Shown here piece after piece: positions 1 to 64,000 of a stretch of DNA of 64,000 bases. The position numbers and the translations under genes are program-made. This DNA comes from Dehalococcoidia bacterium (GTDB lineage Bacteria > Chloroflexota > Dehalococcoidia > Plut-88900). The first letter of the stretch is position 1. The number at the start of each line of letters is the position of its first letter. Location: the NCBI GenBank assembly GCA_965197585.1, contig OZ240215.1, positions 1,856,001 to 1,920,000 on the forward strand, read 5' to 3'. A model generated the notes under the pieces. The model was not told the DNA's origin. It saw only the letters and a list, made by a program, of their open reading frames with translations, and ran no database searches.

Positions 1-663
1 CAACGCCCATGCCACGTGGCCCTTCAGCTGCGGCAGACGCCCGAGAACGCACAACGCCGACATCGTGGCAATACTCCGCACTTTCTTCTCCAGCCCCGGC
101 CGGCCCCAAACGTCCCCAAACAGGCTTGCCGTCACCCACTCCTCCATCCCGGATACTAGGCCATACTCCGCCCCCGATGCCTCTTCAGGATTACCTAGCG
201 TGACCTCCTCCAGCACCTCATTCCCCTTGGCAATGCGCTCCACCGTCGACTCCCCAACCTCCGCCTCAACGGGACCGTCGTCCATAAGACCACGCTCCTC
301 GAATACTGTCCTCGCCACGGACAGCGCATTCAGCGTGGATGGAAGCCCTGCATAGAACACCAGGTGCATGAACATCTCGCCCAGCTCTTCCTTCGTCCAT
401 CCCAGGTTGAGAGCGTAGCCTATGTGCCCTTTCAGCTGAGGCTCCTTGCCCGTCACGGTCAACGCCGTCATCGTAGCTATGCTCCGCATCTTCTTCGGCA
501 GTCCGGGCCGTCCCCACACCTCCCCGAACAGCGACGCGGTAACCCAGTCTCCCATACCCGGGACCAGGTCGTACTGCGGCAGGCCTGAGGCCGTTCTGCC
601 CCCCAGGCTTAGCTCTTGATAGCTGGCTTCCCCCCGGTTTACCCTGTCTTTAAATTCCGTCAT
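1..663 (-). CDS. Carboxymuconolactone decarboxylase (CMD/AhpD)-family protein with two tandem CMD domains; 3' end runs off the window
   Basis: Hand translation from ATG at 663 (not in the ORF track): MTEFKDRVNRGE...WVTASLFGEVWGRPGLPKKMRSIATMTAL...QLKGHIGYALNLG, then a second WVTASLFGDVWGRPGLEKKVRSIATMSAL...QLKGHV repeat. Confidence 0.85.
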   Translation of the reverse strand, partial: MTEFKDRVNRGEASYQELSLGGRTASGLPQYDLVPGMGDWVTASLFGEVWGRPGLPKKMRSIATMTALTVTGKEPQLKGHIGYALNLGWTKEELGEMFMHLVFYAGLPSTLNALSVARTVFEERGLMDDGPVEAEVGESTVERIAKGNEVLEEVTLGNPEEASGAEYGLVSGMEEWVTASLFGDVWGRPGLEKKVRSIATMSALCVLGRLPQLKGHVAWAL

Positions 664-762
664 AGTATGTCCAATCTACAAATTTATCTTGGCCTGGCCT
701 CATTATAGGCCATTCCCACAGACTGCAAAGGTCGTCCCAGTCCCACCCTTGCGAGGTAGCTG

Positions 763-1041
763 ATGAGCAAACAAAAGCGTAAGCCCCGAGAAGAAGAATT
801 CTCTCCGAAGTCCCGTTCAACCGCCGGCAATCTGGGCGTCGTATTCGGGCCCGTAGGCGCGCACAGGTTCTATCTCGGCTACACCCTTCACGGTATTATC
901 CAAATCGCCCTGAGCATCACCATCATCGGCGCTCTCTGGGGCATCTACGAAGGTATCACCATTCTCTGGGGCAACGAGTGGCGAGACGCCCAAGGCAGGC
1001 TCCTCCGCCCCTCCCCTCCCACCGGGAAGCAGACCCAGTAA
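763..1041 (+). CDS. TM2 domain-containing small membrane protein
   Basis: KSRSTAGNLGVVFGPVGAHRFYLG motif followed by a hydrophobic helix; GAGG RBS upstream. Confidence 0.8.
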   Translation: MSKQKRKPREEEFSPKSRSTAGNLGVVFGPVGAHRFYLGYTLHGIIQIALSITIIGALWGIYEGITILWGNEWRDAQGRLLRPSPPTGKQTQ

Positions 1042-1072
1042 CGAGGCCACCAGCACTTGAGGAGGTAGCGAC

Positions 1073-1837
1073 ATGTACGAAAGCCTGAACGGAAAAGTAG
1101 CGCTGGTCACGGGAGGAGGCTCGGGGATTGGCCGGGCAACCTCCGAGGCCTTCGCCCGGCTCGGTTGCAAAGTCGTCGTCTCGGACATGAACGGGCCCGG
1201 TGGCCTGGAGACAGTGAAGGGTATTCTCGAGTCCGGCGGCGAAGCCGTATTCATTCAGGCCAACGTCACTGTTACCACTCAGGTCCAGGCCCTGATCGAA
1301 CACACCGTTTCTCGGTTCGGCAGGCTCGACTGCGCTGTCAACAACGCCGGCATCAACGTCACGTCCCGGCTCCCCACCCACCTCCTCCCCGAAGACGACT
1401 GGGACCGGATCATAGACGTCAACCTGCGCGGGGTCTGGCTCTCCATGAAGTACGAAATCCCTGTGATGCTGGATCAGGGTGGCGGCGCAATTGTTAACCT
1501 CGCATCCATCTACGGGATCGTAGGCGCCCCCAACACTGCCGCCTACACGGCAAGTAAGCACGGAGTGTCTGGACTGACCAAGGTCGCCGCCCTCGACTAC
1601 GCCAAGAACGGCATTCGAGTCAACGCTGTCGGCCCAGGCTACACCGACACCTCGATGGTACAGCGCGTCGTCGACGCCAACCCAGGAATACAAGACTGGA
1701 TGATTGGCAAAACGCCCGCAGGCCGCATGGGAAACCCATCGGAGATCGCCCAGGCCATAGTCTGGCTCTGCTCCGACGAGGCTTCCTTTGTAACCGGCGC
1801 AATCGTCCCCATAGACGGCGGAATGATAGCCCGCTAA
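1073..1837 (+). CDS. Short-chain dehydrogenase/reductase (SDR)
   Basis: TGGGSGIG, NNAG, YTASKHG and IRVNAVGPG motifs; GGAGG RBS. Confidence 0.95.
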   Translation: MYESLNGKVALVTGGGSGIGRATSEAFARLGCKVVVSDMNGPGGLETVKGILESGGEAVFIQANVTVTTQVQALIEHTVSRFGRLDCAVNNAGINVTSRLPTHLLPEDDWDRIIDVNLRGVWLSMKYEIPVMLDQGGGAIVNLASIYGIVGAPNTAAYTASKHGVSGLTKVAALDYAKNGIRVNAVGPGYTDTSMVQRVVDANPGIQDWMIGKTPAGRMGNPSEIAQAIVWLCSDEASFVTGAIVPIDGGMIAR

Positions 1838-1920
1838 CCTCCACCTTCCGCCTCGGTGCTTACTCCCCCGTAGGGGCAGGTCTCGTGCCTGCTCTGTCTC
1901 CTCCCATCCCCTTCCCTCGT

Positions 1921-1950
1921 CCCACCCCGAGGCCCCGCGCGGGATCCAGG
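1921..1950. repeat. REP-like palindrome, family B (consensus ~GTCAYYCCGAGGCCCCGCGAGGRATCTAGG)
   Basis: Related copies at 5362-5369/6426-6452 (split by IS481), 11382-11411, 14066-14095, 16487-16516, 17480-17508 (IS5 target) and 38615-38688. Confidence 0.75.
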
Positions 1951-1976
1951 ACTTGCCTACTCCCACTCTTTTGTTG

Positions 1977-2363
1977 TCACCACAACCGCCGCACCCCATA
2001 TCGGTCAAACAGTGGTTCCCTGGATACAAGAATGAGGTCATGAGCCATCGATTGTGCAATCAGCATCCTGTCGAATGGATCGCCGTGGTGACCGGGAAGC
2101 CCTCCCGCCTTTAAGGCATCATCCACGGTTATCGGCAGCTCTTGGAAACCTTGCGCGGCAATTATGCCTGGCATGTCTAGAACTAGAGCATCAGCCTCAT
2201 CAAGCCTGCCACTTCGATGCTTGATCGCAATCTCCCACACCGATGCAGCGCTTATTAGCTTGTCATTCATATCGTCAGAAATTGCCCGGTAGCCCGTCTC
2301 TGAAAGCCGATGGCTGGATGCAACCCACCAAATCAGCGCGTGCGTGTCCAGCAAAAGCCGCAA
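1977..2363 (-). CDS. vapC: VapC-type PIN-domain toxin
   Basis: LLLDTHALIWW, SAASVWEIAIK and HGDPFDRMLIAQ motifs; abuts the antitoxin stop codon. Confidence 0.92.
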   Translation of the reverse strand: MRLLLDTHALIWWVASSHRLSETGYRAISDDMNDKLISAASVWEIAIKHRSGRLDEADALVLDMPGIIAAQGFQELPITVDDALKAGGLPGHHGDPFDRMLIAQSMAHDLILVSREPLFDRYGVRRLW

Positions 2364-2597
2364 CTACCTCCCCTCCCACAACCTCAGTTCCTCTTCCGGC
2401 AGCGGATCAAAGAAACTGTCGTCTATCTTTATCTTTCCTTTTAAAGCGCCAAACCGCGGCTTCCCATTAGGCTTGCAGCTCACCAACCAAGCCACCGGCT
2501 TCCCATTCCGGGCAATAATCACTTCTTCCCCCGCCTCTACTTGCACCAGTAACTTCGACAAGTTGGTCTTCGCTTCATGAACATTTACTGTTGTCAT
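2364..2597 (-). CDS. Phd/YefM-family antitoxin (toxin-proximal copy)
   Basis: MTTVNVHEAKTNLSKLL...GEEVIIARNGKPVA signature. Confidence 0.92.
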   Translation of the reverse strand: MTTVNVHEAKTNLSKLLVQVEAGEEVIIARNGKPVAWLVSCKPNGKPRFGALKGKIKIDDSFFDPLPEEELRLWEGR

Positions 2598-2686
2598 AGC
2601 TGTTCACATGGACCAGTGTAGCTAACTGTATAGCTAATTAAGGATGGAGTCATGTAACGCTCTTATCCGACACTTGAAATCCTATC

Positions 2687-2920
2687 CTACCTCCCTTCCC
2701 ACAACCTTAATTCCTCTTCCGGAAGCGGATCGAAGAAACTGTCGTCGATATTAATCAGACCTTTGAGCACGTCAGGTGTCGGCTTCCCCTTAGGCTCGCA
2801 GCTCACCAACCGGGCCACCGGTTTCCCATTCCGGGCAATGATCACTTCCTCCCCAGCCTCGACCTGCGCCAGCAGCCGAGACAGATTGGTCTTGGCCTCA
2901 TGTACATTCACAGTTGTCAT
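2687..2920 (-). CDS. Phd/YefM-family antitoxin (second, upstream copy)
   Basis: 77 aa close paralogue of 2364-2597. Confidence 0.9.
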   Translation of the reverse strand: MTTVNVHEAKTNLSRLLAQVEAGEEVIIARNGKPVARLVSCEPKGKPTPDVLKGLINIDDSFFDPLPEEELRLWEGR

Positions 2921-2940
2921 AGTTGTTCCCCTTGCCTATC

Positions 2941-2961
2941 TTAGCTAACTATATAGCTAAC
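2941..2961 (-). promoter_or_regulatory. Probable TA autorepression operator (TAGCTAA repeats); second copy at 2619-2638
   Basis: ttagctaactatatagctaac and tagctaactgtatagctaat each lie about 20-40 nt upstream of an antitoxin ATG. Confidence 0.55.
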
Positions 2962-3016
2962 TCTGAATGCAGTCAAGCGGATGCTCTTTTCCGATAGGAG
3001 AAATCTCTATCTCCCT

Positions 3017-4402
3017 CTACCCCCGAAACTCCTCCCGAGGCCCCTTCAACCGCTCCGACAAATCAGTGTCTCCCATAAACTTCACCAGGTATTGGTGCAA
3101 GTCCTTAGCCACGTCTTCCTTATCCTGTACCAGGTTCCGCTCCTGGCCCGGGTCTGAAGCCAGGTGATATAGCTCCGACTTCCCCGCCTCCGCCGCATAC
3201 ATCAGAGACCAATCGTCTGTCGTAACCACTGTGTTGGAGTGGACCTTCGCCCTTCGAAGGAAATTGTCCACGTGTCTAACCTGAGCCCCGGGGTTGGCAA
3301 ATGGCTTGCCACTGATCACAAACTCCCGACCCGGCAACGACAAATCGTGCATCCTAGGCAGCAGCGAGTCCCCCTCCACTTGCTCAGGAACCGGCTGGTC
3401 CAGTATCTGCATCACCGTCGGCATAACGTCAACTGCTGCCGTTAACTTGTCATACACCCCCGCCTTCAATCCGGGAACGTACATCAAAAGCGGTATACGT
3501 ATGATCTCCTCATATAGCGGATCATGGCCCCAGCCCGCGTCGGCTCGCATCCAACCGTCGGCCGCCGACCCGTCCTCCGTCGTATAAACCGACTTCCCAA
3601 AATGTCCCCCGTGCTCCCCAAACAGAAATCCGTGATCTGTGGTGAAGATGATCGCCGTATTGTCCATCAACCCCATATTCTCGACACACCTCATCAGGTA
3701 ACCGATCCACGTGTCTACCATCGTCACCTCGCCACAATAGGTGGCGTGTGCCTTCTTGACCTTGGCCTCCGTGAATCCGGGCACGTCCTGCCAGCGGTTA
3801 TACGGCGGTTCGATGATCTCACCATCGTAGTCGGGCATATAGAGCTCGGTATAGTAGTTGGGCGCGTCCCAGGGCTCGTGAGGGTCCCACGTGTCGATAT
3901 AAAGGAAGAAGTTCTCTTTGTAGTGTCGCTGCAGCCATTGCATCGCCCAGGTAAATGTCTGTGGTGCAGCATGGTCCGCCTCCGACCTCCACCCTGCCCG
4001 CAGGTCATGCGACTCTATCTTGAACTTCCCCGGGATAAGCGACGCATCCTGGCTCGGGTTGAAGTAAAACCCCTGAAACCCCCGGTCGAAGTTCATGCCG
4101 TCCCGGATATAGTACGGCGTATCAACCACCGCAGCCGTCACATACCCGCGCTCGGACAGGATATCCGCCAACGTGATCGATTCAGAAGGAAGCGGCTCCC
4201 ACCCCATGAACGACATCGTCCACTTACCCGTATGATGGTCTGCTCGCGCAGGCACAGTGGGAAAGGACGAGACAAAGTGTCGGTCGAACCGCACGGCCTT
4301 GGAAGCCAATGAGTCAAGCGCTGGAGTCTTAATCCAATCGTTCCCGTAGGCCCCCATCCGGTCCCACCTGAAAGTATCGGCAACTATCCAGATTACGTTC
4401 AT
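3017..4402 (-). CDS. Sulfatase-like hydrolase (alkaline phosphatase superfamily) with atypical T-V-P-A-R motif
   Basis: IVADTFRWD, FPTVPARADHHTG, WDPHEPW, TTDHG and ELYHLASDPGQ motifs. Confidence 0.85.
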   Translation of the reverse strand: MNVIWIVADTFRWDRMGAYGNDWIKTPALDSLASKAVRFDRHFVSSFPTVPARADHHTGKWTMSFMGWEPLPSESITLADILSERGYVTAAVVDTPYYIRDGMNFDRGFQGFYFNPSQDASLIPGKFKIESHDLRAGWRSEADHAAPQTFTWAMQWLQRHYKENFFLYIDTWDPHEPWDAPNYYTELYMPDYDGEIIEPPYNRWQDVPGFTEAKVKKAHATYCGEVTMVDTWIGYLMRCVENMGLMDNTAIIFTTDHGFLFGEHGGHFGKSVYTTEDGSAADGWMRADAGWGHDPLYEEIIRIPLLMYVPGLKAGVYDKLTAAVDVMPTVMQILDQPVPEQVEGDSLLPRMHDLSLPGREFVISGKPFANPGAQVRHVDNFLRRAKVHSNTVVTTDDWSLMYAAEAGKSELYHLASDPGQERNLVQDKEDVAKDLHQYLVKFMGDTDLSERLKGPREEFRG

Positions 4403-4482
4403 AAACGCACACCTTTCTCGGCCTGGCCCTCACGCGTGGCCGGCCGATGCATAGCCTCCATCCATGTCCGTGTCAAAGTCAT

Positions 4483-5215
4483 TCAACGGGCTTTCTCCAT
4501 GGCAGACATTGCCATCGCATTACCACCTATCTCGTAAGGCGAGATCACCTGGTTCGCTCCGGCTCTGCGCGGCTTCTCCTCCGCCTCAGGTCTGGACGCC
4601 CTGGCCACGATATGCAACCCCGCGTTCAACCCCCTAGCCGTCAGCGTTATATATACATTCTCACTGTCATCGCCCGTCACCGCAACCAGTCCCACCGCCT
4701 TATCTATCAGCGCCGATATTAGATCAGCGTCTCTGGTGGCATCGCCCTGCAGAGACAACAGACCAAGCTCTTCAGCTTCGGCCAATGCCTCGGCCTCATT
4801 GTCTACCACAATTACCGGCACCGACTCCCCTTGAAGGGTGGAGGCAACTACCCTGCCGACTCGTCCAAAACCGCATACGATGAAGTGGCCCTTGAGCTTT
4901 GCGATTTTTTGTCTTCAATTTGCGCCTCCGGAATAAGCTCCCGACCTCATGCGCGACTGCCAAATTGACCACCGAAGTCAGGACATAGAGCATCACCCCT
5001 ACACCCGCCACCATCAGGAATATTGTATAGATGCGGCCGGTTGATGGGAGGGGGTGGACCTCCTCATAACCTACGGTCGTCAAGGTGAGTATGGTTATAT
5101 AGGCCGCGTCCAGCAGTGACCACCCCTCAATCACCATGTACCCGGTGATCCCCACCGCCACCACGACTGCCAGCGCAAACACGCCCCTTGCTAACCCACT
5201 CCTGAATAGCCTCAC
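4483..5215 (-). pseudogene. Kch/MthK-type K+ channel with RCK_N (TrkA_N) domain, split by a +1 frameshift
   Basis: TTVGYEE filter in 4796-5215. Removing one T from the T6 run at 4905-4910 restores KIAKLKGHFIVCGFGRVG, in frame with 4483-4821 (QGDAT, GDDSENV). Confidence 0.8.
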
Positions 5216-5369
5216 TACTGCCCTTCACCTCTTACTCGACAGTACACATTTCGAGCCACCGTCTCTGTAAATGATAGTGCCGACACAAAATGACTCCTCA
5301 ATGCGCCGGAGCCCGAATCTCACCCTAAATCGATTCGCATTTGCGTCACCTTTGTATAACCGTCATTCC

Positions 5370-6425
5370 TGTAGATGTCAGATGATTCGTTGACAGAATT
5401 AGAGGGATTGAAGGGTCTCCAAAGGGGTCTTTCCGTCCATTGCCTGATGGGGTCTTTGGGTATTGTAGTAGAGCAGATATTGCTGCAGTTCGTCCCGCAG
5501 TTCAGCCACCGACTCGAAGGTGGTCCCCTCCAGCAGGTCCTCGTTCAGGGTCCTCCAGAACCGCTCTATCTTCCCGTTAGTCTGGGGCCTATAAGGGCGA
5601 GTGTAGCGGTGCTTGATGCCCAGCTCCTTGAGCATCCGTTCCATGGGGTGGCCCTCGATGTTCCTGGGCGAGGCCATCTCGGGGCCATTGTCGGTGAGGA
5701 TGGCCTCGAATTTGATGCCGTACTCCGCATTAAGGAAGTTGATGGATTTCAGGGTTGCGAACATGACAGAGAGGCTCTTGATGTCTCCGACCACTTCGGC
5801 CCAGGCCAAGCGGGTGCAGGCGTCGATGAGGGCTACCAGGTAGTAACGGCGCTTGGAGTCTACCAGGAGGTCCCGGCTGAGGTGGTGGCTGTCCAGGTGC
5901 CCCAACTCCCCTGCCCGGGTCTTGATGATCTTGCGCTTCGATTGCTGCATCGGCTTTGTGAGCCTATTAACACCGTGGCGTCTGGTGATGGCGTAGATGG
6001 TAGAGGGCTTAGGGGTGTGCTGTTTGAGGATGGGCTTGAGTATGGCATATATCTCGTAGCGATTGGTACCGTTGAAGCATTCGCTGAGAACCTTCTGCTC
6101 TATGTAGGGCAGGGTACGGCGGCTCTTCCAATTGGGGCCCCGTTTACGGGGGAAGAAGGCTTCGTCGGAGGGGGAGAGGAGGAACCGGTTGTAGTACTTG
6201 GCAAAGGTCTGACGTGTAGTGCCGTGGAAGGCATAGAAATCCTGGGCGAAGCGGAAGCGGGGATGCTTCCTGGCCTTGACCAATCGGTATTCCTGTATGA
6301 GGAATCGCCACTTCTGAATGTAGTTCCTTTCAAGGGTGAGATCCTTGCTGTTGTCTCGCATTTTCGCCTCCAGATTGGTGTTGGCCTCTTATACCAATCT
6401 GTCAACGAATTACCTAACACTTACA
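5370..6425 (-). mobile_element. Complete IS481-family insertion sequence
   Basis: TGT...ACA ends; 28-bp imperfect IRs (5370-5397 / 6398-6425, 23/28 match); 5-bp duplication ATTCC at 5365-5369 and 6426-6430. Confidence 0.9.
5399..6361 (-). CDS. IS481-family DDE (rve) transposase
   Basis: GELGHLDS, IDACTR, TDNGPEM, PYRPQTNGKIERFWRTL and YYNTQRPHQAM motifs. Confidence 0.93.
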   Translation of the reverse strand: MRDNSKDLTLERNYIQKWRFLIQEYRLVKARKHPRFRFAQDFYAFHGTTRQTFAKYYNRFLLSPSDEAFFPRKRGPNWKSRRTLPYIEQKVLSECFNGTNRYEIYAILKPILKQHTPKPSTIYAITRRHGVNRLTKPMQQSKRKIIKTRAGELGHLDSHHLSRDLLVDSKRRYYLVALIDACTRLAWAEVVGDIKSLSVMFATLKSINFLNAEYGIKFEAILTDNGPEMASPRNIEGHPMERMLKELGIKHRYTRPYRPQTNGKIERFWRTLNEDLLEGTTFESVAELRDELQQYLLYYNTQRPHQAMDGKTPLETLQSL

Positions 6426-6559
6426 ATTCCGAGGCTCCGCGAGGAATCTGGGGCTGGGAATTGGCTAACATGTCTAGTCTTCCCAATATGTTCGAGCACG
6501 GGAAGTTATTCAAAGGTTTCTTTATCGCTGAGGCCGCGAGCCTCTCAGCGCACGTGCTA

Positions 6560-7834
6560 TCAAGTCACCCGGATAGGATGCGGAATCGGCTGATTGAACA
6601 GATATCCCCGGTAGTTGAAGGGTGTTTCATCAGGCTGAGTGTTCCCCGCCGAGTCCGTGGCCCGCGTCATTATCGTGTGCCGTCCTGGAGCCGCATCCCA
6701 CGTAAACTCGAAACGAGCCCATGAGTACTGCACTTGCGGCCCGGTTATTTCCGCGTCCTTCCATGTCCGACCGGAGTCCTCGCTCCATTCAACTTTAGCA
6801 ATAGAGCCGTAACCCGAATGCGCATAGCCATATATCTGGCGCGGGCCCGTAGACAACTCCGCGGGCCATGAAAGAGCGAGAGCGCTCTTCACAACCTGGG
6901 TCGTTATGACTTCTCCCTCCGCCTCCCCCTTCGGCTCATACTCATCGCCGATAAGCACGTAGTGCGTGGTGTTATTGCGGGTCCAGATTGGCTCGGAAGA
7001 CACCACTATCTGACCCAGCCATTTGATGGATGACGTCCCTGCCCAGCCCGGCACTACAGCTCGTAGTGGGAACCCATGGTCCTGTGGCAGAATCTCTCCG
7101 TTCATACCGTAAGCTAGCAGCGTGTCGGGGTGCATCGCCTTGTCCACGGGTAGTGTTCGTCGGTAGCCTTCCTCCGGAGCATCAAAGTCCATCCCGACCA
7201 ATAGCACACTCTGTGCCTCTTCCTTGATCCCCGCTTCCCTTAGCACGTCCCTCAGTGGCACCCCTATCCACTCACCATTCCCCACCCCTCCCCTGCCCCA
7301 CTGCGTACCTATAGTCGCCTCTCCTTTTACCAGGTCGAACATCACACGCTGATTGCCCGCACACTCCACGAAGGAGACCAAAGTCCTGGAAGGCATATTT
7401 AGAATCTGGTCGTAAGACAGTTCCAGCGGAGAAGATACGGCGTCCCCTCCTATGCTGAGCTTCCAACCAGTGGAGTTCACTGCCACGCTGCTGGAGTTGT
7501 TGCGCACGAAAAAGAAGCGGTTCGGCGTAATCAATCCCTGGATGTTTTCCAGGCGACCCTCTAGGCTGCCTTCGTGCTTAATGAAAGGGTCCGCGTCCTT
7601 GAACCACGCCGCCGACGCCATAGTTCCCAAGTCTGGCATGGCAGTGACGATTGAAGTTGGGGATGGGCTCCCCGAGCAAGCCGCCAACACATCTGCCGCA
7701 CCTCCTGCGGCCAACAGTTGTAGGAAACGGCGCCTGGCTATGCCATGAGCGCTGGCCTGCCGCCAGAGCCGGTCTTCCTCTGACGCCCTCGTGTACCTTG
7801 GGACACTTGTACAGTCAACCTCTGATGGGTCCAT
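6560..7834 (-). CDS. Sulfite oxidase-family molybdoprotein, probable Tat-exported lipoprotein
   Basis: RRRFL twin-arginine and LAAC lipobox; FFVRN, ECAGNQR, HGFPLRAVVPGW and SIKWL motifs; C-terminal dimerisation domain. Start codon uncertain. Confidence 0.9.
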   Translation of the reverse strand: MDPSEVDCTSVPRYTRASEEDRLWRQASAHGIARRRFLQLLAAGGAADVLAACSGSPSPTSIVTAMPDLGTMASAAWFKDADPFIKHEGSLEGRLENIQGLITPNRFFFVRNNSSSVAVNSTGWKLSIGGDAVSSPLELSYDQILNMPSRTLVSFVECAGNQRVMFDLVKGEATIGTQWGRGGVGNGEWIGVPLRDVLREAGIKEEAQSVLLVGMDFDAPEEGYRRTLPVDKAMHPDTLLAYGMNGEILPQDHGFPLRAVVPGWAGTSSIKWLGQIVVSSEPIWTRNNTTHYVLIGDEYEPKGEAEGEVITTQVVKSALALSWPAELSTGPRQIYGYAHSGYGSIAKVEWSEDSGRTWKDAEITGPQVQYSWARFEFTWDAAPGRHTIMTRATDSAGNTQPDETPFNYRGYLFNQPIPHPIRVT

Positions 7835-8028
7835 ATCTCTACCCCATTGCCTGCGTAACAAGTGAATAGCCTGAACAGGTTCTTGGGACGGTGCACCCTA
7901 ACGGTATCATCTTCTCGGTACTGATTAAAGTCCCGAATTCCCAGCGCAGAGCAGGCCCGCATACACTATAATATCCCAGCCCCGACCCCATACCGATAGA
8001 AATTACCCCTAATTAAGGAGCAACCCCA

Positions 8029-8244
8029 ATGGCAGCTGTTTCATGGAGCGAGGTCGCCAAATATTTCGATGACGCCTTTCCCCTCAAGGGCAGGGTCGAG
8101 CGCCGTGATGTCATGGACCTCGCCGATGCAGATCTCGCCTCAGATGACGTCGTAGATGCAATAGACGCCATCGGCTCCCGCGTCTTCCCGACCATCGACG
8201 CCGCCAAGTCCTTCCTCGAATCCCAGGGCTACATTTCCGCCTAA
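8029..8244 (+). CDS. Small acidic hypothetical protein (DUF2795-like)
   Basis: Strong AAGGAG RBS; FDDAFP...DVVDAIDAI pattern. Confidence 0.65.
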   Translation: MAAVSWSEVAKYFDDAFPLKGRVERRDVMDLADADLASDDVVDAIDAIGSRVFPTIDAAKSFLESQGYISA

Positions 8245-8489
8245 ACCCCACCCCCATCCACCCGCTCACTCCGAGCGGAGCTGCAAGTGCGCCTCTGGAG
8301 CATCGAAGGGTCGAGCGTGGAGACCCCCCCACCATCAATCCATCGCGATTGCCCTACCCCCATCCACACTTGTCTCTCTTCCCGACGTTCATCCGTCACT
8401 CCGGGCCCCCAACCGACTCACGGATCAAAGCCAACCCATTATTACCAACGATGCTCTTGGCTTCCACACCCTTTACTTACGAAAACAAC

Positions 8490-8523
8490 AATCGGGGGCT
8501 GGCATATGTGCCAGCCCCCGATT
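8490..8523. terminator. Probable bidirectional intrinsic terminator
   Basis: 15-bp perfect stem aatcgggggctggca / tgccagcccccgatt with T-rich tails on both strands, just downstream of hppA. Confidence 0.8.
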
Positions 8524-8554
8524 TCTTTCGCCTTCTAAGAAATTATTGGTGAAT

Positions 8555-10594
8555 CTACACGAACAGAGGCCCGAACACCACCGCCACTATCGCCATCAGC
8601 TTTAGCAGGATGTTCAGCGAGGGACCGGACGTGTCCTTGAACGGGTCACCGACAGTGTCACCGACTACCGCCGCCTTGTGCGCCTCGGAGCCCTTGCCCC
8701 CGTGCGCTCCCTGCTCGATGTACTTCTTCGCGTTGTCCCACGCCCCGCCTGCATTCGCCATCGTGATGGCCAGCATCACGCCGGATGCTATCGAGCCGAT
8801 TAGCAGACCGCCCAGCGCCTGCGGCCCCAGCACAATCCCGATAATTATCGGCGTAACTACGGCAAGCAGTCCCGGCACAATCATCTCTTTGATCGCTCCG
8901 TTCGTGCTGATGGCCACAGCCTTCCCATACTCGGGGCGTCCCGTGCCCTCCATAATTCCCGGTATCTCTCGGAACTGCCGTCTCACCTCATTCACCATCG
9001 CATTGGCGGCTCGGCCCACGGCCTGCAGCGTAAGCGCCGAGAACACGAAAGGCATCAGACCCCCGACGAGTAGCCCGATTAGCGTGCTCGAACTGTCCTC
9101 CAAAAGGTCGATTACCTCGATGTTAACCACCTCGGCGTATGTCACCATCAGCGCTAGCGAGGTGAGCACCGCCGAGCCAATCGCGAATCCCTTGCCCGTG
9201 GCCGCTGTCGTGTTACCCAGCGAGTCCAGGGAGTCAGTCCTTTCTCTTACCTCGGGCGGAAGCCCTGCTTGCTCTGCGATACCTCCCGCGTTGTCGGCAA
9301 CCGGACCGTAGGCGTCTGTTGCCAGCGTGATCCCCAACGTCGAAAGCATCCCAACCGCCGCCAGTGCTATCCCGTACACTCCGGCCAGCCAGTTCGCCAG
9401 CCAGATGGCTACAACTATCGACACGATGGGAATGACTGTGCTGAACATCCCCAGCCCGATCCCTCCGATTATTACCGTCGCCGGGCCGGTTAGCGACTGT
9501 TTGGACAATCCTCTCGTGAACGGATATTCGTAGGAGGTAAAGACCTCGGTAGCCGTGCCGATAACCTGGCCCGTCACCAACCCGACCACCACCACCCAGA
9601 ACAAGTTGAAGTCCATATCAAGCTGCCAAATTGCCAGCCCAGTCCCTATCAGTACCAGTCCCCCCGACGTGAAGATTCCCGTTCGAAGGGCCCAAAGCAG
9701 CCTGCCCATCCCCGCACCCTCCCCGGTCCGCACCAGGAAGGTTCCTATCACCGAGGCGAATATGCCGATAGACGCTACCAGAAGGGGCAATATGAACCCG
9801 TTGGAGTCATACCCGCCCGTGTGCCCGACCAGAATGGTCGCCGTAGCCGCCAGCGAAAGTGTCGCTATAAGGGAACCGACATACGACTCGAACAAATCGG
9901 CCCCCATCCCAGCCACGTCACCCACGTTGTCACCCACGTTGTCGGCTATGGTCGCCGGGTTCCGAGGATCGTCCTCCGGAATTCCCGCTTCCACCTTGCC
10001 TACCAGGTCAGCCCCGACGTCCGCCGCCTTGGTGTAAATGCCCCCGCCTACCCGGGCGAACAGTGCCACCGACGAAGCTCCGAAGCCAAATCCGGCCACA
10101 ATGAATGGGTCCTTGAACACCCAGTACAGTGCCGTGACTCCAATAAGCCCGATCCCGACCACCGTGACTCCCATCACCGCCCCGCCCGAGAACGCTACGC
10201 GCAGCGCAGGGCCTAGCCCCACTTGAGCCTTCGCAGTGGTCCTGGTATTTGTCCGGACCGCCACGTTCATCCCTATGTATCCCGCCAGCCCCGAGGCCAC
10301 CGCCCCCGCCATGTAGGAAATTGCCGTCGCTGGCAGGGACCGGGCGTCGCCGGGGATCCGGTCCAGTACGTCGGCGTCAATGAATATCCACAGCACCGCG
10401 AAGGAGATCAGGGCAAAAGCCCCAAGGACGGCGTACTCCCTTTTGAGGAAGGCCATAGCCCCCTCCTGGATCGCCTTCCCGATCTCCCGCATCAACTCGT
10501 TGCCCTCGTCCTGTCTGAGTATGTAAATGATCAGGGCGATGGCAAAGACCAGCGCAGTCGCGCCTGCGGCGAAGCTGATGATGAATGAGGTCAT
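8555..10594 (-). CDS. hppA: Membrane-bound ion-translocating pyrophosphatase, K+-dependent type (probably Na+-PPase)
   Basis: DVGADLVGKVE, EDDPRNP, DNVGDNVGD and GDTVGDPFKD motifs; GNTTAA (Ala) marks K+ dependence. Confidence 0.95.
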   Translation of the reverse strand: MTSFIISFAAGATALVFAIALIIYILRQDEGNELMREIGKAIQEGAMAFLKREYAVLGAFALISFAVLWIFIDADVLDRIPGDARSLPATAISYMAGAVASGLAGYIGMNVAVRTNTRTTAKAQVGLGPALRVAFSGGAVMGVTVVGIGLIGVTALYWVFKDPFIVAGFGFGASSVALFARVGGGIYTKAADVGADLVGKVEAGIPEDDPRNPATIADNVGDNVGDVAGMGADLFESYVGSLIATLSLAATATILVGHTGGYDSNGFILPLLVASIGIFASVIGTFLVRTGEGAGMGRLLWALRTGIFTSGGLVLIGTGLAIWQLDMDFNLFWVVVVGLVTGQVIGTATEVFTSYEYPFTRGLSKQSLTGPATVIIGGIGLGMFSTVIPIVSIVVAIWLANWLAGVYGIALAAVGMLSTLGITLATDAYGPVADNAGGIAEQAGLPPEVRERTDSLDSLGNTTAATGKGFAIGSAVLTSLALMVTYAEVVNIEVIDLLEDSSSTLIGLLVGGLMPFVFSALTLQAVGRAANAMVNEVRRQFREIPGIMEGTGRPEYGKAVAISTNGAIKEMIVPGLLAVVTPIIIGIVLGPQALGGLLIGSIASGVMLAITMANAGGAWDNAKKYIEQGAHGGKGSEAHKAAVVGDTVGDPFKDTSGPSLNILLKLMAIVAVVFGPLFV

Positions 10595-10689
10595 AAGAGG
10601 AGGTCTCCTGACTGGAATTGATTGTAGAGTCTGGGCCCCTGTCAGACACGGATTTTATCGGCATCCCCACCCAAGCGTCAAGAAGCCCC

Positions 10690-11411
10690 ACCCCCCTGAG
10701 CCGGAATCCATCCCCGGAGGGGCCGCTCACCCTAGCATGCTGAAAGTGCGCCTCTGGAGCATCGAAGGGTCAAGCGGGGGGCGGCCCAGCACCGCCAATC
10801 CGTCACGGTTACCCGACCCCACCCCCCGAGGGGAGCCTGTCCGCCAAAGGCGGATCATTCCTGCCCCCGAGAGCCGGAATCCCTGGGTGGGGAATTCCGT
10901 TCGCCCTGAGCGGAGTCGAAGCATGTCCTGAGCCCCGTCGAAGGGGGTCTCAAGAACGGAATGGGTGGGCCGCCCTCCTTCCCCGTAGGGGCGACCGGCC
11001 GGTCGCCTTCCCCGGGGCAGAGGGGCCGCTCACCCTGAGGCACTCGAAGGGTCGAGCGTGGGGCGGCCCAGCACCGCCAATCCGTCGCGGTTACCCGACC
11101 CCACCCCCCGAGGGGAGCCTGTCCGCCCAAGTCGGACCATTCCTGCCCCCGAGAGCCGGAATCCATGGGTGGGGATTCCGTTCGCCCTGAGCGGAGTCGA
11201 AGGGTCTCAAGAACGGAATGGGTGGGCCGCCCTCCTTCCCCGTAGGGGCGACCGGCCGCTCACCCTCCCCGGGGCAGAGGGGCCGCTCACCCTGAGGCAC
11301 TCGAAGGGTCGAGCGTGGGGCGGCCCACGCTTTGCCAATCCGTCACGTCAGCCCCAACACCACCCCACCCCCTTCTCCCCTGTCATTCCGAGGCCCCGCG
11401 AGGAATCTAAG
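10690..11411. repeat. Composite BIME-like array of several REP-like palindromes with a ~260-300 bp tandem duplication
   Basis: Repeated modules ggggccgctcaccctgaggcactcgaagggtcgagcgtggggcggccc, cattcctgcccccgagagccggaatcc, gccctgagcggagtcgaaggg and gtaggggcgaccggcc. Confidence 0.85.
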
Positions 11412-11432
11412 GCGTCCTTAACGCCAAGCACG

Positions 11433-11747
11433 CTATTCCAGAATTAAACCAACAGCCTGCAAAATGACACTGGCCAAGGCTGCTACACCCGTAATGGTAG
11501 CTATTGATGCGGCGAACCAATGTTTCTTGAGCCACGTCATTCTCGGGGCTTTGAGCCGCTCCAAGTACTTGAGACCTGACAACGAGGTCAACGATTTATT
11601 GTGCCCACCTCCCACGCCATTTGTAAGATAATCGGCGATATGCAACAGCTGAACTGTGTTGGCATCTTTGTGAGCGTGTAGGTAAAGCACTGGTTCCTTA
11701 CATTGCTCCAAAACACGGATCATGCTCTTTCTTAATTCTTTATCCAC
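11433..11747 (-). CDS. Hypothetical lower-GC protein with a C-terminal TM helix
   Basis: ORF directly after the MTase-HNH gene; ends WFAASIATITGVAALASVILQAVGLILE. Confidence 0.5.
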   Translation of the reverse strand: MDKELRKSMIRVLEQCKEPVLYLHAHKDANTVQLLHIADYLTNGVGGGHNKSLTSLSGLKYLERLKAPRMTWLKKHWFAASIATITGVAALASVILQAVGLILE

Positions 11748-11757
11748 CCCCCACCCC

Positions 11758-13119
11758 CTACCCCTCCCCCAACCTCGCCACCAGATAAGCCATATCCCTA
11801 TCCCCCTTGATCCGATTGCAATTCGGGCACAGCAGCTGAAGATTCTCCGGGTGGTCCGACCCTCCCCGACTCCTCGGCACCACGTGGTCCACCTCCATGA
11901 TCCTGAACAGGAACTCAACCTTGCACCCCCCACACCTCCCCTCCTGCCGGCCAAACAGCACGTGCTTCTGCTTCCGGTACGGTATCGGCGCCTCGATATC
12001 CGTCCGCCGAGGAATGTCCGTCCGAGCCGTCACCAGCCGGTCGTGGAACAGGTCTCCCATGAACTCCCGCAGCCGCATGTTCACCAGCTCGACAGCCTTC
12101 TCCGATATGTCTATCCCCACCCACTTCCTCCCCAGCCTCTCCGCCGCCACACACGCCGTCGCACACCCGCAAAACGGGTCCAGCACCACGTCTCCCGGAT
12201 TGGATGACGCCGAGATAATCCGTTCCAGGAGGGCGAGGGGCTTTTGGGTCGGATAGCCTATCCGCTCCTTAGCCTGGGAGTTGATGGCGTTGATGTCTGT
12301 CCATACCGCCTGAAGTGGCCTGCCCTTCATTTCATCGAGGTATCTCTTCAACCTAATGCCGCCCCGACTTGTGAAGTGCAGGCGTCCTTCCTCATCCAGT
12401 CTTCGCATTGTCTCTAATGGAACACGCCACAGTGACGAAATGCCCTTATATTCATATTCGTACCCGCCACCTGATAACCCTTTGGCTGTAATGTCGTAGT
12501 CGGCCCATGCCCGTCCGTCGGGGTCTCGCTGCCGAAATCTGGCTATGTAGGTATCGTCGTGCGGCTGATATAGAGAATTCCAAGTCCAACTCTCACGGTT
12601 CGAGTAAAACAAAATCACGTCAGAGTTTTTCCCATATCGGACTGAGTCGTTGTGTGCGGTAGTTCGTTGCCAGGTGATTTCATTCTGAAACTGTGCTGAC
12701 CCAAATATCGAGTCCATCAACAACTTCAGGTAATGGCTAGCCGTCGGGTCACAGTGCAGGTATATCGACCCCGTCTCCCTCAGCACCCGACGCATCTCCA
12801 GCAGCCGCACGGCCATCATGCACAGGTAGCTCTGCATCCCCTTCCCGTGCGTCAGCCCCGCCGTCTCGATAACCTTGTACATCGCCGGCTGCTCATCGGC
12901 GATCAGGCCCATCCAGGCCGTGTCCAGGTCCGACAGCGTCCACGTGTCCTTGAACGCCGCCCCCGCCGCCCGTGACCCCACCGGCGCAGCATAGTTCCGG
13001 TTCGAGTTGAACGGCGGATCGAGATATATCAGGTCCACCGACTCCGAGTTCAACCCCCGCAATATATCGAGGTTGTCCCCCGTCCAGATCGTCTTGTCCA
13101 CAAAATTCGGCTCAGGCAT
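11758..13119 (-). CDS. Beta-class N4/N6 DNA methyltransferase fused to a C-terminal HNH endonuclease
   Basis: DLIYLDPPF, YPTQKP and VLDPFCGCAT motifs; C-terminal CGGC...EVDHVVPRSRGGSDHPENLQLLCPNCNRIK. Confidence 0.92.
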   Translation of the reverse strand: MPEPNFVDKTIWTGDNLDILRGLNSESVDLIYLDPPFNSNRNYAAPVGSRAAGAAFKDTWTLSDLDTAWMGLIADEQPAMYKVIETAGLTHGKGMQSYLCMMAVRLLEMRRVLRETGSIYLHCDPTASHYLKLLMDSIFGSAQFQNEITWQRTTAHNDSVRYGKNSDVILFYSNRESWTWNSLYQPHDDTYIARFRQRDPDGRAWADYDITAKGLSGGGYEYEYKGISSLWRVPLETMRRLDEEGRLHFTSRGGIRLKRYLDEMKGRPLQAVWTDINAINSQAKERIGYPTQKPLALLERIISASSNPGDVVLDPFCGCATACVAAERLGRKWVGIDISEKAVELVNMRLREFMGDLFHDRLVTARTDIPRRTDIEAPIPYRKQKHVLFGRQEGRCGGCKVEFLFRIMEVDHVVPRSRGGSDHPENLQLLCPNCNRIKGDRDMAYLVARLGEG

Positions 13120-13163
13120 GTCGTAGATGCGCCTCCGGCGTAGCCGTCAGTTTACTCCAACTA

Positions 13164-13175
13164 GAGCATACGTTC
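13164..13175 (-). promoter_or_regulatory. LexA-like box overlapping a putative -35 of the MTase-HNH promoter
   Basis: Minus strand reads GAAC-GTAT-GCTC (one mismatch to GAAC-N4-GTTC) inside TTGAAC-N17-TAAACT. Confidence 0.5.
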
Positions 13176-13321
13176 AAAGACAGCCACCCCCCGCCCCCAA
13201 CCCTCCTTACCATTCCGATGCCCCGCGAGGTCGAAGATGCGCCTGTGGCGTGAGAGGGGGATTAAGGGAGTGAGGGTTCCCCGGTGGGGCTGGGGATGGG
13301 GCCGTAGGCTCGCCTCGGCGA

Positions 13322-13365
13322 GTGACATTTGCCTCTTGACTGATATAGGGCATGTGTTCTATATT
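13322..13365 (+). promoter_or_regulatory. Sigma70-type promoter with degenerate LexA-like box
   Basis: GTGACA-N8-TTGACT-N18-TATATT; GGGC-ATGT-GTTC abuts the -10. Confidence 0.6.
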
Positions 13366-13419
13366 TATGCCCGTACTGCCGATACTCAGGATATGCTACA
13401 ACCACGAAAGGATTGCCGA

Positions 13420-13774
13420 TATGAACCCTTCTTCCCAAACCCAGGACCCCTTCTATGCCTCCAGCATGACCCGCACCGAGAAAAAGAGGTTGGCCGACGC
13501 TCAGGTTGTCCGCGGCCTCAACGATGAAATCGCCCTCCTCCGCCTCAAGCTCGGCAACCTCGTCGACAATGACCCCAACAACATACCTCTCATATTCAAG
13601 GGCGCCGACCTCATCGTGCGTGCCGTCGCCGCCCGAACCCGCGTCTCCAAGGACTCCCCCGAAGACTCCGAGCAGGGCATATACAATATGCTCAAGGACG
13701 CCAGCGAACACTTCGGACTCAAGATGATTCCCTGGGACTGCGAATGCGGCCCCGAATGCCACTCCCAATCCTAG
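13420..13774 (+). CDS. Hypothetical helical protein resembling Dehalococcoidia small-terminase-like proteins
   Basis: FY...GLNDEIALLRLKL...DPNNIPLI pattern; family assignment recalled from memory, not searched. Confidence 0.55.
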
Positions 13775-13789
13775 CCCCCCGCCTACCCA

Positions 13790-14095
13790 TCATCCCCCCC
13801 GAGGGGAGCCTGTCCGCCAAAGGCGGATCATTCCGAGGCCCTGAGAGCCGGAATCCATCCCCAGTGTGGGGAGGGGTAGTCCTGTCCCCTCTCCCTTGAG
13901 GGGAGAGGGCTAGAGCCTGCCCCGAGTCCCCCCGAGGGGGTGAGGGTGATCCCCTCCCCCAGCGCGGGGCCGCTCATCCTGAGGCACTCGAAGGGTCGAG
14001 CGAGGGGCGGCCCACCATCGCCATTCCTTCACGTCCGCACTCCCCACCCCACCCCCCTCTTCCCCGTCACTCCGAGGCCCCGCGAGGAATCTAGG
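13790..14095. repeat. Cluster of REP-like palindromes
   Basis: Same modules as 10690-11411, plus ccctctccc...gggagaggg (also at 28391-28429). Confidence 0.8.
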
Positions 14096-14146
14096 ACCTG
14101 CCCTCCCACACCTTGCCTAGCCTTCCTTCCCCTCCTCCCTGTTAAC

Positions 14147-14187
14147 GATATATCAGCCATGTTGCACAGCAACATGGCTGATATATC
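14147..14187. repeat. Perfect 19-bp inverted repeat with a 3-nt spacer
   Basis: gatatatcagccatgttgc-aca-gcaacatggctgatatatc. Confidence 0.9.
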
Positions 14188-14254
14188 AATAAAACAGGGC
14201 GGGTGGGCGGGACTCCATTTATTCCGAGGGGCCGAGGGGTATCCCTCCCCAAAA

Positions 14255-14298
14255 GTGACACGAACCCCTTGACTCAATAAGTACGCATGTACTATATT
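14255..14298 (+). promoter_or_regulatory. Sigma70-type promoter with LexA-like box, upstream of candidate ncRNA copy 1
   Basis: GTGACA-N8-TTGACT-N18-TATATT; GTAC-GCAT-GTAC at 14281-14292. Confidence 0.7.
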
Positions 14299-14343
14299 CT
14301 CCCTTGAATGGCCAATCACCCACCCCAACCACCAAGGAGGTAC

Positions 14344-14925
14344 AAAAACTAGGGAAGCCCACCCGACCCACCCGAGGACTCAACGCCTAAGCCCATCCCA
14401 ACGGCCCTCGCGCAGGCCCGCGGCACAAGCGAAAGCGGAACGTCCGCCTATGGAGGACCGCCATCTCCTCATCCCCATCGGGTCCCGTGTACCCTTCCCC
14501 CTTCCCTGACCATCAGGCGATGGAAGACGCCCTGGACCGTACATAAAAGTCTCCTCACGGAGCAACCCGACCCATGGAGCGGAACGGGGCAGCCCGTAGC
14601 CGAGGCCCGCTCGGCTCTCCGTCCGCTTCCTCAAATAAAACTGGGCCGCCCGCCACTCCGGGTTCCTGGATACAGGCGGCGAACTGGATACCCACTACTC
14701 CTGCGAGGGGAACTGACCCTGGACTTTCCCCTTCCTGCACCCGCCTCCGGCGGACAGCGCAGCCAACCCTTATTGGAGCCTATGACGGATGACGGACCCG
14801 TATGTCCGACCATACTTCCAGGTCTAGGCGGCGGCGGAGCCCCGTCCCCACGTTCCCGGGACGCCTCCAAGCCCGCATTATCTAAAAATAGGGAGCCTAA
14901 TCCAGCAAGCGTCTTCCATCGTCAA
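14344..14925 (+). ncRNA. Candidate large structured ncRNA, copy 1 (family not recognised)
   Basis: Homologous along its length to 61789-62337; frame-breaking indels; many stems kept by compensatory or wobble changes. Confidence 0.7.
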
Positions 14926-14965
14926 CCCAAAACCCCAAACAATACTCACAAACCCCACCCCACAG

Positions 14966-15625
14966 CTAAATACCCCCCAGCTTATCCTCCAGCCTCCGCA
15001 GCGACCGTTCCAGCTGGTGCTGTCGATAGGCCACCGTCAGGTCTCCCCGCGTACGCTCCACCACTCCCCTTACCATATCCGTCGTCCGCCGGAGCCCCGA
15101 GGTGATCCCGTCCGGGAAGTCGATCGTCGTCAGAGCCATGTAGATAGTGTCGATCTGCTCAAGCTTCCGCTCGCAAAGGTCTATGTCGCCCTTGCGAAGG
15201 GTGTCCAGGATGTGCCGGCGCATCTCCCCCACCGCCTCCCCCATCCCGTTTAGATAAGCCGGATACCCTACCCTTAGCTCGTCCGGGTCCGGTAAAGGAC
15301 TCTCCGATGCCAGGGACAGCGTGATCTGCCCCTCGGCGTACTCCTTTTGAGCGTCGTGCAGAAAGCCCGCGTGATATACAGATGGATGTCCTGCCAGCGA
15401 TTCTTCGGCCCTGTCCAGCAGCTCCCGGGCCCGTGCCAGCAGCCTCTTCGCCTCATCAAACTCCCCCCGGTGAGTCGCCCGGATCGAGTTGGCGCAATGC
15501 CGGATCGCGTCCCTCGACCCCCGCAGCCCCTCCTCCCGCGCCCCGTGCTTCTCCGATAGGCTTGCCCGGACCTTCTCGATTATCGGCCCCAGGTTGGAGA
15601 CCGGCCCCGGCCCTTCACTTGGCAT
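14966..15625 (-). CDS. Translin/Trax-family protein
   Basis: All-helical; AQKEYAEG, YLNGMGEAVGEMRR and GLRRTTDMVRGVVERTRGD motifs. Confidence 0.75.
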   Translation of the reverse strand: MPSEGPGPVSNLGPIIEKVRASLSEKHGAREEGLRGSRDAIRHCANSIRATHRGEFDEAKRLLARARELLDRAEESLAGHPSVYHAGFLHDAQKEYAEGQITLSLASESPLPDPDELRVGYPAYLNGMGEAVGEMRRHILDTLRKGDIDLCERKLEQIDTIYMALTTIDFPDGITSGLRRTTDMVRGVVERTRGDLTVAYRQHQLERSLRRLEDKLGGI

Positions 15626-16265
15626 GACGCCCTCGGGACGCTGAAGTAATCTTCTCGCTCAGTTCCCTCGCCGCCGCCTCTATGTCCGGCGCTGACAACA
15701 CTGCGCTGATGACGCATATCGAATCTGCACCCGCTTCCACCACCGGCCCCACGTTGTCGGCGTTGATACCCCCAATCGCTACCACCGGCGCCGACACCCC
15801 ACCCGACACCGACTCCAGCGTCACCAGGCCCGCGGGCCGCGTCACCGCCTTGGACTTCGTCGGATATATCGCCCCGACTGCTATGTAATACGCCCCGTCG
15901 GCCTCGGCCTTTCTCGCTTCCTCCACCGTCGCCGTCGACACCCCAATAACCGCTCCCTCCGGCATCAAGGCCCGAGCCTCCACTAGCGGAAGGTCCTTCT
16001 GTCCCAGGTGCACACCATCCGCTCCCGAGGCCAAAGCCAAGTCAACATGGTCATTCACTATTGAGGTTACGCCGGCCGCGGCACAGATGCGATTGACTTC
16101 CTTGACGATGGGCAGCTGTTCACCCTTGTCCCGGGTCTTGTCCCGCCACTGGATCACCCGAACCCCGCCCCGAATCATCGCCTCCGCCGCCTTAACCTCC
16201 GAGACGCCACTCAGGAAGCTCGGATCGAGAATAACGTACAACCCCGAGATCTTGCCGCTCTTCAT
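15615..16265 (-). CDS. thiE: Thiamine-phosphate synthase
   Basis: QWRDK, IVNDHVD, GVHLGQKD, PTKSK and VVAIGGI motifs. Confidence 0.95.
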   Translation of the reverse strand: MKSGKISGLYVILDPSFLSGVSEVKAAEAMIRGGVRVIQWRDKTRDKGEQLPIVKEVNRICAAAGVTSIVNDHVDLALASGADGVHLGQKDLPLVEARALMPEGAVIGVSTATVEEARKAEADGAYYIAVGAIYPTKSKAVTRPAGLVTLESVSGGVSAPVVAIGGINADNVGPVVEAGADSICVISAVLSAPDIEAAARELSEKITSASRGRHAK

Positions 16266-16569
16266 AGCACCTCCATTTGAGGCATTTGCTTATTAGTCAT
16301 GCGAAAGCAGGCCGATTGGGCGTCTTAGTGCGAAGAGTGGGGCGGATGGGCCGCTCACCCTGAGGCCCTCGAAGGGTCGAGAGGGGGACCGCGCATCACC
16401 AATCCGTCGCATCTCTAAACGCCACCCCACTCCCTTCTCCCATGCCTCCCCAGTCCCTTTCCCGCCAACCGACGCCCAGACCCCCTGTCATCCCGAGGCC
16501 ACGCGAGGGATCTAGGATTTGTCCAATCTGGTAGTTCATTGAATCACCCATCCCCAAGCCCCCCGACCT

Positions 16570-16914
16570 CTAGATGTCCTTGATCGCCGGAGGCATCTCA
16601 CCGTCCCGAGCCGCGTCTATCATCTCCCGTGCCTGCTCCGGCATATCCACACCCATATCGCCCAACCTCTTCTCAGCCCACCGGCCGATGTTCGTCGGGT
16701 CCTTGTAATAGTCGTCGGTCGGGTTGAGCTGTGGCGGCCCTGAGGCGTCCCACTTGTCCTGCATCGACCTGTGATACGCCACCTGGGATATCATTCGGCT
16801 GAGGTCGGCGCTCCCGCAGGACTCGCAAACCGGGTTGGCCGTCGATCCTATACTGCGCAGGAAGATGCTAGTCGTTCTGCGGCAATCTGAGCATCTGTAT
16901 TCGTAGATAGGCAT
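16570..16914 (-). CDS. FmdB-family zinc-ribbon regulatory protein
   Basis: MPIYEYRCSDC...CESCGS. Confidence 0.85.
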   Translation of the reverse strand: MPIYEYRCSDCRRTTSIFLRSIGSTANPVCESCGSADLSRMISQVAYHRSMQDKWDASGPPQLNPTDDYYKDPTNIGRWAEKRLGDMGVDMPEQAREMIDAARDGEMPPAIKDI

Positions 16915-16915
16915 A

Positions 16916-17290
16916 TCAGTCGAAATCTCCGTCGTCGCCCGGCTCTTCGGGCATGTCGCCCGGCTCTTCGGGCATGTCCCCCGCCTCCATCCGGTCCACT
17001 ATCTCCCCGAACTCCGGGCCCATTTCCTCGCCCATCGAATCTTCCATCTGCCGCATCATGTCTGCCATAACCTTCGGGTCCTTGTCGTCGCTGCCGCCCC
17101 AGGACGAGGGGTCCGATAGTTCTTCCAAGCGGCTTTCGTCGGATTTGAGTATCGCCACCCGAGAAATCAGCCTCGAAAGCTCTCCCGACCCGCATTCGGG
17201 GCACGCCTTGGACGGTGGGTCCACGAACCCCCGCACGAGCAAACTCACCCTACGGTTACACCCGCCGCATCGGTATTCATAAATAGGCAA
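16916..17290 (-). CDS. FmdB-family zinc-ribbon protein (paralogue; probable TTG start)
   Basis: (M)PIYEYRCGGC...CPECGS; 21-bp tandem duplication encoding DMPEEPG twice near the C-terminus. Confidence 0.85.
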   Translation of the reverse strand: MPIYEYRCGGCNRRVSLLVRGFVDPPSKACPECGSGELSRLISRVAILKSDESRLEELSDPSSWGGSDDKDPKVMADMMRQMEDSMGEEMGPEFGEIVDRMEAGDMPEEPGDMPEEPGDDGDFD

Positions 17291-17508
17291 CTTTGATTTC
17301 GTCCCGGCCCGAATTCTAGCACATCGATCCCGTCCAACCCTTATCCGACATTCCTGCGGAGACAGGCCGAAGGTGCGCCTCAGGCATGAATCCAGAGGTG
17401 CAGGGCTGGGTCCAGTCCCCTCCTTCTTGATGTGTCGCAAATGCGCACCCGTTCCCCATGCCATCTCGAAAGCCCCCAAGTCATCCCGAGGCCCCGCGAG
17501 GGATCTAG

Positions 17509-18703
17509 GGAACCTCTGAACAACTCACTGTAAACCAGCTTAAGTTGTCTTGCATGGAGTTTTGAGGAGAGGTTGGGTCGTAATGTTGCGTCCCGGAGGC
17601 TTATTTGCATCCTATGTTCTGGCCTGTCAGGGCATCCAGTCACCATCAACCTGGATTTGGGCACACTGCTTCCCCGTCACACCGCTAAGTGGCGCTCGGC
17701 CCTTACCAAGTTGGCCAGCCCCAGCAGCATCGCCACCCGTTGCGTGTTCTTGTACAGGCCCCTGTAGCGGACCTTGGCGTAGCCGAAGTGCCGTTTCACG
17801 TACAGGAACGGATGCTCCACCTTAGCCCTGATGGATGATTTGCTCTTCTCCGCCAAGGCTTCGCAGCTCCCCGCCCTCAGTTTCCGACGCTGTCCGGGTC
17901 TCATCGCCACCCGCCACTCCACATCCATATCCCGATTCTCCGCCCGCTTCTCCACTCCCTGATATCCCGCATCTCCCCACACTCGCCTCTCCCCTCCATG
18001 CAGCAGCCGGTGCGCCTCCGTCACGTCATGCACGTTCGCAGCTGTCGTACTCATACTGTGCACTACCCCCGTGTCAGCGTCTGCACCAATGTGCACTTTC
18101 ATCCCGAAGTGCCACTCCTTCCCCTTCTTCACCTGGTGCATATCGGGGTCTCGCTCTCCAGTACGGTTCTTCGTAGACGCCGGCGCCTCGATGATGCTCG
18201 CATCCACAATCGTACCCTCCCTGAGCCTCAGTCCCCGAGACTCCAGATGACGGTTGATCTCCTCGAACAGCCCCCGACCCAACTCCTGCTCTTCCAGCAG
18301 ATGGCGGAAGTTCAGTATCGTAGTCTCGTCAGGCAAGGGGCCGGACAGCCTCAGACCTGTGAACCGCCTCACCGACTCCACCTCGTAGAGCATGTCCTCC
18401 ATGCCCGGATCGCTCAGGTTGTAGAACAACTGCACGCAGTGTATCCGCAGCATCACGGATAACTCGTAGGGCCTCCGTCCACGGCCCGCCCTGGAATAGT
18501 AGGGCCGGATTCGCTCCTCCAACTTTCCCCATGGAACCAGGTCCTCCATCCGCTCCAGAAATATCTCCCGGCGGGTCTTTCGCTTCTTGCCCTCGTATTC
18601 CAAGTCTGCAAATGTGGGCTGCTCCATCAAATCTCTCCCCAGCTTTGGCGTTAGTCCCCTTATCTTACTATTACCTATGCCCCTATACTTGTTCAGAGGT
18701 TTC
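17509..18703 (-). mobile_element. Complete IS5-family (IS5 subgroup) insertion sequence
   Basis: 15-bp IRs ggaacctctgaacaa / ttgttcagaggtttc (14/15 match); CTAG duplication at 17505-17508 and 18704-18707. Confidence 0.92.
17677..18627 (-). CDS. IS5-family transposase
   Basis: MEQPTFAD...KTRREIFL, PDETTILNFRHLLE, VDASII, WGDAGYQG and RAKVEHPF motifs. Confidence 0.95.
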   Translation of the reverse strand: MEQPTFADLEYEGKKRKTRREIFLERMEDLVPWGKLEERIRPYYSRAGRGRRPYELSVMLRIHCVQLFYNLSDPGMEDMLYEVESVRRFTGLRLSGPLPDETTILNFRHLLEEQELGRGLFEEINRHLESRGLRLREGTIVDASIIEAPASTKNRTGERDPDMHQVKKGKEWHFGMKVHIGADADTGVVHSMSTTAANVHDVTEAHRLLHGGERRVWGDAGYQGVEKRAENRDMDVEWRVAMRPGQRRKLRAGSCEALAEKSKSSIRAKVEHPFLYVKRHFGYAKVRYRGLYKNTQRVAMLLGLANLVRAERHLAV

Positions 18704-18829
18704 CTAGGACTTGCCCCCTCACCTTCCTCCTTAAAGCATCCCTCCACCGGACTGACCCGCTCATCCTGAGCCAGCTGAAAGTCCGCCTCAGGAGGATCGA
18801 AGGGTCGAGCGGATACGCACGCATATCCC

Positions 18830-19201
18830 TTACCCCACCCCCCACCCCACAGCATTCCGTATCAACTGCACCCGAGGCCGAGCCCCCCCTGCCTCAATCC
18901 CAACCACGTCGATACGCCACTCCCTCCCCTCGTAACCCTTCTCCTGAACATACTCTTGCGCCGACTGCACCAGCTTCTTCTGCTTCGCCACCGTCACCGA
19001 CTCCTCAGGCCTCCCAAATGCCCTAGTCCTTCGGCTCTTCACCTCCACAAACACCAGGCAATCTCCGTCCCACGCCACTATATCGACCTCCCCATACTTC
19101 CCCCGATACTTCGCCTCGATTATCGAGTACCCCTTCTGCTCAAGGAATCGGCGGGCGTATTCCTCACCCCAGTCCCCAAATCTCGTCCGTTCGTGAGGCA
19201 T
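18830..19201 (-). CDS. yraN: YraN-family (UPF0102) nuclease-like protein
   Basis: GEVDIVA...LVFVEVKSR, RIDVVGI. Confidence 0.9.
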   Translation of the reverse strand: MPHERTRFGDWGEEYARRFLEQKGYSIIEAKYRGKYGEVDIVAWDGDCLVFVEVKSRRTRAFGRPEESVTVAKQKKLVQSAQEYVQEKGYEGREWRIDVVGIEAGGARPRVQLIRNAVGWGVG

Positions 19202-19212
19202 ATTCCCCGACC

Positions 19213-19863
19213 CTAGACCAACGTCCCGAGCCCGTTCACCCGAGCCACGGGAGCAAAGCTAACCCGATGAATGATGCACGAACCCTGCCGGTACAGCGCC
19301 TCAATGTGCTCCCTGGTCCCGTACCCTTTGTTCCGTGAAAACCCGTAACCCGGATACCTCCGGTCCGCCTCTACCATCATCCTGTCCCGAGCCACCTTTG
19401 CCACTATCGACGCCGCAGCTATGGACAACGACACCCGGTCTCCCTTAATCGGACACTGCTGAGGTAGATCGATTCCCGGAAGAGACAGCGCATCGATGAG
19501 CAAAGCTTGTGGTCTAGGCTGAAGCTTCCCTATCGCACGGCTCATCGCACGGCGCGTCGCCCCCACTATCCCCACTACATCAACCTCCCGCACCGAGGCC
19601 CGCCCTATCCCCACTGCTAACGCCACCTCGTGTATCCGCAAATCCATCCGCTCTCTAGCCGATGCCGTCAGCTCCTTCGAGTCCCGAATGCCGACTAGAC
19701 TGGATTCAGCGATATCCGGCGGGAAAATCACCGCCCCTGCCACCACCGGCCCCGCAATTGGCCCCCGCCCCACCTCGTCCACCCCGGCAACGTAGGTGAT
19801 ACCTTGCCCCCAGAGCGCGTTCTCCAACTCAAATCCAGGAGGCCGACTCTTAACTGGAGTCAT
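19213..19863 (-). CDS. rnhB: Ribonuclease HII
   Basis: AGVDEVGRGPIAGPVV, DSKEL, SIAAASIVAKVARD and NKGYGT motifs. Confidence 0.96.
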   Translation of the reverse strand: MTPVKSRPPGFELENALWGQGITYVAGVDEVGRGPIAGPVVAGAVIFPPDIAESSLVGIRDSKELTASARERMDLRIHEVALAVGIGRASVREVDVVGIVGATRRAMSRAIGKLQPRPQALLIDALSLPGIDLPQQCPIKGDRVSLSIAAASIVAKVARDRMMVEADRRYPGYGFSRNKGYGTREHIEALYRQGSCIIHRVSFAPVARVNGLGTLV

Positions 19864-19937
19864 TCGGTTGGCCTGCCTGCGTAGTTACGGGCATTGGCCA
19901 TATTCCACCTTCGTCGAAGCTGCGATCGCAGTAAGAA

Positions 19938-21071
19938 TCAGGGTTTGGCAGGCACGGGCACTCGAGTCCCGTCACTGGCTAATTCATCAGAGGAGGCGCT
20001 CAGTGGGCCATCTATCACCCCACCCCCCACCACCTCATCCCAGCAATAAAACACCGCCGCCTGGCCCGGAGTCACGGCCCTCTGAGGCGCGTCAAACAGC
20101 ACGCTGACCGTGTCGCCGTCCGGGAATAAGGTCGCACCTACTTCCGGTGCCCGATGCCTTATTCTGACACTGATACTCGTAGGCTCGACTGGAGCAACCC
20201 CCGACACATAGCTCACCTTGGAAGCCGTCAACCCCTCCGACCAAAGATCGGCGTCTTCACCAACCACAACCTCGTTCCGCTCCGCATCCAGAGAGACCAC
20301 GTACCTCCGACCCAGGGATCCCACCCCCAACCCCTTCCTCTGCCCCACCGTGAACTCCTCAATCCCCCCGTGCGTGCCTATGCGATTCCCCTCCAAGTCC
20401 ACTACGTCACCCTGTCTCGGTTCGATGCTCTTACGCAGAAAGCCGCGGTAATCGCCGTCCGGGATAAAGCAGATGTCCTGGCTGTCCGGCTTATCGGCAA
20501 CCGGCAGGTCCAACGACCGGGCAATCTCCCGAATGCGGGGCTTGGGATACTCTCCGACAGGGAACATGAGCCTCGAAAGCTCCTCCTGTCCTAGGCCATA
20601 CAGTACGTAGCTCTGGTCCTTCCCCGGGTCCCGAGCCTTCAGCAACTTGTACCCGTCACCCGACTGCTCGATGCGCGCATAGTGCCCCGTCGCCAGCTTG
20701 TCCGCGCCCAGGGCCCGGGCTCGCTCCATTAGGAACCGGAACTTCACCTGCTCGTTGCATGCGATGCACGGGTTGGGCGTCCGGCCCTGCCGGTACTCGC
20801 CAAGGAAATATTCGATGACCTTGGCCCTGAACTCCTTCTCGAAGTTCTGGACGTAGTGAGGTATGCCAAGTATGCGACACACCCGCCGGGCGTCGGTCGT
20901 GTCCTCGGCCGTGCAGCACCGTTTGTTCTGCCGGCTGTCCGCTCCCGGCTGAGGTGCAGAAAGCCGCATGGTAACGCCTATGACGTCATATCCCGCATCC
21001 TTCAGAAGGTATGCCGACACCGCGGAGTCGACTCCCCCGCTCATGGCCGCAACTACTACACCGTTCTTCAT
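19938..21071 (-). CDS. mnmA: tRNA 2-thiouridylase
   Basis: [35 protein letters not shown] and TPGQAAV motifs. Confidence 0.96.
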
Positions 21072-21174
21072 CTCTTTATATCGTCTCACCCGTCAAGTTA
21101 CATTCGAGGATATCACGCCCTCTCGAATAGCGGCAATCGCTCCCCTGGATCCATCGTTGACCCGAGCCTGTCCG

Positions 21175-21558
21175 ATGCTACAATTGGGTATCACAAACCC
21201 GCAGGAGGCAGGCCTGGAGCCCCTCGAACAGGCGCGCAAGATCACCGAGATCGCATCGGAGAGGCAGGGATCCGACATCCTGCTTCTGGACGTCAGCGAG
21301 GTCTGCGGTTTCGCCGACTACTTTGTGATAATGAGCTCCCTCACCCCCCGTCACACCGTGGCCCTGCGCGAAGAGATAGAGTCCGGCCTGAAAGGCATAA
21401 GCGACGACCTTATTCACAGAGAGGGCTCAGCAAGCTCCGGATGGGTCCTGCTCGACTACGGAAGCGTGGTCGTACACATCTTCTCCGCCGCCGAGCGTGA
21501 CTACTATCGGCTGGAAAGCCTCTGGGAACACGGCAACACCATCGTCCGTATCCAGTAG
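21175..21558 (+). CDS. rsfS: Ribosome silencing factor
   Basis: FADYFVI, WVLLDYGSVVVHIF and RDYYRLESLW motifs; true start may be the CTG near 21214. Confidence 0.92.
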   Translation: MLQLGITNPQEAGLEPLEQARKITEIASERQGSDILLLDVSEVCGFADYFVIMSSLTPRHTVALREEIESGLKGISDDLIHREGSASSGWVLLDYGSVVVHIFSAAERDYYRLESLWEHGNTIVRIQ

Positions 21559-21565
21559 CTCCCCA

Positions 21566-22015
21566 CTACTCCAATATCCACGGCTCCACGTTCCGCTTGT
21601 AGCTGATTAGCTCCCCCTCCCCGAAGAACAATTCCAATTCCGTCACCGCGTTCTCCGGAGAGTCCGACCCATGCACCAGGTTCCGGCCAATGTCCATCCC
21701 AAAGTCCCCGCGAATCGTACCCGGAGCCGCTTTCTTGGGGTCGGTTACTCCCATCATTGCCCGCACCACTTCTACCGCTTTCGGGCCTTCCAGCGCTATG
21801 GCCACAATCGGGCTGGACGTTATGAAGTTCACCAGCCCCTCAAAAAACGGCTTGCCTTCGTGGATACCATAGTGCCGACCCGCCAAGGCCCGGTCCATGT
21901 GAATCATCTTCATCCCAACTATTTTGAGTCCTTTCGCCTCAAACCGCGCTATCACCTGCCCCGATAGGCCCCTCTGAACGGCGTCGGGCTTTAACAAAAC
22001 TAGCGTTCTTTCCAT
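21566..22015 (-). CDS. ndk: Nucleoside-diphosphate kinase
   Basis: MERTLVLLKPDAVQR, PGTIRGDF and NLVHGSDS motifs. Confidence 0.97.
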   Translation of the reverse strand: MERTLVLLKPDAVQRGLSGQVIARFEAKGLKIVGMKMIHMDRALAGRHYGIHEGKPFFEGLVNFITSSPIVAIALEGPKAVEVVRAMMGVTDPKKAAPGTIRGDFGMDIGRNLVHGSDSPENAVTELELFFGEGELISYKRNVEPWILE

Positions 22016-22115
22016 GCTTATCTATTCCCTGCATCGCCGTCAGACGACGCAGTCCTCCTTATTCAATGTTCACCTTCGAAAGATGTAATGCGGAGCTATC
22101 TTAGCAGAACCGACC

Positions 22116-22805
22116 TCACCCTCCCGGCGGCCGAGTCGACTTCGATATCGATGGTCGGCGCAGATAAAACGGCTGTAGTGTTACCGGGTCGTCCACTTCG
22201 CCCTTGGCTATCTTTCCAATGCCAATATCCCCCATACACACCGCCCTCGACGCCCGACTTACCGCCCGCGGTATCAGCGCCAGTCCCCCTAGCCGATCCC
22301 TCAACTCCGACTCCATCTCCTGCGTGATCGCGCCACAGAAAATGGTCGGCTCGCTGACCAGTTCGGCCAGAGCCTCTACGGTCGTCACCCGGTCCTCGGC
22401 CGTCTTCTCCATTTCCGACTCATACATCCGATAAGACGCCGCAGCCACCTCCCCCCGCCCCACCGGCAGCAGCGAGCATACCGGCGCGCCAAGCCCAACA
22501 AACGGAAAAGCCGACGCATCCAGCGTGTCAACAGCCACCAGCGGCGAACCCGTCGAAACAGCGAACCCCTTGGCCGTCGTCATCCCCACCCTCAACCCCG
22601 AGAATCCCCCCGGCCCCAGGCTCACAACAAATCCCTTCAGGTCGTGCAGCCCTATATCGGCCTTTCCAAGGAGATGCAGGATAGCTGGTACTAGCTCCGC
22701 AGAATGGTTCTGCCTAGTGCGCCAGTGAAACTGTCCAGCCACCTCAGCCTCGTCCATCAGGGCCACCCCCAAGTCTTTCGTAGCCGTATCAATGACCAAA
22801 TACAT
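22116..22805 (-). CDS. tsaB: t6A biosynthesis protein TsaB
   Basis: IDTAT, HSAEL, GPGGFSGLRVG and PFYLR motifs. Confidence 0.93.
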   Translation of the reverse strand: MYLVIDTATKDLGVALMDEAEVAGQFHWRTRQNHSAELVPAILHLLGKADIGLHDLKGFVVSLGPGGFSGLRVGMTTAKGFAVSTGSPLVAVDTLDASAFPFVGLGAPVCSLLPVGRGEVAAASYRMYESEMEKTAEDRVTTVEALAELVSEPTIFCGAITQEMESELRDRLGGLALIPRAVSRASRAVCMGDIGIGKIAKGEVDDPVTLQPFYLRRPSISKSTRPPGG

Positions 22806-23261
22806 CTAGCCCTCCCCCAACCCCTCGATCAACCTCGAGTGCCGTTCACCCCCCGCCCGAAGCTCGACCACCCGCTCCTCGGCACCCGTGACTGTGATCT
22901 CGACCCGAAGGTGCTCCGCAGGAAAAATCGACTCTCCCTTCTCCGCCCACTCGACCACGCACACGCCGCCATTCCCATAGGTCTCATCCAGCCCCAGGTC
23001 CTCGATCTCCAACGGATCGTCGATTCGATAGAGGTCCGCGTGGAAAAGAGTGTGTCGACCCTCATATTCGGAGACTAGTACAAAAGTGGGGCTCCGAGCA
23101 TATTCGTTGACTCCCAGCCCCCAGGCTATCCCCTGGGTCATGCACGTTTTACCCGCCCCCAGGTCCCCGACCATCAGCACCAGCTCTCCGCCTTCCATCA
23201 GTTCCCCGATACAGCAACCCAGGGCCTGAGTTTCCTCCGGCCCCCGTGTCACGAGCTTCAT
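22806..23261 (-). CDS. tsaE: t6A biosynthesis ATPase TsaE
   Basis: GDLGAGKT, SPTF, HADLYR and VEWAE motifs. Confidence 0.95.
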   Translation of the reverse strand: MKLVTRGPEETQALGCCIGELMEGGELVLMVGDLGAGKTCMTQGIAWGLGVNEYARSPTFVLVSEYEGRHTLFHADLYRIDDPLEIEDLGLDETYGNGGVCVVEWAEKGESIFPAEHLRVEITVTGAEERVVELRAGGERHSRLIEGLGEG

Positions 23262-23275
23262 TCGACTTGAGTACG

Positions 23276-24277
23276 TCAAGGCTTCGAAAAATGCTCCCAT
23301 CCGGATTTAGGGGCTTCAACTGGCAGGCCATCGTCACCCAAGAGCGTAACCACCCCTGCCTCTCCCTCCACCATCTCCCCGATAACCGTCAACGGGAGCG
23401 CAATCTCCTCCGCAGCCCGCTCCAACGCCTCCCGAGACCCCACCACCAATAGTTCATAGTCTTCTCCCGCTGTAAGCGCGAGGGTCACCGCCTCCGGCCC
23501 GAATACCTCCCTCACATCCCCCGACACCGGCAGCGTGCCTATCGATACTCGCGCCTCAACCCCGCTCATCGCACACATCTTCGGCAGGTCGGACATCAGC
23601 CCGTCGCTCAGGTCCATCGCCGCCCGTACGCCTGCTCTGAGCAGGGCCTGCCCTTCGGAAACCCTGGGATTAGGCCGATTGTGCGCCGCCTCCAACCGCC
23701 CTCGAACGTCCCCCGAGACATTGGCATCTCCATTCAGGACTCGGAACCCCGCCCCGGAGCTTCCCAGCCATCCCGTCACGGCTATCAGGTCCCCAGCCCT
23801 GGCCCCATCCCGCCGCAGGAACTCTCCCGAGCCCATTGCCTCCCCAATCAGGGTCACGTTTATCATCATGCACGGTGCCCCCACCGTATCTCCCCCTATC
23901 ACCCGGCACCCGAACTCCTCCCCTATCTCCTTCATCCCTCGGTACATTTCCACAACCGACTCCCCTTCCGTGTCCGGGCTCAGCCCCAGCGACACCAAGG
24001 CATATCTCGGCACTCCCCCCATGGCTGCAATGTCACTCAGGTTAATCGCCAACGCCTTCCAGCCCAGGTCCCGATACGACGTCGTCCCGGTGCGGAAATG
24101 TACGTCCTCTACCATCGTGTCCGTAGTCGCCAACTCGACATCCGAGCTCGGCTTCCAGGCCGCCGTATCATCACCGATGTCCAGCAGCACCCCGCCGCTA
24201 TCCCGCGGGGTCCCGACCTCAAGCACGTCGGCAATCATCTCCACCAAACCGAACTCCCCCATCTCCGATACCTTCAT
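23276..24277 (-). CDS. thiL: Thiamine-monophosphate kinase
   Basis: GEFGL, IGDDTA, NLSDIAAMGG, MDLSDGL and GEDYEL motifs. Confidence 0.95.
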   Translation of the reverse strand: MKVSEMGEFGLVEMIADVLEVGTPRDSGGVLLDIGDDTAAWKPSSDVELATTDTMVEDVHFRTGTTSYRDLGWKALAINLSDIAAMGGVPRYALVSLGLSPDTEGESVVEMYRGMKEIGEEFGCRVIGGDTVGAPCMMINVTLIGEAMGSGEFLRRDGARAGDLIAVTGWLGSSGAGFRVLNGDANVSGDVRGRLEAAHNRPNPRVSEGQALLRAGVRAAMDLSDGLMSDLPKMCAMSGVEARVSIGTLPVSGDVREVFGPEAVTLALTAGEDYELLVVGSREALERAAEEIALPLTVIGEMVEGEAGVVTLLGDDGLPVEAPKSGWEHFSKP

Positions 24278-24394
24278 ACCCGAAATTATACCCGCAACCC
24301 CACGACCCCACGAAGAGACCATGCCTGTAAAGTGACACCAGTTCCTTGACTCATTGGGGCGCAGAACGACAAAATAAGGAGGGGAGCGTATCAG

Positions 24395-25741
24395 ATGAAC
24401 CAGATTGCACTTAAAGACTTTCGCTGCTTCGGTGATCAGCAAACAGCGCGCCTTGCACCCCTTACCCTCCTCGTTGGAGAAAACAGCACGGGCAAGACCT
24501 CCTTACTAGCAATGATTCGCGCACTTCTGGATGTTGTTGTTGATAATCGGGTTCCAGATTTCAAAGAAGAACCCTACGACCTTGGAAGCTTTGAAGAAGT
24601 AGTTAACCACCGCGGCAGTAGGGTGAACGGGGATTCAGCATTTGAGGCAGGATTTCAAGCAACTGTCTCACGCAAGCGAACGACAAAGCCTACCACGACC
24701 TTTAAGTTCAATGTCATATTCGAGCGATTGGGTACTATCCCATTTCCAGTAATAAGAACAGTCAGTAGTAGTGATAACTGGTTCGAAATTCGTCAGGATA
24801 GCGAAAGGCGTGACACAGTCCGTTTCGGAACTCGGCGAGGGGTGTGGGAGTGGCATTTCCCTGGCTCAAGGGAACGAAGGTTTGAACGGGAAGCCTTATT
24901 ATCAGCTTCCTTAGCCTTTGTCAGAATTCGCAATACAATGGAAATCGACGACGGCACCATCAGTGTAAGGAGGCAATCCCAATCTCCACCAATAACTGCC
25001 CAAGATATATCTCAAATCCAAGGCTTAGCGTTTGCTAGTCGCCGGATTATGGGTAGGGTGTTCGCCAGCGCACCCGTGCGTTCCAAGCCAAGAAGAACTT
25101 ACGACCCTTCCCGTCCGATTCGTGACCCAGAGGGTGACTACGTTCCAATGTACCTGGCTAATATATATTCCCAAAACAAAGAGATGTGGATGGCGATAAA
25201 GAGTAAACTGGAAGCATTCGGGAAAGCCTCTGGTTTGTTCGATGAAATATCAATTAAGCGATTGGGCAAGAAGGGCAGTGAGCCGTTTCAGTTGCAAGTC
25301 AGGAAATTCTACAAGGGACGCAAGGGGCCACAACGTAATTTGATCGACGTAGGATATGGCGTCAGTCAAGTGCTCCCGGTAATAACTGAGATGCTTAGGC
25401 AGGACGCCCCCGATGTATTCTTACTACAGCAGCCGGAAGTGCACCTCCACCCCAAGGCACAAGCCGCCTTGGGCAGCCTTTTTTGCGAAGTCGCATCCCA
25501 AGGCCGCGAATTGATAGTCGAGACCCATAGCGATTACATCCTTGATCGTGTTCGTATGGACATCAGAGATGGAAAGACCAGCTTGAAGCCTGAAGATGTT
25601 TCCATTCTCTTCTTTGAGCGCCAAGATCTCGGTGTTGAAATTCACTCAATCAGGCTGGACGACGAAGGCAATGTCCTAGACGCCCCTCCCGGCTACGGCA
25701 ACTTCTTCATCAACGAGACTACCCGGTCATTGGGACTGTAA
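24395..25741 (+). CDS. AAA_21/AAA_15-like ABC ATPase (DUF3696-like C-terminus)
   Basis: LKDFRCF, GENSTGKT, DVGYGVSQVLPV, QQPEVHLHP and ETHS motifs; lower GC than flanks. Confidence 0.85.
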   Translation: MNQIALKDFRCFGDQQTARLAPLTLLVGENSTGKTSLLAMIRALLDVVVDNRVPDFKEEPYDLGSFEEVVNHRGSRVNGDSAFEAGFQATVSRKRTTKPTTTFKFNVIFERLGTIPFPVIRTVSSSDNWFEIRQDSERRDTVRFGTRRGVWEWHFPGSRERRFEREALLSASLAFVRIRNTMEIDDGTISVRRQSQSPPITAQDISQIQGLAFASRRIMGRVFASAPVRSKPRRTYDPSRPIRDPEGDYVPMYLANIYSQNKEMWMAIKSKLEAFGKASGLFDEISIKRLGKKGSEPFQLQVRKFYKGRKGPQRNLIDVGYGVSQVLPVITEMLRQDAPDVFLLQQPEVHLHPKAQAALGSLFCEVASQGRELIVETHSDYILDRVRMDIRDGKTSLKPEDVSILFFERQDLGVEIHSIRLDDEGNVLDAPPGYGNFFINETTRSLGL

Positions 25742-25743
25742 AG

Positions 25744-26220
25744 GTGTGCGCCATTGTTGACGCTAATGTGGCCCATGAAGTGTTTGGTGCAAACCAGACT
25801 CCTGCAGGCAAGAAGTTTTACGATTGGATCAACGAAGGGCAAGGGCGTCTGGTAATTGGAGGCAAGCTCACAAAGGAACTTAACAAGGCCTCCATGAAAT
25901 TTGCTCAATGGGCAAAGCGGGCCATTTTGTTCGGTAGAATCCACAGTGCAGATAATCTTAAGGTCGATTTAACGACAAGGGAACTAGCCGCCAAAGGTGA
26001 ATGTGTGTCCAACGACATTCACATCGTGTCTCTTGCCCAAGTAAGTGGTGCCCGACTCTTATTCTCCAACGACGAAAAACTTCGTACAGACTTCCAGAAC
26101 AAGAATCTAATTGACAAACCGAGGGCTCGAATCTTCTCAACTCGCACCGGCGGAGACTTTACTAACTCACACAAGAGTTTGTTGGCAAGAAAAGATCTAT
26201 GTCGCGCTCACTCATCCTAG
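25744..26220 (+). CDS. PIN-like domain protein
   Basis: IVDANV...SNDIHIVSLA...LLFSNDEKL acidic motifs; starts 2 nt after the ATPase stop. Confidence 0.7.
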   Translation: MCAIVDANVAHEVFGANQTPAGKKFYDWINEGQGRLVIGGKLTKELNKASMKFAQWAKRAILFGRIHSADNLKVDLTTRELAAKGECVSNDIHIVSLAQVSGARLLFSNDEKLRTDFQNKNLIDKPRARIFSTRTGGDFTNSHKSLLARKDLCRAHSS

Positions 26221-26939
26221 CCGACATACACGCCAACCTGGAGGCATTCCAGGCCGTCTTAACCGACGCCAAGTCCCGAGGCCCCATCGACCAACTCTGG
26301 TGCCTCGGCGACATCGTCGGCTATGGCCCCAACCCCGGTGAAGTCATCGACCTCCTCCGGGAGCACGACCACATCTCCATCGCCGGCAACCACGATTGGG
26401 CTGCCATCGGCAAGATCGACACCTCAGACTTCAACCCCTATGCCCGCTCCGCAGCCCTGTGGACCCAGACCCAGCTGACCCAGGAGCACATGGATTATCT
26501 CGGCCGGTTGCCCCAGACCCTTGTAGCGGGAATTTTCACCCTCGCCCACGGCACCCCTCGGGACCCGATATGGGAGTACCTTGTCACTGAAACCGCCGCC
26601 CTCGCCAGCCTCGAACACCTGCAGACCAACCATTGCCTCGTCGGCCACTCCCATATCCCGTTCTTCTGCCGCGTCGACCCGTCCGCCATGCGCAGCGAGT
26701 TCCAGGAATTTCCCGTCGGTGTACCAGTCGAACTGGGCGAAGGACCCCTCTTCATCAATCCCGGCGGCGTAGGCCAGCCCCGAGACCGGGACCCCACCTC
26801 CAACTACGCCATCTATGACAGCGATCAGGGCGCCATCTGCCACTATCGCGTCCCCTACGATATCCCGGCCACACAGGAAAAGATGCGCAAAGCCCACCTC
26901 CCTGAACCCCTCATCACCCGCCTAAGCCGCGGCCTCTAG
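26199..26939 (+). CDS. Calcineurin-like metallophosphoesterase
   Basis: DIHAN, GDIVGYG, GNHD, GHSH and NPGGVGQPRD motifs. Confidence 0.92.
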   Translation: MSRSLILADIHANLEAFQAVLTDAKSRGPIDQLWCLGDIVGYGPNPGEVIDLLREHDHISIAGNHDWAAIGKIDTSDFNPYARSAALWTQTQLTQEHMDYLGRLPQTLVAGIFTLAHGTPRDPIWEYLVTETAALASLEHLQTNHCLVGHSHIPFFCRVDPSAMRSEFQEFPVGVPVELGEGPLFINPGGVGQPRDRDPTSNYAIYDSDQGAICHYRVPYDIPATQEKMRKAHLPEPLITRLSRGL

Positions 26940-27036
26940 TGCCCTGTCGCACTCGCATGATGTGACACGACAATCTTGAAGGCCCCCCCGCCGATTGCTA
27001 TAATCGCCCAATCTTCGAAGAGACCTCGCTGGGAAG

Positions 27037-28074
27037 GTGGCTCAAGTGGCTGGACTAAAGATCGCTCATGGATATCCCATATCACAGACCTACTTGGAAA
27101 GGCTCGCGTCGCTTTCCGGCGTGGAGGTTTTTGACATCGGGGATTTGCTGAAGCAGGAGAAAGAGACTGCTTCTAAACACGGCCCCGACTCCCCGGAAGC
27201 CGGGGCTGCCCGCCAGAAGGTGGACGAGATAATAAAAGACGTCGAGATCTACTACTCCGCCTCCCTGCCCGGCGGCTTGCCCGAGCGTGCTCCCAACCTG
27301 AAGTGGCTCCAGTACGTCTGGGACGGCATAGACCTCGATGTCGGAAAAGACCTCCTGGAATCATCCGTCGTCATTACCAACGCCCGGCAAATGGCTGCTC
27401 TGAACATCGCCGAGTGGGCGCTCATGTGCATATTGATGTTCAAAAAGAAACAACACCAACTCATCGCCGAAAGACGTAACAAGGTATGGAGCAACGACTT
27501 CTACGACCAGATTGAGCTCCGGGGCCAGACTATCGGAGTCGTCGGGCTGGGTGCCATCGGCGGGGACTTGGCCCGCCTCAGTAAAGCCTTCGGCATGACC
27601 GTGCTCGCGACCCGCCGGACCGTGTCCAGCCGTCAGTTCAACGTCGGTGATGTCGACGAAGTCATGCCAGCCTCCGACTTGGACGACCTGTTGCGAAGAA
27701 GCGACTTCACGGCCCTCTGTGTCCCCGGCACGCCGGACACACAGCAACTCATTGGCGATCGGGAGTTGGACCTGATAGGACCCTCTTCCTTTCTGATTAA
27801 TGTCGCCCGTGGCAGTGTGGTCGACGAGGGAGCCCTAATCCGAGCCCTCAAGGGGGGCCGCATAGCTGGCGCGGGCCTGGATGTCTTTGCTACGGAGCCC
27901 CTGCCCCAGGACAGCGAGCTCTGGGAGCTGGACAATGTGATATTAGGCACTCACAAGACCGGCGACGTTATGGGCTACGATGACCGAATCGCCGACCTGT
28001 TCACCAGAAACGTCGAGCGGTATATTAAAGGCGAAGAACTGATCAACCTGGTCGATAAGAAGGCGGGCTACTAG
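27037..28074 (+). CDS. D-2-hydroxyacid dehydrogenase
   Basis: GVVGLGAIG, INVARG and GLDVFATEPL motifs. Confidence 0.92.
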   Translation: MAQVAGLKIAHGYPISQTYLERLASLSGVEVFDIGDLLKQEKETASKHGPDSPEAGAARQKVDEIIKDVEIYYSASLPGGLPERAPNLKWLQYVWDGIDLDVGKDLLESSVVITNARQMAALNIAEWALMCILMFKKKQHQLIAERRNKVWSNDFYDQIELRGQTIGVVGLGAIGGDLARLSKAFGMTVLATRRTVSSRQFNVGDVDEVMPASDLDDLLRRSDFTALCVPGTPDTQQLIGDRELDLIGPSSFLINVARGSVVDEGALIRALKGGRIAGAGLDVFATEPLPQDSELWELDNVILGTHKTGDVMGYDDRIADLFTRNVERYIKGEELINLVDKKAGY

Positions 28075-28100
28075 CGCCCGCATCCCGTGAGGAGAAAATC

Positions 28101-28286
28101 ATGCCGAGAGTAACCATAGAAATGTACCCTGGCAGGACCAAGGCCCAGAAGGCCGAGTTGGCCCGCGTCATCACCGAGGCCATGGTCACCATCGCCAACA
28201 CCCAGGCCCAGGCCGTGGACATCGTCTTCAACGAAGTGTCCCAGGAAAGCTGGTCCTTCGGCGGAGTCCTCGCCTCCGACAGATAA
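28101..28286 (+). CDS. 4-oxalocrotonate tautomerase-family protein
   Basis: 61 aa, Pro-1, GRTKAQK, WSFGG. Confidence 0.9.
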   Translation: MPRVTIEMYPGRTKAQKAELARVITEAMVTIANTQAQAVDIVFNEVSQESWSFGGVLASDR

Positions 28287-28457
28287 CCCACCCACTCCCT
28301 CATTCGCCCTGAGCCCGATGCAAGTGGAACACCCGCCTTTGAAGGGTCCACTTATAGAGGATCGAAGGGCCTCAAGATCGGGCATCTTGTCCCCTCTCCC
28401 TTGATGGGAGAGGGCTAGGGAGAGGGTGATTCCTCACTCCCCCTCGCAGCACACCGG

Positions 28458-28534
<77 letters not shown>

Positions 28535-28642
28535 TGACGCAGTGAACTGCGAACTCCACTGCTCAAGGTGCCCTCAGCGTTGCCCAGAGCTCCTTTCTCA
28601 GCAAAGACATAGTGTAACAAGGCTCGACGTAAGAGACACATC

Positions 28643-28804
28643 ATGCGCGCAAATAAGAAGATCGGTTTAGGAATCGCTCTCGGAGCTGGAGTAGGCGCAG
28701 CCATAGGCTTGGCACTCGGCAACGTCGCCGTCGGTGTGGCAATAGGAGTTGCCGTGGGCGTAGCGCTCAGTGCCGCTTGGGGTCGACGTCGTCACCAAGG
28801 CTAG
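28643..28804 (+). CDS. 53-aa glycine-zipper membrane peptide
   Basis: Hand translation: MRANKKIGLGIALGAGVGAAIGLALGNVAVGVAIGVAVGVALSAAWGRRRHQG. Confidence 0.65.
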   Translation: MRANKKIGLGIALGAGVGAAIGLALGNVAVGVAIGVAVGVALSAAWGRRRHQG

Positions 28805-29214
28805 TGTTAGCATTCCCTGTTCTAAGGCACCCCCACTGAATCCCTATACCAGAACCTTCCACCGGCAAGTTCGCAGTTCGGTACGCCCTGGCCCAACTCA
28901 CAGTCCTATCTGCATGTCGAAGATGGTTCTGTCTTCAGTCAACTCTAGCCCACCATCTGTCCCCATACTTACAGAACCCCGCTGACGGGCCTACTATCCG
29001 CGCGCACGCACAGCTATGAAGAGCAGGATTGTCTAGGCAGCATTGTCCTCAGCTTGGTAAAGCACACAGAGACCCAGACCGAAACAGGTCTTCCCGGCTC
29101 CGACGGTTGAGGCAAACTGCCCTCCGGCGAGAGCGTATAACGCCCGCTCGGCGACGAAGAGTGGCAATAATTGCATCGACTTCATCGGTAGATTCCTAGC
29201 AGAGTTGGCACGAC

Positions 29215-30333
29215 TTGGATAAACTTGGTCGGACAACTGCGCGTAGACAAAGCAAAGGAGACTTCACTAACTTGGACATCATCATACGGACCAAAGCCTG
29301 GTCCGCATCCATATTCTTGATATTGGCATTGACCTTAGTGATGGCCGCGTGTTCAGACTCGGACTCAGGTGAGGATGTTACTGTTCGACCCACAGAGGCA
29401 GTAACACCTACAGAGAGTTCCCTGCCGCCGACAAGCACACCTGCCTCAACCCCCATAGCTACTCTCGAACCGACGGCTGCCCCGGCCATGCCTGAGACTT
29501 ATCCGCTGGAAATAGTTGATATGCTCGGTCGGAGTGTTGAGATTCCGGCCAGACCGGCGCGGATCGTAAGCATTAGCCCAACGGCCACGGAGATACTGTA
29601 CGCCGCCGGCGGAACGGCAGTCGCTCGTGACACAAGCTCCACCTTCCCTGCTGAGGCGTCCGACCTTCCGGAACTCGGTGGAGCCTACTCGCCTAGCTTC
29701 GAAGCAATTGCCGCCCAGAGGTCCGACTTGATACTGATCGAAGCTCTGAGCCAGGCCCGCTTCCTGGAGCCATTGTCGCGACTGGGTCCGCCTGTGGTGG
29801 CTGTTCGTGCAGCTTCGCTCGACGACATAACCACGGGCATCAAGCTCATCGGGCAGATCATCGAAAGCGATGAGATAGCCGAACGGGCAGCAGAGGATCT
29901 TTCGGCACGAGTATCGTCAGCCGTTGAAGGCCTTAGTGATGGTCAAAGCGCCTTGATCCTGATCTCAGACGCCGACAGAAACCTTTACGTCGCAAAGCCA
30001 CAGTCGTATCCCGGCGCCATAGCTTCCTTGTTGAAGCTGTCGAACCCGGCTGCCGATTTGCCCGACAGCGGGACATTCCCGGGTTTCGCTCAGATCTCGG
30101 CAGAGCAATTGCTCACCATGGACCCGGACTACGTGTTTACAATTACACCGGCGCCGGAACCCGCACCACGTCTTTCTGCAACATTGCCCCGCATTCCCGG
30201 CTTCTCCAATCTGCAGGCAATCACAGGCGGCCGGATGCATGAAATCGACCACGTAATCTTCCTGCGCAATCAGGGGCCGCGCATTGCCGAGGCAGTGGAA
30301 GCCATGGCCGAAATTGTAGGAAGCGCCCCATAG
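29215..30333 (+). CDS. Fe-siderophore/cobalamin-type ABC substrate-binding lipoprotein
   Basis: MAAC lipobox, DMLGRSVEIP..P.RIVSISP, QGPR; true start probably further downstream. Confidence 0.88.
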   Translation: MDKLGRTTARRQSKGDFTNLDIIIRTKAWSASIFLILALTLVMAACSDSDSGEDVTVRPTEAVTPTESSLPPTSTPASTPIATLEPTAAPAMPETYPLEIVDMLGRSVEIPARPARIVSISPTATEILYAAGGTAVARDTSSTFPAEASDLPELGGAYSPSFEAIAAQRSDLILIEALSQARFLEPLSRLGPPVVAVRAASLDDITTGIKLIGQIIESDEIAERAAEDLSARVSSAVEGLSDGQSALILISDADRNLYVAKPQSYPGAIASLLKLSNPAADLPDSGTFPGFAQISAEQLLTMDPDYVFTITPAPEPAPRLSATLPRIPGFSNLQAITGGRMHEIDHVIFLRNQGPRIAEAVEAMAEIVGSAP

Positions 30334-31311
30334 TTGCGCCGCCCGGCCCTTGTCCTGACGAGTCTCGGTGTCGCCTTACTCACGGGCTGCATTGTAGGGG
30401 TTGCTTTTGGCACTGCGGACCTGGAAGCCTCTACACTCCTTAAAGCCCTCTTCACCGACAGCGGAGACCCTACCGCCGAGGTGATAGTGCGCTCTCTCCG
30501 CATACCGAGGGTCGTTGCGGCTCTGGTAGTAGGAGCGTGTCTTGGGGCCGCAGGATCGCTGATTCAAAGCGCTACTCGTAATCCCTTGGGAGACCCCCAG
30601 CTATTCGGACTGGGCGGAGGGGCAGCTATAGTCCAGGCTCTAACTTTAGTTGGGGTCCTTGGAACGGGGGCTTGGGGACTAACCTCTCTATCTGTAGTGG
30701 CCGCCCTGATCGGGGCCCTTCTCATATTTGTGTTGTCTTCAAGGGAGAGCGTTACTGCGGCTCGTCTCGCCCTGATCGGTGTATCCATAGGGGCTTTGAC
30801 TCTGGCAGTTGCCGCCGCTATCTTGACTCACGCACGGATCTTCAGCCTGCAAGCCTTGGCTCTGTTCAGCGGCAGCCTGGCCAACCGAAGCTGGGATGAC
30901 GTCATGCCGGCCTTCCCTTTCCTTGCCCTCGGAATCGCACTCGCGGTCCTGGCGGCAGGTCGGCTGAACTTCTTGGTACTAGGCGACCGGCTTGCTGGGC
31001 AATTGGGGGCCAGTCCCAGGAGGACTCGGTTAGTGGCTATGGCCTCCGCCGGGGTACTGGCTGGCACTGCTGTAACCTTGGCCGGTGTGGTCGGTTTCGT
31101 GGGCCTGCTCACCCCGCATGTCGTAAGACTGATGGTGGGCAATGACCCTCGCACCGTTATGGCTGTTTCTGTCCCCGCCGGGGCCCTGGTAGTTCTTTAC
31201 GCAGACCAGATTTCGAGGCTGGCCTTCATGCCCTCCGAAATACCGGTTGGACTGATAACCACAGTATTGGGTGCGCCCCTTATGATATGGGTGGCAAGGA
31301 GGCTGCAGTGA
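30334..31311 (+). CDS. FecCD/BtuC-type ABC permease
   Basis: LRIPR, RNPLGDP, GFVGLLTPH, EIPVG and GAP motifs. Confidence 0.92.
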   Translation: MRRPALVLTSLGVALLTGCIVGVAFGTADLEASTLLKALFTDSGDPTAEVIVRSLRIPRVVAALVVGACLGAAGSLIQSATRNPLGDPQLFGLGGGAAIVQALTLVGVLGTGAWGLTSLSVVAALIGALLIFVLSSRESVTAARLALIGVSIGALTLAVAAAILTHARIFSLQALALFSGSLANRSWDDVMPAFPFLALGIALAVLAAGRLNFLVLGDRLAGQLGASPRRTRLVAMASAGVLAGTAVTLAGVVGFVGLLTPHVVRLMVGNDPRTVMAVSVPAGALVVLYADQISRLAFMPSEIPVGLITTVLGAPLMIWVARRLQ

Positions 31312-31332
31312 GGCTACAACAGGTTCTATAGG

Positions 31333-32037
31333 ATGAAGATCAGCATAGAATTGGATAATGTCTCCTTCTCTTACGGAGAAAAGCCTGTCTTAAGGGAAGT
31401 CTCCGTCTCAGTGGCCATGGGCGAATTCGTTTGTCTGTTGGGGCTTAATGGTGCAGGTAAGACAACTCTGGCACAGCTAATCGCAGGCGAACTGTCGCCT
31501 ACACAGGGCCGAGTCTTCCTGAACTCAGGAGACGCATCCGGCGATCTAACAGGGGTAGGACGGCATATCGCATATCTGCCGCAGGACCTTCAAGACCCTC
31601 CCTTTGTGACCGTGCGGGAACTGGTCTCTCTAGGACGTTTCAGCCCAAAACGCAGCCTCGGATGGAGGGTCAGCGATAAAGACAAACAGGTTGTCCAAGA
31701 GTGCCTAGACAGATGTCTTGCGGAGTCCTTTGCAGACCGCCCTTTTGCCCAGCTCTCAGGAGGCGAAAAACAGCGGGTATGGCTCGCCTTTTGCCTGGCC
31801 CAGCAACGAGAGTTCATTCTGCTGGACGAATCACTGCACAAGATAGATTATTCAACGAGAGACCTCTTCTTCAGAATGCTTGCCAATCTGGCCGAGGACG
31901 GCAAAGGCGTTGTTCTCATAACCCATGACTTGCAGATGGCGGAGCGGCATGGCCGGAGGATGCTGCTGCTGGGTGACGGTGGACTACTGTACGACGGGCC
32001 GCCGGACCAGGTTGTCTACTCACTTCTGGATCGGTAG
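31333..32037 (+). CDS. FepC/BtuD-type ABC ATPase
   Basis: GLNGAGKT, LSGGEKQR, LLDE and THD motifs. Confidence 0.92.
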   Translation: MKISIELDNVSFSYGEKPVLREVSVSVAMGEFVCLLGLNGAGKTTLAQLIAGELSPTQGRVFLNSGDASGDLTGVGRHIAYLPQDLQDPPFVTVRELVSLGRFSPKRSLGWRVSDKDKQVVQECLDRCLAESFADRPFAQLSGGEKQRVWLAFCLAQQREFILLDESLHKIDYSTRDLFFRMLANLAEDGKGVVLITHDLQMAERHGRRMLLLGDGGLLYDGPPDQVVYSLLDR

Positions 32038-32187
32038 CAGACTTTCCTCGGCATGATGCGCCTGCCGAGGCAGGACGGCCCGGCATCTTCACGCCAATGT
32101 GCTTTATTCACGCTCGCAAATCGGTAAAGCCCATGTGATAGCATTAGGCCCATCGAGAGCAAAGCTACCTCATCTGGAGGCAACGTT

Positions 32188-33234
32188 ATGGTCAAGGTGA
32201 ATTTTGGCGTCGGCATGGGCCGCAACGAGAGGATCGACGAAATAGCCGACCTCGCGCGCACCGCCGACGAGATGGGCTTCTCCCACATGACCCTTGTAGA
32301 CGAGCCTTACTTGTCACGGGAAGTGCACATCATGTCGGCCATCGCCGCCGTGAACACCCGCCGTATCCGCATCGGCCAGGCGGTGGTGGACCCGCATACC
32401 TACCACCCCTCGACCATCGCCAACGCTGCCGCCACCCTCAATGAACTGACCGGCGGTCGGGCCTTCCTTGGAATGGGCGCAGGCGGGCCCTTCGGCAAGA
32501 TCATGAAACCCATCCCTCATAAGGAGCTTAGAGAAGCGACCATGTTCGTCAAGAAGTTCCTCGCCGGCGAGGAGGCCGAGTACCAGGGACAGAGGATGAT
32601 TTCGGAGTGGATACGAGGCCCGGTGCCCCTCTACCTCGCCGCCGACGGCCCACGATCGCTTCAACTCGCGGGCGAAGTCGCCGACGGCGTCTACTTCATG
32701 GGCGGGCCTCCGGCCATGGTCAAATGGAAAGTGGATAACATCTACCGCGGCGCCGAAAAAGCCGGCCGAGACCCCTCCAAGATAGACATCTGCGTCCGTT
32801 CCTACATCTACGTCACAGATGACAAGGCAAGCGCTATGAGGGAGCTTTCGGGATTCGTGCCCTTCGGCATGCACGTTCTGGAGCGGAACAAGAAGGAACC
32901 GGCGATAATCAAGCTCTTCGAAGACTTGGACCGCGAGAGCCCGGGAATAGTCGATGAGATGAAGCGGTACGCTGCTGCTCGCGCCGAATTCACCCGAGCC
33001 GACGGATACGATCCCTGGTTTGAGAAGATGGACGCCCCTTACTCTCAGCACATGACCCAGCGCATGATCGATTGTATTCACCTGGTCGGTTCCGTTGAAG
33101 AAATCTGCGAAGGGATCGAGAAGCTGATCGACGCCGGGGTCACCACTGTTTCCACAGCCACCTACACCATCATCGACAAAAAGTGGATGTTGGAGGAAGT
33201 CGGCAGAAAGATAATGCCCCACTTCCGCAGCTAG
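32188..33234 (+). CDS. LLM-class (luciferase-like, Mer-like) flavin/F420-dependent oxidoreductase
   Basis: TRRIRIG, GGRAFLGMGAG and GPRSLQLAGEVADG motifs. Confidence 0.9.
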   Translation: MVKVNFGVGMGRNERIDEIADLARTADEMGFSHMTLVDEPYLSREVHIMSAIAAVNTRRIRIGQAVVDPHTYHPSTIANAAATLNELTGGRAFLGMGAGGPFGKIMKPIPHKELREATMFVKKFLAGEEAEYQGQRMISEWIRGPVPLYLAADGPRSLQLAGEVADGVYFMGGPPAMVKWKVDNIYRGAEKAGRDPSKIDICVRSYIYVTDDKASAMRELSGFVPFGMHVLERNKKEPAIIKLFEDLDRESPGIVDEMKRYAAARAEFTRADGYDPWFEKMDAPYSQHMTQRMIDCIHLVGSVEEICEGIEKLIDAGVTTVSTATYTIIDKKWMLEEVGRKIMPHFRS

Positions 33235-33252
33235 CAGCAGGAGAATCCAAAA

Positions 33253-34056
33253 ATGATTATGCCGAATACGCTTCGTGAAAAACTGGACGCCGGGCAGCCG
33301 ACCATCGGTACTCACTACCTGTCCCCAGACCCGGATATCCCCGAGATAATTGGCGACACCGGCCTCTTCGACTACGCAGAATACGGTGCCGAATACTCCA
33401 ATTTCGATATGCGGCTCCTCTATCACATGGCTCGGGCTGGCCAGGCAGGAAACCTGCCTCTGATGATCAAACTGGATCAGGAGGGTCAGGGATTCTGGGC
33501 ACAGGCCGCGTGGGGCGCAGGATTCAAGGCTATCCTCTTTACTGACATCAGGACTCCGGAAGACGTTGAGACGGCACATCGCCTGATCAGACCTGACACC
33601 CCCGACACCAGAGGCCTCATGGGCGTCAAAATCCGCCGCCCCGCGCTGTCCGGATTCAAGCCTGAACAGTACATGCAGGACCTCGAATCAGTAGTGATCG
33701 TCATCATGATCGAAAAGAACGTCGCCGTCGAGAACATTGATGCGATATTAGACAAGGCGAGAGAAAAAGGTATCGACATGACACAGTGGGGACCGGCTGA
33801 TTTCGGTTTCTCTCGGCGCCAACCCGGACTCATGTATACCGACGAAATACGACCGTTTGAAGAGTTCGTGATCAAGAAATCCATCGAACATGGCGTACCA
33901 CCGCGCATCGAGATCGCAGAACCCGACCAGGCTAAGAGGTACATAGATCTCGGAATTCGCCACTTCTGCATCGGCTGGGACCGATTCATATACCAGGCCG
34001 GCCTGGACCGGATCGGAGAAGGCATCCGAAAAGTCATGCAAGAGTCGAAACTTTAA
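33253..34056 (+). CDS. HpcH/HpaI aldolase-family protein
   Basis: LREKLDAGQPTIG, MIEKNVAVENIDAIL and GPADF motifs. Confidence 0.85.
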   Translation: MIMPNTLREKLDAGQPTIGTHYLSPDPDIPEIIGDTGLFDYAEYGAEYSNFDMRLLYHMARAGQAGNLPLMIKLDQEGQGFWAQAAWGAGFKAILFTDIRTPEDVETAHRLIRPDTPDTRGLMGVKIRRPALSGFKPEQYMQDLESVVIVIMIEKNVAVENIDAILDKAREKGIDMTQWGPADFGFSRRQPGLMYTDEIRPFEEFVIKKSIEHGVPPRIEIAEPDQAKRYIDLGIRHFCIGWDRFIYQAGLDRIGEGIRKVMQESKL

Positions 34057-34189
34057 TTTCGCTCTACCGCGCAGCAACCTGTCGGTCGAAATGGATGGCT
34101 CCAACCGTACCAGATCGCTGGCGTCGAAGGCCTAACCTAGTCCCCACTCCCAACCCAAGCATGCGCCTATAACTCGGGTAGTCCCAGCC

Positions 34190-34687
34190 CTAGTACAAAG
34201 GTCCCGTCCAAATGTAGTCGTTGACCTTCACCTGCCCGTGGCACGCTTGGCATCCCTTCACCCGACCCTCTTCCTCCACCGTCCCGTCCGTCAAAACCTT
34301 TAACCAGAACCAGTCGTTGTGATCCGGGTTGTACCCTGACTTCTTATACATCACCGTGTTAGCCTGAAACTCGCCTTCGGCAGTGTAATTCTCCTTAACG
34401 ATGATGGCTCCGTCAGGCATACGGCCGTTCTTGCTCAAAAGTCCATCGAGCGCGGCAGCATTGAGGTAAGTGGTCAATAGCATCCCGTGGGGCTCTTTCG
34501 CCGAGTACTTCTCCCCGAGATCCGGCCACAACTCCCAATTCTCCTGGTATTCCACTTCCTCCAGATACTCGTTTACCGAATCGGCAGAGGCATCGGGCAG
34601 TTCCGGCTCAGAAGCGGTGCCACACGCTGCCACAGCTGCCAATCCTGCCAGCAGGAAGATTAAGCCTCCAATGTATTGCTTCGTCAT
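34190..34687 (-). CDS. Cytochrome P460-family lipoprotein
   Basis: VAAC lipobox, PDGAIIVKE, MYKK...DWFW and C-terminal CQACH. Confidence 0.82.
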   Translation of the reverse strand: MTKQYIGGLIFLLAGLAAVAACGTASEPELPDASADSVNEYLEEVEYQENWELWPDLGEKYSAKEPHGMLLTTYLNAAALDGLLSKNGRMPDGAIIVKENYTAEGEFQANTVMYKKSGYNPDHNDWFWLKVLTDGTVEEEGRVKGCQACHGQVKVNDYIWTGPLY

Positions 34688-34896
34688 AAATGGGCCTTTG
34701 ATCAGGATCAAGGAAAACAGCTACCCTTTCCGATCGAAGTTTAGCATCCCTCTCCTGACACTTCTCAGTTTCTATAGGGATTGACGCGTGATAAGCTTAA
34801 GTTGTACCGCATAAGAAGGACTCTCGGGAAAACAGATCTGCTGGTGCATGCGCTGCTCAGCTCCCCCATGGCGGTCGATGCAAACCTAACCCTGAT

Positions 34897-35367
34897 ATGT
34901 CTAACAAACGCACACGAATAAGTGGGCTCACAGCATGCGGCATCGTAGTGGCACTCATATTGATCGCCGTCATTGGCTGTGGCAACGGGACAGAGCCCCC
35001 CGACTACACCCCCACCCCCCTCGCCACCCCACTCCCCGCCGCCCCGGGACCCAACCTCTCCAATACAGCCCTCGCTGGCAAGCAGGTATTCAATGCCAAC
35101 TGCTCCAGCTGCCATGGCGCTGATGTCATGGGCTCAGCAACCGGCCCGCCCCTCATCGACAGGATTTACGAACCAGGCCACCACACCGACTTCAGCATTC
35201 GAAGTGCTGTCCGCAATGGCGTGCCGCAGCACCATTGGTGGTTCGGGGATATGCCTCCCGTCGCCAGCGTAACAGACCAGCAAGTTGAACAGCTCATCTG
35301 CTACATCCGAGAACTCCAGCTCGCCAACGGCATCTTCGAAGAGGGCACATATTCATTTACGTGTTGA
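34897..35367 (+). CDS. Monoheme cytochrome c lipoprotein
   Basis: IGC lipobox, CSSCHG, GPPL and HHWWFGDMPP motifs. Confidence 0.88.
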   Translation: MSNKRTRISGLTACGIVVALILIAVIGCGNGTEPPDYTPTPLATPLPAAPGPNLSNTALAGKQVFNANCSSCHGADVMGSATGPPLIDRIYEPGHHTDFSIRSAVRNGVPQHHWWFGDMPPVASVTDQQVEQLICYIRELQLANGIFEEGTYSFTC

Positions 35368-35552
35368 CCACTCCATCCCCGGATGATGCAGTGCCCGCCC
35401 TTAAGATTCTCGTGAGCGCCCTTTTGTCTTAGCCCTACTACTGAGATGCCCCTGCCCCTGTCTTGAAGCATCTCGACATCCGCTTCCCTAGCCCTTAATC
35501 TTCGTATCCTGCTCCAAGACCAACTGCTTAACGCATACAGGGAGATTTACAC

Positions 35553-35924
35553 ATGCAACTCGGCGCCTTTTCGATCAGCCTCGCAGTAAAGAACATCGAG
35601 GCGTCAAAAGCATTCTACGAAAAGTTCGGGTTCGAGGTAGTAGGGGGAGACCAATCCCAGAACTGGCTGATTCTCAGGAATGCCGGTCACACAATAGGCC
35701 TCTTTCAGGGAATGTTCGAAAGCAACATCCTCACCTTTAACCCAGGCTGGGACGCCGAGGCCCACTCCTTGGACTCCTTCACCGACATCCGTGAACTCCA
35801 ACGCCAACTGAAGGAAAAAGGTGTCCAGCTAGTCAGCGAAGCCGATGAAGAGACTACGGGCCCGGCCAGCTTTGTGGCCGTCGACCCCGACGGAAATACC
35901 ATCCTCGTCGACCAACACGTCTGA
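35553..35924 (+). CDS. VOC/glyoxalase-family protein
   Basis: SLAVKNIEASKAFYEKFGF, DPDGN. Confidence 0.9.
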   Translation: MQLGAFSISLAVKNIEASKAFYEKFGFEVVGGDQSQNWLILRNAGHTIGLFQGMFESNILTFNPGWDAEAHSLDSFTDIRELQRQLKEKGVQLVSEADEETTGPASFVAVDPDGNTILVDQHV

Positions 35925-35936
35925 TACCGCCTTCCC

Positions 35937-37493
35937 CTACCCCACCACCCCTTCCTTCCAGTCCTTCAGAATCTCGTGAGCGGCATTGTGACCCGGGGCC
36001 CCGGTAACCGTGCCCCCCGGATGCGTCCCCGCTCCACACAAATACAGGCTCTCAATCGGGGTCCTGTAGTCCGCCCACCCCGAAAATGGCCGATGCTGAA
36101 ACACCTGTCCCGGCACGCACTCGCCGTGGAACATGTGCCCCTGGCTCATGTAGATCCGGTCCTCCAACTCCTTCGGCGACACAAAGAAGTAGTCGTCGAT
36201 AATATCCTTCAGGTTTGGGATGTACTCAGTCATCAGCTCCACACAATGCTTAACGTACCCGTCGCCGATGCTGTCCCAATCGCCGTCCTTCAGGTGATAG
36301 GGCGCCCATTGCCCGTAAACCGTCATGTACTGCTTGCCCGGCGGCGCCATTGACGGGTCCATCGCCGAGTGAATAATCCCGGTCAGATACGGCTCCCTCG
36401 CAGGTTGACCGAACTTGGCCTCGTCCCAGGCCCGCTCTAGGTATTCGACAGTAGGTGCTATCCAAAACAGCCCTTGGTGCTGAGGTCCTGCCCCCCGACC
36501 CGGAAACGCCTTGAACTCCGGCAGCCCGCTCATTGCAAAATGGATGTTGAAAGTCATCCCCTCCGCCGCGATCCCTTCTACCTGGCTTAGGAAATCAGAG
36601 TCCAGGTATTCCGGCTCGACCAACTTCTGAAACGTCCTCTTGGGGTCAGCGTTGGATATCACAACCCTAGCCTCTATCTTCCGTCCATCCTTAAGCTCCA
36701 CCCCCACCGCCCGACCCCTCTTCACACTGATCGAGGCCACCTCTGCATCCATATAAACCTCCGCCCCGAGACTCCGCGCCGCCCCTGCGATGGCCTGCGT
36801 TATCGTTCCCATCCCGCCCGGCACCCGACCCCACGCTGTCCCCGGCTCAGGCCAATAGTGCAGCATCATGTACGCAGACCCCGCCGACATCGGACCCATC
36901 CCTATCCCAGTCATCCCCCTGGGTGCTATCGACGCCTTCACTTCCTCCGACTCGAACCGCGAGTCCAAGAAGTTCTTCATCGAGCCGAACATGATCTCCC
37001 GGAACGCTCTCGACTCCCCTGCCTCCGCAAACCGTGCTTCTACCTCCCCCACCGACAACGGAGGTCGCAGCTCCAACGACGGCTTCATGATCGAAGCAAG
37101 CCTGTCCATCTGCTGCTCTAACTTCAGATAAGCCTGCGCATCCTTCTCAGAGAATTTGGCCACCTCGGCCATGCTCTTCGCCGGGTCCCGCCAGAACTGG
37201 ATGTACCGACCGTCCGGAAAGAGGTGTAGCCGGTGTGGATCGAACGGCACAAGCTCAAACCCGAACTTCTCCAACTCCAGGTCCCGGATGATCTTCGTCT
37301 TCAGCAGCCCACCAATCTGCGCGGCCGTACAGACCTTGTACCCGGGAAATATCTCTTCCGTTACACACGCGCCACCCACCATCGGCCGCCGTTCCAGCAC
37401 GGCAACTTTAAGACCGGCCTTGGCCAAATAGGCCGCGCACACCAGCCCATTGTGCCCTCCCCCGACTACCACCGCATCGTACCGATCAGCCAT
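35937..37493 (-). CDS. Phytoene dehydrogenase-like FAD-dependent oxidoreductase
   Basis: GGGHNGLVCAAYLA, LYLCGAGTHPGGTVTGAPGHNAA. Confidence 0.9.
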   Translation of the reverse strand: MADRYDAVVVGGGHNGLVCAAYLAKAGLKVAVLERRPMVGGACVTEEIFPGYKVCTAAQIGGLLKTKIIRDLELEKFGFELVPFDPHRLHLFPDGRYIQFWRDPAKSMAEVAKFSEKDAQAYLKLEQQMDRLASIMKPSLELRPPLSVGEVEARFAEAGESRAFREIMFGSMKNFLDSRFESEEVKASIAPRGMTGIGMGPMSAGSAYMMLHYWPEPGTAWGRVPGGMGTITQAIAGAARSLGAEVYMDAEVASISVKRGRAVGVELKDGRKIEARVVISNADPKRTFQKLVEPEYLDSDFLSQVEGIAAEGMTFNIHFAMSGLPEFKAFPGRGAGPQHQGLFWIAPTVEYLERAWDEAKFGQPAREPYLTGIIHSAMDPSMAPPGKQYMTVYGQWAPYHLKDGDWDSIGDGYVKHCVELMTEYIPNLKDIIDDYFFVSPKELEDRIYMSQGHMFHGECVPGQVFQHRPFSGWADYRTPIESLYLCGAGTHPGGTVTGAPGHNAAHEILKDWKEGVVG

Positions 37494-37499
37494 GCGCCC

Positions 37500-38525
37500 T
37501 TACCCGTGCCCCACTACTTCCTTTGTAACCGGCTTGCAGATTCCCTGCCCCCAAAGAGGCAGGACCATCGAGTGTCCCCCCGCCGGGCCCCCAGCCACGA
37601 AGGTCATAAAGTCTTCCGCCGTGTTCAGGGCAACATCCCCCGCACCCGCCGGCCGCGGGAACACCGCACCCGCCAATGCCCCACTCAGTCCCTTGTCGGG
37701 GGCCAATGCAGGCCGCAGCTCGTTCGCTTTGGTCGCAATGTATTCCTTGACTTCCTGTTTCGACCAGCCGGCCCCGGCTATGATCCCCGCGTGCTCGGGA
37801 CTTATCACTACTATCGCACCGCCATGACAACGCTCGGTCGATGCAATAGTGTGCGCAATCACGTCCAGGATGCTCTCCGGATCATGGTCCCTCTGGTTGA
37901 ACGCCTCCATCGGGTGCCCGACCGGCAGCAGAGTCACCGTGCTCGACTCCAATGAGAAATCATTCTCCACGTGGTAGGGGCTCCAGGGGCTGGCTTCTTC
38001 GTTCTCCCCGAAACACATTGTGTACCGACCCGAATGCCCAAACGTCGACTTATCCGTCACGCCCGGAATCTCCCGGCACACGTTCATCAGAACCAGCCTC
38101 AGAGCTCGCCCGATAGTCGCATTCGCACGCCGTCCGGGTCCCAGCAGGTTCCAACCGCAATTCACGTCTATGTCCGCCCTGACCGGACCGTTTATCACAA
38201 CCATCGCTGCCGAAGCCCCAGTAGTCTCCGCCACCGCCGAGGCATTAAAGCTGGGTTCAAACAACCCCCGTATAGCAGCGACTACCACAGGGGCATACTC
38301 AGGCAGGCACCCGGCCATCACGGCATTGATTGCGACCTTGTCAGCAGTGACCCGCCAGTTCCTGCTGGCCCGAGTACCAAGCACCTCCCCTGCCCCCACA
38401 CCCGATACCTCCAGAAACCGCTCTACAGACTTTGACGTTGGCGGTACAACGGGTAGCCCGTCAGTCAGCCCCTCTCGATAGAAATGCTCTATAACCTCTA
38501 CCGCATCCGATACTGGGTCCGCCAT
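37500..38525 (-). CDS. Conserved hypothetical protein (TDGLPVVPPT family, often linked to UGSC/thioredoxin-like proteins)
   Basis: TDGLPVVPPT, AINAVMAGCLPEY, RANATIGRA and ENEEASPW motifs. Confidence 0.75.
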   Translation of the reverse strand: MADPVSDAVEVIEHFYREGLTDGLPVVPPTSKSVERFLEVSGVGAGEVLGTRASRNWRVTADKVAINAVMAGCLPEYAPVVVAAIRGLFEPSFNASAVAETTGASAAMVVINGPVRADIDVNCGWNLLGPGRRANATIGRALRLVLMNVCREIPGVTDKSTFGHSGRYTMCFGENEEASPWSPYHVENDFSLESSTVTLLPVGHPMEAFNQRDHDPESILDVIAHTIASTERCHGGAIVVISPEHAGIIAGAGWSKQEVKEYIATKANELRPALAPDKGLSGALAGAVFPRPAGAGDVALNTAEDFMTFVAGGPAGGHSMVLPLWGQGICKPVTKEVVGHG

Positions 38526-38964
38526 TGCAACCTCTCTTCCCTCTCATTCCAAGTTCTAAACTTTCTCTGACCCTCGCGACCGCCCGTGCGAAAACCCAAC
38601 CCCCCTGAGTCCGTGTCCTTCCGAGGCTCCCCGCAGTAAGTGGAACATCCGCCTCTGGAGGATCCGCCCGTGGCGGAAGGAATCTAGGACCTACTCACTC
38701 ACACTATACTCACCACACTCCCCATCCCAGACCGATTGATGTTACCCACCCCCCACAACCCGGTCAACCGAACCCCAATTCGAGCAAGCCCTATCGTATG
38801 CAACCTCCAATATGTTAGTATCCAACATCCCTTCTTAGACTCACCCCCTCGTTAAAATAGGGGCACAAAAGTACCGGTTAGTCCCCAATCCCCAAGGTAG
38901 CCACCCAAAGGGTCACCTGAAATAGGTGGACTGCAGTGATAAGGGATCGTCAGGGAGGAATTCA

Positions 38965-40209
38965 ATGAAATTCGGCATATTCACCAATCCGGCCATGCCC
39001 GGCGTAATCCCGGACGGCAAGAAGCTCGCCCCCATCGGACGGAACAACGAGCGTTATCAGGGTCTCCTGGATGAGCTGAAACGCATATGTTTCGCCGCCG
39101 AGGAACTGGGCTTCGACTCCTTCTCCACCACCGAGCACCATTTCCACTCCGAAGGCATTGAGATGTCCGTCGCCCCCCTCCTTCTCTACACCGACCTCGC
39201 TGCCAGAACAAAACGAATAAAGTTCGCTCCCCTCGCCCTAGTCCTTACCACCTGGGACCCTATACGCGCCGCCGAGGAGTTGGCCATTCTTGACCACCTT
39301 ACCAAGGGCCGCATGATGGCCGGATTCGCCCGCGGTTACCAGGACCGTTGGGTCGGCGTTCTGGGCCAGAAATACCGAGTCAAGGGCACCCAGTCAGACA
39401 AGTCCGCCACCAACGAGCGAAACAAAAGACTCTTCGAGGAGAATTGGCAGGTCGTGAAGGCCGCCTGGACCCAGGAAGTCCTCAGCTTCAAGGGCGAGTT
39501 CTACGAAGTCCCGTTCCCCTACGAAGAAGGAATCCAAGGCTGGGCCCTCGACCAGATCACCCGAGAGCGCGGCGCCCCCGGCGAGATCGATGACGAGGGT
39601 GTCATCCGTGGCATCTCCGTAGTCCCGAAACCATACCAATTGCCCTACCCACCCGTTTTTATGGCCTTCTCCCTCAGCGAGTCCAGCATCCGGTTCGCCG
39701 CAAGAGAGGGCATGATCTCCCAGATACAGGTCTCCCGCCCCGCCGACTTCAAACGGCTGTGCCATGTCTATCAGGAAGTGGCCGCCGAGAACGGCAGAGA
39801 TTTGGGGCTCGGGGAGAATGTAGCCGCTCCCCGATACATCTACTTGGGCAAAACCTATGAGGAAGCCCTCGCCCGTGCCGAGAGAACTCTGGGCTGGCAG
39901 TACGACGAATACTTCGGCGCATTCGGGTTCATGGAGGCATTTCGCAACGAAGAGGACCCCGAAGAGCCAAAACCCCTGCGCTTCAAGAATGCCGCCGAGG
40001 TCACCCAACGACTAATCGAGCACCAGTACGCCCTCGTCGGCACCGTTGATGACGTCAAGCGCCAGATGGACTCATTGTCCCGTTGCTATGATGGCGGAAA
40101 CTTGGAATGGTTCTCCTACCAGCTTGACCAGGGCTACATGCCCATAGATGAGGCCATGGACCAGCTGGAGACCTTCGGCACAAAAATCATGCCCGAGTTC
40201 CAAGGCTAA
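38965..40209 (+). CDS. LLM-class flavin-dependent monooxygenase
   Basis: GFDSFSTTEHHFH, PIRAAEELAILDHLTKGR and PKPYQLPYPP motifs; GGGAGG RBS. Confidence 0.92.
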   Translation: MKFGIFTNPAMPGVIPDGKKLAPIGRNNERYQGLLDELKRICFAAEELGFDSFSTTEHHFHSEGIEMSVAPLLLYTDLAARTKRIKFAPLALVLTTWDPIRAAEELAILDHLTKGRMMAGFARGYQDRWVGVLGQKYRVKGTQSDKSATNERNKRLFEENWQVVKAAWTQEVLSFKGEFYEVPFPYEEGIQGWALDQITRERGAPGEIDDEGVIRGISVVPKPYQLPYPPVFMAFSLSESSIRFAAREGMISQIQVSRPADFKRLCHVYQEVAAENGRDLGLGENVAAPRYIYLGKTYEEALARAERTLGWQYDEYFGAFGFMEAFRNEEDPEEPKPLRFKNAAEVTQRLIEHQYALVGTVDDVKRQMDSLSRCYDGGNLEWFSYQLDQGYMPIDEAMDQLETFGTKIMPEFQG

Positions 40210-40290
40210 TCGTCCGTCCGTAACAACTCGGCCGGATTCAAATAGTGCAGATTGGTGCTCTTGTAACCGAAAGGTGGAGGCTCCGATAGC

Positions 40291-41424
40291 ATGACTAAGG
40301 TTGTAGACGCAGACGGCCATATTTTGGAACCGTCCGACCTCTGGGAGAAAAACCTGGAGCCCGAGTACCGCGACCGCCCGATTCGTATCAGGATGGACTC
40401 GGACGGGCTGGAGTATATGGAGCTTGATGGAAAAAAGTCCGTCTGCGTTAGCGGCGGAGGCTTCAACAGCTTCGGTAGCCTGGACGTCGACATTAAGTCT
40501 CTCCGTGAAACCTCCGAAGGAGCCGGTGGCCCGACCTACGAGGAAAGCGTCCCCGAGGGTGCCCGCAACTTTAATGTCCGTCTTGCTTGGATGGACCACC
40601 ATGGCATCGACATTGCGATCGTGTACCCGTCCCTCCTGCTGGGCTGGCAGGACGAGGTCGAAGACCCTGGCCTGGCCTCAGCCTACTGCCGGGTCTACAA
40701 CACCTGGCTCACCGATCTCTGCCGTCCCTACTCTGACCGCATGGTCCCCATCGCTCACGTTGCCCTTCACAACATTGAGGACGCCGTGATCGAGGTGAAT
40801 CGAGCGGCAAAGCTCGGTGCCCGGGGCGTCTACCTGTTCGCCACCCCCGTCTACGATATCCCTTACGGCGACCGCCGCTACGATCCGTTCTGGGAAGCCT
40901 GCCAGGACCTCAACCTGCCCCTGGGTATCCACGTCAGCAACACCCCCAAGCACGCCGGGAATCACCTCTACCAAGGCGGCTTCCACTCCAACTACTGGTG
41001 GTTCAACGTCATGTATAACCAGGACTGCCAGATGGCCTTCACCTCTTTCTTCCAGGGCGGCGTCTTCGAACGGTTCCCCAGATTAAGTGTCGGTGTGGTC
41101 GAGACCGGTTGCGGGTGGATAGCCCATTGGCTCGAACTCCTGGACTCAAAATACAAGATCACCGGCCACCCCGAGCTCAATATGCTCCCCAGCGAGTATT
41201 TCGACCGGCAGGGCTGGATTACCGGAGAGGCCGACGAAAAGACATTCCCCCACATGGCCCAGCTCGTCGGTGCACACAAGCTCATGTTCGGCTCCGACTA
41301 TCCCCACGAAGAAGGCCACGAGGAGCCCGTTGCCGAGCTAAAGGAGACCATCGGGCCCCTTTCGCAGGAAGATCAGGACATGATCCTGGGTGGAAACGCC
41401 TTGAGAATCTACAACCTCGGCTAG
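40291..41424 (+). CDS. Amidohydrolase-2 family protein
   Basis: DADGHILEP, YNTWL, ETGCGW and GSDYPHEEG motifs. Confidence 0.9.
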   Translation: MTKVVDADGHILEPSDLWEKNLEPEYRDRPIRIRMDSDGLEYMELDGKKSVCVSGGGFNSFGSLDVDIKSLRETSEGAGGPTYEESVPEGARNFNVRLAWMDHHGIDIAIVYPSLLLGWQDEVEDPGLASAYCRVYNTWLTDLCRPYSDRMVPIAHVALHNIEDAVIEVNRAAKLGARGVYLFATPVYDIPYGDRRYDPFWEACQDLNLPLGIHVSNTPKHAGNHLYQGGFHSNYWWFNVMYNQDCQMAFTSFFQGGVFERFPRLSVGVVETGCGWIAHWLELLDSKYKITGHPELNMLPSEYFDRQGWITGEADEKTFPHMAQLVGAHKLMFGSDYPHEEGHEEPVAELKETIGPLSQEDQDMILGGNALRIYNLG

Positions 41425-41586
41425 GCCACACACAATCAGCTATAGGCCTACGTTTTTCAGCCTGTATTGTCAGGTTTTTAGGTTAGCTTTATCGACGATA
41501 CCCAAGTAATATCCACTTAGTCTTAAGGGAGCCTGGGACAATTGTCAGGACACTCGTACAATTCTTTCTGACCCGAGAGGAACTAG

Positions 41587-42735
41587 ATGAATAGCCTAGT
41601 CGTCGATGTCGATGGGCATGTCGCCGAGCCCATAACCGAGATCATGGACGAATACCTTGACCCTCAGTTCAAGGATCGCCCACTACGCCTTCTCAACGAC
41701 GAAAACGGCCTCGAATACCTCGAAATTAACGGCAAGAAATCAACCCTTGTTCAGGGAGGCACAGGCCTGGGTGCCGACGCAGGCAAGGCCTTCGGCGCCG
41801 AGGACTACGAGCCCTTCTTCACGCCCGGCGGGGTGCACTACTACGACGGAATGATCCCCGCATCCAATCAGCCCGACGCCCGCGCCGCATGGCACGACCA
41901 GGAAGGCATCCACAAGGCAATTCTCTACCCCACCATCGGCATATCTTGGGAGGACGAGTGCGACGACCCCAAGGTGGCCTCCGCTTACTGCCGAGCCTAC
42001 AACGACTGGATTGTCGACTTCTGTAAGTCCCATCCTGACCGGCACTACCCCATCGCCCACATCCCCACCCTTGATGCCCACGAAGCCGCCGCCGAGGTCC
42101 GGCGCACCGCCGCCTTGGGCGTCAAGGGCTTCATGGTCTACAACACCGCCACCAATGGCATCTACTACGGCAACCCCTACTTCGATCCCCTCTACGAGGC
42201 CGTCGAAGAGTCGGGCCTGCCTCTGGGCAACCACGTCGTCAGCCAGATCAACTATCTCGCCAAGGACCAAAACCGGGCCATCGACACTATGGGCGATGAT
42301 TTCTACTACGTCACCATGGTCATCCCCTTCCAGTCCCAGCTTGCCTTGATCCACATGATCACCGAGGGTGCCTTCGACCGGTTCCCCACAATGAAGTATG
42401 TATTCTTGGAAACGGGCGCTACCTGGCTCGCCTACCTGCTTGAACGATTGGACGACAAGTTCAAGAGCCAGAGCCATTCCACCACCTTCAAGGAGCAGCC
42501 CAGCGATTATTTCCGACGCCAGTGCTGGATCTCTATCGAACCCGAGGAGGAGCTGATACCCAACATCATCGACAAAGTCGGCGCCGACAAATTCTTCTGG
42601 GCCTCAGACTTCCCCCACCACGACGGATTCCCCGGAGTCGTTGGAGCGATAAGAGACCTCCTCAGCCCCCTGTCCACCGAAGACCTAAACAAGGTCATGG
42701 GCCAAAATGCCGTGGACGTATACAACCTGAGATAG
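41587..42735 (+). CDS. Amidohydrolase-2 family protein (tandem paralogue)
   Basis: DVDGHVAEP, YNDW, ETGATW and ASDFPHHDG motifs. Confidence 0.9.
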   Translation: MNSLVVDVDGHVAEPITEIMDEYLDPQFKDRPLRLLNDENGLEYLEINGKKSTLVQGGTGLGADAGKAFGAEDYEPFFTPGGVHYYDGMIPASNQPDARAAWHDQEGIHKAILYPTIGISWEDECDDPKVASAYCRAYNDWIVDFCKSHPDRHYPIAHIPTLDAHEAAAEVRRTAALGVKGFMVYNTATNGIYYGNPYFDPLYEAVEESGLPLGNHVVSQINYLAKDQNRAIDTMGDDFYYVTMVIPFQSQLALIHMITEGAFDRFPTMKYVFLETGATWLAYLLERLDDKFKSQSHSTTFKEQPSDYFRRQCWISIEPEEELIPNIIDKVGADKFFWASDFPHHDGFPGVVGAIRDLLSPLSTEDLNKVMGQNAVDVYNLR

Positions 42736-42761
42736 CTGCACTACGCGGGAATTCCCAAAAA

Positions 42762-43997
42762 ATGTCTGCCGAACAGCACATCGCCAATAGCCCCCCCGAC
42801 AACAACGGTGGCTACCGTCTCGTCTGCCGAAACATCTGGAAAATCTTCGGTGACGACGCCGATAACCTCGTCGGCTCCATAGACCCTTCCATCTCCCGAG
42901 AAGAGCTGCTCGCGCAAACCGGATGCGTCGTCGCGGTCAAAGACGTCTCTTTCGAGGTTCGCGAAGGCGAGACCTTCGTCATCATGGGCCTTTCCGGCAG
43001 CGGCAAGTCCACCTTGGTCCGCTGTCTCAGCCGCCTCATCGAACCCACACGCGGCCACATTCTCATAGACGGCGAGGATGTCCTCGCTATGAACAAGCAG
43101 CAACTCCGGGACATCCGCCGTTACAAGATGGGCATGGTATTCCAGCACTTCGGCAACTTCCCCCACAAGAGAGTCATGGAGAACGTCGTCTATGGCCTGC
43201 AAATCCAGGGCATGGACAAGGCCACCCGCAACAAACGCGCCGCCGATGTCATTGAACTCGTTGGATTGATGGGATGGGAGGAGCGCTACCCCCACGAGTT
43301 GAGCGGCGGAATGCAGCAGCGTGTCGGCCTCGCCCGAGCCCTCGCCGTCGACCCCGAGATCCTCCTCTTCGACGAACCCTTCAGCGCCCTTGACCCCTTA
43401 ATCCGGCGCGAAATGCAGGACCAGCTAATCAAGCTCCAGCAGCTTGTCCAGAAGACCATGGTCTTCATAACGCACGACTTCCTTGAAGCTCTTAAGGTCG
43501 GCGACCGGGTCGCCATTATGAAAGACGGAGAGTTCGTCCAGGTAGGCACACCGGAAGAAGTCGTCTCAGCTCCCACAAACGACTACGTCCGGGACTTCAC
43601 CCGAGACGTCCCACGGTCCAAGGTGCTCACTGCCCGTTCCGTCATGACCCCAACTCGCATCTCCGCTGGCCCAGACGAAATATTGTCCGGCGTCGTAACT
43701 AGGATGAAGGACCAGAATTGCGACTGCGCCGTGGTCGTTGACAATCAGAATCACTTCAGGGGCACGGTGCAGCTGTCCGACATCCCCAGTGGCGCCGCCG
43801 ACAACGCCAGCGTCGCCTCCATAATGCGCGACTCATGCCCCACCGCCCAGCCCGGGACCCGACTTGAGCAGCTCATTCCCTTAGTCATCTCCAACGATGA
43901 TCCCATCGCCGTCCTCGAAGATACCCGGTGCCTCGGAACTATCAGCCGCCAGGCCGCCATGTCTGCCCTAATTAGCGACGATGGGGTGGCCACGTGA
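42762..43997 (+). CDS. proV: Glycine betaine/proline ABC ATPase with CBS domains
   Basis: MGLSGSGKST, LSGGMQQRVGLARAL and DEPFSALDPLIRREMQ motifs. Confidence 0.92.
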   Translation: MSAEQHIANSPPDNNGGYRLVCRNIWKIFGDDADNLVGSIDPSISREELLAQTGCVVAVKDVSFEVREGETFVIMGLSGSGKSTLVRCLSRLIEPTRGHILIDGEDVLAMNKQQLRDIRRYKMGMVFQHFGNFPHKRVMENVVYGLQIQGMDKATRNKRAADVIELVGLMGWEERYPHELSGGMQQRVGLARALAVDPEILLFDEPFSALDPLIRREMQDQLIKLQQLVQKTMVFITHDFLEALKVGDRVAIMKDGEFVQVGTPEEVVSAPTNDYVRDFTRDVPRSKVLTARSVMTPTRISAGPDEILSGVVTRMKDQNCDCAVVVDNQNHFRGTVQLSDIPSGAADNASVASIMRDSCPTAQPGTRLEQLIPLVISNDDPIAVLEDTRCLGTISRQAAMSALISDDGVAT

Positions 43998-45985
43998 TAC
44001 GCGTAGGCGCCCTTCCCACTCAGATACGCCGCGGCGGAGGCCGGTACCGGACCTATTTATGGGCTGCCGCAGCCGTCTCCGCCTACCTTTTGGCCTACTC
44101 CCTCGCCCAAACCAACGCAGGCACCGAATTCGGAGACTGGCCGGAGCGCTGGGAGTTGCCTATTCAGGAACCCATAGACAACTTCTTCGATTGGGTAGGC
44201 GACACCTTCTCATGGTTCTTCAACCCCATCTCCGATGTCATAGATGCAGTCCTGTCCTGGATTGACTCCTTCCTACTCTGGCTCCCTTGGCCCGTGGTAG
44301 TCGCCACTACCGCCTTGGTCGGTTTCAGGCTGGGTGGCAAATGGCTGGGCCTGTTCTGCGGAGCTGCGACCCTGTATATAGGCCTGAACGGCTACTGGGA
44401 CTCCGCGATGCTCACCCTGAGCGTGGTGGCTGTTTCGGTATTGATCGCTGTCGCCTTTGGAGTAACAGTCGGCATCCTGGCCGCCTCCAGCAACCGCTTC
44501 GAGTCAATCGTACGACCCATCCTGGACACCATGCAGGTCCTGCCCGCCTTCGTCTATCTCATTCCCGCCTTGATCTTCTTCGGGGTGAGTGGTACTCAGG
44601 GAGTGTTCCTCACCGTAGTCTATGCGATTCCACCCGTCATCCGGCTCACGAACCTCGGCATCAGGCAAGTGCCGCGCGCCACCATAGAGACTGCCTACTC
44701 CCACGGGTCCACGACGCTTCAGACCCTCTTACAGGTGCAATTGCCCCTCGCTAAAAACTCCATAATGTTAGGCATTAACCAGACCATAATGATGGCCATT
44801 GCTATGGTCATCATAACCGCCCTGGTCGGTGTGTCTGGGTTGGGCAAAGATGTATGGGTCTCGTTGAGGGAAGTCAACGCAGGTGAGGGGTTGGAAAGCG
44901 GCATAGCCATTGTGCTTCTTGCCATCATCCTGGACCGCATCAGCTACGCCCTATCCCAGTCAGGCCCGACTTACTCCCAAATGGACCCCACTGATGCTAG
45001 CCTTTTAGAAGGAACGCTTTCCCAAAGGGTACGGGCGTTATTGGTCCGCTACCCTTACCAATTATTTGGCGTTGCAGTGACAGCCCTCCTTATAGTCGTC
45101 GGCTTGATGGTGCCGTTCCTAAATGAGTTCCCTGACGAAATCACCTTCTCAATGGCCGAGTACATCAACAGTGCTTTCGACTGGATGGCCATTAACCTCC
45201 ACTTCATCACAAGCTGGATACGGGACAGCCTGTTCCGGGAGCTCGGTTTCGCTCCCGTCCACACAATGCTTGTTTGGCTGCCGTGGCCCGCGATGATGGT
45301 CCTTGCAGGCGCACTGGCGTACTTAACTTCGGGATGGCGGGTTTCGCTTCTTGCAGTGTCAGGACTAGCTTTCGCCGGCATCGGCGGGGTTTGGGACGTG
45401 ACCATGGACACCCTGAGCCAAGTTCTGACAGCGGGAGTCTTGACAGTGGTGTTGGGTCTCGCACTGGGAGTCTTCGCCTCTCAGAACAAGACTTTCGAGT
45501 CCATCCTCCGCCCCATCCTGGACACCATGCAGACCATGCCTATTTTCGTCTACCTAATCCCCGTCATCATGCTCTGGGGCATCGGGCCCCTTGTCGGCAT
45601 CATAGCCACCGCCGTATATGCCCTTCCACCCGTGGTCCGTATGACCAGCCTGGGCCTTAAGGAAGTTCCGCCCCAGGTGATAGAAACCGCCCAGTCTCAC
45701 GGTTCCACTGGCCTCCAGACCATGTTGCAAGTGCGGATGCCTCTGGCCTTCCCCACTATAATGATGGGCGTCAACCAGACCATTATCATGGTTCTGGCCA
45801 TGGTAATCATCGCCGGACTTGTGGGAGGGGGCGGCCTCGGACAGGAAGTGTACATCAATTCCATATACCTCAGGATGGGCCATGGCCTTATATCCGGCAT
45901 GACCATCGTATTCATGGCCATGGTTTTGGATCGTATGACCCAGGGCAACCAGGGAACCATGAAAGCGTTTGCTGCAGTGAGATAG
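43994..45985 (+). CDS. proW: Glycine betaine/proline ABC permease with two fused ProW domains
   Basis: RPILDTMQ..P.FVYLIP and GxNQTI motifs each occur twice. Confidence 0.9.
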   Translation: MIRVGALPTQIRRGGGRYRTYLWAAAAVSAYLLAYSLAQTNAGTEFGDWPERWELPIQEPIDNFFDWVGDTFSWFFNPISDVIDAVLSWIDSFLLWLPWPVVVATTALVGFRLGGKWLGLFCGAATLYIGLNGYWDSAMLTLSVVAVSVLIAVAFGVTVGILAASSNRFESIVRPILDTMQVLPAFVYLIPALIFFGVSGTQGVFLTVVYAIPPVIRLTNLGIRQVPRATIETAYSHGSTTLQTLLQVQLPLAKNSIMLGINQTIMMAIAMVIITALVGVSGLGKDVWVSLREVNAGEGLESGIAIVLLAIILDRISYALSQSGPTYSQMDPTDASLLEGTLSQRVRALLVRYPYQLFGVAVTALLIVVGLMVPFLNEFPDEITFSMAEYINSAFDWMAINLHFITSWIRDSLFRELGFAPVHTMLVWLPWPAMMVLAGALAYLTSGWRVSLLAVSGLAFAGIGGVWDVTMDTLSQVLTAGVLTVVLGLALGVFASQNKTFESILRPILDTMQTMPIFVYLIPVIMLWGIGPLVGIIATAVYALPPVVRMTSLGLKEVPPQVIETAQSHGSTGLQTMLQVRMPLAFPTIMMGVNQTIIMVLAMVIIAGLVGGGGLGQEVYINSIYLRMGHGLISGMTIVFMAMVLDRMTQGNQGTMKAFAAVR

Positions 45986-46103
45986 TAAAGTTTTATCATG
46001 AGGCCCTGTAGGCCATCAAAGGAGCGGTGCCTATGAGAGAATAGCTTCCACCTCTAAGTTCGGAACATCACTTTAACCTCCCAACACGGAAGGGAGAAAC
46101 GAA

Positions 46104-47102
46104 ATGAAAAAAGTTAATTCTAGATGGATAGGTCTCTCGGTGGCCTTGGCACTCATCATCGTCCTCGCGGTGGGACTGGCTTGCGGCGGAGTGGATTCGG
46201 AGGAAGATGGATCCAAGGGAACCATATTCCTGGTAGACCAGGACTGGAACGGCCAACTCGTACTGACAGCTGTAGCACAAATCCTATTGGAGCAGGAAAT
46301 GGGCTACAGTGTTGCGACCAAGTTCTCTCCCGCGGACTCCGCACACCTATTCACTGGCCTGCAAGACGGAGACTTCCACTTCGTGTGTTGCAACTGGCCC
46401 TCCTACAGTGCAGAATTGCTTGATGAATTCGTGAATGAAGACGGCAAGGAATCCGTGGAGCGCCTGGGACTGGTGGGCATCAGTGGTGATAGCGGCTGGT
46501 ACGTTCCCTCCTACGTCATAAATGGTGACTCCTCCCGCGGTATCGCAGCAGTCGCCCCTGATCTCCGCACCGTCGAACAGCTTAACCAGTACAAGTCTGT
46601 CTTCGCCACGAGCGACACCGGTGAGAGTGGAAGACTTCTGGAGTTTACGCCGGCCTGGGACACCAGAGGCGAGGAACGGCTGGAAGCTTTCGGAGCAGAC
46701 TATCAGGTCATCTTTGCCGGTTCAGAAGCCGCTGCCTTGGCAGAATTGGATGCCGCCTTTACACGCGGCGACCCTGTCCTTACTTACCTCTGGGAACCCC
46801 ATTGGGCTCATGTGACATACGACCTCGTACAAGTCGAGATGCCTGAATGGACACCGGATTGCTATCCTGACGGCGATGATTTCGGCTGCGGTTTCCCCAG
46901 CGACCCTGTTGCCAAGCTTGTTTGGCCGGGCCTCAAGGACGAATTCCCTGATGCCTATGCGTTCCTTTCAAACTTCCAGTTGACCAATGCACAGCAGACT
47001 GCGATTGTCCTCAACCATGAGGAAAACGATCTCACCGTTCGCGGCGCCGCCCAAGAATGGGTAGACGCCAATGAGGACATCTGGCAAGAGTGGATTCCCT
47101 AG
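46104..47102 (+). CDS. proX: Glycine betaine-type ABC substrate-binding lipoprotein
   Basis: GLAC lipobox, GWYVPSYV and YLWEPHW motifs; operon context. Confidence 0.85.
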   Translation: MKKVNSRWIGLSVALALIIVLAVGLACGGVDSEEDGSKGTIFLVDQDWNGQLVLTAVAQILLEQEMGYSVATKFSPADSAHLFTGLQDGDFHFVCCNWPSYSAELLDEFVNEDGKESVERLGLVGISGDSGWYVPSYVINGDSSRGIAAVAPDLRTVEQLNQYKSVFATSDTGESGRLLEFTPAWDTRGEERLEAFGADYQVIFAGSEAAALAELDAAFTRGDPVLTYLWEPHWAHVTYDLVQVEMPEWTPDCYPDGDDFGCGFPSDPVAKLVWPGLKDEFPDAYAFLSNFQLTNAQQTAIVLNHEENDLTVRGAAQEWVDANEDIWQEWIP

Positions 47103-47163
47103 ACACCAGGCTTTCGTTCTAATCGCCGAAACTGGTCCCATTCCAAACTTGGAATCATAGGTC

Positions 47164-47188
47164 ACGGGAGGGTTTAACCCCTCCCGTG
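47164..47188. terminator. Hairpin after proX (possible terminator)
   Basis: cacgggaggg-tttaac-ccctcccgtg stem; no clear U-tract. Confidence 0.45.
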
Positions 47189-47205
47189 GCCCGACTCGCA
47201 GAGGG

Positions 47206-48762
47206 TTGGCAATGAAGTATGACCACATTGTAGTCGGAGCGGGTTCTGGTGGAGCCGTACTCGCCAGCCGACTCTCCGAAGACCCCAACCGGTCCGTCCT
47301 CCTGATCGAGGCCGGTGATGACTTCTCCGACCTGGACCGCCTTCCTGCCGAGCTCAAATACCTCTACGGCCCGAGACCCACAGTCTTCGAAAGCCATCAC
47401 CTCTGGAACTTCGAGGCCCGCACCACCGACGAGGCCATTCCAACCATGGTCCCGCGCGGCAGAGTCACCGGCGGCACCAGCGCCATCAATGGCGCCAACT
47501 TCCTCCGTGGCGAAAGGGAGGACTTTGACCTCTGGGCCGAGGCCGGCAACGATGAATGGGCATTCGAAAAGGTCCTACCCTATTTCAGGAAGACCGAGTC
47601 CGACGAAGACTTCGACACCGACTACCACGGCAAGACAGGCCCTATCCGCTGCCGCCGCTTCACCCCCGACGAGTGGGGCCCTTTCCAAAAGGCCTTCTAT
47701 GACGCCTGCCTGGACTACGGCTTCCCAGACTGCCCGGACCATAACCGCCCCGACTCCACCGGCGTCGGCCCTCTCACCTTCAACGTCGTCGATCGAGTCC
47801 GTTGGAGCACGGCCATCGGATATCTGAATCCTGCCCGACACCGCGTTAACCTGACAATACGGCCCAACTGCGTAGTCCACGGCATAATCTTTGATGGCAA
47901 CAAAGCCGAGGGGTTGCTCGTCACCAGCGGCGGCGAGATGTTCATCGTCTACGGCGGCGAGATAATTCTCTCCGCGGGGGTGATAGGTTCGCCGCACATA
48001 CTGACCCTCTCAGGAGTAGGCCCTGCAGACCAGATGGTCAAACTCGGCATTCCCGTCGTACAGGATCTGCCCGGCGTCGGCGCAAACCTCCGCGACCACA
48101 TGGACTTGGACCTCACCTGGGAATCCCTCGCTCCAATGCGCGTGGCTGAAGAAAAGTGCGCCGAGGGAGCGATCACCCTGCGCTATACCGCCAAAGGCTC
48201 TCCCTGGAAGAATGACATGGTAGTTTGCATGAACAATCGCATGTCGGAGATGCCGGGATTGCCCTTGGATGAATCTGCGGAGGCCCTTGTCGGCTGCCAG
48301 CTCCTGATCTATATGAGTCTTTCCTCCGGGCAAATGACCGTCGTTTCCACCGACCCCCGTAAGGCCCCCGAACTGGACTACAACTACTTCGAGGAACCTC
48401 TGGACCGCTCAAGGTACCGGGATGGCGTAAGGATCTGCGTTGACCTCTTCAAAAACTCCGCCTTCAATGGCCTGATCGGGAAACGACTGGGCCCCTCAGA
48501 CGAAATCCTTGACTCCGACGATGCCCTTGATCTCTGGCTCAGGAAGAATGTCAGGACCGGCCATCACCCCGCCGGCACCTGCAAAATGGGCCCCTCCTCC
48601 GACCCCCTGGCCGTGGTCGACCAGTACGCCAAAGTCCACGGTGTTGAGGGAGTCAGAGTACTGGACGCCTCCGTAATGCCTCACTCGCTCCGAGCCAACC
48701 TCAGCGCAAACATCATGGCCATGGCCGAGCGCGTCGCCGATTTCATCAAAGAAGGCCGCTAA
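47206..48762 (+). CDS. GMC oxidoreductase (choline dehydrogenase/MftG-like)
   Basis: VGAGSGG, RGRVTGGTSAING, GVGANLRDH and HPAGTCKMG motifs. Confidence 0.92.
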   Translation: MAMKYDHIVVGAGSGGAVLASRLSEDPNRSVLLIEAGDDFSDLDRLPAELKYLYGPRPTVFESHHLWNFEARTTDEAIPTMVPRGRVTGGTSAINGANFLRGEREDFDLWAEAGNDEWAFEKVLPYFRKTESDEDFDTDYHGKTGPIRCRRFTPDEWGPFQKAFYDACLDYGFPDCPDHNRPDSTGVGPLTFNVVDRVRWSTAIGYLNPARHRVNLTIRPNCVVHGIIFDGNKAEGLLVTSGGEMFIVYGGEIILSAGVIGSPHILTLSGVGPADQMVKLGIPVVQDLPGVGANLRDHMDLDLTWESLAPMRVAEEKCAEGAITLRYTAKGSPWKNDMVVCMNNRMSEMPGLPLDESAEALVGCQLLIYMSLSSGQMTVVSTDPRKAPELDYNYFEEPLDRSRYRDGVRICVDLFKNSAFNGLIGKRLGPSDEILDSDDALDLWLRKNVRTGHHPAGTCKMGPSSDPLAVVDQYAKVHGVEGVRVLDASVMPHSLRANLSANIMAMAERVADFIKEGR

Positions 48763-48843
48763 TACAGTAAAGCCCTGGTGCGTCCTTCTTGCAGCCATAC
48801 CGCATGACGGGCGCAGTTCCAACAGCAGAAGTTTGCCTCTTCC

Positions 48844-50538
48844 CTATCTCGTCCCCGGTGGCCCCACCCGCACCGTAATTATGTCCGTGTCGCGGAACTG
48901 CTGGTGTCGCACCGAAGACGCGTAACGCCGCAGTAGCCGCAGAGAAATCTCCGTGTCTATCGGTGTCTCCTCTTCATGATCCTGCATCTGCCGGATTCTG
49001 TCCTCCAGGTTATCCTCGTTCCCACCACCAATGAATTCCAGGTCCGCCACCGGCCCGTCGCTCGAAGCCAGCACCACCAACTGACGGCCATCCCCCTCTG
49101 CTTCATCTGCCAGGTCTTCAAGTTCCGCCTCAAAATCAATTGGTGCAAGTGTCAGAAGCGTCTCCTCAGCCACCGCCGACAACCGGTCTTTCATAGAGTC
49201 ATTCCAATGTCGGCTGTCCGCAAACCGGTGTACGAATTGCGTTAGTTCCGCCAAGGAATCTATATGCAGCTTGGACTGGAACCTCATCCGTCTATGGCTC
49301 GTCAACTCCAGGAAGACGATCATCAGCACTGCAGACACCCCGCCCGTGGTCACCGCACTCTTGAGCAGCGCCCCGACCACCGGCCCCAAGTCCGGCAGAT
49401 TGAACAAAGCGAACTGGAATGAAGCCCCTATCCAGAATGATATCCCCGCCACCATCAGCCGGGATCTGTTCGGCTCATTCTGGATAACCGTGCGCGCCCC
49501 GTCCACGAAAAGCGTCCCTACCACCAGTATCAAATACCCTGCCATCACCGGGCCCGGTATAGTGCTCAGTAGACCCGAAACCTTCGGCACGAACGCCACT
49601 AGTATGAACACAGCCCCGATGACGTACCCAATCCTGCGCGACGCAACCCCTGTGATTTGCGTGAAGGCCACCGCACCCGGGTTTATGACTAGCGGGACCC
49701 CACCGGCCACCCCCGACAACAGGTTTCCTATGCCGGCGCCCGCCAGAGCCCCTTGCACTCTCCTGAAGTCGATAGCTCGTGGCTCCCGGCTGGAGACCCG
49801 CTGCATCGAAATCGCCTCCCCGTTTACCTGTATGGAGATAATCACCCCCAGGAACAGGAAGGACGGGACTAGCACCCAGAAGTCGACGCTAAAGTCGAGC
49901 CCTAGACCCGGCCATTCGCTCGGTACACCGACCCACGCCGCCTCCGTAACCTTGTCAATGTCGTAGATTCCCAACCCCGCCGCCGCTGCACACCCCCCTG
50001 CGATACCTATTACCGGTGCCCACAACCGCATCACCGGTGTGCCCCTCAATGTTAGTGCAACAACTATGACCAGGGTGACAAGGGCGGTCAAAGGCGCGGC
50101 TGCCGGCTCCTCCTGCGCCGCATCGTCGAGCAACGCAAACACCACCGAGGCCAATGTTATGGAAAGTATCATTATCACTGTGCCGCTCACTATCGGCGTT
50201 ACGACTCGCCGCAGCACGAACAGCCACTTGGAAATAACCAACTGGAACAGCGCAGATGCAATGATCAGCGTAGTCAGGGTAGCCGGGCCCCCGTCGACTA
50301 GCGCGGTGATGCAGAAAGGTATTGCGAAGGCAGCAGTGAACATTGGAAGCACCGCACCGGCGCCCGCAGGTCCTAGCCGCCTAACCTGGAGCAGAGTCGA
50401 CACCCCCACCACCAGCAGCGAGGCGAACACCATCCAGATTAGATAAGACTCGTCCCCACCCGACTCCTTCGCCACTACAACAGGGGTCACCAGCAAGGTC
50501 GCCGAGGCGATTATGCTGAACTGCAACCCGAGTCCCAA
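48844..50538 (-). CDS. Xanthine/uracil (NCS2) permease with an extra C-terminal HATPase-like domain
   Basis: TPIVSG and ITGVASRRIG motifs. The frame stays open upstream through RYEVDENPP (to ~50635), so the real start is probably non-canonical. Confidence 0.82.
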   Translation of the reverse strand: MGLGLQFSIIASATLLVTPVVVAKESGGDESYLIWMVFASLLVVGVSTLLQVRRLGPAGAGAVLPMFTAAFAIPFCITALVDGGPATLTTLIIASALFQLVISKWLFVLRRVVTPIVSGTVIMILSITLASVVFALLDDAAQEEPAAAPLTALVTLVIVVALTLRGTPVMRLWAPVIGIAGGCAAAAGLGIYDIDKVTEAAWVGVPSEWPGLGLDFSVDFWVLVPSFLFLGVIISIQVNGEAISMQRVSSREPRAIDFRRVQGALAGAGIGNLLSGVAGGVPLVINPGAVAFTQITGVASRRIGYVIGAVFILVAFVPKVSGLLSTIPGPVMAGYLILVVGTLFVDGARTVIQNEPNRSRLMVAGISFWIGASFQFALFNLPDLGPVVGALLKSAVTTGGVSAVLMIVFLELTSHRRMRFQSKLHIDSLAELTQFVHRFADSRHWNDSMKDRLSAVAEETLLTLAPIDFEAELEDLADEAEGDGRQLVVLASSDGPVADLEFIGGGNEDNLEDRIRQMQDHEEETPIDTEISLRLLRRYASSVRHQQFRDTDIITVRVGPPGTR

Positions 50539-50840
50539 AGTGGATTTTAAAGGCGGGTTTTCGTCGACCTCGTACCGAGGGTTCCGTACCGCTCCTGCCG
50601 CCGTTGGAATTGCCTCCCAATCTTGTTTGTGGGACAGAGCCTAGTGGATTCTACTAAGAATCACCGCTCGTTGCGACATTATCACCAACCTAAATTAAGT
50701 ACATGCCTTTATTGAACGAATTGCCAGTCTCCAATTCCTAGAAAATCGGCGTAATGCGTTCGAAAATGGAGCCGCTGAGAAACCATATCATCGCCCCACC
50801 CCCATCTTCCCAAACCTACGTCTTGTGATATGTTCTACCC

Positions 50841-53800
50841 ATGCAAACCGGCAACGCCAGCGCAGGTCACATCATCATGGACCGAATCTCTCCGGCATTG
50901 ACCGAAGCCCTGTGGCAGCTGGTAAACGACGCCAAGCGCACCGACATCCTTGCCCCTGTCACCGTCATAGGCCCGACCCAATATGCCAACCTGACCCTCC
51001 GCCAAGAGCTCGGAAGCACTGGATTCGTCAATGTACGGTTCATCGTCATGGGTCACCTCTCGGAACTACTTGGCGCGGCCGAACTGGCTAGAGAAGGACG
51101 CAGCCCCTTGACCCGAGTCATTGAGACCATGTCTATCAGGCAGGTGTTGGACCAACATTCGAAATTGTTAGCCTCGGTACGAGGGCACGTCGCCACCCAG
51201 GCCCGAGTTCGCAGCTGTTTCAAAGATCTGCGTCGAACCGGCGAGGATGTCTTGACCGCTTTGGAAACTCAGGGTGGTGTCCGCGGTGAGGTCGTTCGGC
51301 TATACCGGGACTTTCGCCAGGAAACGAGGACAAAATGGTACGACTCTGAGGATTTGGCCGAAGCCGCATCTAATGCCGTCCGCTCAAATGAGTCCTCCGG
51401 CCTCGCTGACTTAGGCTTGATTATCTTATATCTCCCCCACAATCCTAGCCCCGCGGAACAAAAGCTCATCGAGACGCTGGCTTCTAAGGCACGGTGTGCC
51501 GTCCTGCTTGGCACCACCGGCGATCCTGTTGCCGACGAGCAAGCAGCCACTCTCTCAGAGGCTCTAACCCCGATGCTTGGAACAGCACTCCCGAAGGAAC
51601 CTGCTAAGCTGCCACGCCTCCCGGGTGAAGCACGCATCCACGTCGCTCCCACAACCCGAGAAGAGCTCCGGCGAGTCGTGCGCGGAATAATGGAGGAAGT
51701 TGCGAAGAGACAGACACCCTTCCACAAAATGGCCGTCCTGTATCGTATACGTGACCCCTACACCGCTCTCATTCACCACGAGCTCCATGAGGCTGACATT
51801 CCCGTAGCCGGACCCGGAGCAGGCTTGCTCCGCGACACGGCCTCAGGCCGGACTCTCATGGGGCTCCTTGACTTGGCGGACGGCGAATTCCCCCGCGCCC
51901 GAGTCATGGCCTGGCTCACCGGCTGCCCTGTCTGCCCCAAGGATTCACAGGAAGCCTTCAACCCCAGTACCTGGGACGCGCTCACCAAACGGGCGGGGAT
52001 AGTAGGAGGGCTGGGCCAGTGGCAAGGTCGACTGGATCACTATGCAAAAGAGATTGAATCTGACACCGAATCCCGACTCACCAGAGATGAGATAACCGAT
52101 GCCCGCGCCAACATTCTGTATCAAGATGCCGCCACCGCTAAGAGTATCGCTGAATTCATTGATGCATTGGGCCATCAGCTAACCCCGCCGAAGAACGGCA
52201 GCGAATGGGTTGCCTTCTGCAATTGGGCACGCGGCCTTCTCGATCACTATCTGGACAAGAGCCTCCCTTCTACCGAGACCGCTGCTCTGGAAAAGATTTA
52301 CCGCTCCCTTGAAGAGCTCAAGGCCGCAGACTCCGTCAAAGCCGGGACTACTTTGAAAGAGTTCCGCCAGACGGTGGACGACGCTCTGCAAGAATCCACT
52401 GGCCGACTTGGCGTCACCGGTCAGGGCGTCTTCGTTTCCAGTTTCGCCGCCGCCGCAGGCATGAACTTCGATGCCATCTGGATGGTTGGCATGATCGAAG
52501 GCGCCGTCCCCCCCGCCCTACCCCCCGACCCCCTCCTCCCAGAGACCGACTGGCTGAGTGCCGGTGGGCCTTCGCGCCTCAAAATATACATCGCACAGGA
52601 GCGTCGGGACTATCTCTCGGCGGTAGCCTCCGCCCCGCGCCGAGTGCTTTCGTACCCTGCTGCGGGTGCCGCATCAAACCGTAAAGCCTACCCATCGCGG
52701 TGGCTCTTGGAACAGGCCTCGGCGCTTGAGAACGCACCCATCCGTTCTAGTGACCTCTCCCGTCTAGCCGACCGACCGTGGCTCACCATAGATGCCTCCC
52801 CTGAGCAAGCTCTCTCCCGCGTCCCCGAATCCTCCCTCGCCGACCTCCATGACTACACACTCCAAAGGCTCCTGCACTGGAAGAGGAGTGGCAAAAGACT
52901 GGGGGACCACCCCTTTGTACAGAACGGAGCGCTGGCCCGAGCCACGCTCCTCGGAAGCCACCGAGACCTGTCGCTGCTCACTGAGTTCGACGGCAATCTT
53001 TCTTCAGTGGCCCAAACCGCAAGATTCAGTCGATCTTTGGATACCTCACCCATTTCCCCCACCCGGCTGGAAAGTTGGGCCCGCTGCCCCTTCAGCTATT
53101 TTCTCGGACACGTTTTGCGGTTGAATGCTCTCGACACCCCGGAGGAGACCGTCGCCATCAGCGCACTGGATAGGGGCGGCCTGATGCACAAGATTCTCGA
53201 GCGCTTTATCAGGGAGTCCGACACTCCTCCCCCTGGCAAGGACTGGACCCCCGAGGACCGCATCCGTCTAACACTCATTGCGCACCAGGAGTTCGCTAGG
53301 GTGGAAAGCCGAGGTGTTACCGGCAAACCCGTCCTATGGGATCTCGACAAAGAAGAAATTCTCTCCGACCTCGATACCTTCCTCGAAGAGGACGCCAACC
53401 TGAGGCATGCACATGGCTCCACTAGCATTGAAGTGGAATTAAAATTTGGTTCCGAGGGTGATACACCCACAGTGACCGATGCAGAATCGCCACTCCGTTT
53501 CCGCGGCCAGATAGATCGTGTAGACCTCACCGCCGACGGCAGGTCGGTCCTGGTCATCGACTACAAGACCGGCAGACCTGATTATTTTCGAGGCTTGGAG
53601 AAAGACGCTATAGACCGCGGCAAGCATCTCCAGCTTGCCATCTACTCCCTCGCCGCCCGAGAAATATTCCCCAAGGCCGAGCAGGTCCGCGCCGCCTACT
53701 GGTTCGCCACCACAAAAGGAGGCTTTAGGCGACTCCCTTCCCAGCACTTTGATCTTGGAGACCCCCAGGTTCTGGAGCGATTCCAACAGGGTGTATCGAC

Positions 53801-53999
53801 CATCTCCGATGGCATTCGTGCTGGAGCGTTTCCCGCCAACCCAGGGCCCCCCGATCGGAATAAAAATGCCAACTGCACCTATTGCGACTTCGATGCCATC
53901 TGCCCCTCCCGCCGATCCGACCTCTGGGACCGGAAGAAGCAAGACCCTCTTCTGTCTCGGTACCTGGAACTCGCCGAGGGGGAGGAGGAACAGTCATGA
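50841..53999 (+). CDS. addB: AddB-like protein: inactive helicase plus PD-(D/E)XK nuclease with Fe-S staple cysteines
   Basis: ISPTRLESWARCPF, RGQIDRVD, IDYKTG, LQLAIY and CTYCDFDAIC motifs. Confidence 0.8.
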   Translation: MQTGNASAGHIIMDRISPALTEALWQLVNDAKRTDILAPVTVIGPTQYANLTLRQELGSTGFVNVRFIVMGHLSELLGAAELAREGRSPLTRVIETMSIRQVLDQHSKLLASVRGHVATQARVRSCFKDLRRTGEDVLTALETQGGVRGEVVRLYRDFRQETRTKWYDSEDLAEAASNAVRSNESSGLADLGLIILYLPHNPSPAEQKLIETLASKARCAVLLGTTGDPVADEQAATLSEALTPMLGTALPKEPAKLPRLPGEARIHVAPTTREELRRVVRGIMEEVAKRQTPFHKMAVLYRIRDPYTALIHHELHEADIPVAGPGAGLLRDTASGRTLMGLLDLADGEFPRARVMAWLTGCPVCPKDSQEAFNPSTWDALTKRAGIVGGLGQWQGRLDHYAKEIESDTESRLTRDEITDARANILYQDAATAKSIAEFIDALGHQLTPPKNGSEWVAFCNWARGLLDHYLDKSLPSTETAALEKIYRSLEELKAADSVKAGTTLKEFRQTVDDALQESTGRLGVTGQGVFVSSFAAAAGMNFDAIWMVGMIEGAVPPALPPDPLLPETDWLSAGGPSRLKIYIAQERRDYLSAVASAPRRVLSYPAAGAASNRKAYPSRWLLEQASALENAPIRSSDLSRLADRPWLTIDASPEQALSRVPESSLADLHDYTLQRLLHWKRSGKRLGDHPFVQNGALARATLLGSHRDLSLLTEFDGNLSSVAQTARFSRSLDTSPISPTRLESWARCPFSYFLGHVLRLNALDTPEETVAISALDRGGLMHKILERFIRESDTPPPGKDWTPEDRIRLTLIAHQEFARVESRGVTGKPVLWDLDKEEILSDLDTFLEEDANLRHAHGSTSIEVELKFGSEGDTPTVTDAESPLRFRGQIDRVDLTADGRSVLVIDYKTGRPDYFRGLEKDAIDRGKHLQLAIYSLAAREIFPKAEQVRAAYWFATTKGGFRRLPSQHFDLGDPQVLERFQQGVSTISDGIRAGAFPANPGPPDRNKNANCTYCDFDAICPSRRSDLWDRKKQDPLLSRYLELAEGEEEQS

Positions 54000-56900
54000 C
54001 TAGCGTGTCATCCTTCAAGCCCCGAGACCAAGCGGCCCGGGACACCATCGCCAACAACCTGCAAGACACCGTCTTCATCGAGGCCAGCGCCGGTACCGGT
54101 AAGACCACTAGCCTCGTCAATCGGGTGGTCAACATGATCTCCACTGGCACTGCCACCCTGGACAAGATTGCTGCCATAACCTTCACCGAGGCCGCCGTCG
54201 CCGAGCTTCGGGAGCGCATTCGCGAAGAGCTTGAGAAGGCCGCCGCCGATTGTGAACACAGTACTGACGAGCGAGACCGTTGCCAACAAGGCATCTCCGA
54301 TCTGGACCAGTCCGCTATCCAGACACTCCATGCCTTCGCTGCACTCCTCCTTCACGAGCGTCCCCTGGAAGCCGGACTGCCCCCATCCTTCGAGGTGAGC
54401 GAGGAGATGAAGTCTGGCGTAAGGTTTAATGAGGAGTGGGACAAGTGGCTCGATAAAGCACTGGAAGACCCCTCCCTGGCTGACCACCTCTCCCGAGCTC
54501 TCACCCTGGGCCTGACCCTGGATAGGCTTAAGGACATCGCCCAGGCATTCCACAACAACTACGACGACCTCGCCAACACCGTGTTCGAATCCGTATCCCC
54601 CACCCCACAGGCCGCCCAGTCCCTCATCGATGCCAGGGTTGGCCTGGAACATCTCTGCACCCTTTCTAAAATCGGGCCCGGCGACAAACTATATGACCAC
54701 GTCCAAGGCAAACTGGGAGCTATCCGCCGATTGAAGGACGGCAAACCAGGTTCCAATCTGTCCTATCGATTGCTAAAACGGCTTCAACCCCTGAAGTGTG
54801 GTTCGGGTAGGCAATCGGACTGGAATACGGATCCCGTGGTGGGTGAGAACGGCTGCAAGAGCCTGAAAGAATTGCTCAAACTCCTTGACGAAAAAGTGAA
54901 TGCGGAGATCACAAGGACCCGGCGCGCCGTCCTTATGCCCATTCTCGAAGCCCTGCGGAAGTACGTAATTGACTATGCCGAAAAACGCCGCACCGAGGGC
55001 CGCGCTGAGTTCCAGGACCTTCTCGTCTGGGCCCGAAACCTCCTCCGCGACAACCTGGAAGTTCGTGACCATTTCCAGAAACGTTTCTCCCATCTCCTCA
55101 TCGACGAGGTCCAGGACACCGACCCTCTTCAAGCTGAGATCGCCATGTTCCTCGCCGAGGCCGTTCCGAACAGTCAGCCCCCCGCTCCACGCCCCGATTC
55201 CTGGCTCGACGTAACTCCTGAAAAGGGCAAGCTGTTCGTGGTCGGTGACCCCAAGCAGTCTATATATCGCTTCCGCCGCGCGGATGTCGAGCAGATGAAT
55301 CAACTCCGGGAACGCATGGAAGCCGCCGGGGGTAATGCCCTGAGCCTCGTCCAGAATTTTCGCTCTCACCGGCCGATAGTTGCCTGGGTCAACCACCTCT
55401 TCTCCCAATGGATGGACGGAGATGAGACCCAGGCCCGATACGAGGAGATGCACCATCGCTGGGATGCGGACAATACCGATCCATTCCATCCCCGAGTCTG
55501 GGCCCTCTCCGACGTCGAGAGCAAGGACAGCATGAGCGTCGTTCGCAATCAAGAGGCCGAAGACATCGCAGATCTGCTCCATCAAATGGTCGCCCAAAAA
55601 TGGAAAGTGTTAGACAAGGAAAAGTCCGACAAATCAGGGAACGCTTCACATCGGTGTGTCGGCTACTCCGACATCTGCATTCTCATGCCAACCCGCACCG
55701 GCCTCGCTAACCTCGAACGCGGGCTCGAAGCAAGAAATATCCCCTATCGCCTCGAAAACGCCTCCCTCATCTTTGAGACCCAGGAGGTAAGAGACCTCCT
55801 CAACTGCCTGCAAGCAATCGACGACCCATCCAATCAGATTGCAGTAGTCGGCGCCCTACGCTCTACCGTATTCGGCTGCAGCGACATAGACCTCCTCCTT
55901 TACCACGAAGCCCACGGCAGCTTCGACTACTCCCGCATAAAGGAGGATTCGCCTTCCGGCCTTATACCCGACGCCCTCGCCGTACTCCGTACATATCACA
56001 ACTCCAGGATGTGGGAGTCCCCCGGTTCCCTAATTGATCGGTTCATCCGGGACAGGGGCTTAATGGAGTCCGCCCTGGCCCACTCGCGCAGCCGAGAGCA
56101 ATGGCGCCGCTACCGATTCATGGTGGAGCAGGCTTGGCGCTTCGCCGAGGGCGGCGGCAACTCTTTGCGAGCCTTCGTCGAATGGATCGAAGACCAGATC
56201 AACGAACGAGTCCGGGTTTCCGAGTCCCCCATCCCGGACTCTGACGAGGAAGCCGTACGAGTCATGACCATCCACGGTGCCAAGGGCTTGGAGTTTCCCG
56301 TCGTTGTCCTCACCGGCCTAAACTCATCCGGGAGGCGGCAGAGTGACACCGTGATATTCGACAGAGTCAGGAAGCAGGTTGAGGTCGGCCTGGGCTCCAA
56401 AAATAACCGGATCTCGACACCCGGCTACGAGGAGTTGGTAGAAAAAGAGAAACGGATGTCGGAGGCCGAGGACGTACGCCTGATGTACGTGGCCGCCACC
56501 CGCGCCCGTGACCATCTCATCCTTAGCCTTCGCCGTAAGGAGACCGGCAGCAGCTCAACTTCCAAAACCTTAGCTGCCACGATCTCCGAGACTATGCAAG
56601 GCTCGGGCCTCTGGGAGCCCGTTAACTTGGTAGACGTGGACGAGTCCCATGGTTCCATTTCCGACTCCATTTCCCAGGACCCTCCAAACTCCATCGACCA
56701 TTCCATCGAGGCTCGTGACCGCTGGGTAATCGAAAGAGATAATTTGATAAAACGTATGGGTCGCCCGACCTACGTCTCTGCCACCTCCCTCGGTCGCCAT
56801 GTCCAGGAACAGGAGGACAAGCCGGAACAGGAAAGCGATGAACCCTGGCGACGGGGCCGGGCCGGCACTTCCGTCGGGCGTGCCGTACACGCTGTGCTTC

Positions 56901-57385
56901 AGTCTCTAGACCTCGCCACAGGCGCCGACATCGAGGCCCGGTCTCGAGTTCAGGCTGCCGCTGAAGGTGTGCCTGACCGCGAAAAGGAAGTTGCCGGCCT
57001 CGTCTGCGTCGCCGTGGAGAGTGACATAGTGCATCGCGCCGTGGCCTCCGGTCGGGTTTGGAGAGAGGTCCCTGTCGCAGCACCAACTGGCGACGGAATC
57101 CTCCATGGCTTCATCGATCTCTTGTTTGAAGAGGATGATGGATTGGTCATAGTCGACTACAAGACCGATGCTGTATCCGCCGAGGAAACCCCCGAGGCCG
57201 TTCTTCGCTATCGATTGCAGGGTGGAGCCTACGCCCACGCCCTTCAAAAAATTACCGGGAAGCATGTGAAGGAGGTTGTATTCCTATACCTGCATCCTCG
57301 CCGCGAGCAGAAGTTGGCCGACCTGTCCCAAGCCATCCAAGACGCAGAAGCCGCCGCCAAGTCCATCTTGGCCCCGGTCTCTTAG
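53996..57385 (+). CDS. addA: AddA-like UvrD helicase-nuclease
   Basis: EASAGTGKT, IDEVQDT, VGDPKQSIYRFR, MTIHGAKGLEF, YVAATRAR and GFIDLL...VDYKT motifs; ATGA overlap with addB. Confidence 0.85.
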   Translation: MTSVSSFKPRDQAARDTIANNLQDTVFIEASAGTGKTTSLVNRVVNMISTGTATLDKIAAITFTEAAVAELRERIREELEKAAADCEHSTDERDRCQQGISDLDQSAIQTLHAFAALLLHERPLEAGLPPSFEVSEEMKSGVRFNEEWDKWLDKALEDPSLADHLSRALTLGLTLDRLKDIAQAFHNNYDDLANTVFESVSPTPQAAQSLIDARVGLEHLCTLSKIGPGDKLYDHVQGKLGAIRRLKDGKPGSNLSYRLLKRLQPLKCGSGRQSDWNTDPVVGENGCKSLKELLKLLDEKVNAEITRTRRAVLMPILEALRKYVIDYAEKRRTEGRAEFQDLLVWARNLLRDNLEVRDHFQKRFSHLLIDEVQDTDPLQAEIAMFLAEAVPNSQPPAPRPDSWLDVTPEKGKLFVVGDPKQSIYRFRRADVEQMNQLRERMEAAGGNALSLVQNFRSHRPIVAWVNHLFSQWMDGDETQARYEEMHHRWDADNTDPFHPRVWALSDVESKDSMSVVRNQEAEDIADLLHQMVAQKWKVLDKEKSDKSGNASHRCVGYSDICILMPTRTGLANLERGLEARNIPYRLENASLIFETQEVRDLLNCLQAIDDPSNQIAVVGALRSTVFGCSDIDLLLYHEAHGSFDYSRIKEDSPSGLIPDALAVLRTYHNSRMWESPGSLIDRFIRDRGLMESALAHSRSREQWRRYRFMVEQAWRFAEGGGNSLRAFVEWIEDQINERVRVSESPIPDSDEEAVRVMTIHGAKGLEFPVVVLTGLNSSGRRQSDTVIFDRVRKQVEVGLGSKNNRISTPGYEELVEKEKRMSEAEDVRLMYVAATRARDHLILSLRRKETGSSSTSKTLAATISETMQGSGLWEPVNLVDVDESHGSISDSISQDPPNSIDHSIEARDRWVIERDNLIKRMGRPTYVSATSLGRHVQEQEDKPEQESDEPWRRGRAGTSVGRAVHAVLQSLDLATGADIEARSRVQAAAEGVPDREKEVAGLVCVAVESDIVHRAVASGRVWREVPVAAPTGDGILHGFIDLLFEEDDGLVIVDYKTDAVSAEETPEAVLRYRLQGGAYAHALQKITGKHVKEVVFLYLHPRREQKLADLSQAIQDAEAAAKSILAPVS

Positions 57386-57613
57386 ACCCCTCTACAATCC
57401 TTCTATGCAAAGGGGAACCGCCAGGGCCTATTTTATCGTCGCCCAGGAGAATCACGAAGCCCACCTAGAATCGCGGCTTAAACCCTTCCTCGAAAGCCCG
57501 TGGAACACCCATTTCCAGCTTGTCGAGCCTTCCTAACGGATTAATAACCTTATGCAGGCCAAGGGTACAGCCGAAATTTCCCAGCTATGCTGGTAAAATA
57601 GACTCCCGAGATC

Positions 57614-58288
57614 ATGCAGAGTTCGCAAGAAAACACCTTGACCACTCCAACTAAGGGATCATCCGGCCTTGGCGCCGGCCTCTTCCTTCTCATCACCGCC
57701 GTTGCCACCCTGGTCGCCGTGGTCACCAGGGTCTCCGCCAACGCCGATCAACCCACCCTCGCCGAGTCCCTGGCCGTCATCTCGGAAAACAAAGCTCTTT
57801 ATGCCTCTGGAGGCGGAGCGCGGTTTGTGTCCGGGGTGACGCTGATTGTCGCCGCTTGGTTCCTGTCAAAGACGGGCACAGGCGAGACCCAACCCTCTGC
57901 ACGCATAGCCTCGCTTATCTTTGCTCTATCAGGCCTTTTCACTGCCATTTCCGGTGCTAGTGCCATCGCCTTGGCCAACGCTGCACCCGCCCCTCCCGAC
58001 ACCCTGCCCGAGTCCACAGCCTACGTCCGATGGCTCACCGGCAAGATAGGCTTCACCCTTGCTGGTCTGGCCCTCATAGCAGAGGCAAGACGGCAGTGGA
58101 ATTTAGGAACGCCCTTCAAGTACCTTGCCCTCGCCTCGGGTATCATAGGCATTCTTATGCAATTCATCTGGTGGGACGACGCCACCACAGTTCACCGAAT
58201 CACCGGTATCGGCTTCCTATTCTGGCTTATTGTAGTAGGCATACTACTGCTCAAGGGCCGTCCCAGGCCTGCCCGCAGGAAGGCGTAG
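57614..58288 (+). CDS. Hypothetical multi-pass membrane protein
   Basis: About six hydrophobic helices. Confidence 0.65.
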   Translation: MQSSQENTLTTPTKGSSGLGAGLFLLITAVATLVAVVTRVSANADQPTLAESLAVISENKALYASGGGARFVSGVTLIVAAWFLSKTGTGETQPSARIASLIFALSGLFTAISGASAIALANAAPAPPDTLPESTAYVRWLTGKIGFTLAGLALIAEARRQWNLGTPFKYLALASGIIGILMQFIWWDDATTVHRITGIGFLFWLIVVGILLLKGRPRPARRKA

Positions 58289-58323
58289 CTTAACTACCCC
58301 GCTCCACAAAGACATACTCGGAC

Positions 58324-60204
58324 ATGACGCCCAAAATTATCCTCCCTCGTATCCTTCCAATTCTTCTCCTCGTAATGTCTACTCTCGTACTTGCCGCCTG
58401 CTGGGACGACATCCATCCAACACCAACCGAGCACCCCTCCCCCACCGCCCTTGCCCCCACTCCCACCGCCCCACCCCCCACCCCGACACCCCAGCCCTCC
58501 ATTGTCGATCAACTGAAAATGAATGCCGAGGAGTTTGAATACACTACCGGCAAGCATGGCGGCAATCTGACCTTCGCCACCGTCTCCGAGCCCCTCACTT
58601 TCAATCTGGCCATCTCCACCGACGCCTCCTCCTCCGGCGTTCTCGGCTACCTATTCGAGGGCCTCACCGAGACTTCCTGGCTCACTGACGAGGTGGAACC
58701 CGCCTTGGCCGAGTCCTGGGAGCACTCCGAGGACGGCCTCACTTGGACCTTCCACCTCCGCAAAGACGTCCAGTGGCACGACGGCGCGCCCTTCACCGCA
58801 AACGACGTAGATTTCACATTCAACCGGATCATCTACAACCCCGACATCCAGGCCAGCAGCCGTCCATCATTCCACTTCCGCTTCTTCGACGAAGAGACCG
58901 AAACTTGGGAAGAAAAGCCGATGACCGTAACGGCTCTCGACGACTACACCGTCCAATGCGTCCTTCCCGCACCCTTTGCTACCTTCCTCCGTTCCATGGG
59001 GACGTCCATTTACCCCAAGCACATCCTTGATAGTCACGTCGAAGACGACACCTTCGCAGACATCTGGGACATCACCACCGACCCTGCAGAGATCGTAGGC
59101 ACCGGCCCATTCACCATCGAGAGCTATGTCCCCGGCGAACAGGTTATCCTGAGCCGCAACCCCAACTACTGGCTGAAGGACGCAGATGGCAACGCCCTGC
59201 CCTACCTGGATCGCATCGTCCAGGTCATAGTCCCCGACTTTGATGTCGAGCTTGAGAAGTTCCTGGCCGGAGAGTCGGATACCCACGGTGTTCTTGGCGA
59301 GGAACTGGCTAACCTTGAACCCATGCAGACAGACGGGAACTTCACCATTTACAAGCGGGGCCCGGCCTTCGGCACCACTTTCCTGACCTTCAACATGAAT
59401 CCTGGTAGCAACCCGGACACCTACGATTCCTACCTGGAGCCCCATAAACTGGAGTGGTTTGGCAGCAAGGAGTTTCGGCAGGCCGTAGCCCACAGTATGG
59501 ACAAAGACGCCATCATCGACAACGTCCAGCACGGTGCAGGCTATCCCCAGTGGTCCTCCATAAGCCCCGCCGCCGGTGACTTCCACAACCCCAACGTCCG
59601 CCGCTACGAATACGACATCGACAAAGCCAACGCCATTCTGGATGGTCTTGGCTGGGTGGATACAAATGGTAACGGCACCCGAGAAGACGCCCAAGGCAAC
59701 GAGATAGAGTTCTCTTTCGTCACCAACTCCGGCAACAGCGTGCGCGAACGGGTCGGCGACATCCTGCGCCAGGGCATGGAAGAGATCGGCCTCGGTGTGG
59801 ACTACCGGCTGATCGAGTTTGGTGACCTCGTATCCCAGCTAACCCAGACCTACGAATGGGAAACCATCCTCATCGGCTTCACCGGCGGCTCCGACCCTCA
59901 CTCCGGCATCAGCTTCTGGCACACCGGTGAAAACCTCCACCTCTGGTACCCCAACCAGCCCTCCCCAGCCACAGAATGGGAAGCCGAAATCGACGAGCTC
60001 TACATCATGGCCAGCCGGGAGCTGGACCGCGACAAACGCATCGAACTCTACAACCGCACCCAGGAGATCGCCGCCGAGAACGCGCCTGTCATCTACACCA
60101 CCCTCTCCGAGCGCCTTAGCGCCATCCGCAATGTATTCGGCAACGTCACACCCACACTCTATGGTCTGTTCGACACCCGCTACCTTTACCGCACCGACCT
60201 CTAA
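58324..60204 (+). CDS. Family-5 (peptide/nickel) ABC substrate-binding lipoprotein, no cognate permease nearby
   Basis: LAAC lipobox, PALAESWE, WHDGAPFTANDV, GTGPF and RNPNYW motifs. Confidence 0.92.
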   Translation: MTPKIILPRILPILLLVMSTLVLAACWDDIHPTPTEHPSPTALAPTPTAPPPTPTPQPSIVDQLKMNAEEFEYTTGKHGGNLTFATVSEPLTFNLAISTDASSSGVLGYLFEGLTETSWLTDEVEPALAESWEHSEDGLTWTFHLRKDVQWHDGAPFTANDVDFTFNRIIYNPDIQASSRPSFHFRFFDEETETWEEKPMTVTALDDYTVQCVLPAPFATFLRSMGTSIYPKHILDSHVEDDTFADIWDITTDPAEIVGTGPFTIESYVPGEQVILSRNPNYWLKDADGNALPYLDRIVQVIVPDFDVELEKFLAGESDTHGVLGEELANLEPMQTDGNFTIYKRGPAFGTTFLTFNMNPGSNPDTYDSYLEPHKLEWFGSKEFRQAVAHSMDKDAIIDNVQHGAGYPQWSSISPAAGDFHNPNVRRYEYDIDKANAILDGLGWVDTNGNGTREDAQGNEIEFSFVTNSGNSVRERVGDILRQGMEEIGLGVDYRLIEFGDLVSQLTQTYEWETILIGFTGGSDPHSGISFWHTGENLHLWYPNQPSPATEWEAEIDELYIMASRELDRDKRIELYNRTQEIAAENAPVIYTTLSERLSAIRNVFGNVTPTLYGLFDTRYLYRTDL

Positions 60205-60317
60205 GCCGCTTCTGCCACCCGCGCACCACCCCGAGGCAAAGATATACTGACCCCGCATCTATTCACTCAGGCATTGACACCTGTGTGGACTAGACGGTTG
60301 GCGTCGGCCTTACCGGC

Positions 60318-61544
60318 TTACCTCTGGCCTTCGTAGGCCTCTTCTCCATGCTGGGAGATGTCCAGGCCTTCTTCCTCTTGCTTCTCGTCCACCCGGATTC
60401 CTATGGTGTACTTCAGAGCGTAGAGGATCACGATAGTGACTACGAACGCCCAACTGAAGGAGACGCCTATTGCTAGAAGCTGCCTGAGGATCTGCTGCCC
60501 TCTGGAGAGGTCGGTAAACTCGCCTATGCTCATGAAACCTATCCCTATGAACAGACCGACGCACAGCATGCCCCACATCCCCCCCACTCCATGGATCGCC
60601 CACACGTCCAGGGAGTCGTCCAGCTTGACCCGGGTCTTGAACCAGACTGCGGTGTAGCACAACAGTCCGGCCCCCAACCCGATAAGCACCGCGGGCATCG
60701 GCCCCACGAACCCCGCGGCCGGAGTGATCGTCGCCAACCCAGCCACCGCTCCCGTCGCCGCTCCCACTACACTCGGCCTGCGGGTCCGTGTCCAGTCTAG
60801 TATGACCCATACCACTGCTGCCGTTGCGGCGGAGATATGAGTGACTACGAACGCAGACGTGGCTCTCCCCGCCGCCCCAAGGTCGCTGCCGGCGTTGAAT
60901 CCGAACCATCCGAACCAGAGCAGCGAAGCTCCCAGCACCACGAAAGGCACATTATGGGGAGTCATATCCAGCTTGCCTAATCCGAGGCGCCGCCCAAATA
61001 TGATTGCCGCCGCAAGGGCCGCCGACCCCGAGCTGATGTGCACCACCGCGCCGCCGGCAAAGTCCAATGCCCCCGCACCCCCGAGCCACCCACCTATGCC
61101 CCACATCCAGTGCGCCAGCGGCGAGTACACGATCGTAGACCATGCGATGACGAAGAGAACGAAGGAGCTGAACTTTATGCGCTCGGCGAAGGCCCCCGCT
61201 ATCAGGGCCGGTGTGATGATGGCGAACTTGGCCTGGAAGACCATGAACGCCTGGTGCGGTATCGTGTCCGCGTAGGGTCCGGGCTCCGTCGCCGAGACGC
61301 CCATCAGCCCCACCCATTCCAGGTTCCCTATGAAACCCCCGACACTCGGGCCGAACGCCAGACTGTATCCCCACAGGACCCACGTCAGACCCACAATGCC
61401 CAGAGCTATGAAGGATTGCATAAGCGTCGCCAGCGCGTTCTTGCTGCGGACTAGACCCGCATAGAAGAACGCCAGTCCGGGAACCATGAAGAAGACCAGA
61501 GCTGAAGAGGTCAGGACCCAGGCGGTATCTCCACTATCTATCAT
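60318..61544 (-). CDS. amtB: Ammonium transporter
   Basis: GDTAW, DFAGGAVVH, LWFGWFGFNAGS and DDSLDVWAIHG motifs. Confidence 0.96.
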   Translation of the reverse strand: MIDSGDTAWVLTSSALVFFMVPGLAFFYAGLVRSKNALATLMQSFIALGIVGLTWVLWGYSLAFGPSVGGFIGNLEWVGLMGVSATEPGPYADTIPHQAFMVFQAKFAIITPALIAGAFAERIKFSSFVLFVIAWSTIVYSPLAHWMWGIGGWLGGAGALDFAGGAVVHISSGSAALAAAIIFGRRLGLGKLDMTPHNVPFVVLGASLLWFGWFGFNAGSDLGAAGRATSAFVVTHISAATAAVVWVILDWTRTRRPSVVGAATGAVAGLATITPAAGFVGPMPAVLIGLGAGLLCYTAVWFKTRVKLDDSLDVWAIHGVGGMWGMLCVGLFIGIGFMSIGEFTDLSRGQQILRQLLAIGVSFSWAFVVTIVILYALKYTIGIRVDEKQEEEGLDISQHGEEAYEGQR

Positions 61545-61697
61545 TACCCGTCACCATCCCTTTCAGAGGCCAACTCCGAGCACCCTGGTTTTCCTCGGCC
61601 GATTATATCATTGTGAGGATAAGGAGTCTGCCTGAGTTTCTATGCAGAACAACTACGGAATCTACACAGGTCCCTATGATCCCGTTCACATAGAGGG

Positions 61698-61741
61698 GTG
61701 ACATCACCCTCTTGACATTATAAGTACCTATGTTCTATATT
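61698..61741 (+). promoter_or_regulatory. Sigma70-type promoter with LexA-like box, upstream of candidate ncRNA copy 2
   Basis: GTGACA-N8-TTGACA-N18-TATATT; GTAC-CTAT-GTTC at 61724-61735. Confidence 0.75.
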
Positions 61742-61788
61742 GGTGCCAGGTCTAGACCAACTAACCCAACTACCTTAAGGAGGAACCC

Positions 61789-62337
61789 AAAAACTAGGGA
61801 AGCCCACCCGGCCCCACCCGAGGACTCAACGCCTCAGCCCATCCCAACGGCCCTCGCGCAGGCCCGCGGCACAAGCAAACGCCGCCATCTCCTCAACCAC
61901 CGGGTCCCGTGCCCCCTTCCCTGACCACTAGGCGATGGAAGACGCCCTGGACCGTACTTGAAAGTCTCCTTACGGAGCAACCTTGTCCCATGAGCGGAAC
62001 GGGGCAGCCCGTAGCCGAGGACCGCTCGGCTCTCTGTCCGCTTCCTCAAATAAACTGGGCTGCCGCCGTCTCCCGGCTCCTGGCTTCAGGCGGCGAACCG
62101 GATACCCCGTACTCCTGCGAGGGGAACTGACCCTGGACTTTCCCCTTCCTGCACCCGCCTACGGCGGACAGCGCAGCCAACCTTTATTGGAGCCTATGAC
62201 GGATGACGGACCCGTACGTCCGACCATACTTCCAGGTCTAGGCGGCGGCGGAGCCCCGTCCCACGCTCCCGGGACGCCTCCATGCCCGCATTATCTAAAT
62301 GTAGGGAGCCTAATCCGGCAAGCGTCTTTCATCGCCT
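61789..62337 (+). ncRNA. Candidate large structured ncRNA, copy 2 (family not recognised)
   Basis: Homologous to 14344-14925; see findings. Confidence 0.7.
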
Positions 62338-62579
62338 TCCCAAAACCTAACAGACAGAACGGAAACCGAAACCCCACAATCGAAGATCCGCCTCTGGAGG
62401 ACTGAAGAAAAGGCCAGTGTGTCACTAATCTACCGAACGAGTACAACCTATTGATATGCCCCGTCCAAACCGGTATCTTTCATTGGATTCGCCAACAGTC
62501 GGTATGGTCGGCGGAGGACCAACCGACAGACTGGCAAGCCCGGCGCACCACCGATTTGGACGGGATGTCATAAACACAA

Positions 62580-64000
62580 GTGCGCTTTAACTTAAACTAC
62601 GACATTCAAACCCTGCGCGGAGACCTCTTCGGAGGAGTCACCGCCGCCGTCGTCGGATTGCCCGTGGCCCTTGCCTTTGGGGTCGCATCGGGCCTCGGAG
62701 CCATCGCCGGTCTATACGGTGCCATCGCCGTCGGTTTCTTCGCCTCTGTTTTTGGAGGCACCAAGTCTCAGATATCCGGCCCCACCGGACCCATGGCTGT
62801 GGCGATGGCAGTCATAGTCACGACCCACTCCGATACCCTCGCCGAGGCCTTCACTGTAGTCGTGCTGGCGGGGGCAATTCAGATACTACTGGGAGTCCTG
62901 CGGATAGGGCGCTTTGTAGCCTACACGCCCTATTCGGTTATTTCCGGGTTCATGTCCGGCATTGGCATTATCATCATGCTCCTGCAGGTCCTCCCATTCC
63001 TCGGCGCAGACACATTAACAGGCGGTCCTAGAAGCGCTATCCGAGCCATACCCGACGCTATCCAAGCCTTCAACTCTAATTCTTTCATCATCGCCATCGT
63101 TACCCTAGCCGTAGGAGTATTATGGCCCCGCCAACTGAGAAGGTACCTCCCGCCTACCCTCGCCGCCCTCATTGTCGGCACAATCATCGGCGTCCTATGG
63201 CTGACCCATACTCCAGTTATCGGCGAAGTGCCCTCCGGACTCCCCGAATTTCAGATCCCGGTATTCGACGCCGGTCTGCTAGCCAGCGCCATTCAACCAG
63301 CCCTTATCCTTGCCCTGCTCGGCTCCATAGACAGTCTGCTCACCTCCCTGATAGCCGACTCCATCACTCGAACCCAGCACAGCCCCAACAGGGAGCTGGT
63401 GGGACAAGGCGTAGGAAACGCTATTGCGGGTCTGATAGGCGGTCTGCCTGGTGCTGGTGCTACTCTGGGCACGGTTGTCAACATCCGGGCGGGCGGCAGG
63501 TCTCGGCTCTCCGGTGTATTGCGGGCGGCCATCCTCTTTGCCTTGGTTCTCGGTCTCGGGAGATACGTCGAATCAATCCCCCACGCAGTCCTGGCCGGTA
63601 TCCTGATGAAGGTTGGCTGGGACATCATCGATTGGCGTTTCCTTACCAGAATCCTCAAAGTCCAGAAGGAGCACCTGCTGGTGATGGTGATCACCCTCGC
63701 GCTCACCGTCTTCCTTGACCTTGTCACCGCAGTGGCCATAGGTCTGATTGCTGCCGGTATGGCCAGCGCCCGGCAGTTCGAACGCCTGGAGCTGGATAGG
63801 GTGATATCCACTCCGCTGCTGGACATCAGTTTCCTCGGTACGGAACCCGATAGCGAGGACGATGAAGAAGTGGATCCGTTCTCGGCACGTGTCGGTCTGC
63901 TTGCTCTCAGGGGCACCTTCTCCGTTGCCTCGTCTAAAAAGCTCGTCAGCGCTATCAGCGAAGACATCCGAGACCACGATGTAGTCATATTCGACTTTTC
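62580..64000 (+). CDS. SulP/SLC26 anion transporter (BicA-like); 3' end runs off the window
   Basis: Hand translation from GTG 62580: GDLFGGVTAAVVGLPVALAFGVASG...ISGPTGPM...NRELVGQG...GATLGTVVNI. Confidence 0.92.
   Translation, partial: MRFNLNYDIQTLRGDLFGGVTAAVVGLPVALAFGVASGLGAIAGLYGAIAVGFFASVFGGTKSQISGPTGPMAVAMAVIVTTHSDTLAEAFTVVVLAGAIQILLGVLRIGRFVAYTPYSVISGFMSGIGIIIMLLQVLPFLGADTLTGGPRSAIRAIPDAIQAFNSNSFIIAIVTLAVGVLWPRQLRRYLPPTLAALIVGTIIGVLWLTHTPVIGEVPSGLPEFQIPVFDAGLLASAIQPALILALLGSIDSLLTSLIADSITRTQHSPNRELVGQGVGNAIAGLIGGLPGAGATLGTVVNIRAGGRSRLSGVLRAAILFALVLGLGRYVESIPHAVLAGILMKVGWDIIDWRFLTRILKVQKEHLLVMVITLALTVFLDLVTAVAIGLIAAGMASARQFERLELDRVISTPLLDISFLGTEPDSEDDEEVDPFSARVGLLALRGTFSVASSKKLVSAISEDIRDHDVVIFDF

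Follow-up and report, generated by a model that had tools for sequence, protein, structure and literature searches.

Large bacterial non-coding RNAs of the OLE, ROOL and GOLLD kinds are sometimes found on mobile DNA. Integration at safe sites or directed to promoters is familiar in eukaryotic retroelements and unusual for small bacterial DDE elements. Among insertion sequences, 5-bp duplications and TG...CA ends are features of the DDE type. Non-autonomous IS derivatives, the MITEs and mobile insertion cassettes, are exemplified by MITEAba12 (PMC6382973), small-repeat classes have been reviewed (PMC3184786), and the reuse of promoters in prokaryotes has been described under the name of "mobile promoters" (PMC3575422).

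The window analysed here, a stretch of 64,000 nucleotides, contains two segments which an earlier note had proposed to be diverged copies of one structured RNA. Copy 1 (14344-14925) and copy 2 (61789-62337) do lie at these positions and can be aligned over their whole span, with a mean column identity of 87% over 830 columns including flanks. The three single-nucleotide indels that had been pointed out (catggagc/catgagc, aataaaac/aataaac and gtccccac/gtcccac) are all present between them, and copy 1 has an extra 22-nt insertion (14436-14457) opposite a gap in copy 2. It is suggested here, at a probability of roughly two in three, that both belong to a single family of non-autonomous DNA transposons that carry as cargo a gene for a transcribed, structured non-coding RNA.

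The family and its distribution

The description of the sequence as multicopy was correct, and the count of two was far too low. In the 3.43-Mb genome 57 of 80 nhmmer matches score above 150 and represent the full promoter and 5' domain, and the sequence downstream of the 5' domain is related in all 57 as well. A sister family (family 2) has 14 copies in the same genome. By blastn the family was found in all eight other genomes of the genus, with many copies in each, and in none of 32 genomes of other genera, while a covariance model gave matches in six of 141 genomes of the class, all six within the genus. An exact-pattern scan of genome contigs gave at least 91 stretches; among the matches listed all were from Dehalococcoidia MAGs, in agreement with the Dehalococcoidia assignment of this DNA. 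Viral contigs gave no match to the family, and metagenome contigs gave five short contigs from one assembly. Identity between any two copies does not exceed about 94%, which gives no sign of recent movement.

A search of the whole window against Rfam 15 at the gathering score returned only a tRNA at 28458-28531, in keeping with the previous failure to match RNase P, tmRNA, SRP, 6S or group I/II introns. With copy 1 at E<=10 only chance miRNA-like matches of at most 20 bits appeared, and with the other 3' domain types and family 2 representatives at E<=0.1 only flanking tRNA/SRP and chance matches. No description of the family was found in full-text literature searches.

Several other identities were considered and rejected. 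A coding gene is not supported, as no ORF of at least 25 amino acids is full-length in all 41 close copies, which bears out the absence of a long shared ORF noted before; the best ORF occurs in 29 of the 41, measures 168-465 nt and has variable ends, and indels of 1, 2, 4 and 22 nt separate the copies. The frame of copy 1 that is open from 14350 begins with TAG and is broken by indels. Enrichment of GGA, with 22 occurrences where about 8-10 are expected, would suit a CsrA/RsmA sponge, yet PF02599 has no match in the genome and does match control genomes. A retroelement was dismissed in the absence of any RVT_1 match in the genome, and an antisense target because the unpaired stretch, CUCCUC, the ACCCUGGA loop and the leader gave only chance-level matches of 11-13 nt outside the elements (one of 17 nt with a mismatch).

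Ends and insertion sites of the unit

Intact units measure 740-885 bp and are bounded by imperfect 27-nt terminal inverted repeats (5'-TG...CA-3'). The earlier note reported neither terminal inverted repeats nor a target duplication, which for copy 2 is wrong, both being placed just outside the segment then delimited. Copy 1 lacks both terminal repeats. The boundary features of copy 2 are as follows.

61672-61676: left target duplication, CCCTA
61677-61703, + strand: left terminal inverted repeat, TGATCCCGTTCACATAGAGGGGTGACA, with 16 occurrences in the genome at up to 6 mismatches
62419-62445, + strand: right terminal inverted repeat, GTGTCACTAATCTACCGAACGAGTACA, with 25 occurrences in the genome at up to 6 mismatches
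62446-62450: right target duplication, ACCTA
62451-62479, + strand: host promoter P2 of a SulP-like permease ORF (62580 onward), TTGATA, 17-nt spacer, TATCTT, 9 of 12 matches

The left repeat TGATCCCGTTCACATAGAGGGGTGACA and the right repeat, ending in TGTCACTAATCTACCGAACGAGTACA, have CGTTC..TAGA..GTGACA in common in inverted order. Similarity to the other copies begins exactly at the left end of copy 2 (query position 1278) and stops at 2046. Both ends are present in 14 of the 57 copies and neither occurs in copy 1 or the sister family. In these 14 two-ended units the 5-bp flanks are identical in seven, agree at four of five positions in four and at three of five in one, and are offset in two. 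At the amt-sulP locus, the one locus at which an empty site could be compared at this depth, the element is present in genomes G000, G002 and G005; in the sister species G003 the left flank runs into a single CCCTA directly before TTGATA. In the empty site the left flank thus continues straight into host promoter P2, which in copy 2 abuts the target duplication.

The right end is placed exactly 5 bp upstream of a -35-like hexamer of the host, and always in the orientation of the host gene. At position +6 after the 25 right ends the hexamer begins with TT in 20 cases, 16 of them TTG, and in 20 a TAnnnT follows 16-18 nt on. The next gene is co-oriented in all 28 tail-bearing copies (one is a tRNA gene, the other 27 are ORFs from a crude gene caller). 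Over all 57 copies the downstream gene is co-oriented in 45 and convergent in 12; of the 29 copies without a tail, 11 face a convergent gene, and the promoter and RNA are still kept. There is no relation among the downstream genes, two of which are tRNA genes, and a constant position before functionally related co-oriented genes, such as would mark a cis-acting leader, was not found. Terminal inverted repeats, target duplication and an empty site in a relative, which mark a MITE, were all found. The unit is a mobile DNA element, as its terminal inverted repeats, its 5-bp duplications and the empty site in a sister species show; its ends also resemble those of an IS481-like IS.

The latter resemblance is to an IS that is resident in the genome in about 20 copies, one of which lies in the window.

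5370-6425, - strand: IS481-like IS copy, 1.06 kb, about 90% identical to the main family, with an ORF at 5399-6361 on the - strand

This IS ends in TGT...ACA and is flanked by a 5-bp duplication, ATTCC. Its transposase matches NCBIfam transpos_IS481 (NF033577) at 184.4 bits, the best of six families and below the curated cut-off of 224, and also Pfam rve_3, rve and rve_2. When the end of the IS and the right end of the element are anchored at the tip, 18 of 29 positions are identical (about 62%, over the terminal 29-32 nt), and beside the other rve genes examined no IS was encountered whose ends match better. Insertions of the resident IS lie within a REP-like hairpin, in either orientation, and not at promoters. 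On these sequence resemblances it is a candidate for the source of a trans-acting transposase: a DDE transposase of this kind could move the unit in trans, given the same TG...CA ends, the 5-bp duplication and the similar terminal sequence. A preference of the transposase for a TGACA-like motif beside the cut site might also exist, and would explain the promoter-proximal targets. The genome is rich in other small mobile modules.

Promoter, folded domains and transcription

Within the unit a promoter is followed by about 650-750 nt of C-rich sequence without ORFs, in which a 5' domain, a 3' domain and a tail can be distinguished.

14255-14298, + strand: promoter P1 of copy 1, with GTGACAC at 14255-14261, -35 TTGACT at 14269-14274, 18-nt spacer and -10 TATATT at 14293-14298
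14334-14340, + strand: Shine-Dalgarno-like AAGGAGG of copy 1 with no start codon after it, invariant in an alignment of 17 sequences and five orthologues
14350-14508, + strand: 5' domain of copy 1, with helix P1 (14350-14357/14501-14508), helices P2 and P3, hairpin H2 and the invariant unpaired stretch CCCGAGGACTCAACGCCTAAGCCCATCCCAA
14436-14457, + strand: 22-nt small-hairpin module CGGAACGTCCGCCTATGGAGGA in the 5' domain of copy 1 and not of copy 2
14516-14923, + strand: 3' domain of copy 1, type A, with a 15-bp closing helix (14516-14530/14909-14923)
14924-14965, + strand: C-rich tail of copy 1, truncated and without the right terminal repeat, abutting a convergent ORF (14966-15625, - strand) at its 3' end
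61712-61741, + strand: promoter P1 of copy 2, TTGACA, 18-nt spacer, TATATT, 11 of 12 matches
61777-61923, + strand: AAGGAGG (61777-61783) and 5' domain of copy 2, helix P1 61795-61802/61916-61923
61931-62336, + strand: 3' domain of copy 2, type A, closing helix 61931-61945/62322-62336
62337-62418, + strand: C-rich tail of copy 2, with one small hairpin module (62387-62401) and no U-tract terminator

The expectation that each copy would have its own promoter near the predicted start was borne out, a near-consensus sigma-70 promoter being found at the expected place in both (10 of 12 matches for copy 1 in the promoter scan). The RNA of copy 1 would accordingly start near 14305. Essentially all 57 copies retain the -35 and -10 hexamers (TTGAC and TAnnnT, judged by eye), and the spacer and the leader of about 30 nt that precedes AAGGAGG are variable. 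Such fixation of the hexamers and AAGGAGG amid a diverging spacer and leader is the pattern of selection on function. STAB-SD sequences are a kind of 5' RNA stabiliser, and AAGGAGG may act in this way. The same promoter sequence precedes sequences that are otherwise unrelated, those of families 1 and 2 and of a few protein genes.

The 5' domain, of about 165 nt, is conserved across copies and has an invariant unpaired stretch of about 31 nt framed by P1, P2 and H2, helices in which covariation is seen. The 22-nt hairpin module of copy 1 recurs in upstream modules, tails and the leaders of family 2. The 3' domain, of 330-560 nt, is exchangeable and exists in at least seven sequence types, type A accounting for ten copies in this genome and for 47 of the 92 domains that were clustered. 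The 15-bp helix that closes it is conserved, and its inner part differs by type with complementarity kept (GACGC/GCGTC, GATGC/GCGTC, GGTCC/GGACC and GGTTCCCG/CGGGAACC). An invertible segment or shufflon was rejected as the source of the types, none of them being the reverse complement of another; the minus-strand matches among the 92 domains number twelve and are all local hairpins. At one orthologous locus 3' domains have been swapped, which indicates that gene conversion is active and could mimic purifying selection. The tail, the last part of the unit, is unstructured. Copy 2 has no intrinsic terminator from P1 to P2, and the genome encodes Rho. Synthesis of the RNA would start at P1 and be stopped by Rho within the tail, short of the host promoter.

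The pairings proposed from the two segments could for the most part be confirmed. The helix closing the 5' domain (TAGGGAAG at 14350-14357 with CTTCCCTG at 14501-14508) and the long-range helix of the 3' domain (GGCGATGGAAGACGC at 14516-14530 with GCGTCTTCCATCGTC at 14909-14923) are where they had been placed, the variant strand of copy 2 is GCGTCTTTCATCGCC (62322-62336), and the loop-only and wobble differences are seen in an alignment of 41 sequences. The compensatory pair ACCCGR/YCGGGU, pointed out between copies 1 and 2, is only weakly associated across the family, where its four combinations number 12, 8, 2 and 7 in a by-eye count. Pairing in another register, GRCCC/GGGUC around a CC/CC internal loop, is compatible with both sequence variants of the 5' domain.

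Covariation, which the earlier note had proposed as a check, supports the folding of both domains, with pairs changed on both sides more often than in controls. In 88 distinct sequences of the 5' domain 91.8% of cells are paired, against 42-52% in slid controls. Of its 28 pairs 16 are changed on both sides (shuffles 11.1 +/- 1.6, none of 500 as high; slid controls 3-9), and the covariation score is 0.185 against 0.016-0.050; the alignment was fitted to the structure model, which favours the structure, and these figures are therefore a weaker kind of support. Plain MAFFT alignments of the 5' domain gave no covariation, stack scans of them had almost no double changes and mutual information was dominated by subfamily blocks. 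It is the register shifts between the two sequence variants that make these scans blind to covariation here. In the type-A 3' domain, whose structure was derived from the same sequences as were tested, eight of 108 pairs are changed on both sides (shuffles 2.0 +/- 1.0, none of 500 as high; slid controls 2-5).

Stability and strand were considered as well. The consensus folds at -133 kcal/mol on the + strand and -108 on the - strand. As a single sequence copy 1 is not unusually stable, at z = -0.99 (+) and +1.30 (-) with 20 shuffles per strand, and five of the 20 shuffles fold as well as its + strand. In the 5' domain pairs there are 92 G-U and 63 A-C cells, and without a clear excess of G-U a DNA-level or minus-strand hairpin is possible there. 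The comparison of G-U with A-C was dropped as a test of strand. In the type-A alignment C>T exceeds G>A per site in unpaired (0.38 against 0.17) and paired (0.24 against 0.086) columns alike, and the wobble excess thus reflects a general strand bias and is no proof of pairing. An excess of C>T on the + strand is itself as expected for the non-template strand of a transcribed sequence.

The locus of copy 1 is orthologous in five species. Compared with genome G007 identity is 19% in the upstream flank, 64% in the promoter, 69% in the 5' domain, where copy 1 has 29 extra nt, and 59% in the 3' domain; compensatory changes are present.

Transcription of the unit is weakly evidenced. Fourteen RNA-labelled runs of five studies contain 6-13% of the sampled words, and contigs of four RNA runs cover 61788-62441, with no depth in 61664-61787 or 62532-62655; as the data are assembled contigs, strand and ends are unreadable. 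The shares of words are small and the contigs come from four runs, and parts without cover are not evidence. DNA carry-over from a repeat of 57 copies could yield the same contig picture.

Competing explanations and relation to known systems

That the unit could be a purely DNA-level repeat, in effect a large MITE, had been foreseen in the form of empty sites with target duplications and no transcription. The empty site and the duplication were found, whereas an absence of transcription was not. Under this explanation the promoter-like site and hairpins would be leftovers, or signals for the transposase or host factors, the RNA would be functionless, and gene conversion would keep the copies similar. 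The terminal repeats, the swapped 3' domains, the unremarkable stability of the fold, the G-U and A-C counts in the 5' domain and the many other small mobile modules all agree with it, and the long closing inverted repeat could represent the ends of a nested element. We nevertheless regard it as unlikely, since hexamers and AAGGAGG stay fixed amid diverging spacer and leader, double compensatory changes exceed shuffled and slid controls in both domains, the 3' domain types are never mutually inverted, the C>T excess is strand-specific and the + strand folds better than the - strand. It is also conceivable, though less likely still, that the unit is a portable cis-regulatory module, kept for its effect as a second strong promoter with a long structured Rho-sensitive leader or through interference with the host promoter. 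All 28 tail-bearing copies are at a fixed 5 bp from the -35 hexamer of a co-oriented gene, and a C-rich untranslated tail, Rho and the lack of an intrinsic terminator from P1 to P2 would suit such a role. Target choice at insertion is a simpler explanation of the fixed distance, however, and this module is a rather poor fit to the 11 of 29 tail-less copies which face a convergent gene and yet keep promoter and RNA, to the conservation of copy 1, itself before a convergent gene, at the same locus in five species, and to unrelated downstream genes that include tRNA genes.

The reading originally offered, of an ordinary non-mobile multicopy chromosomal large RNA or ribozyme in the OLE/ROOL size class, draws on the size, the own promoter, the covariation, the lack of an Rfam match and the absence of recognisable end pairs from copy 1 and 42 others. 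It has become improbable now that ends, duplications and an empty site indicate mobility and the family proves confined to one genus. Nothing points to a ribozyme, as no invariant structure like a catalytic core, self-cleavage signature or known ribozyme match was found, and the likeness to the OLE/ROOL class that had been drawn is one of size only. Least probable is a role alongside an IS110-family or TnpB-type enzyme, as a partner like the bridge or guide RNAs. The genome has nine IS110-type transposase matches, two of them directly upstream of element copies, but of the 57 copies only these two have such a neighbour, and in their case the IS is located within the REP-like upstream module. 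Neither a TnpB-type domain nor a reverse transcriptase was found in the genome, nor HEARO or another Rfam match, and 5-bp duplications with TG...CA ends are DDE-type features.

A non-autonomous transposon with a transcribed, structured RNA gene as cargo therefore remains our preferred explanation. The RNA would most likely be trans-acting and bind a partner, with the constant 5' domain binding one common partner and the 3' domain varying. This role is suggested by the conservation of promoter and 5' domain in immobile copies without a co-oriented gene, such as copy 1. A more tentative proposal, which we hold less likely than not, is that the family represents a new class of mobile, modular large non-coding RNA. 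In it a constant 5' domain would present its invariant unpaired stretch of about 31 nt to a common partner and be linked by the 15-bp helix to interchangeable 3' domains of 330-560 nt, tens of gene copies with promoters would be spread by a DDE transposon that homes to the upstream side of sigma-70 promoters, and the RNA would aid integration or form a family of trans-acting RNPs. If the preferred explanation is true, the sole cargo of a bacterial DNA transposon is a large, folded RNA with its own promoter, and the element is inserted to the exact base pair just upstream of host promoters. The family would then offer a naturally diversified set of RNAs for studying structure and partner binding, and a test case for target choice at -35 hexamers. 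We know of no described bacterial non-coding RNA architecture in which a constant domain is joined to swappable domains in at least 57 genes per 3.4-Mb genome. A considerable part of the seemingly "empty" intergenic DNA in this sponge-associated Dehalococcoidia lineage, and many apparent orphan promoters, are explained by the units.

Of the known systems MITEs share the terminal inverted repeats, the short duplications, the lack of a transposase gene, the many intergenic copies, the presence or absence between relatives and the ends like those of a resident IS. Typical MITEs are smaller than the 740-885 bp of this unit, which also differs in its conserved interior, with a complete promoter that points inward and about 650 nt of covarying RNA, and in its insertion in one orientation at the constant distance of 5 bp from host -35 hexamers. 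The IS481 family is alike in its TGT...ACA termini and short duplications; the element, unlike it, has no rve/DDE gene and is placed at promoters, whereas the resident IS goes into a REP-like hairpin in either orientation. With "mobile promoters" (PMC3575422) it has in common that the same promoter stands before different sequences, and it differs in that the promoter drives a non-coding RNA inside the mobile unit and is not placed directly before host genes. OLE, ROOL and GOLLD resemble it in size class, in having their own promoter and in a multi-helix fold with long-range closing helices, but there is no match in sequence or structure, and tens of copies per genome, transposon ends, swappable 3' domains and restriction to one genus set the present family apart. 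The IS110 bridge RNA, the IS200/IS605 omega RNA and group II introns are likewise mobile elements with a structured RNA as a conserved non-coding part; in contrast to these, the unit has no linked cognate recombinase, TnpB or reverse transcriptase and no Rfam match, and bears the footprint of a DDE-type enzyme, a 5-bp target duplication and TG...CA ends.

Anatomy and distribution of the unit

The two intergenic segments aligned in the earlier note are copies of a transposon-bounded, promoter-equipped unit without an ORF, which contains covarying helices and borders host promoters on their upstream side. Copy 1 occupies window ~14255-14965 and copy 2, an intact unit with both ends at the amt-sulP locus, 61677-62445. 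Both segments are present as described, and when aligned with their flanks (MAFFT) have a mean column identity of 87%, the three quoted 1-nt indels and also a 22-nt insertion in copy 1; the helices, loop-only differences and wobble changes that had been quoted were all found.

Essentially every copy has the same promoter layout of GTGACAC, 7 nt, TTGAC, 17-18 nt and TAnnnT (scoring 11/12 in copy 2 and 10/12 in copy 1 in a promoter scan), with constant hexamers and a spacer and ~30-nt leader that vary by subfamily. The leader is followed by an invariant AAGGAGG with no start codon behind it, a 5' domain of ~165 nt, which is the most conserved part of the unit, and a 3' domain of 331-559 nt closed by GGCGATGGAAG.../...CTTCCATCGCC. 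At least seven types of 3' domain occur in the window's own genome (with 10, 10, 7, 6, 6, 6 and 5 copies; five further domains are singletons), with short local similarity only between types and always the same orientation. The inner part of the closing helix is type-specific yet complementary (GACGC/GCGTC, GATGC/GCGTC, GGTCC/GGACC and GGTTCCCG/CGGGAACC). A C-rich tail, holding zero to two small hairpin modules, terminates with GTGTCACTAATCTACCGAACGAGTACA in 25-29 copies. Copy 1 falls among the tail-less copies, is without a right end and has a different repeat module upstream.

A ~22-nt hairpin module (GGAACRTCCGCC-loop-GGAGGA/GGCGG) is found at window 14436-14457 and 62387-62401 and at many other places in the genome. 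Sites as different as the copy-1 5' domain, tails, the leaders of a sister family and repeat modules upstream of elements carry 0, 1 or 2 copies, a distribution like that of a tiny mobile or template-switch insertion. The module upstream of copy 1 (window ~13960-14254) includes a perfect 41-nt hairpin at 14147-14187, GATATATCAGCCATGTTGC...GCAACATGGCTGATATATC, followed by AATAAAACAGGGCGGGTGGGCGGGAC; at least eight element copies have this module in common, and others have an alternative with a terminator-like hairpin (AGAGGCCCACGTGCGTGC...). On the minus strand at 11758-13119, a 453-aa ORF may encode, from a reading of its translation alone, a DNA methyltransferase (DPPF motif) with a C-terminal HNH nuclease motif.

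A DNA search of this 3.43-Mb single-contig genome gave 43 matches; ten run nearly full length and are 85-100% identical. Querying with the promoter and 5' part in two nhmmer rounds yielded 80, and 57 of these, scoring above 150, span the promoter and 5' domain completely, so that the family is far larger than the two copies first claimed; downstream similarity also connects all 57. The genomes compared are MAGs of an uncultured lineage, and among them blastn found the family in each of the eight others of the genus and in none of 32 from other genera of the class. A 5' domain covariance model, run on 141 genomes of the class, matched six, every one within the genus; it matched neither the one genome of another genus in the family nor those of other families. 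When 185,579 species genomes were scanned for an exact pattern, at least 91 stretches came up, all those listed being from Dehalococcoidia bacterium MAGs; searches of viral contigs gave no match and those of metagenome contigs five short contigs from a single assembly. The proposal of an undescribed RNA agrees with Rfam 15, in which no family reached its gathering score across the window bar one tRNA. With copy 1 at E<=10 nothing rose above 20-bit chance matches, and by searches of the window, copy 1 and other representatives the element belongs to no Rfam family.

Mobility, target sites and a candidate enzyme

The unit is a mobile DNA element. At the amt-sulP locus, the one locus analysed in depth for an empty site, it is present in two other genomes of the genus (G002 and G005), with flanks 88-94% identical to the window and 3' domains that differ from the window's and are unalignable with it, and is absent from a third (G003), in which the left flank directly joins CCCTA-TTGATA, the sulP promoter. 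Similarity among the copies sets in at window position 61677 and stops at 62445. The two ends form an imperfect inverted repeat, 5'-TG...CA-3'; the left motif occurs 16 times in the genome and the right motif 25 times. Both ends are present in 14 units. In seven of these the two 5-bp flanks are the same, a perfect match having a chance probability of about 1 in 1000 per unit; in four they match at 4/5 positions and in one at 3/5, and in two they are offset. The hexamer after the right-hand duplication starts with TTG in 16 of 25 cases and with TT in 20, and TAnnnT lies 16-18 nt past it in 20 of 25; these hexamers belong to promoters of downstream host genes, including two tRNA genes. By a crude codon-usage gene-calling script, an ORF in the same orientation follows 27 of the 28 copies that have the tail, and a co-oriented tRNA gene follows the other; the gene downstream of the 29 tail-less copies is co-oriented in 18 and convergent in 11. 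In one copy outside the window (G000:C1:659304-661379) a second IS, with a 438-aa open frame and rve domain, is situated between left terminal repeat and promoter, and the flanks CTGCA/CTGCT are still identifiable.

About 20 of the 29 rve matches in the genome are ~99% identical copies of an IS of 1.06 kb that encodes a 320-aa transposase. The window holds a diverged copy:

5370-6425, minus strand: diverged IS481-like IS copy, ~90% identical to the main IS family

Pfam rve, rve_3 and rve_2 are all found in the resident transposase, for which the best NCBIfam model is IS481 (184 bits; cut-off 224). This IS has TGT...ACA ends and a 5-bp duplication, ATTCC, and its target is always a REP-like hairpin, between GTCATTCC and GAGG.., in either orientation. 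With the tips anchored, 18 of 29 positions of its terminal repeat agree with the element's right end (a hand count gave 20 of 32), GTT.GGTA and TGACA blocks among them, and none of the other resident ISs checked has ends closer to the element's. Searches of the genome for a reverse transcriptase and a TnpB-type domain found none. Two of its nine IS110-type genes adjoin element copies, and in both cases the IS sits in the REP-like upstream module. Presumably an IS481-like DDE enzyme mobilises the element in trans, and a TGACA-like motif beside the cut site would guide this enzyme to -35 hexamers.

The sister family, of 14 copies, combines the element promoter with another 5' domain; 11 of the 14 also have the closing-helix strand of the elements, and the family has no recognisable transposon ends. 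Its copies lie outside the window, for example at loci L243-L246; the 5' domain starts AAAGGAG-TCCC-ATGAGTCGCAC, that is, SD, ATG and an open Arg/Pro-rich frame, and its variation has a loop-like look (GAGCGG-TATGNNA-CCGCCC). A weak match to the element promoter type at window ~13300-13390 (GAGTGACA..CTTGAC..TATATT) precedes an apparent protein gene (GAAAGGA..ATG), and the promoter architecture is therefore not restricted to RNA elements. At G000:C1:2522350-2522500 (locus L248, outside the window), an element-type promoter is followed by degenerate tandem units like TCAATC(A/T)AG(T/A)CCAATCAA.

Structure and possible transcription of the cargo

No conserved ORF was found among the copies. For 41 type-A 3' domains (the type of copies 1 and 2) from five genomes, RNAalifold gave -133 kcal/mol on the plus strand and -108 on the minus strand; once seven more diverged members were added, pairing held in 97.2% of 5016 cells, compared with 34-45% in slid controls. 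Double-sided changes in this domain occur in 8 of 108 pairs, a number that none of 500 shuffles (2.0 +/- 1.0) reached; slid controls gave 2-5. The copy-1 locus has an orthologous element in four genomes of the genus (G001, G002, G003 and G007). Identity between copy 1 and that of G007 is 19% in the upstream flank, 64% in the promoter, 33% in the leader, 69% in the 5' domain (29 extra nt in copy 1), 59% in the 3' domain and 45% in the tail, and compensatory changes include GGAC/GTCC to CAC/GTG and CGTCCC/GGGACG to GATGTCCC/GGGACATC. In two further genomes (G004 and G006) TATG/CATA to TGTG/CACA is also compensatory.

The 5' domain has one architecture in two sequence variants with different letters. 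Helix P1 is GGGAAG/CTTCCC or GGGGGAA/TTCCCCC, P2a is CAC/GTG or AGCC/GGCT, P2b is GRCCC/GGGTC or GGCC/GGCC, and both variants have a CC/CC internal loop; hairpin H2 takes the forms GGCC/GGCC, GGTC/GACC, GGCCCC/GGGGCC, GGGCGG/CCGCCC and GAGCG/CGCTC. These helices flank an invariant unpaired stretch, CCCGAGGACUCAACGYCYNAGCCCAUCCCAA. When 89 copies from six genomes were aligned to a covariance model built on the two-variant structure, an alignment biased toward the model, 91.8% of cells pair (slid controls 42-52%), 16 of 28 pairs show double-sided changes (11.1 +/- 1.6 in shuffles, with 0 of 500 as high; slid 3-9) and the covariation score was 0.185 against 0.016-0.050 in controls. Plain MAFFT alignments gave no covariation for this domain, and the fold of copy 1 was no more stable than shuffles (z = -0.99). 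The lead of G-U over A-C in 5' domain pairs is weak, 92 cells against 63. In the 41 type-A copies, C>T is ~2-3 times G>A per site on the element plus strand, in paired and unpaired columns alike and independently of orientation in the chromosome, and the wobble excess of the 3' domain is matched by this general excess in unpaired columns. Such a pattern is expected of a heavily transcribed non-template strand.

Fourteen RNA-labelled runs from five studies, several of them labelled sponge metagenome, contained 6-13% of sampled words. Contigs from four of these runs cover 61788-62441, with no cover over the promoter and leader (bin 61664-61787) or past the host promoter (bin 62532-62655). Being assembled from a 57-copy repeat, these contigs allow no judgement of DNA carry-over, strand or ends, and their cover of copy 2 is a weak hint of transcription. 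No plus-strand intrinsic terminator was found in copies 1 and 2. The genome encodes Rho, and with a tail that is untranslated and rich in C, it can reasonably be inferred that Rho ends the transcript ahead of the host promoter; transcription itself would be driven by the element's own promoter.

Possible roles and nearest known elements

The RNA is more likely to act in trans than as a cis leader, because the promoter, AAGGAGG and 5' domain persist with a convergent gene behind them, including in copy 1 across five species, and because one invariant unpaired stretch is common to all copies, whatever their context or 3' domain. A search for its complement elsewhere in the genome found no target, and our best guess is therefore a protein partner. 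The explanation that the unit is a selfish DNA repeat with incidental transcription is still alive, since the swapping of 3' domains at an orthologous locus indicates that gene conversion is active, and this could keep the copies alike even if individual loci were not under selection. A targeting role for the RNA, or its belonging to a diversified RNP family, either of which would make it a new class, is a tentative proposal to which we would give about one chance in four.

A search of the literature found no description of this family. Its nearest known counterparts are MITEs or mobile insertion cassettes of IS481-type origin. It resembles a MITE in its terminal repeats, duplication, empty site and apparent lack of a transposase gene. 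It departs from one in being larger, in keeping its interior conserved, in bringing along a full promoter and a structured RNA as cargo, and in sitting at -35 hexamers in one orientation and with base-pair precision.
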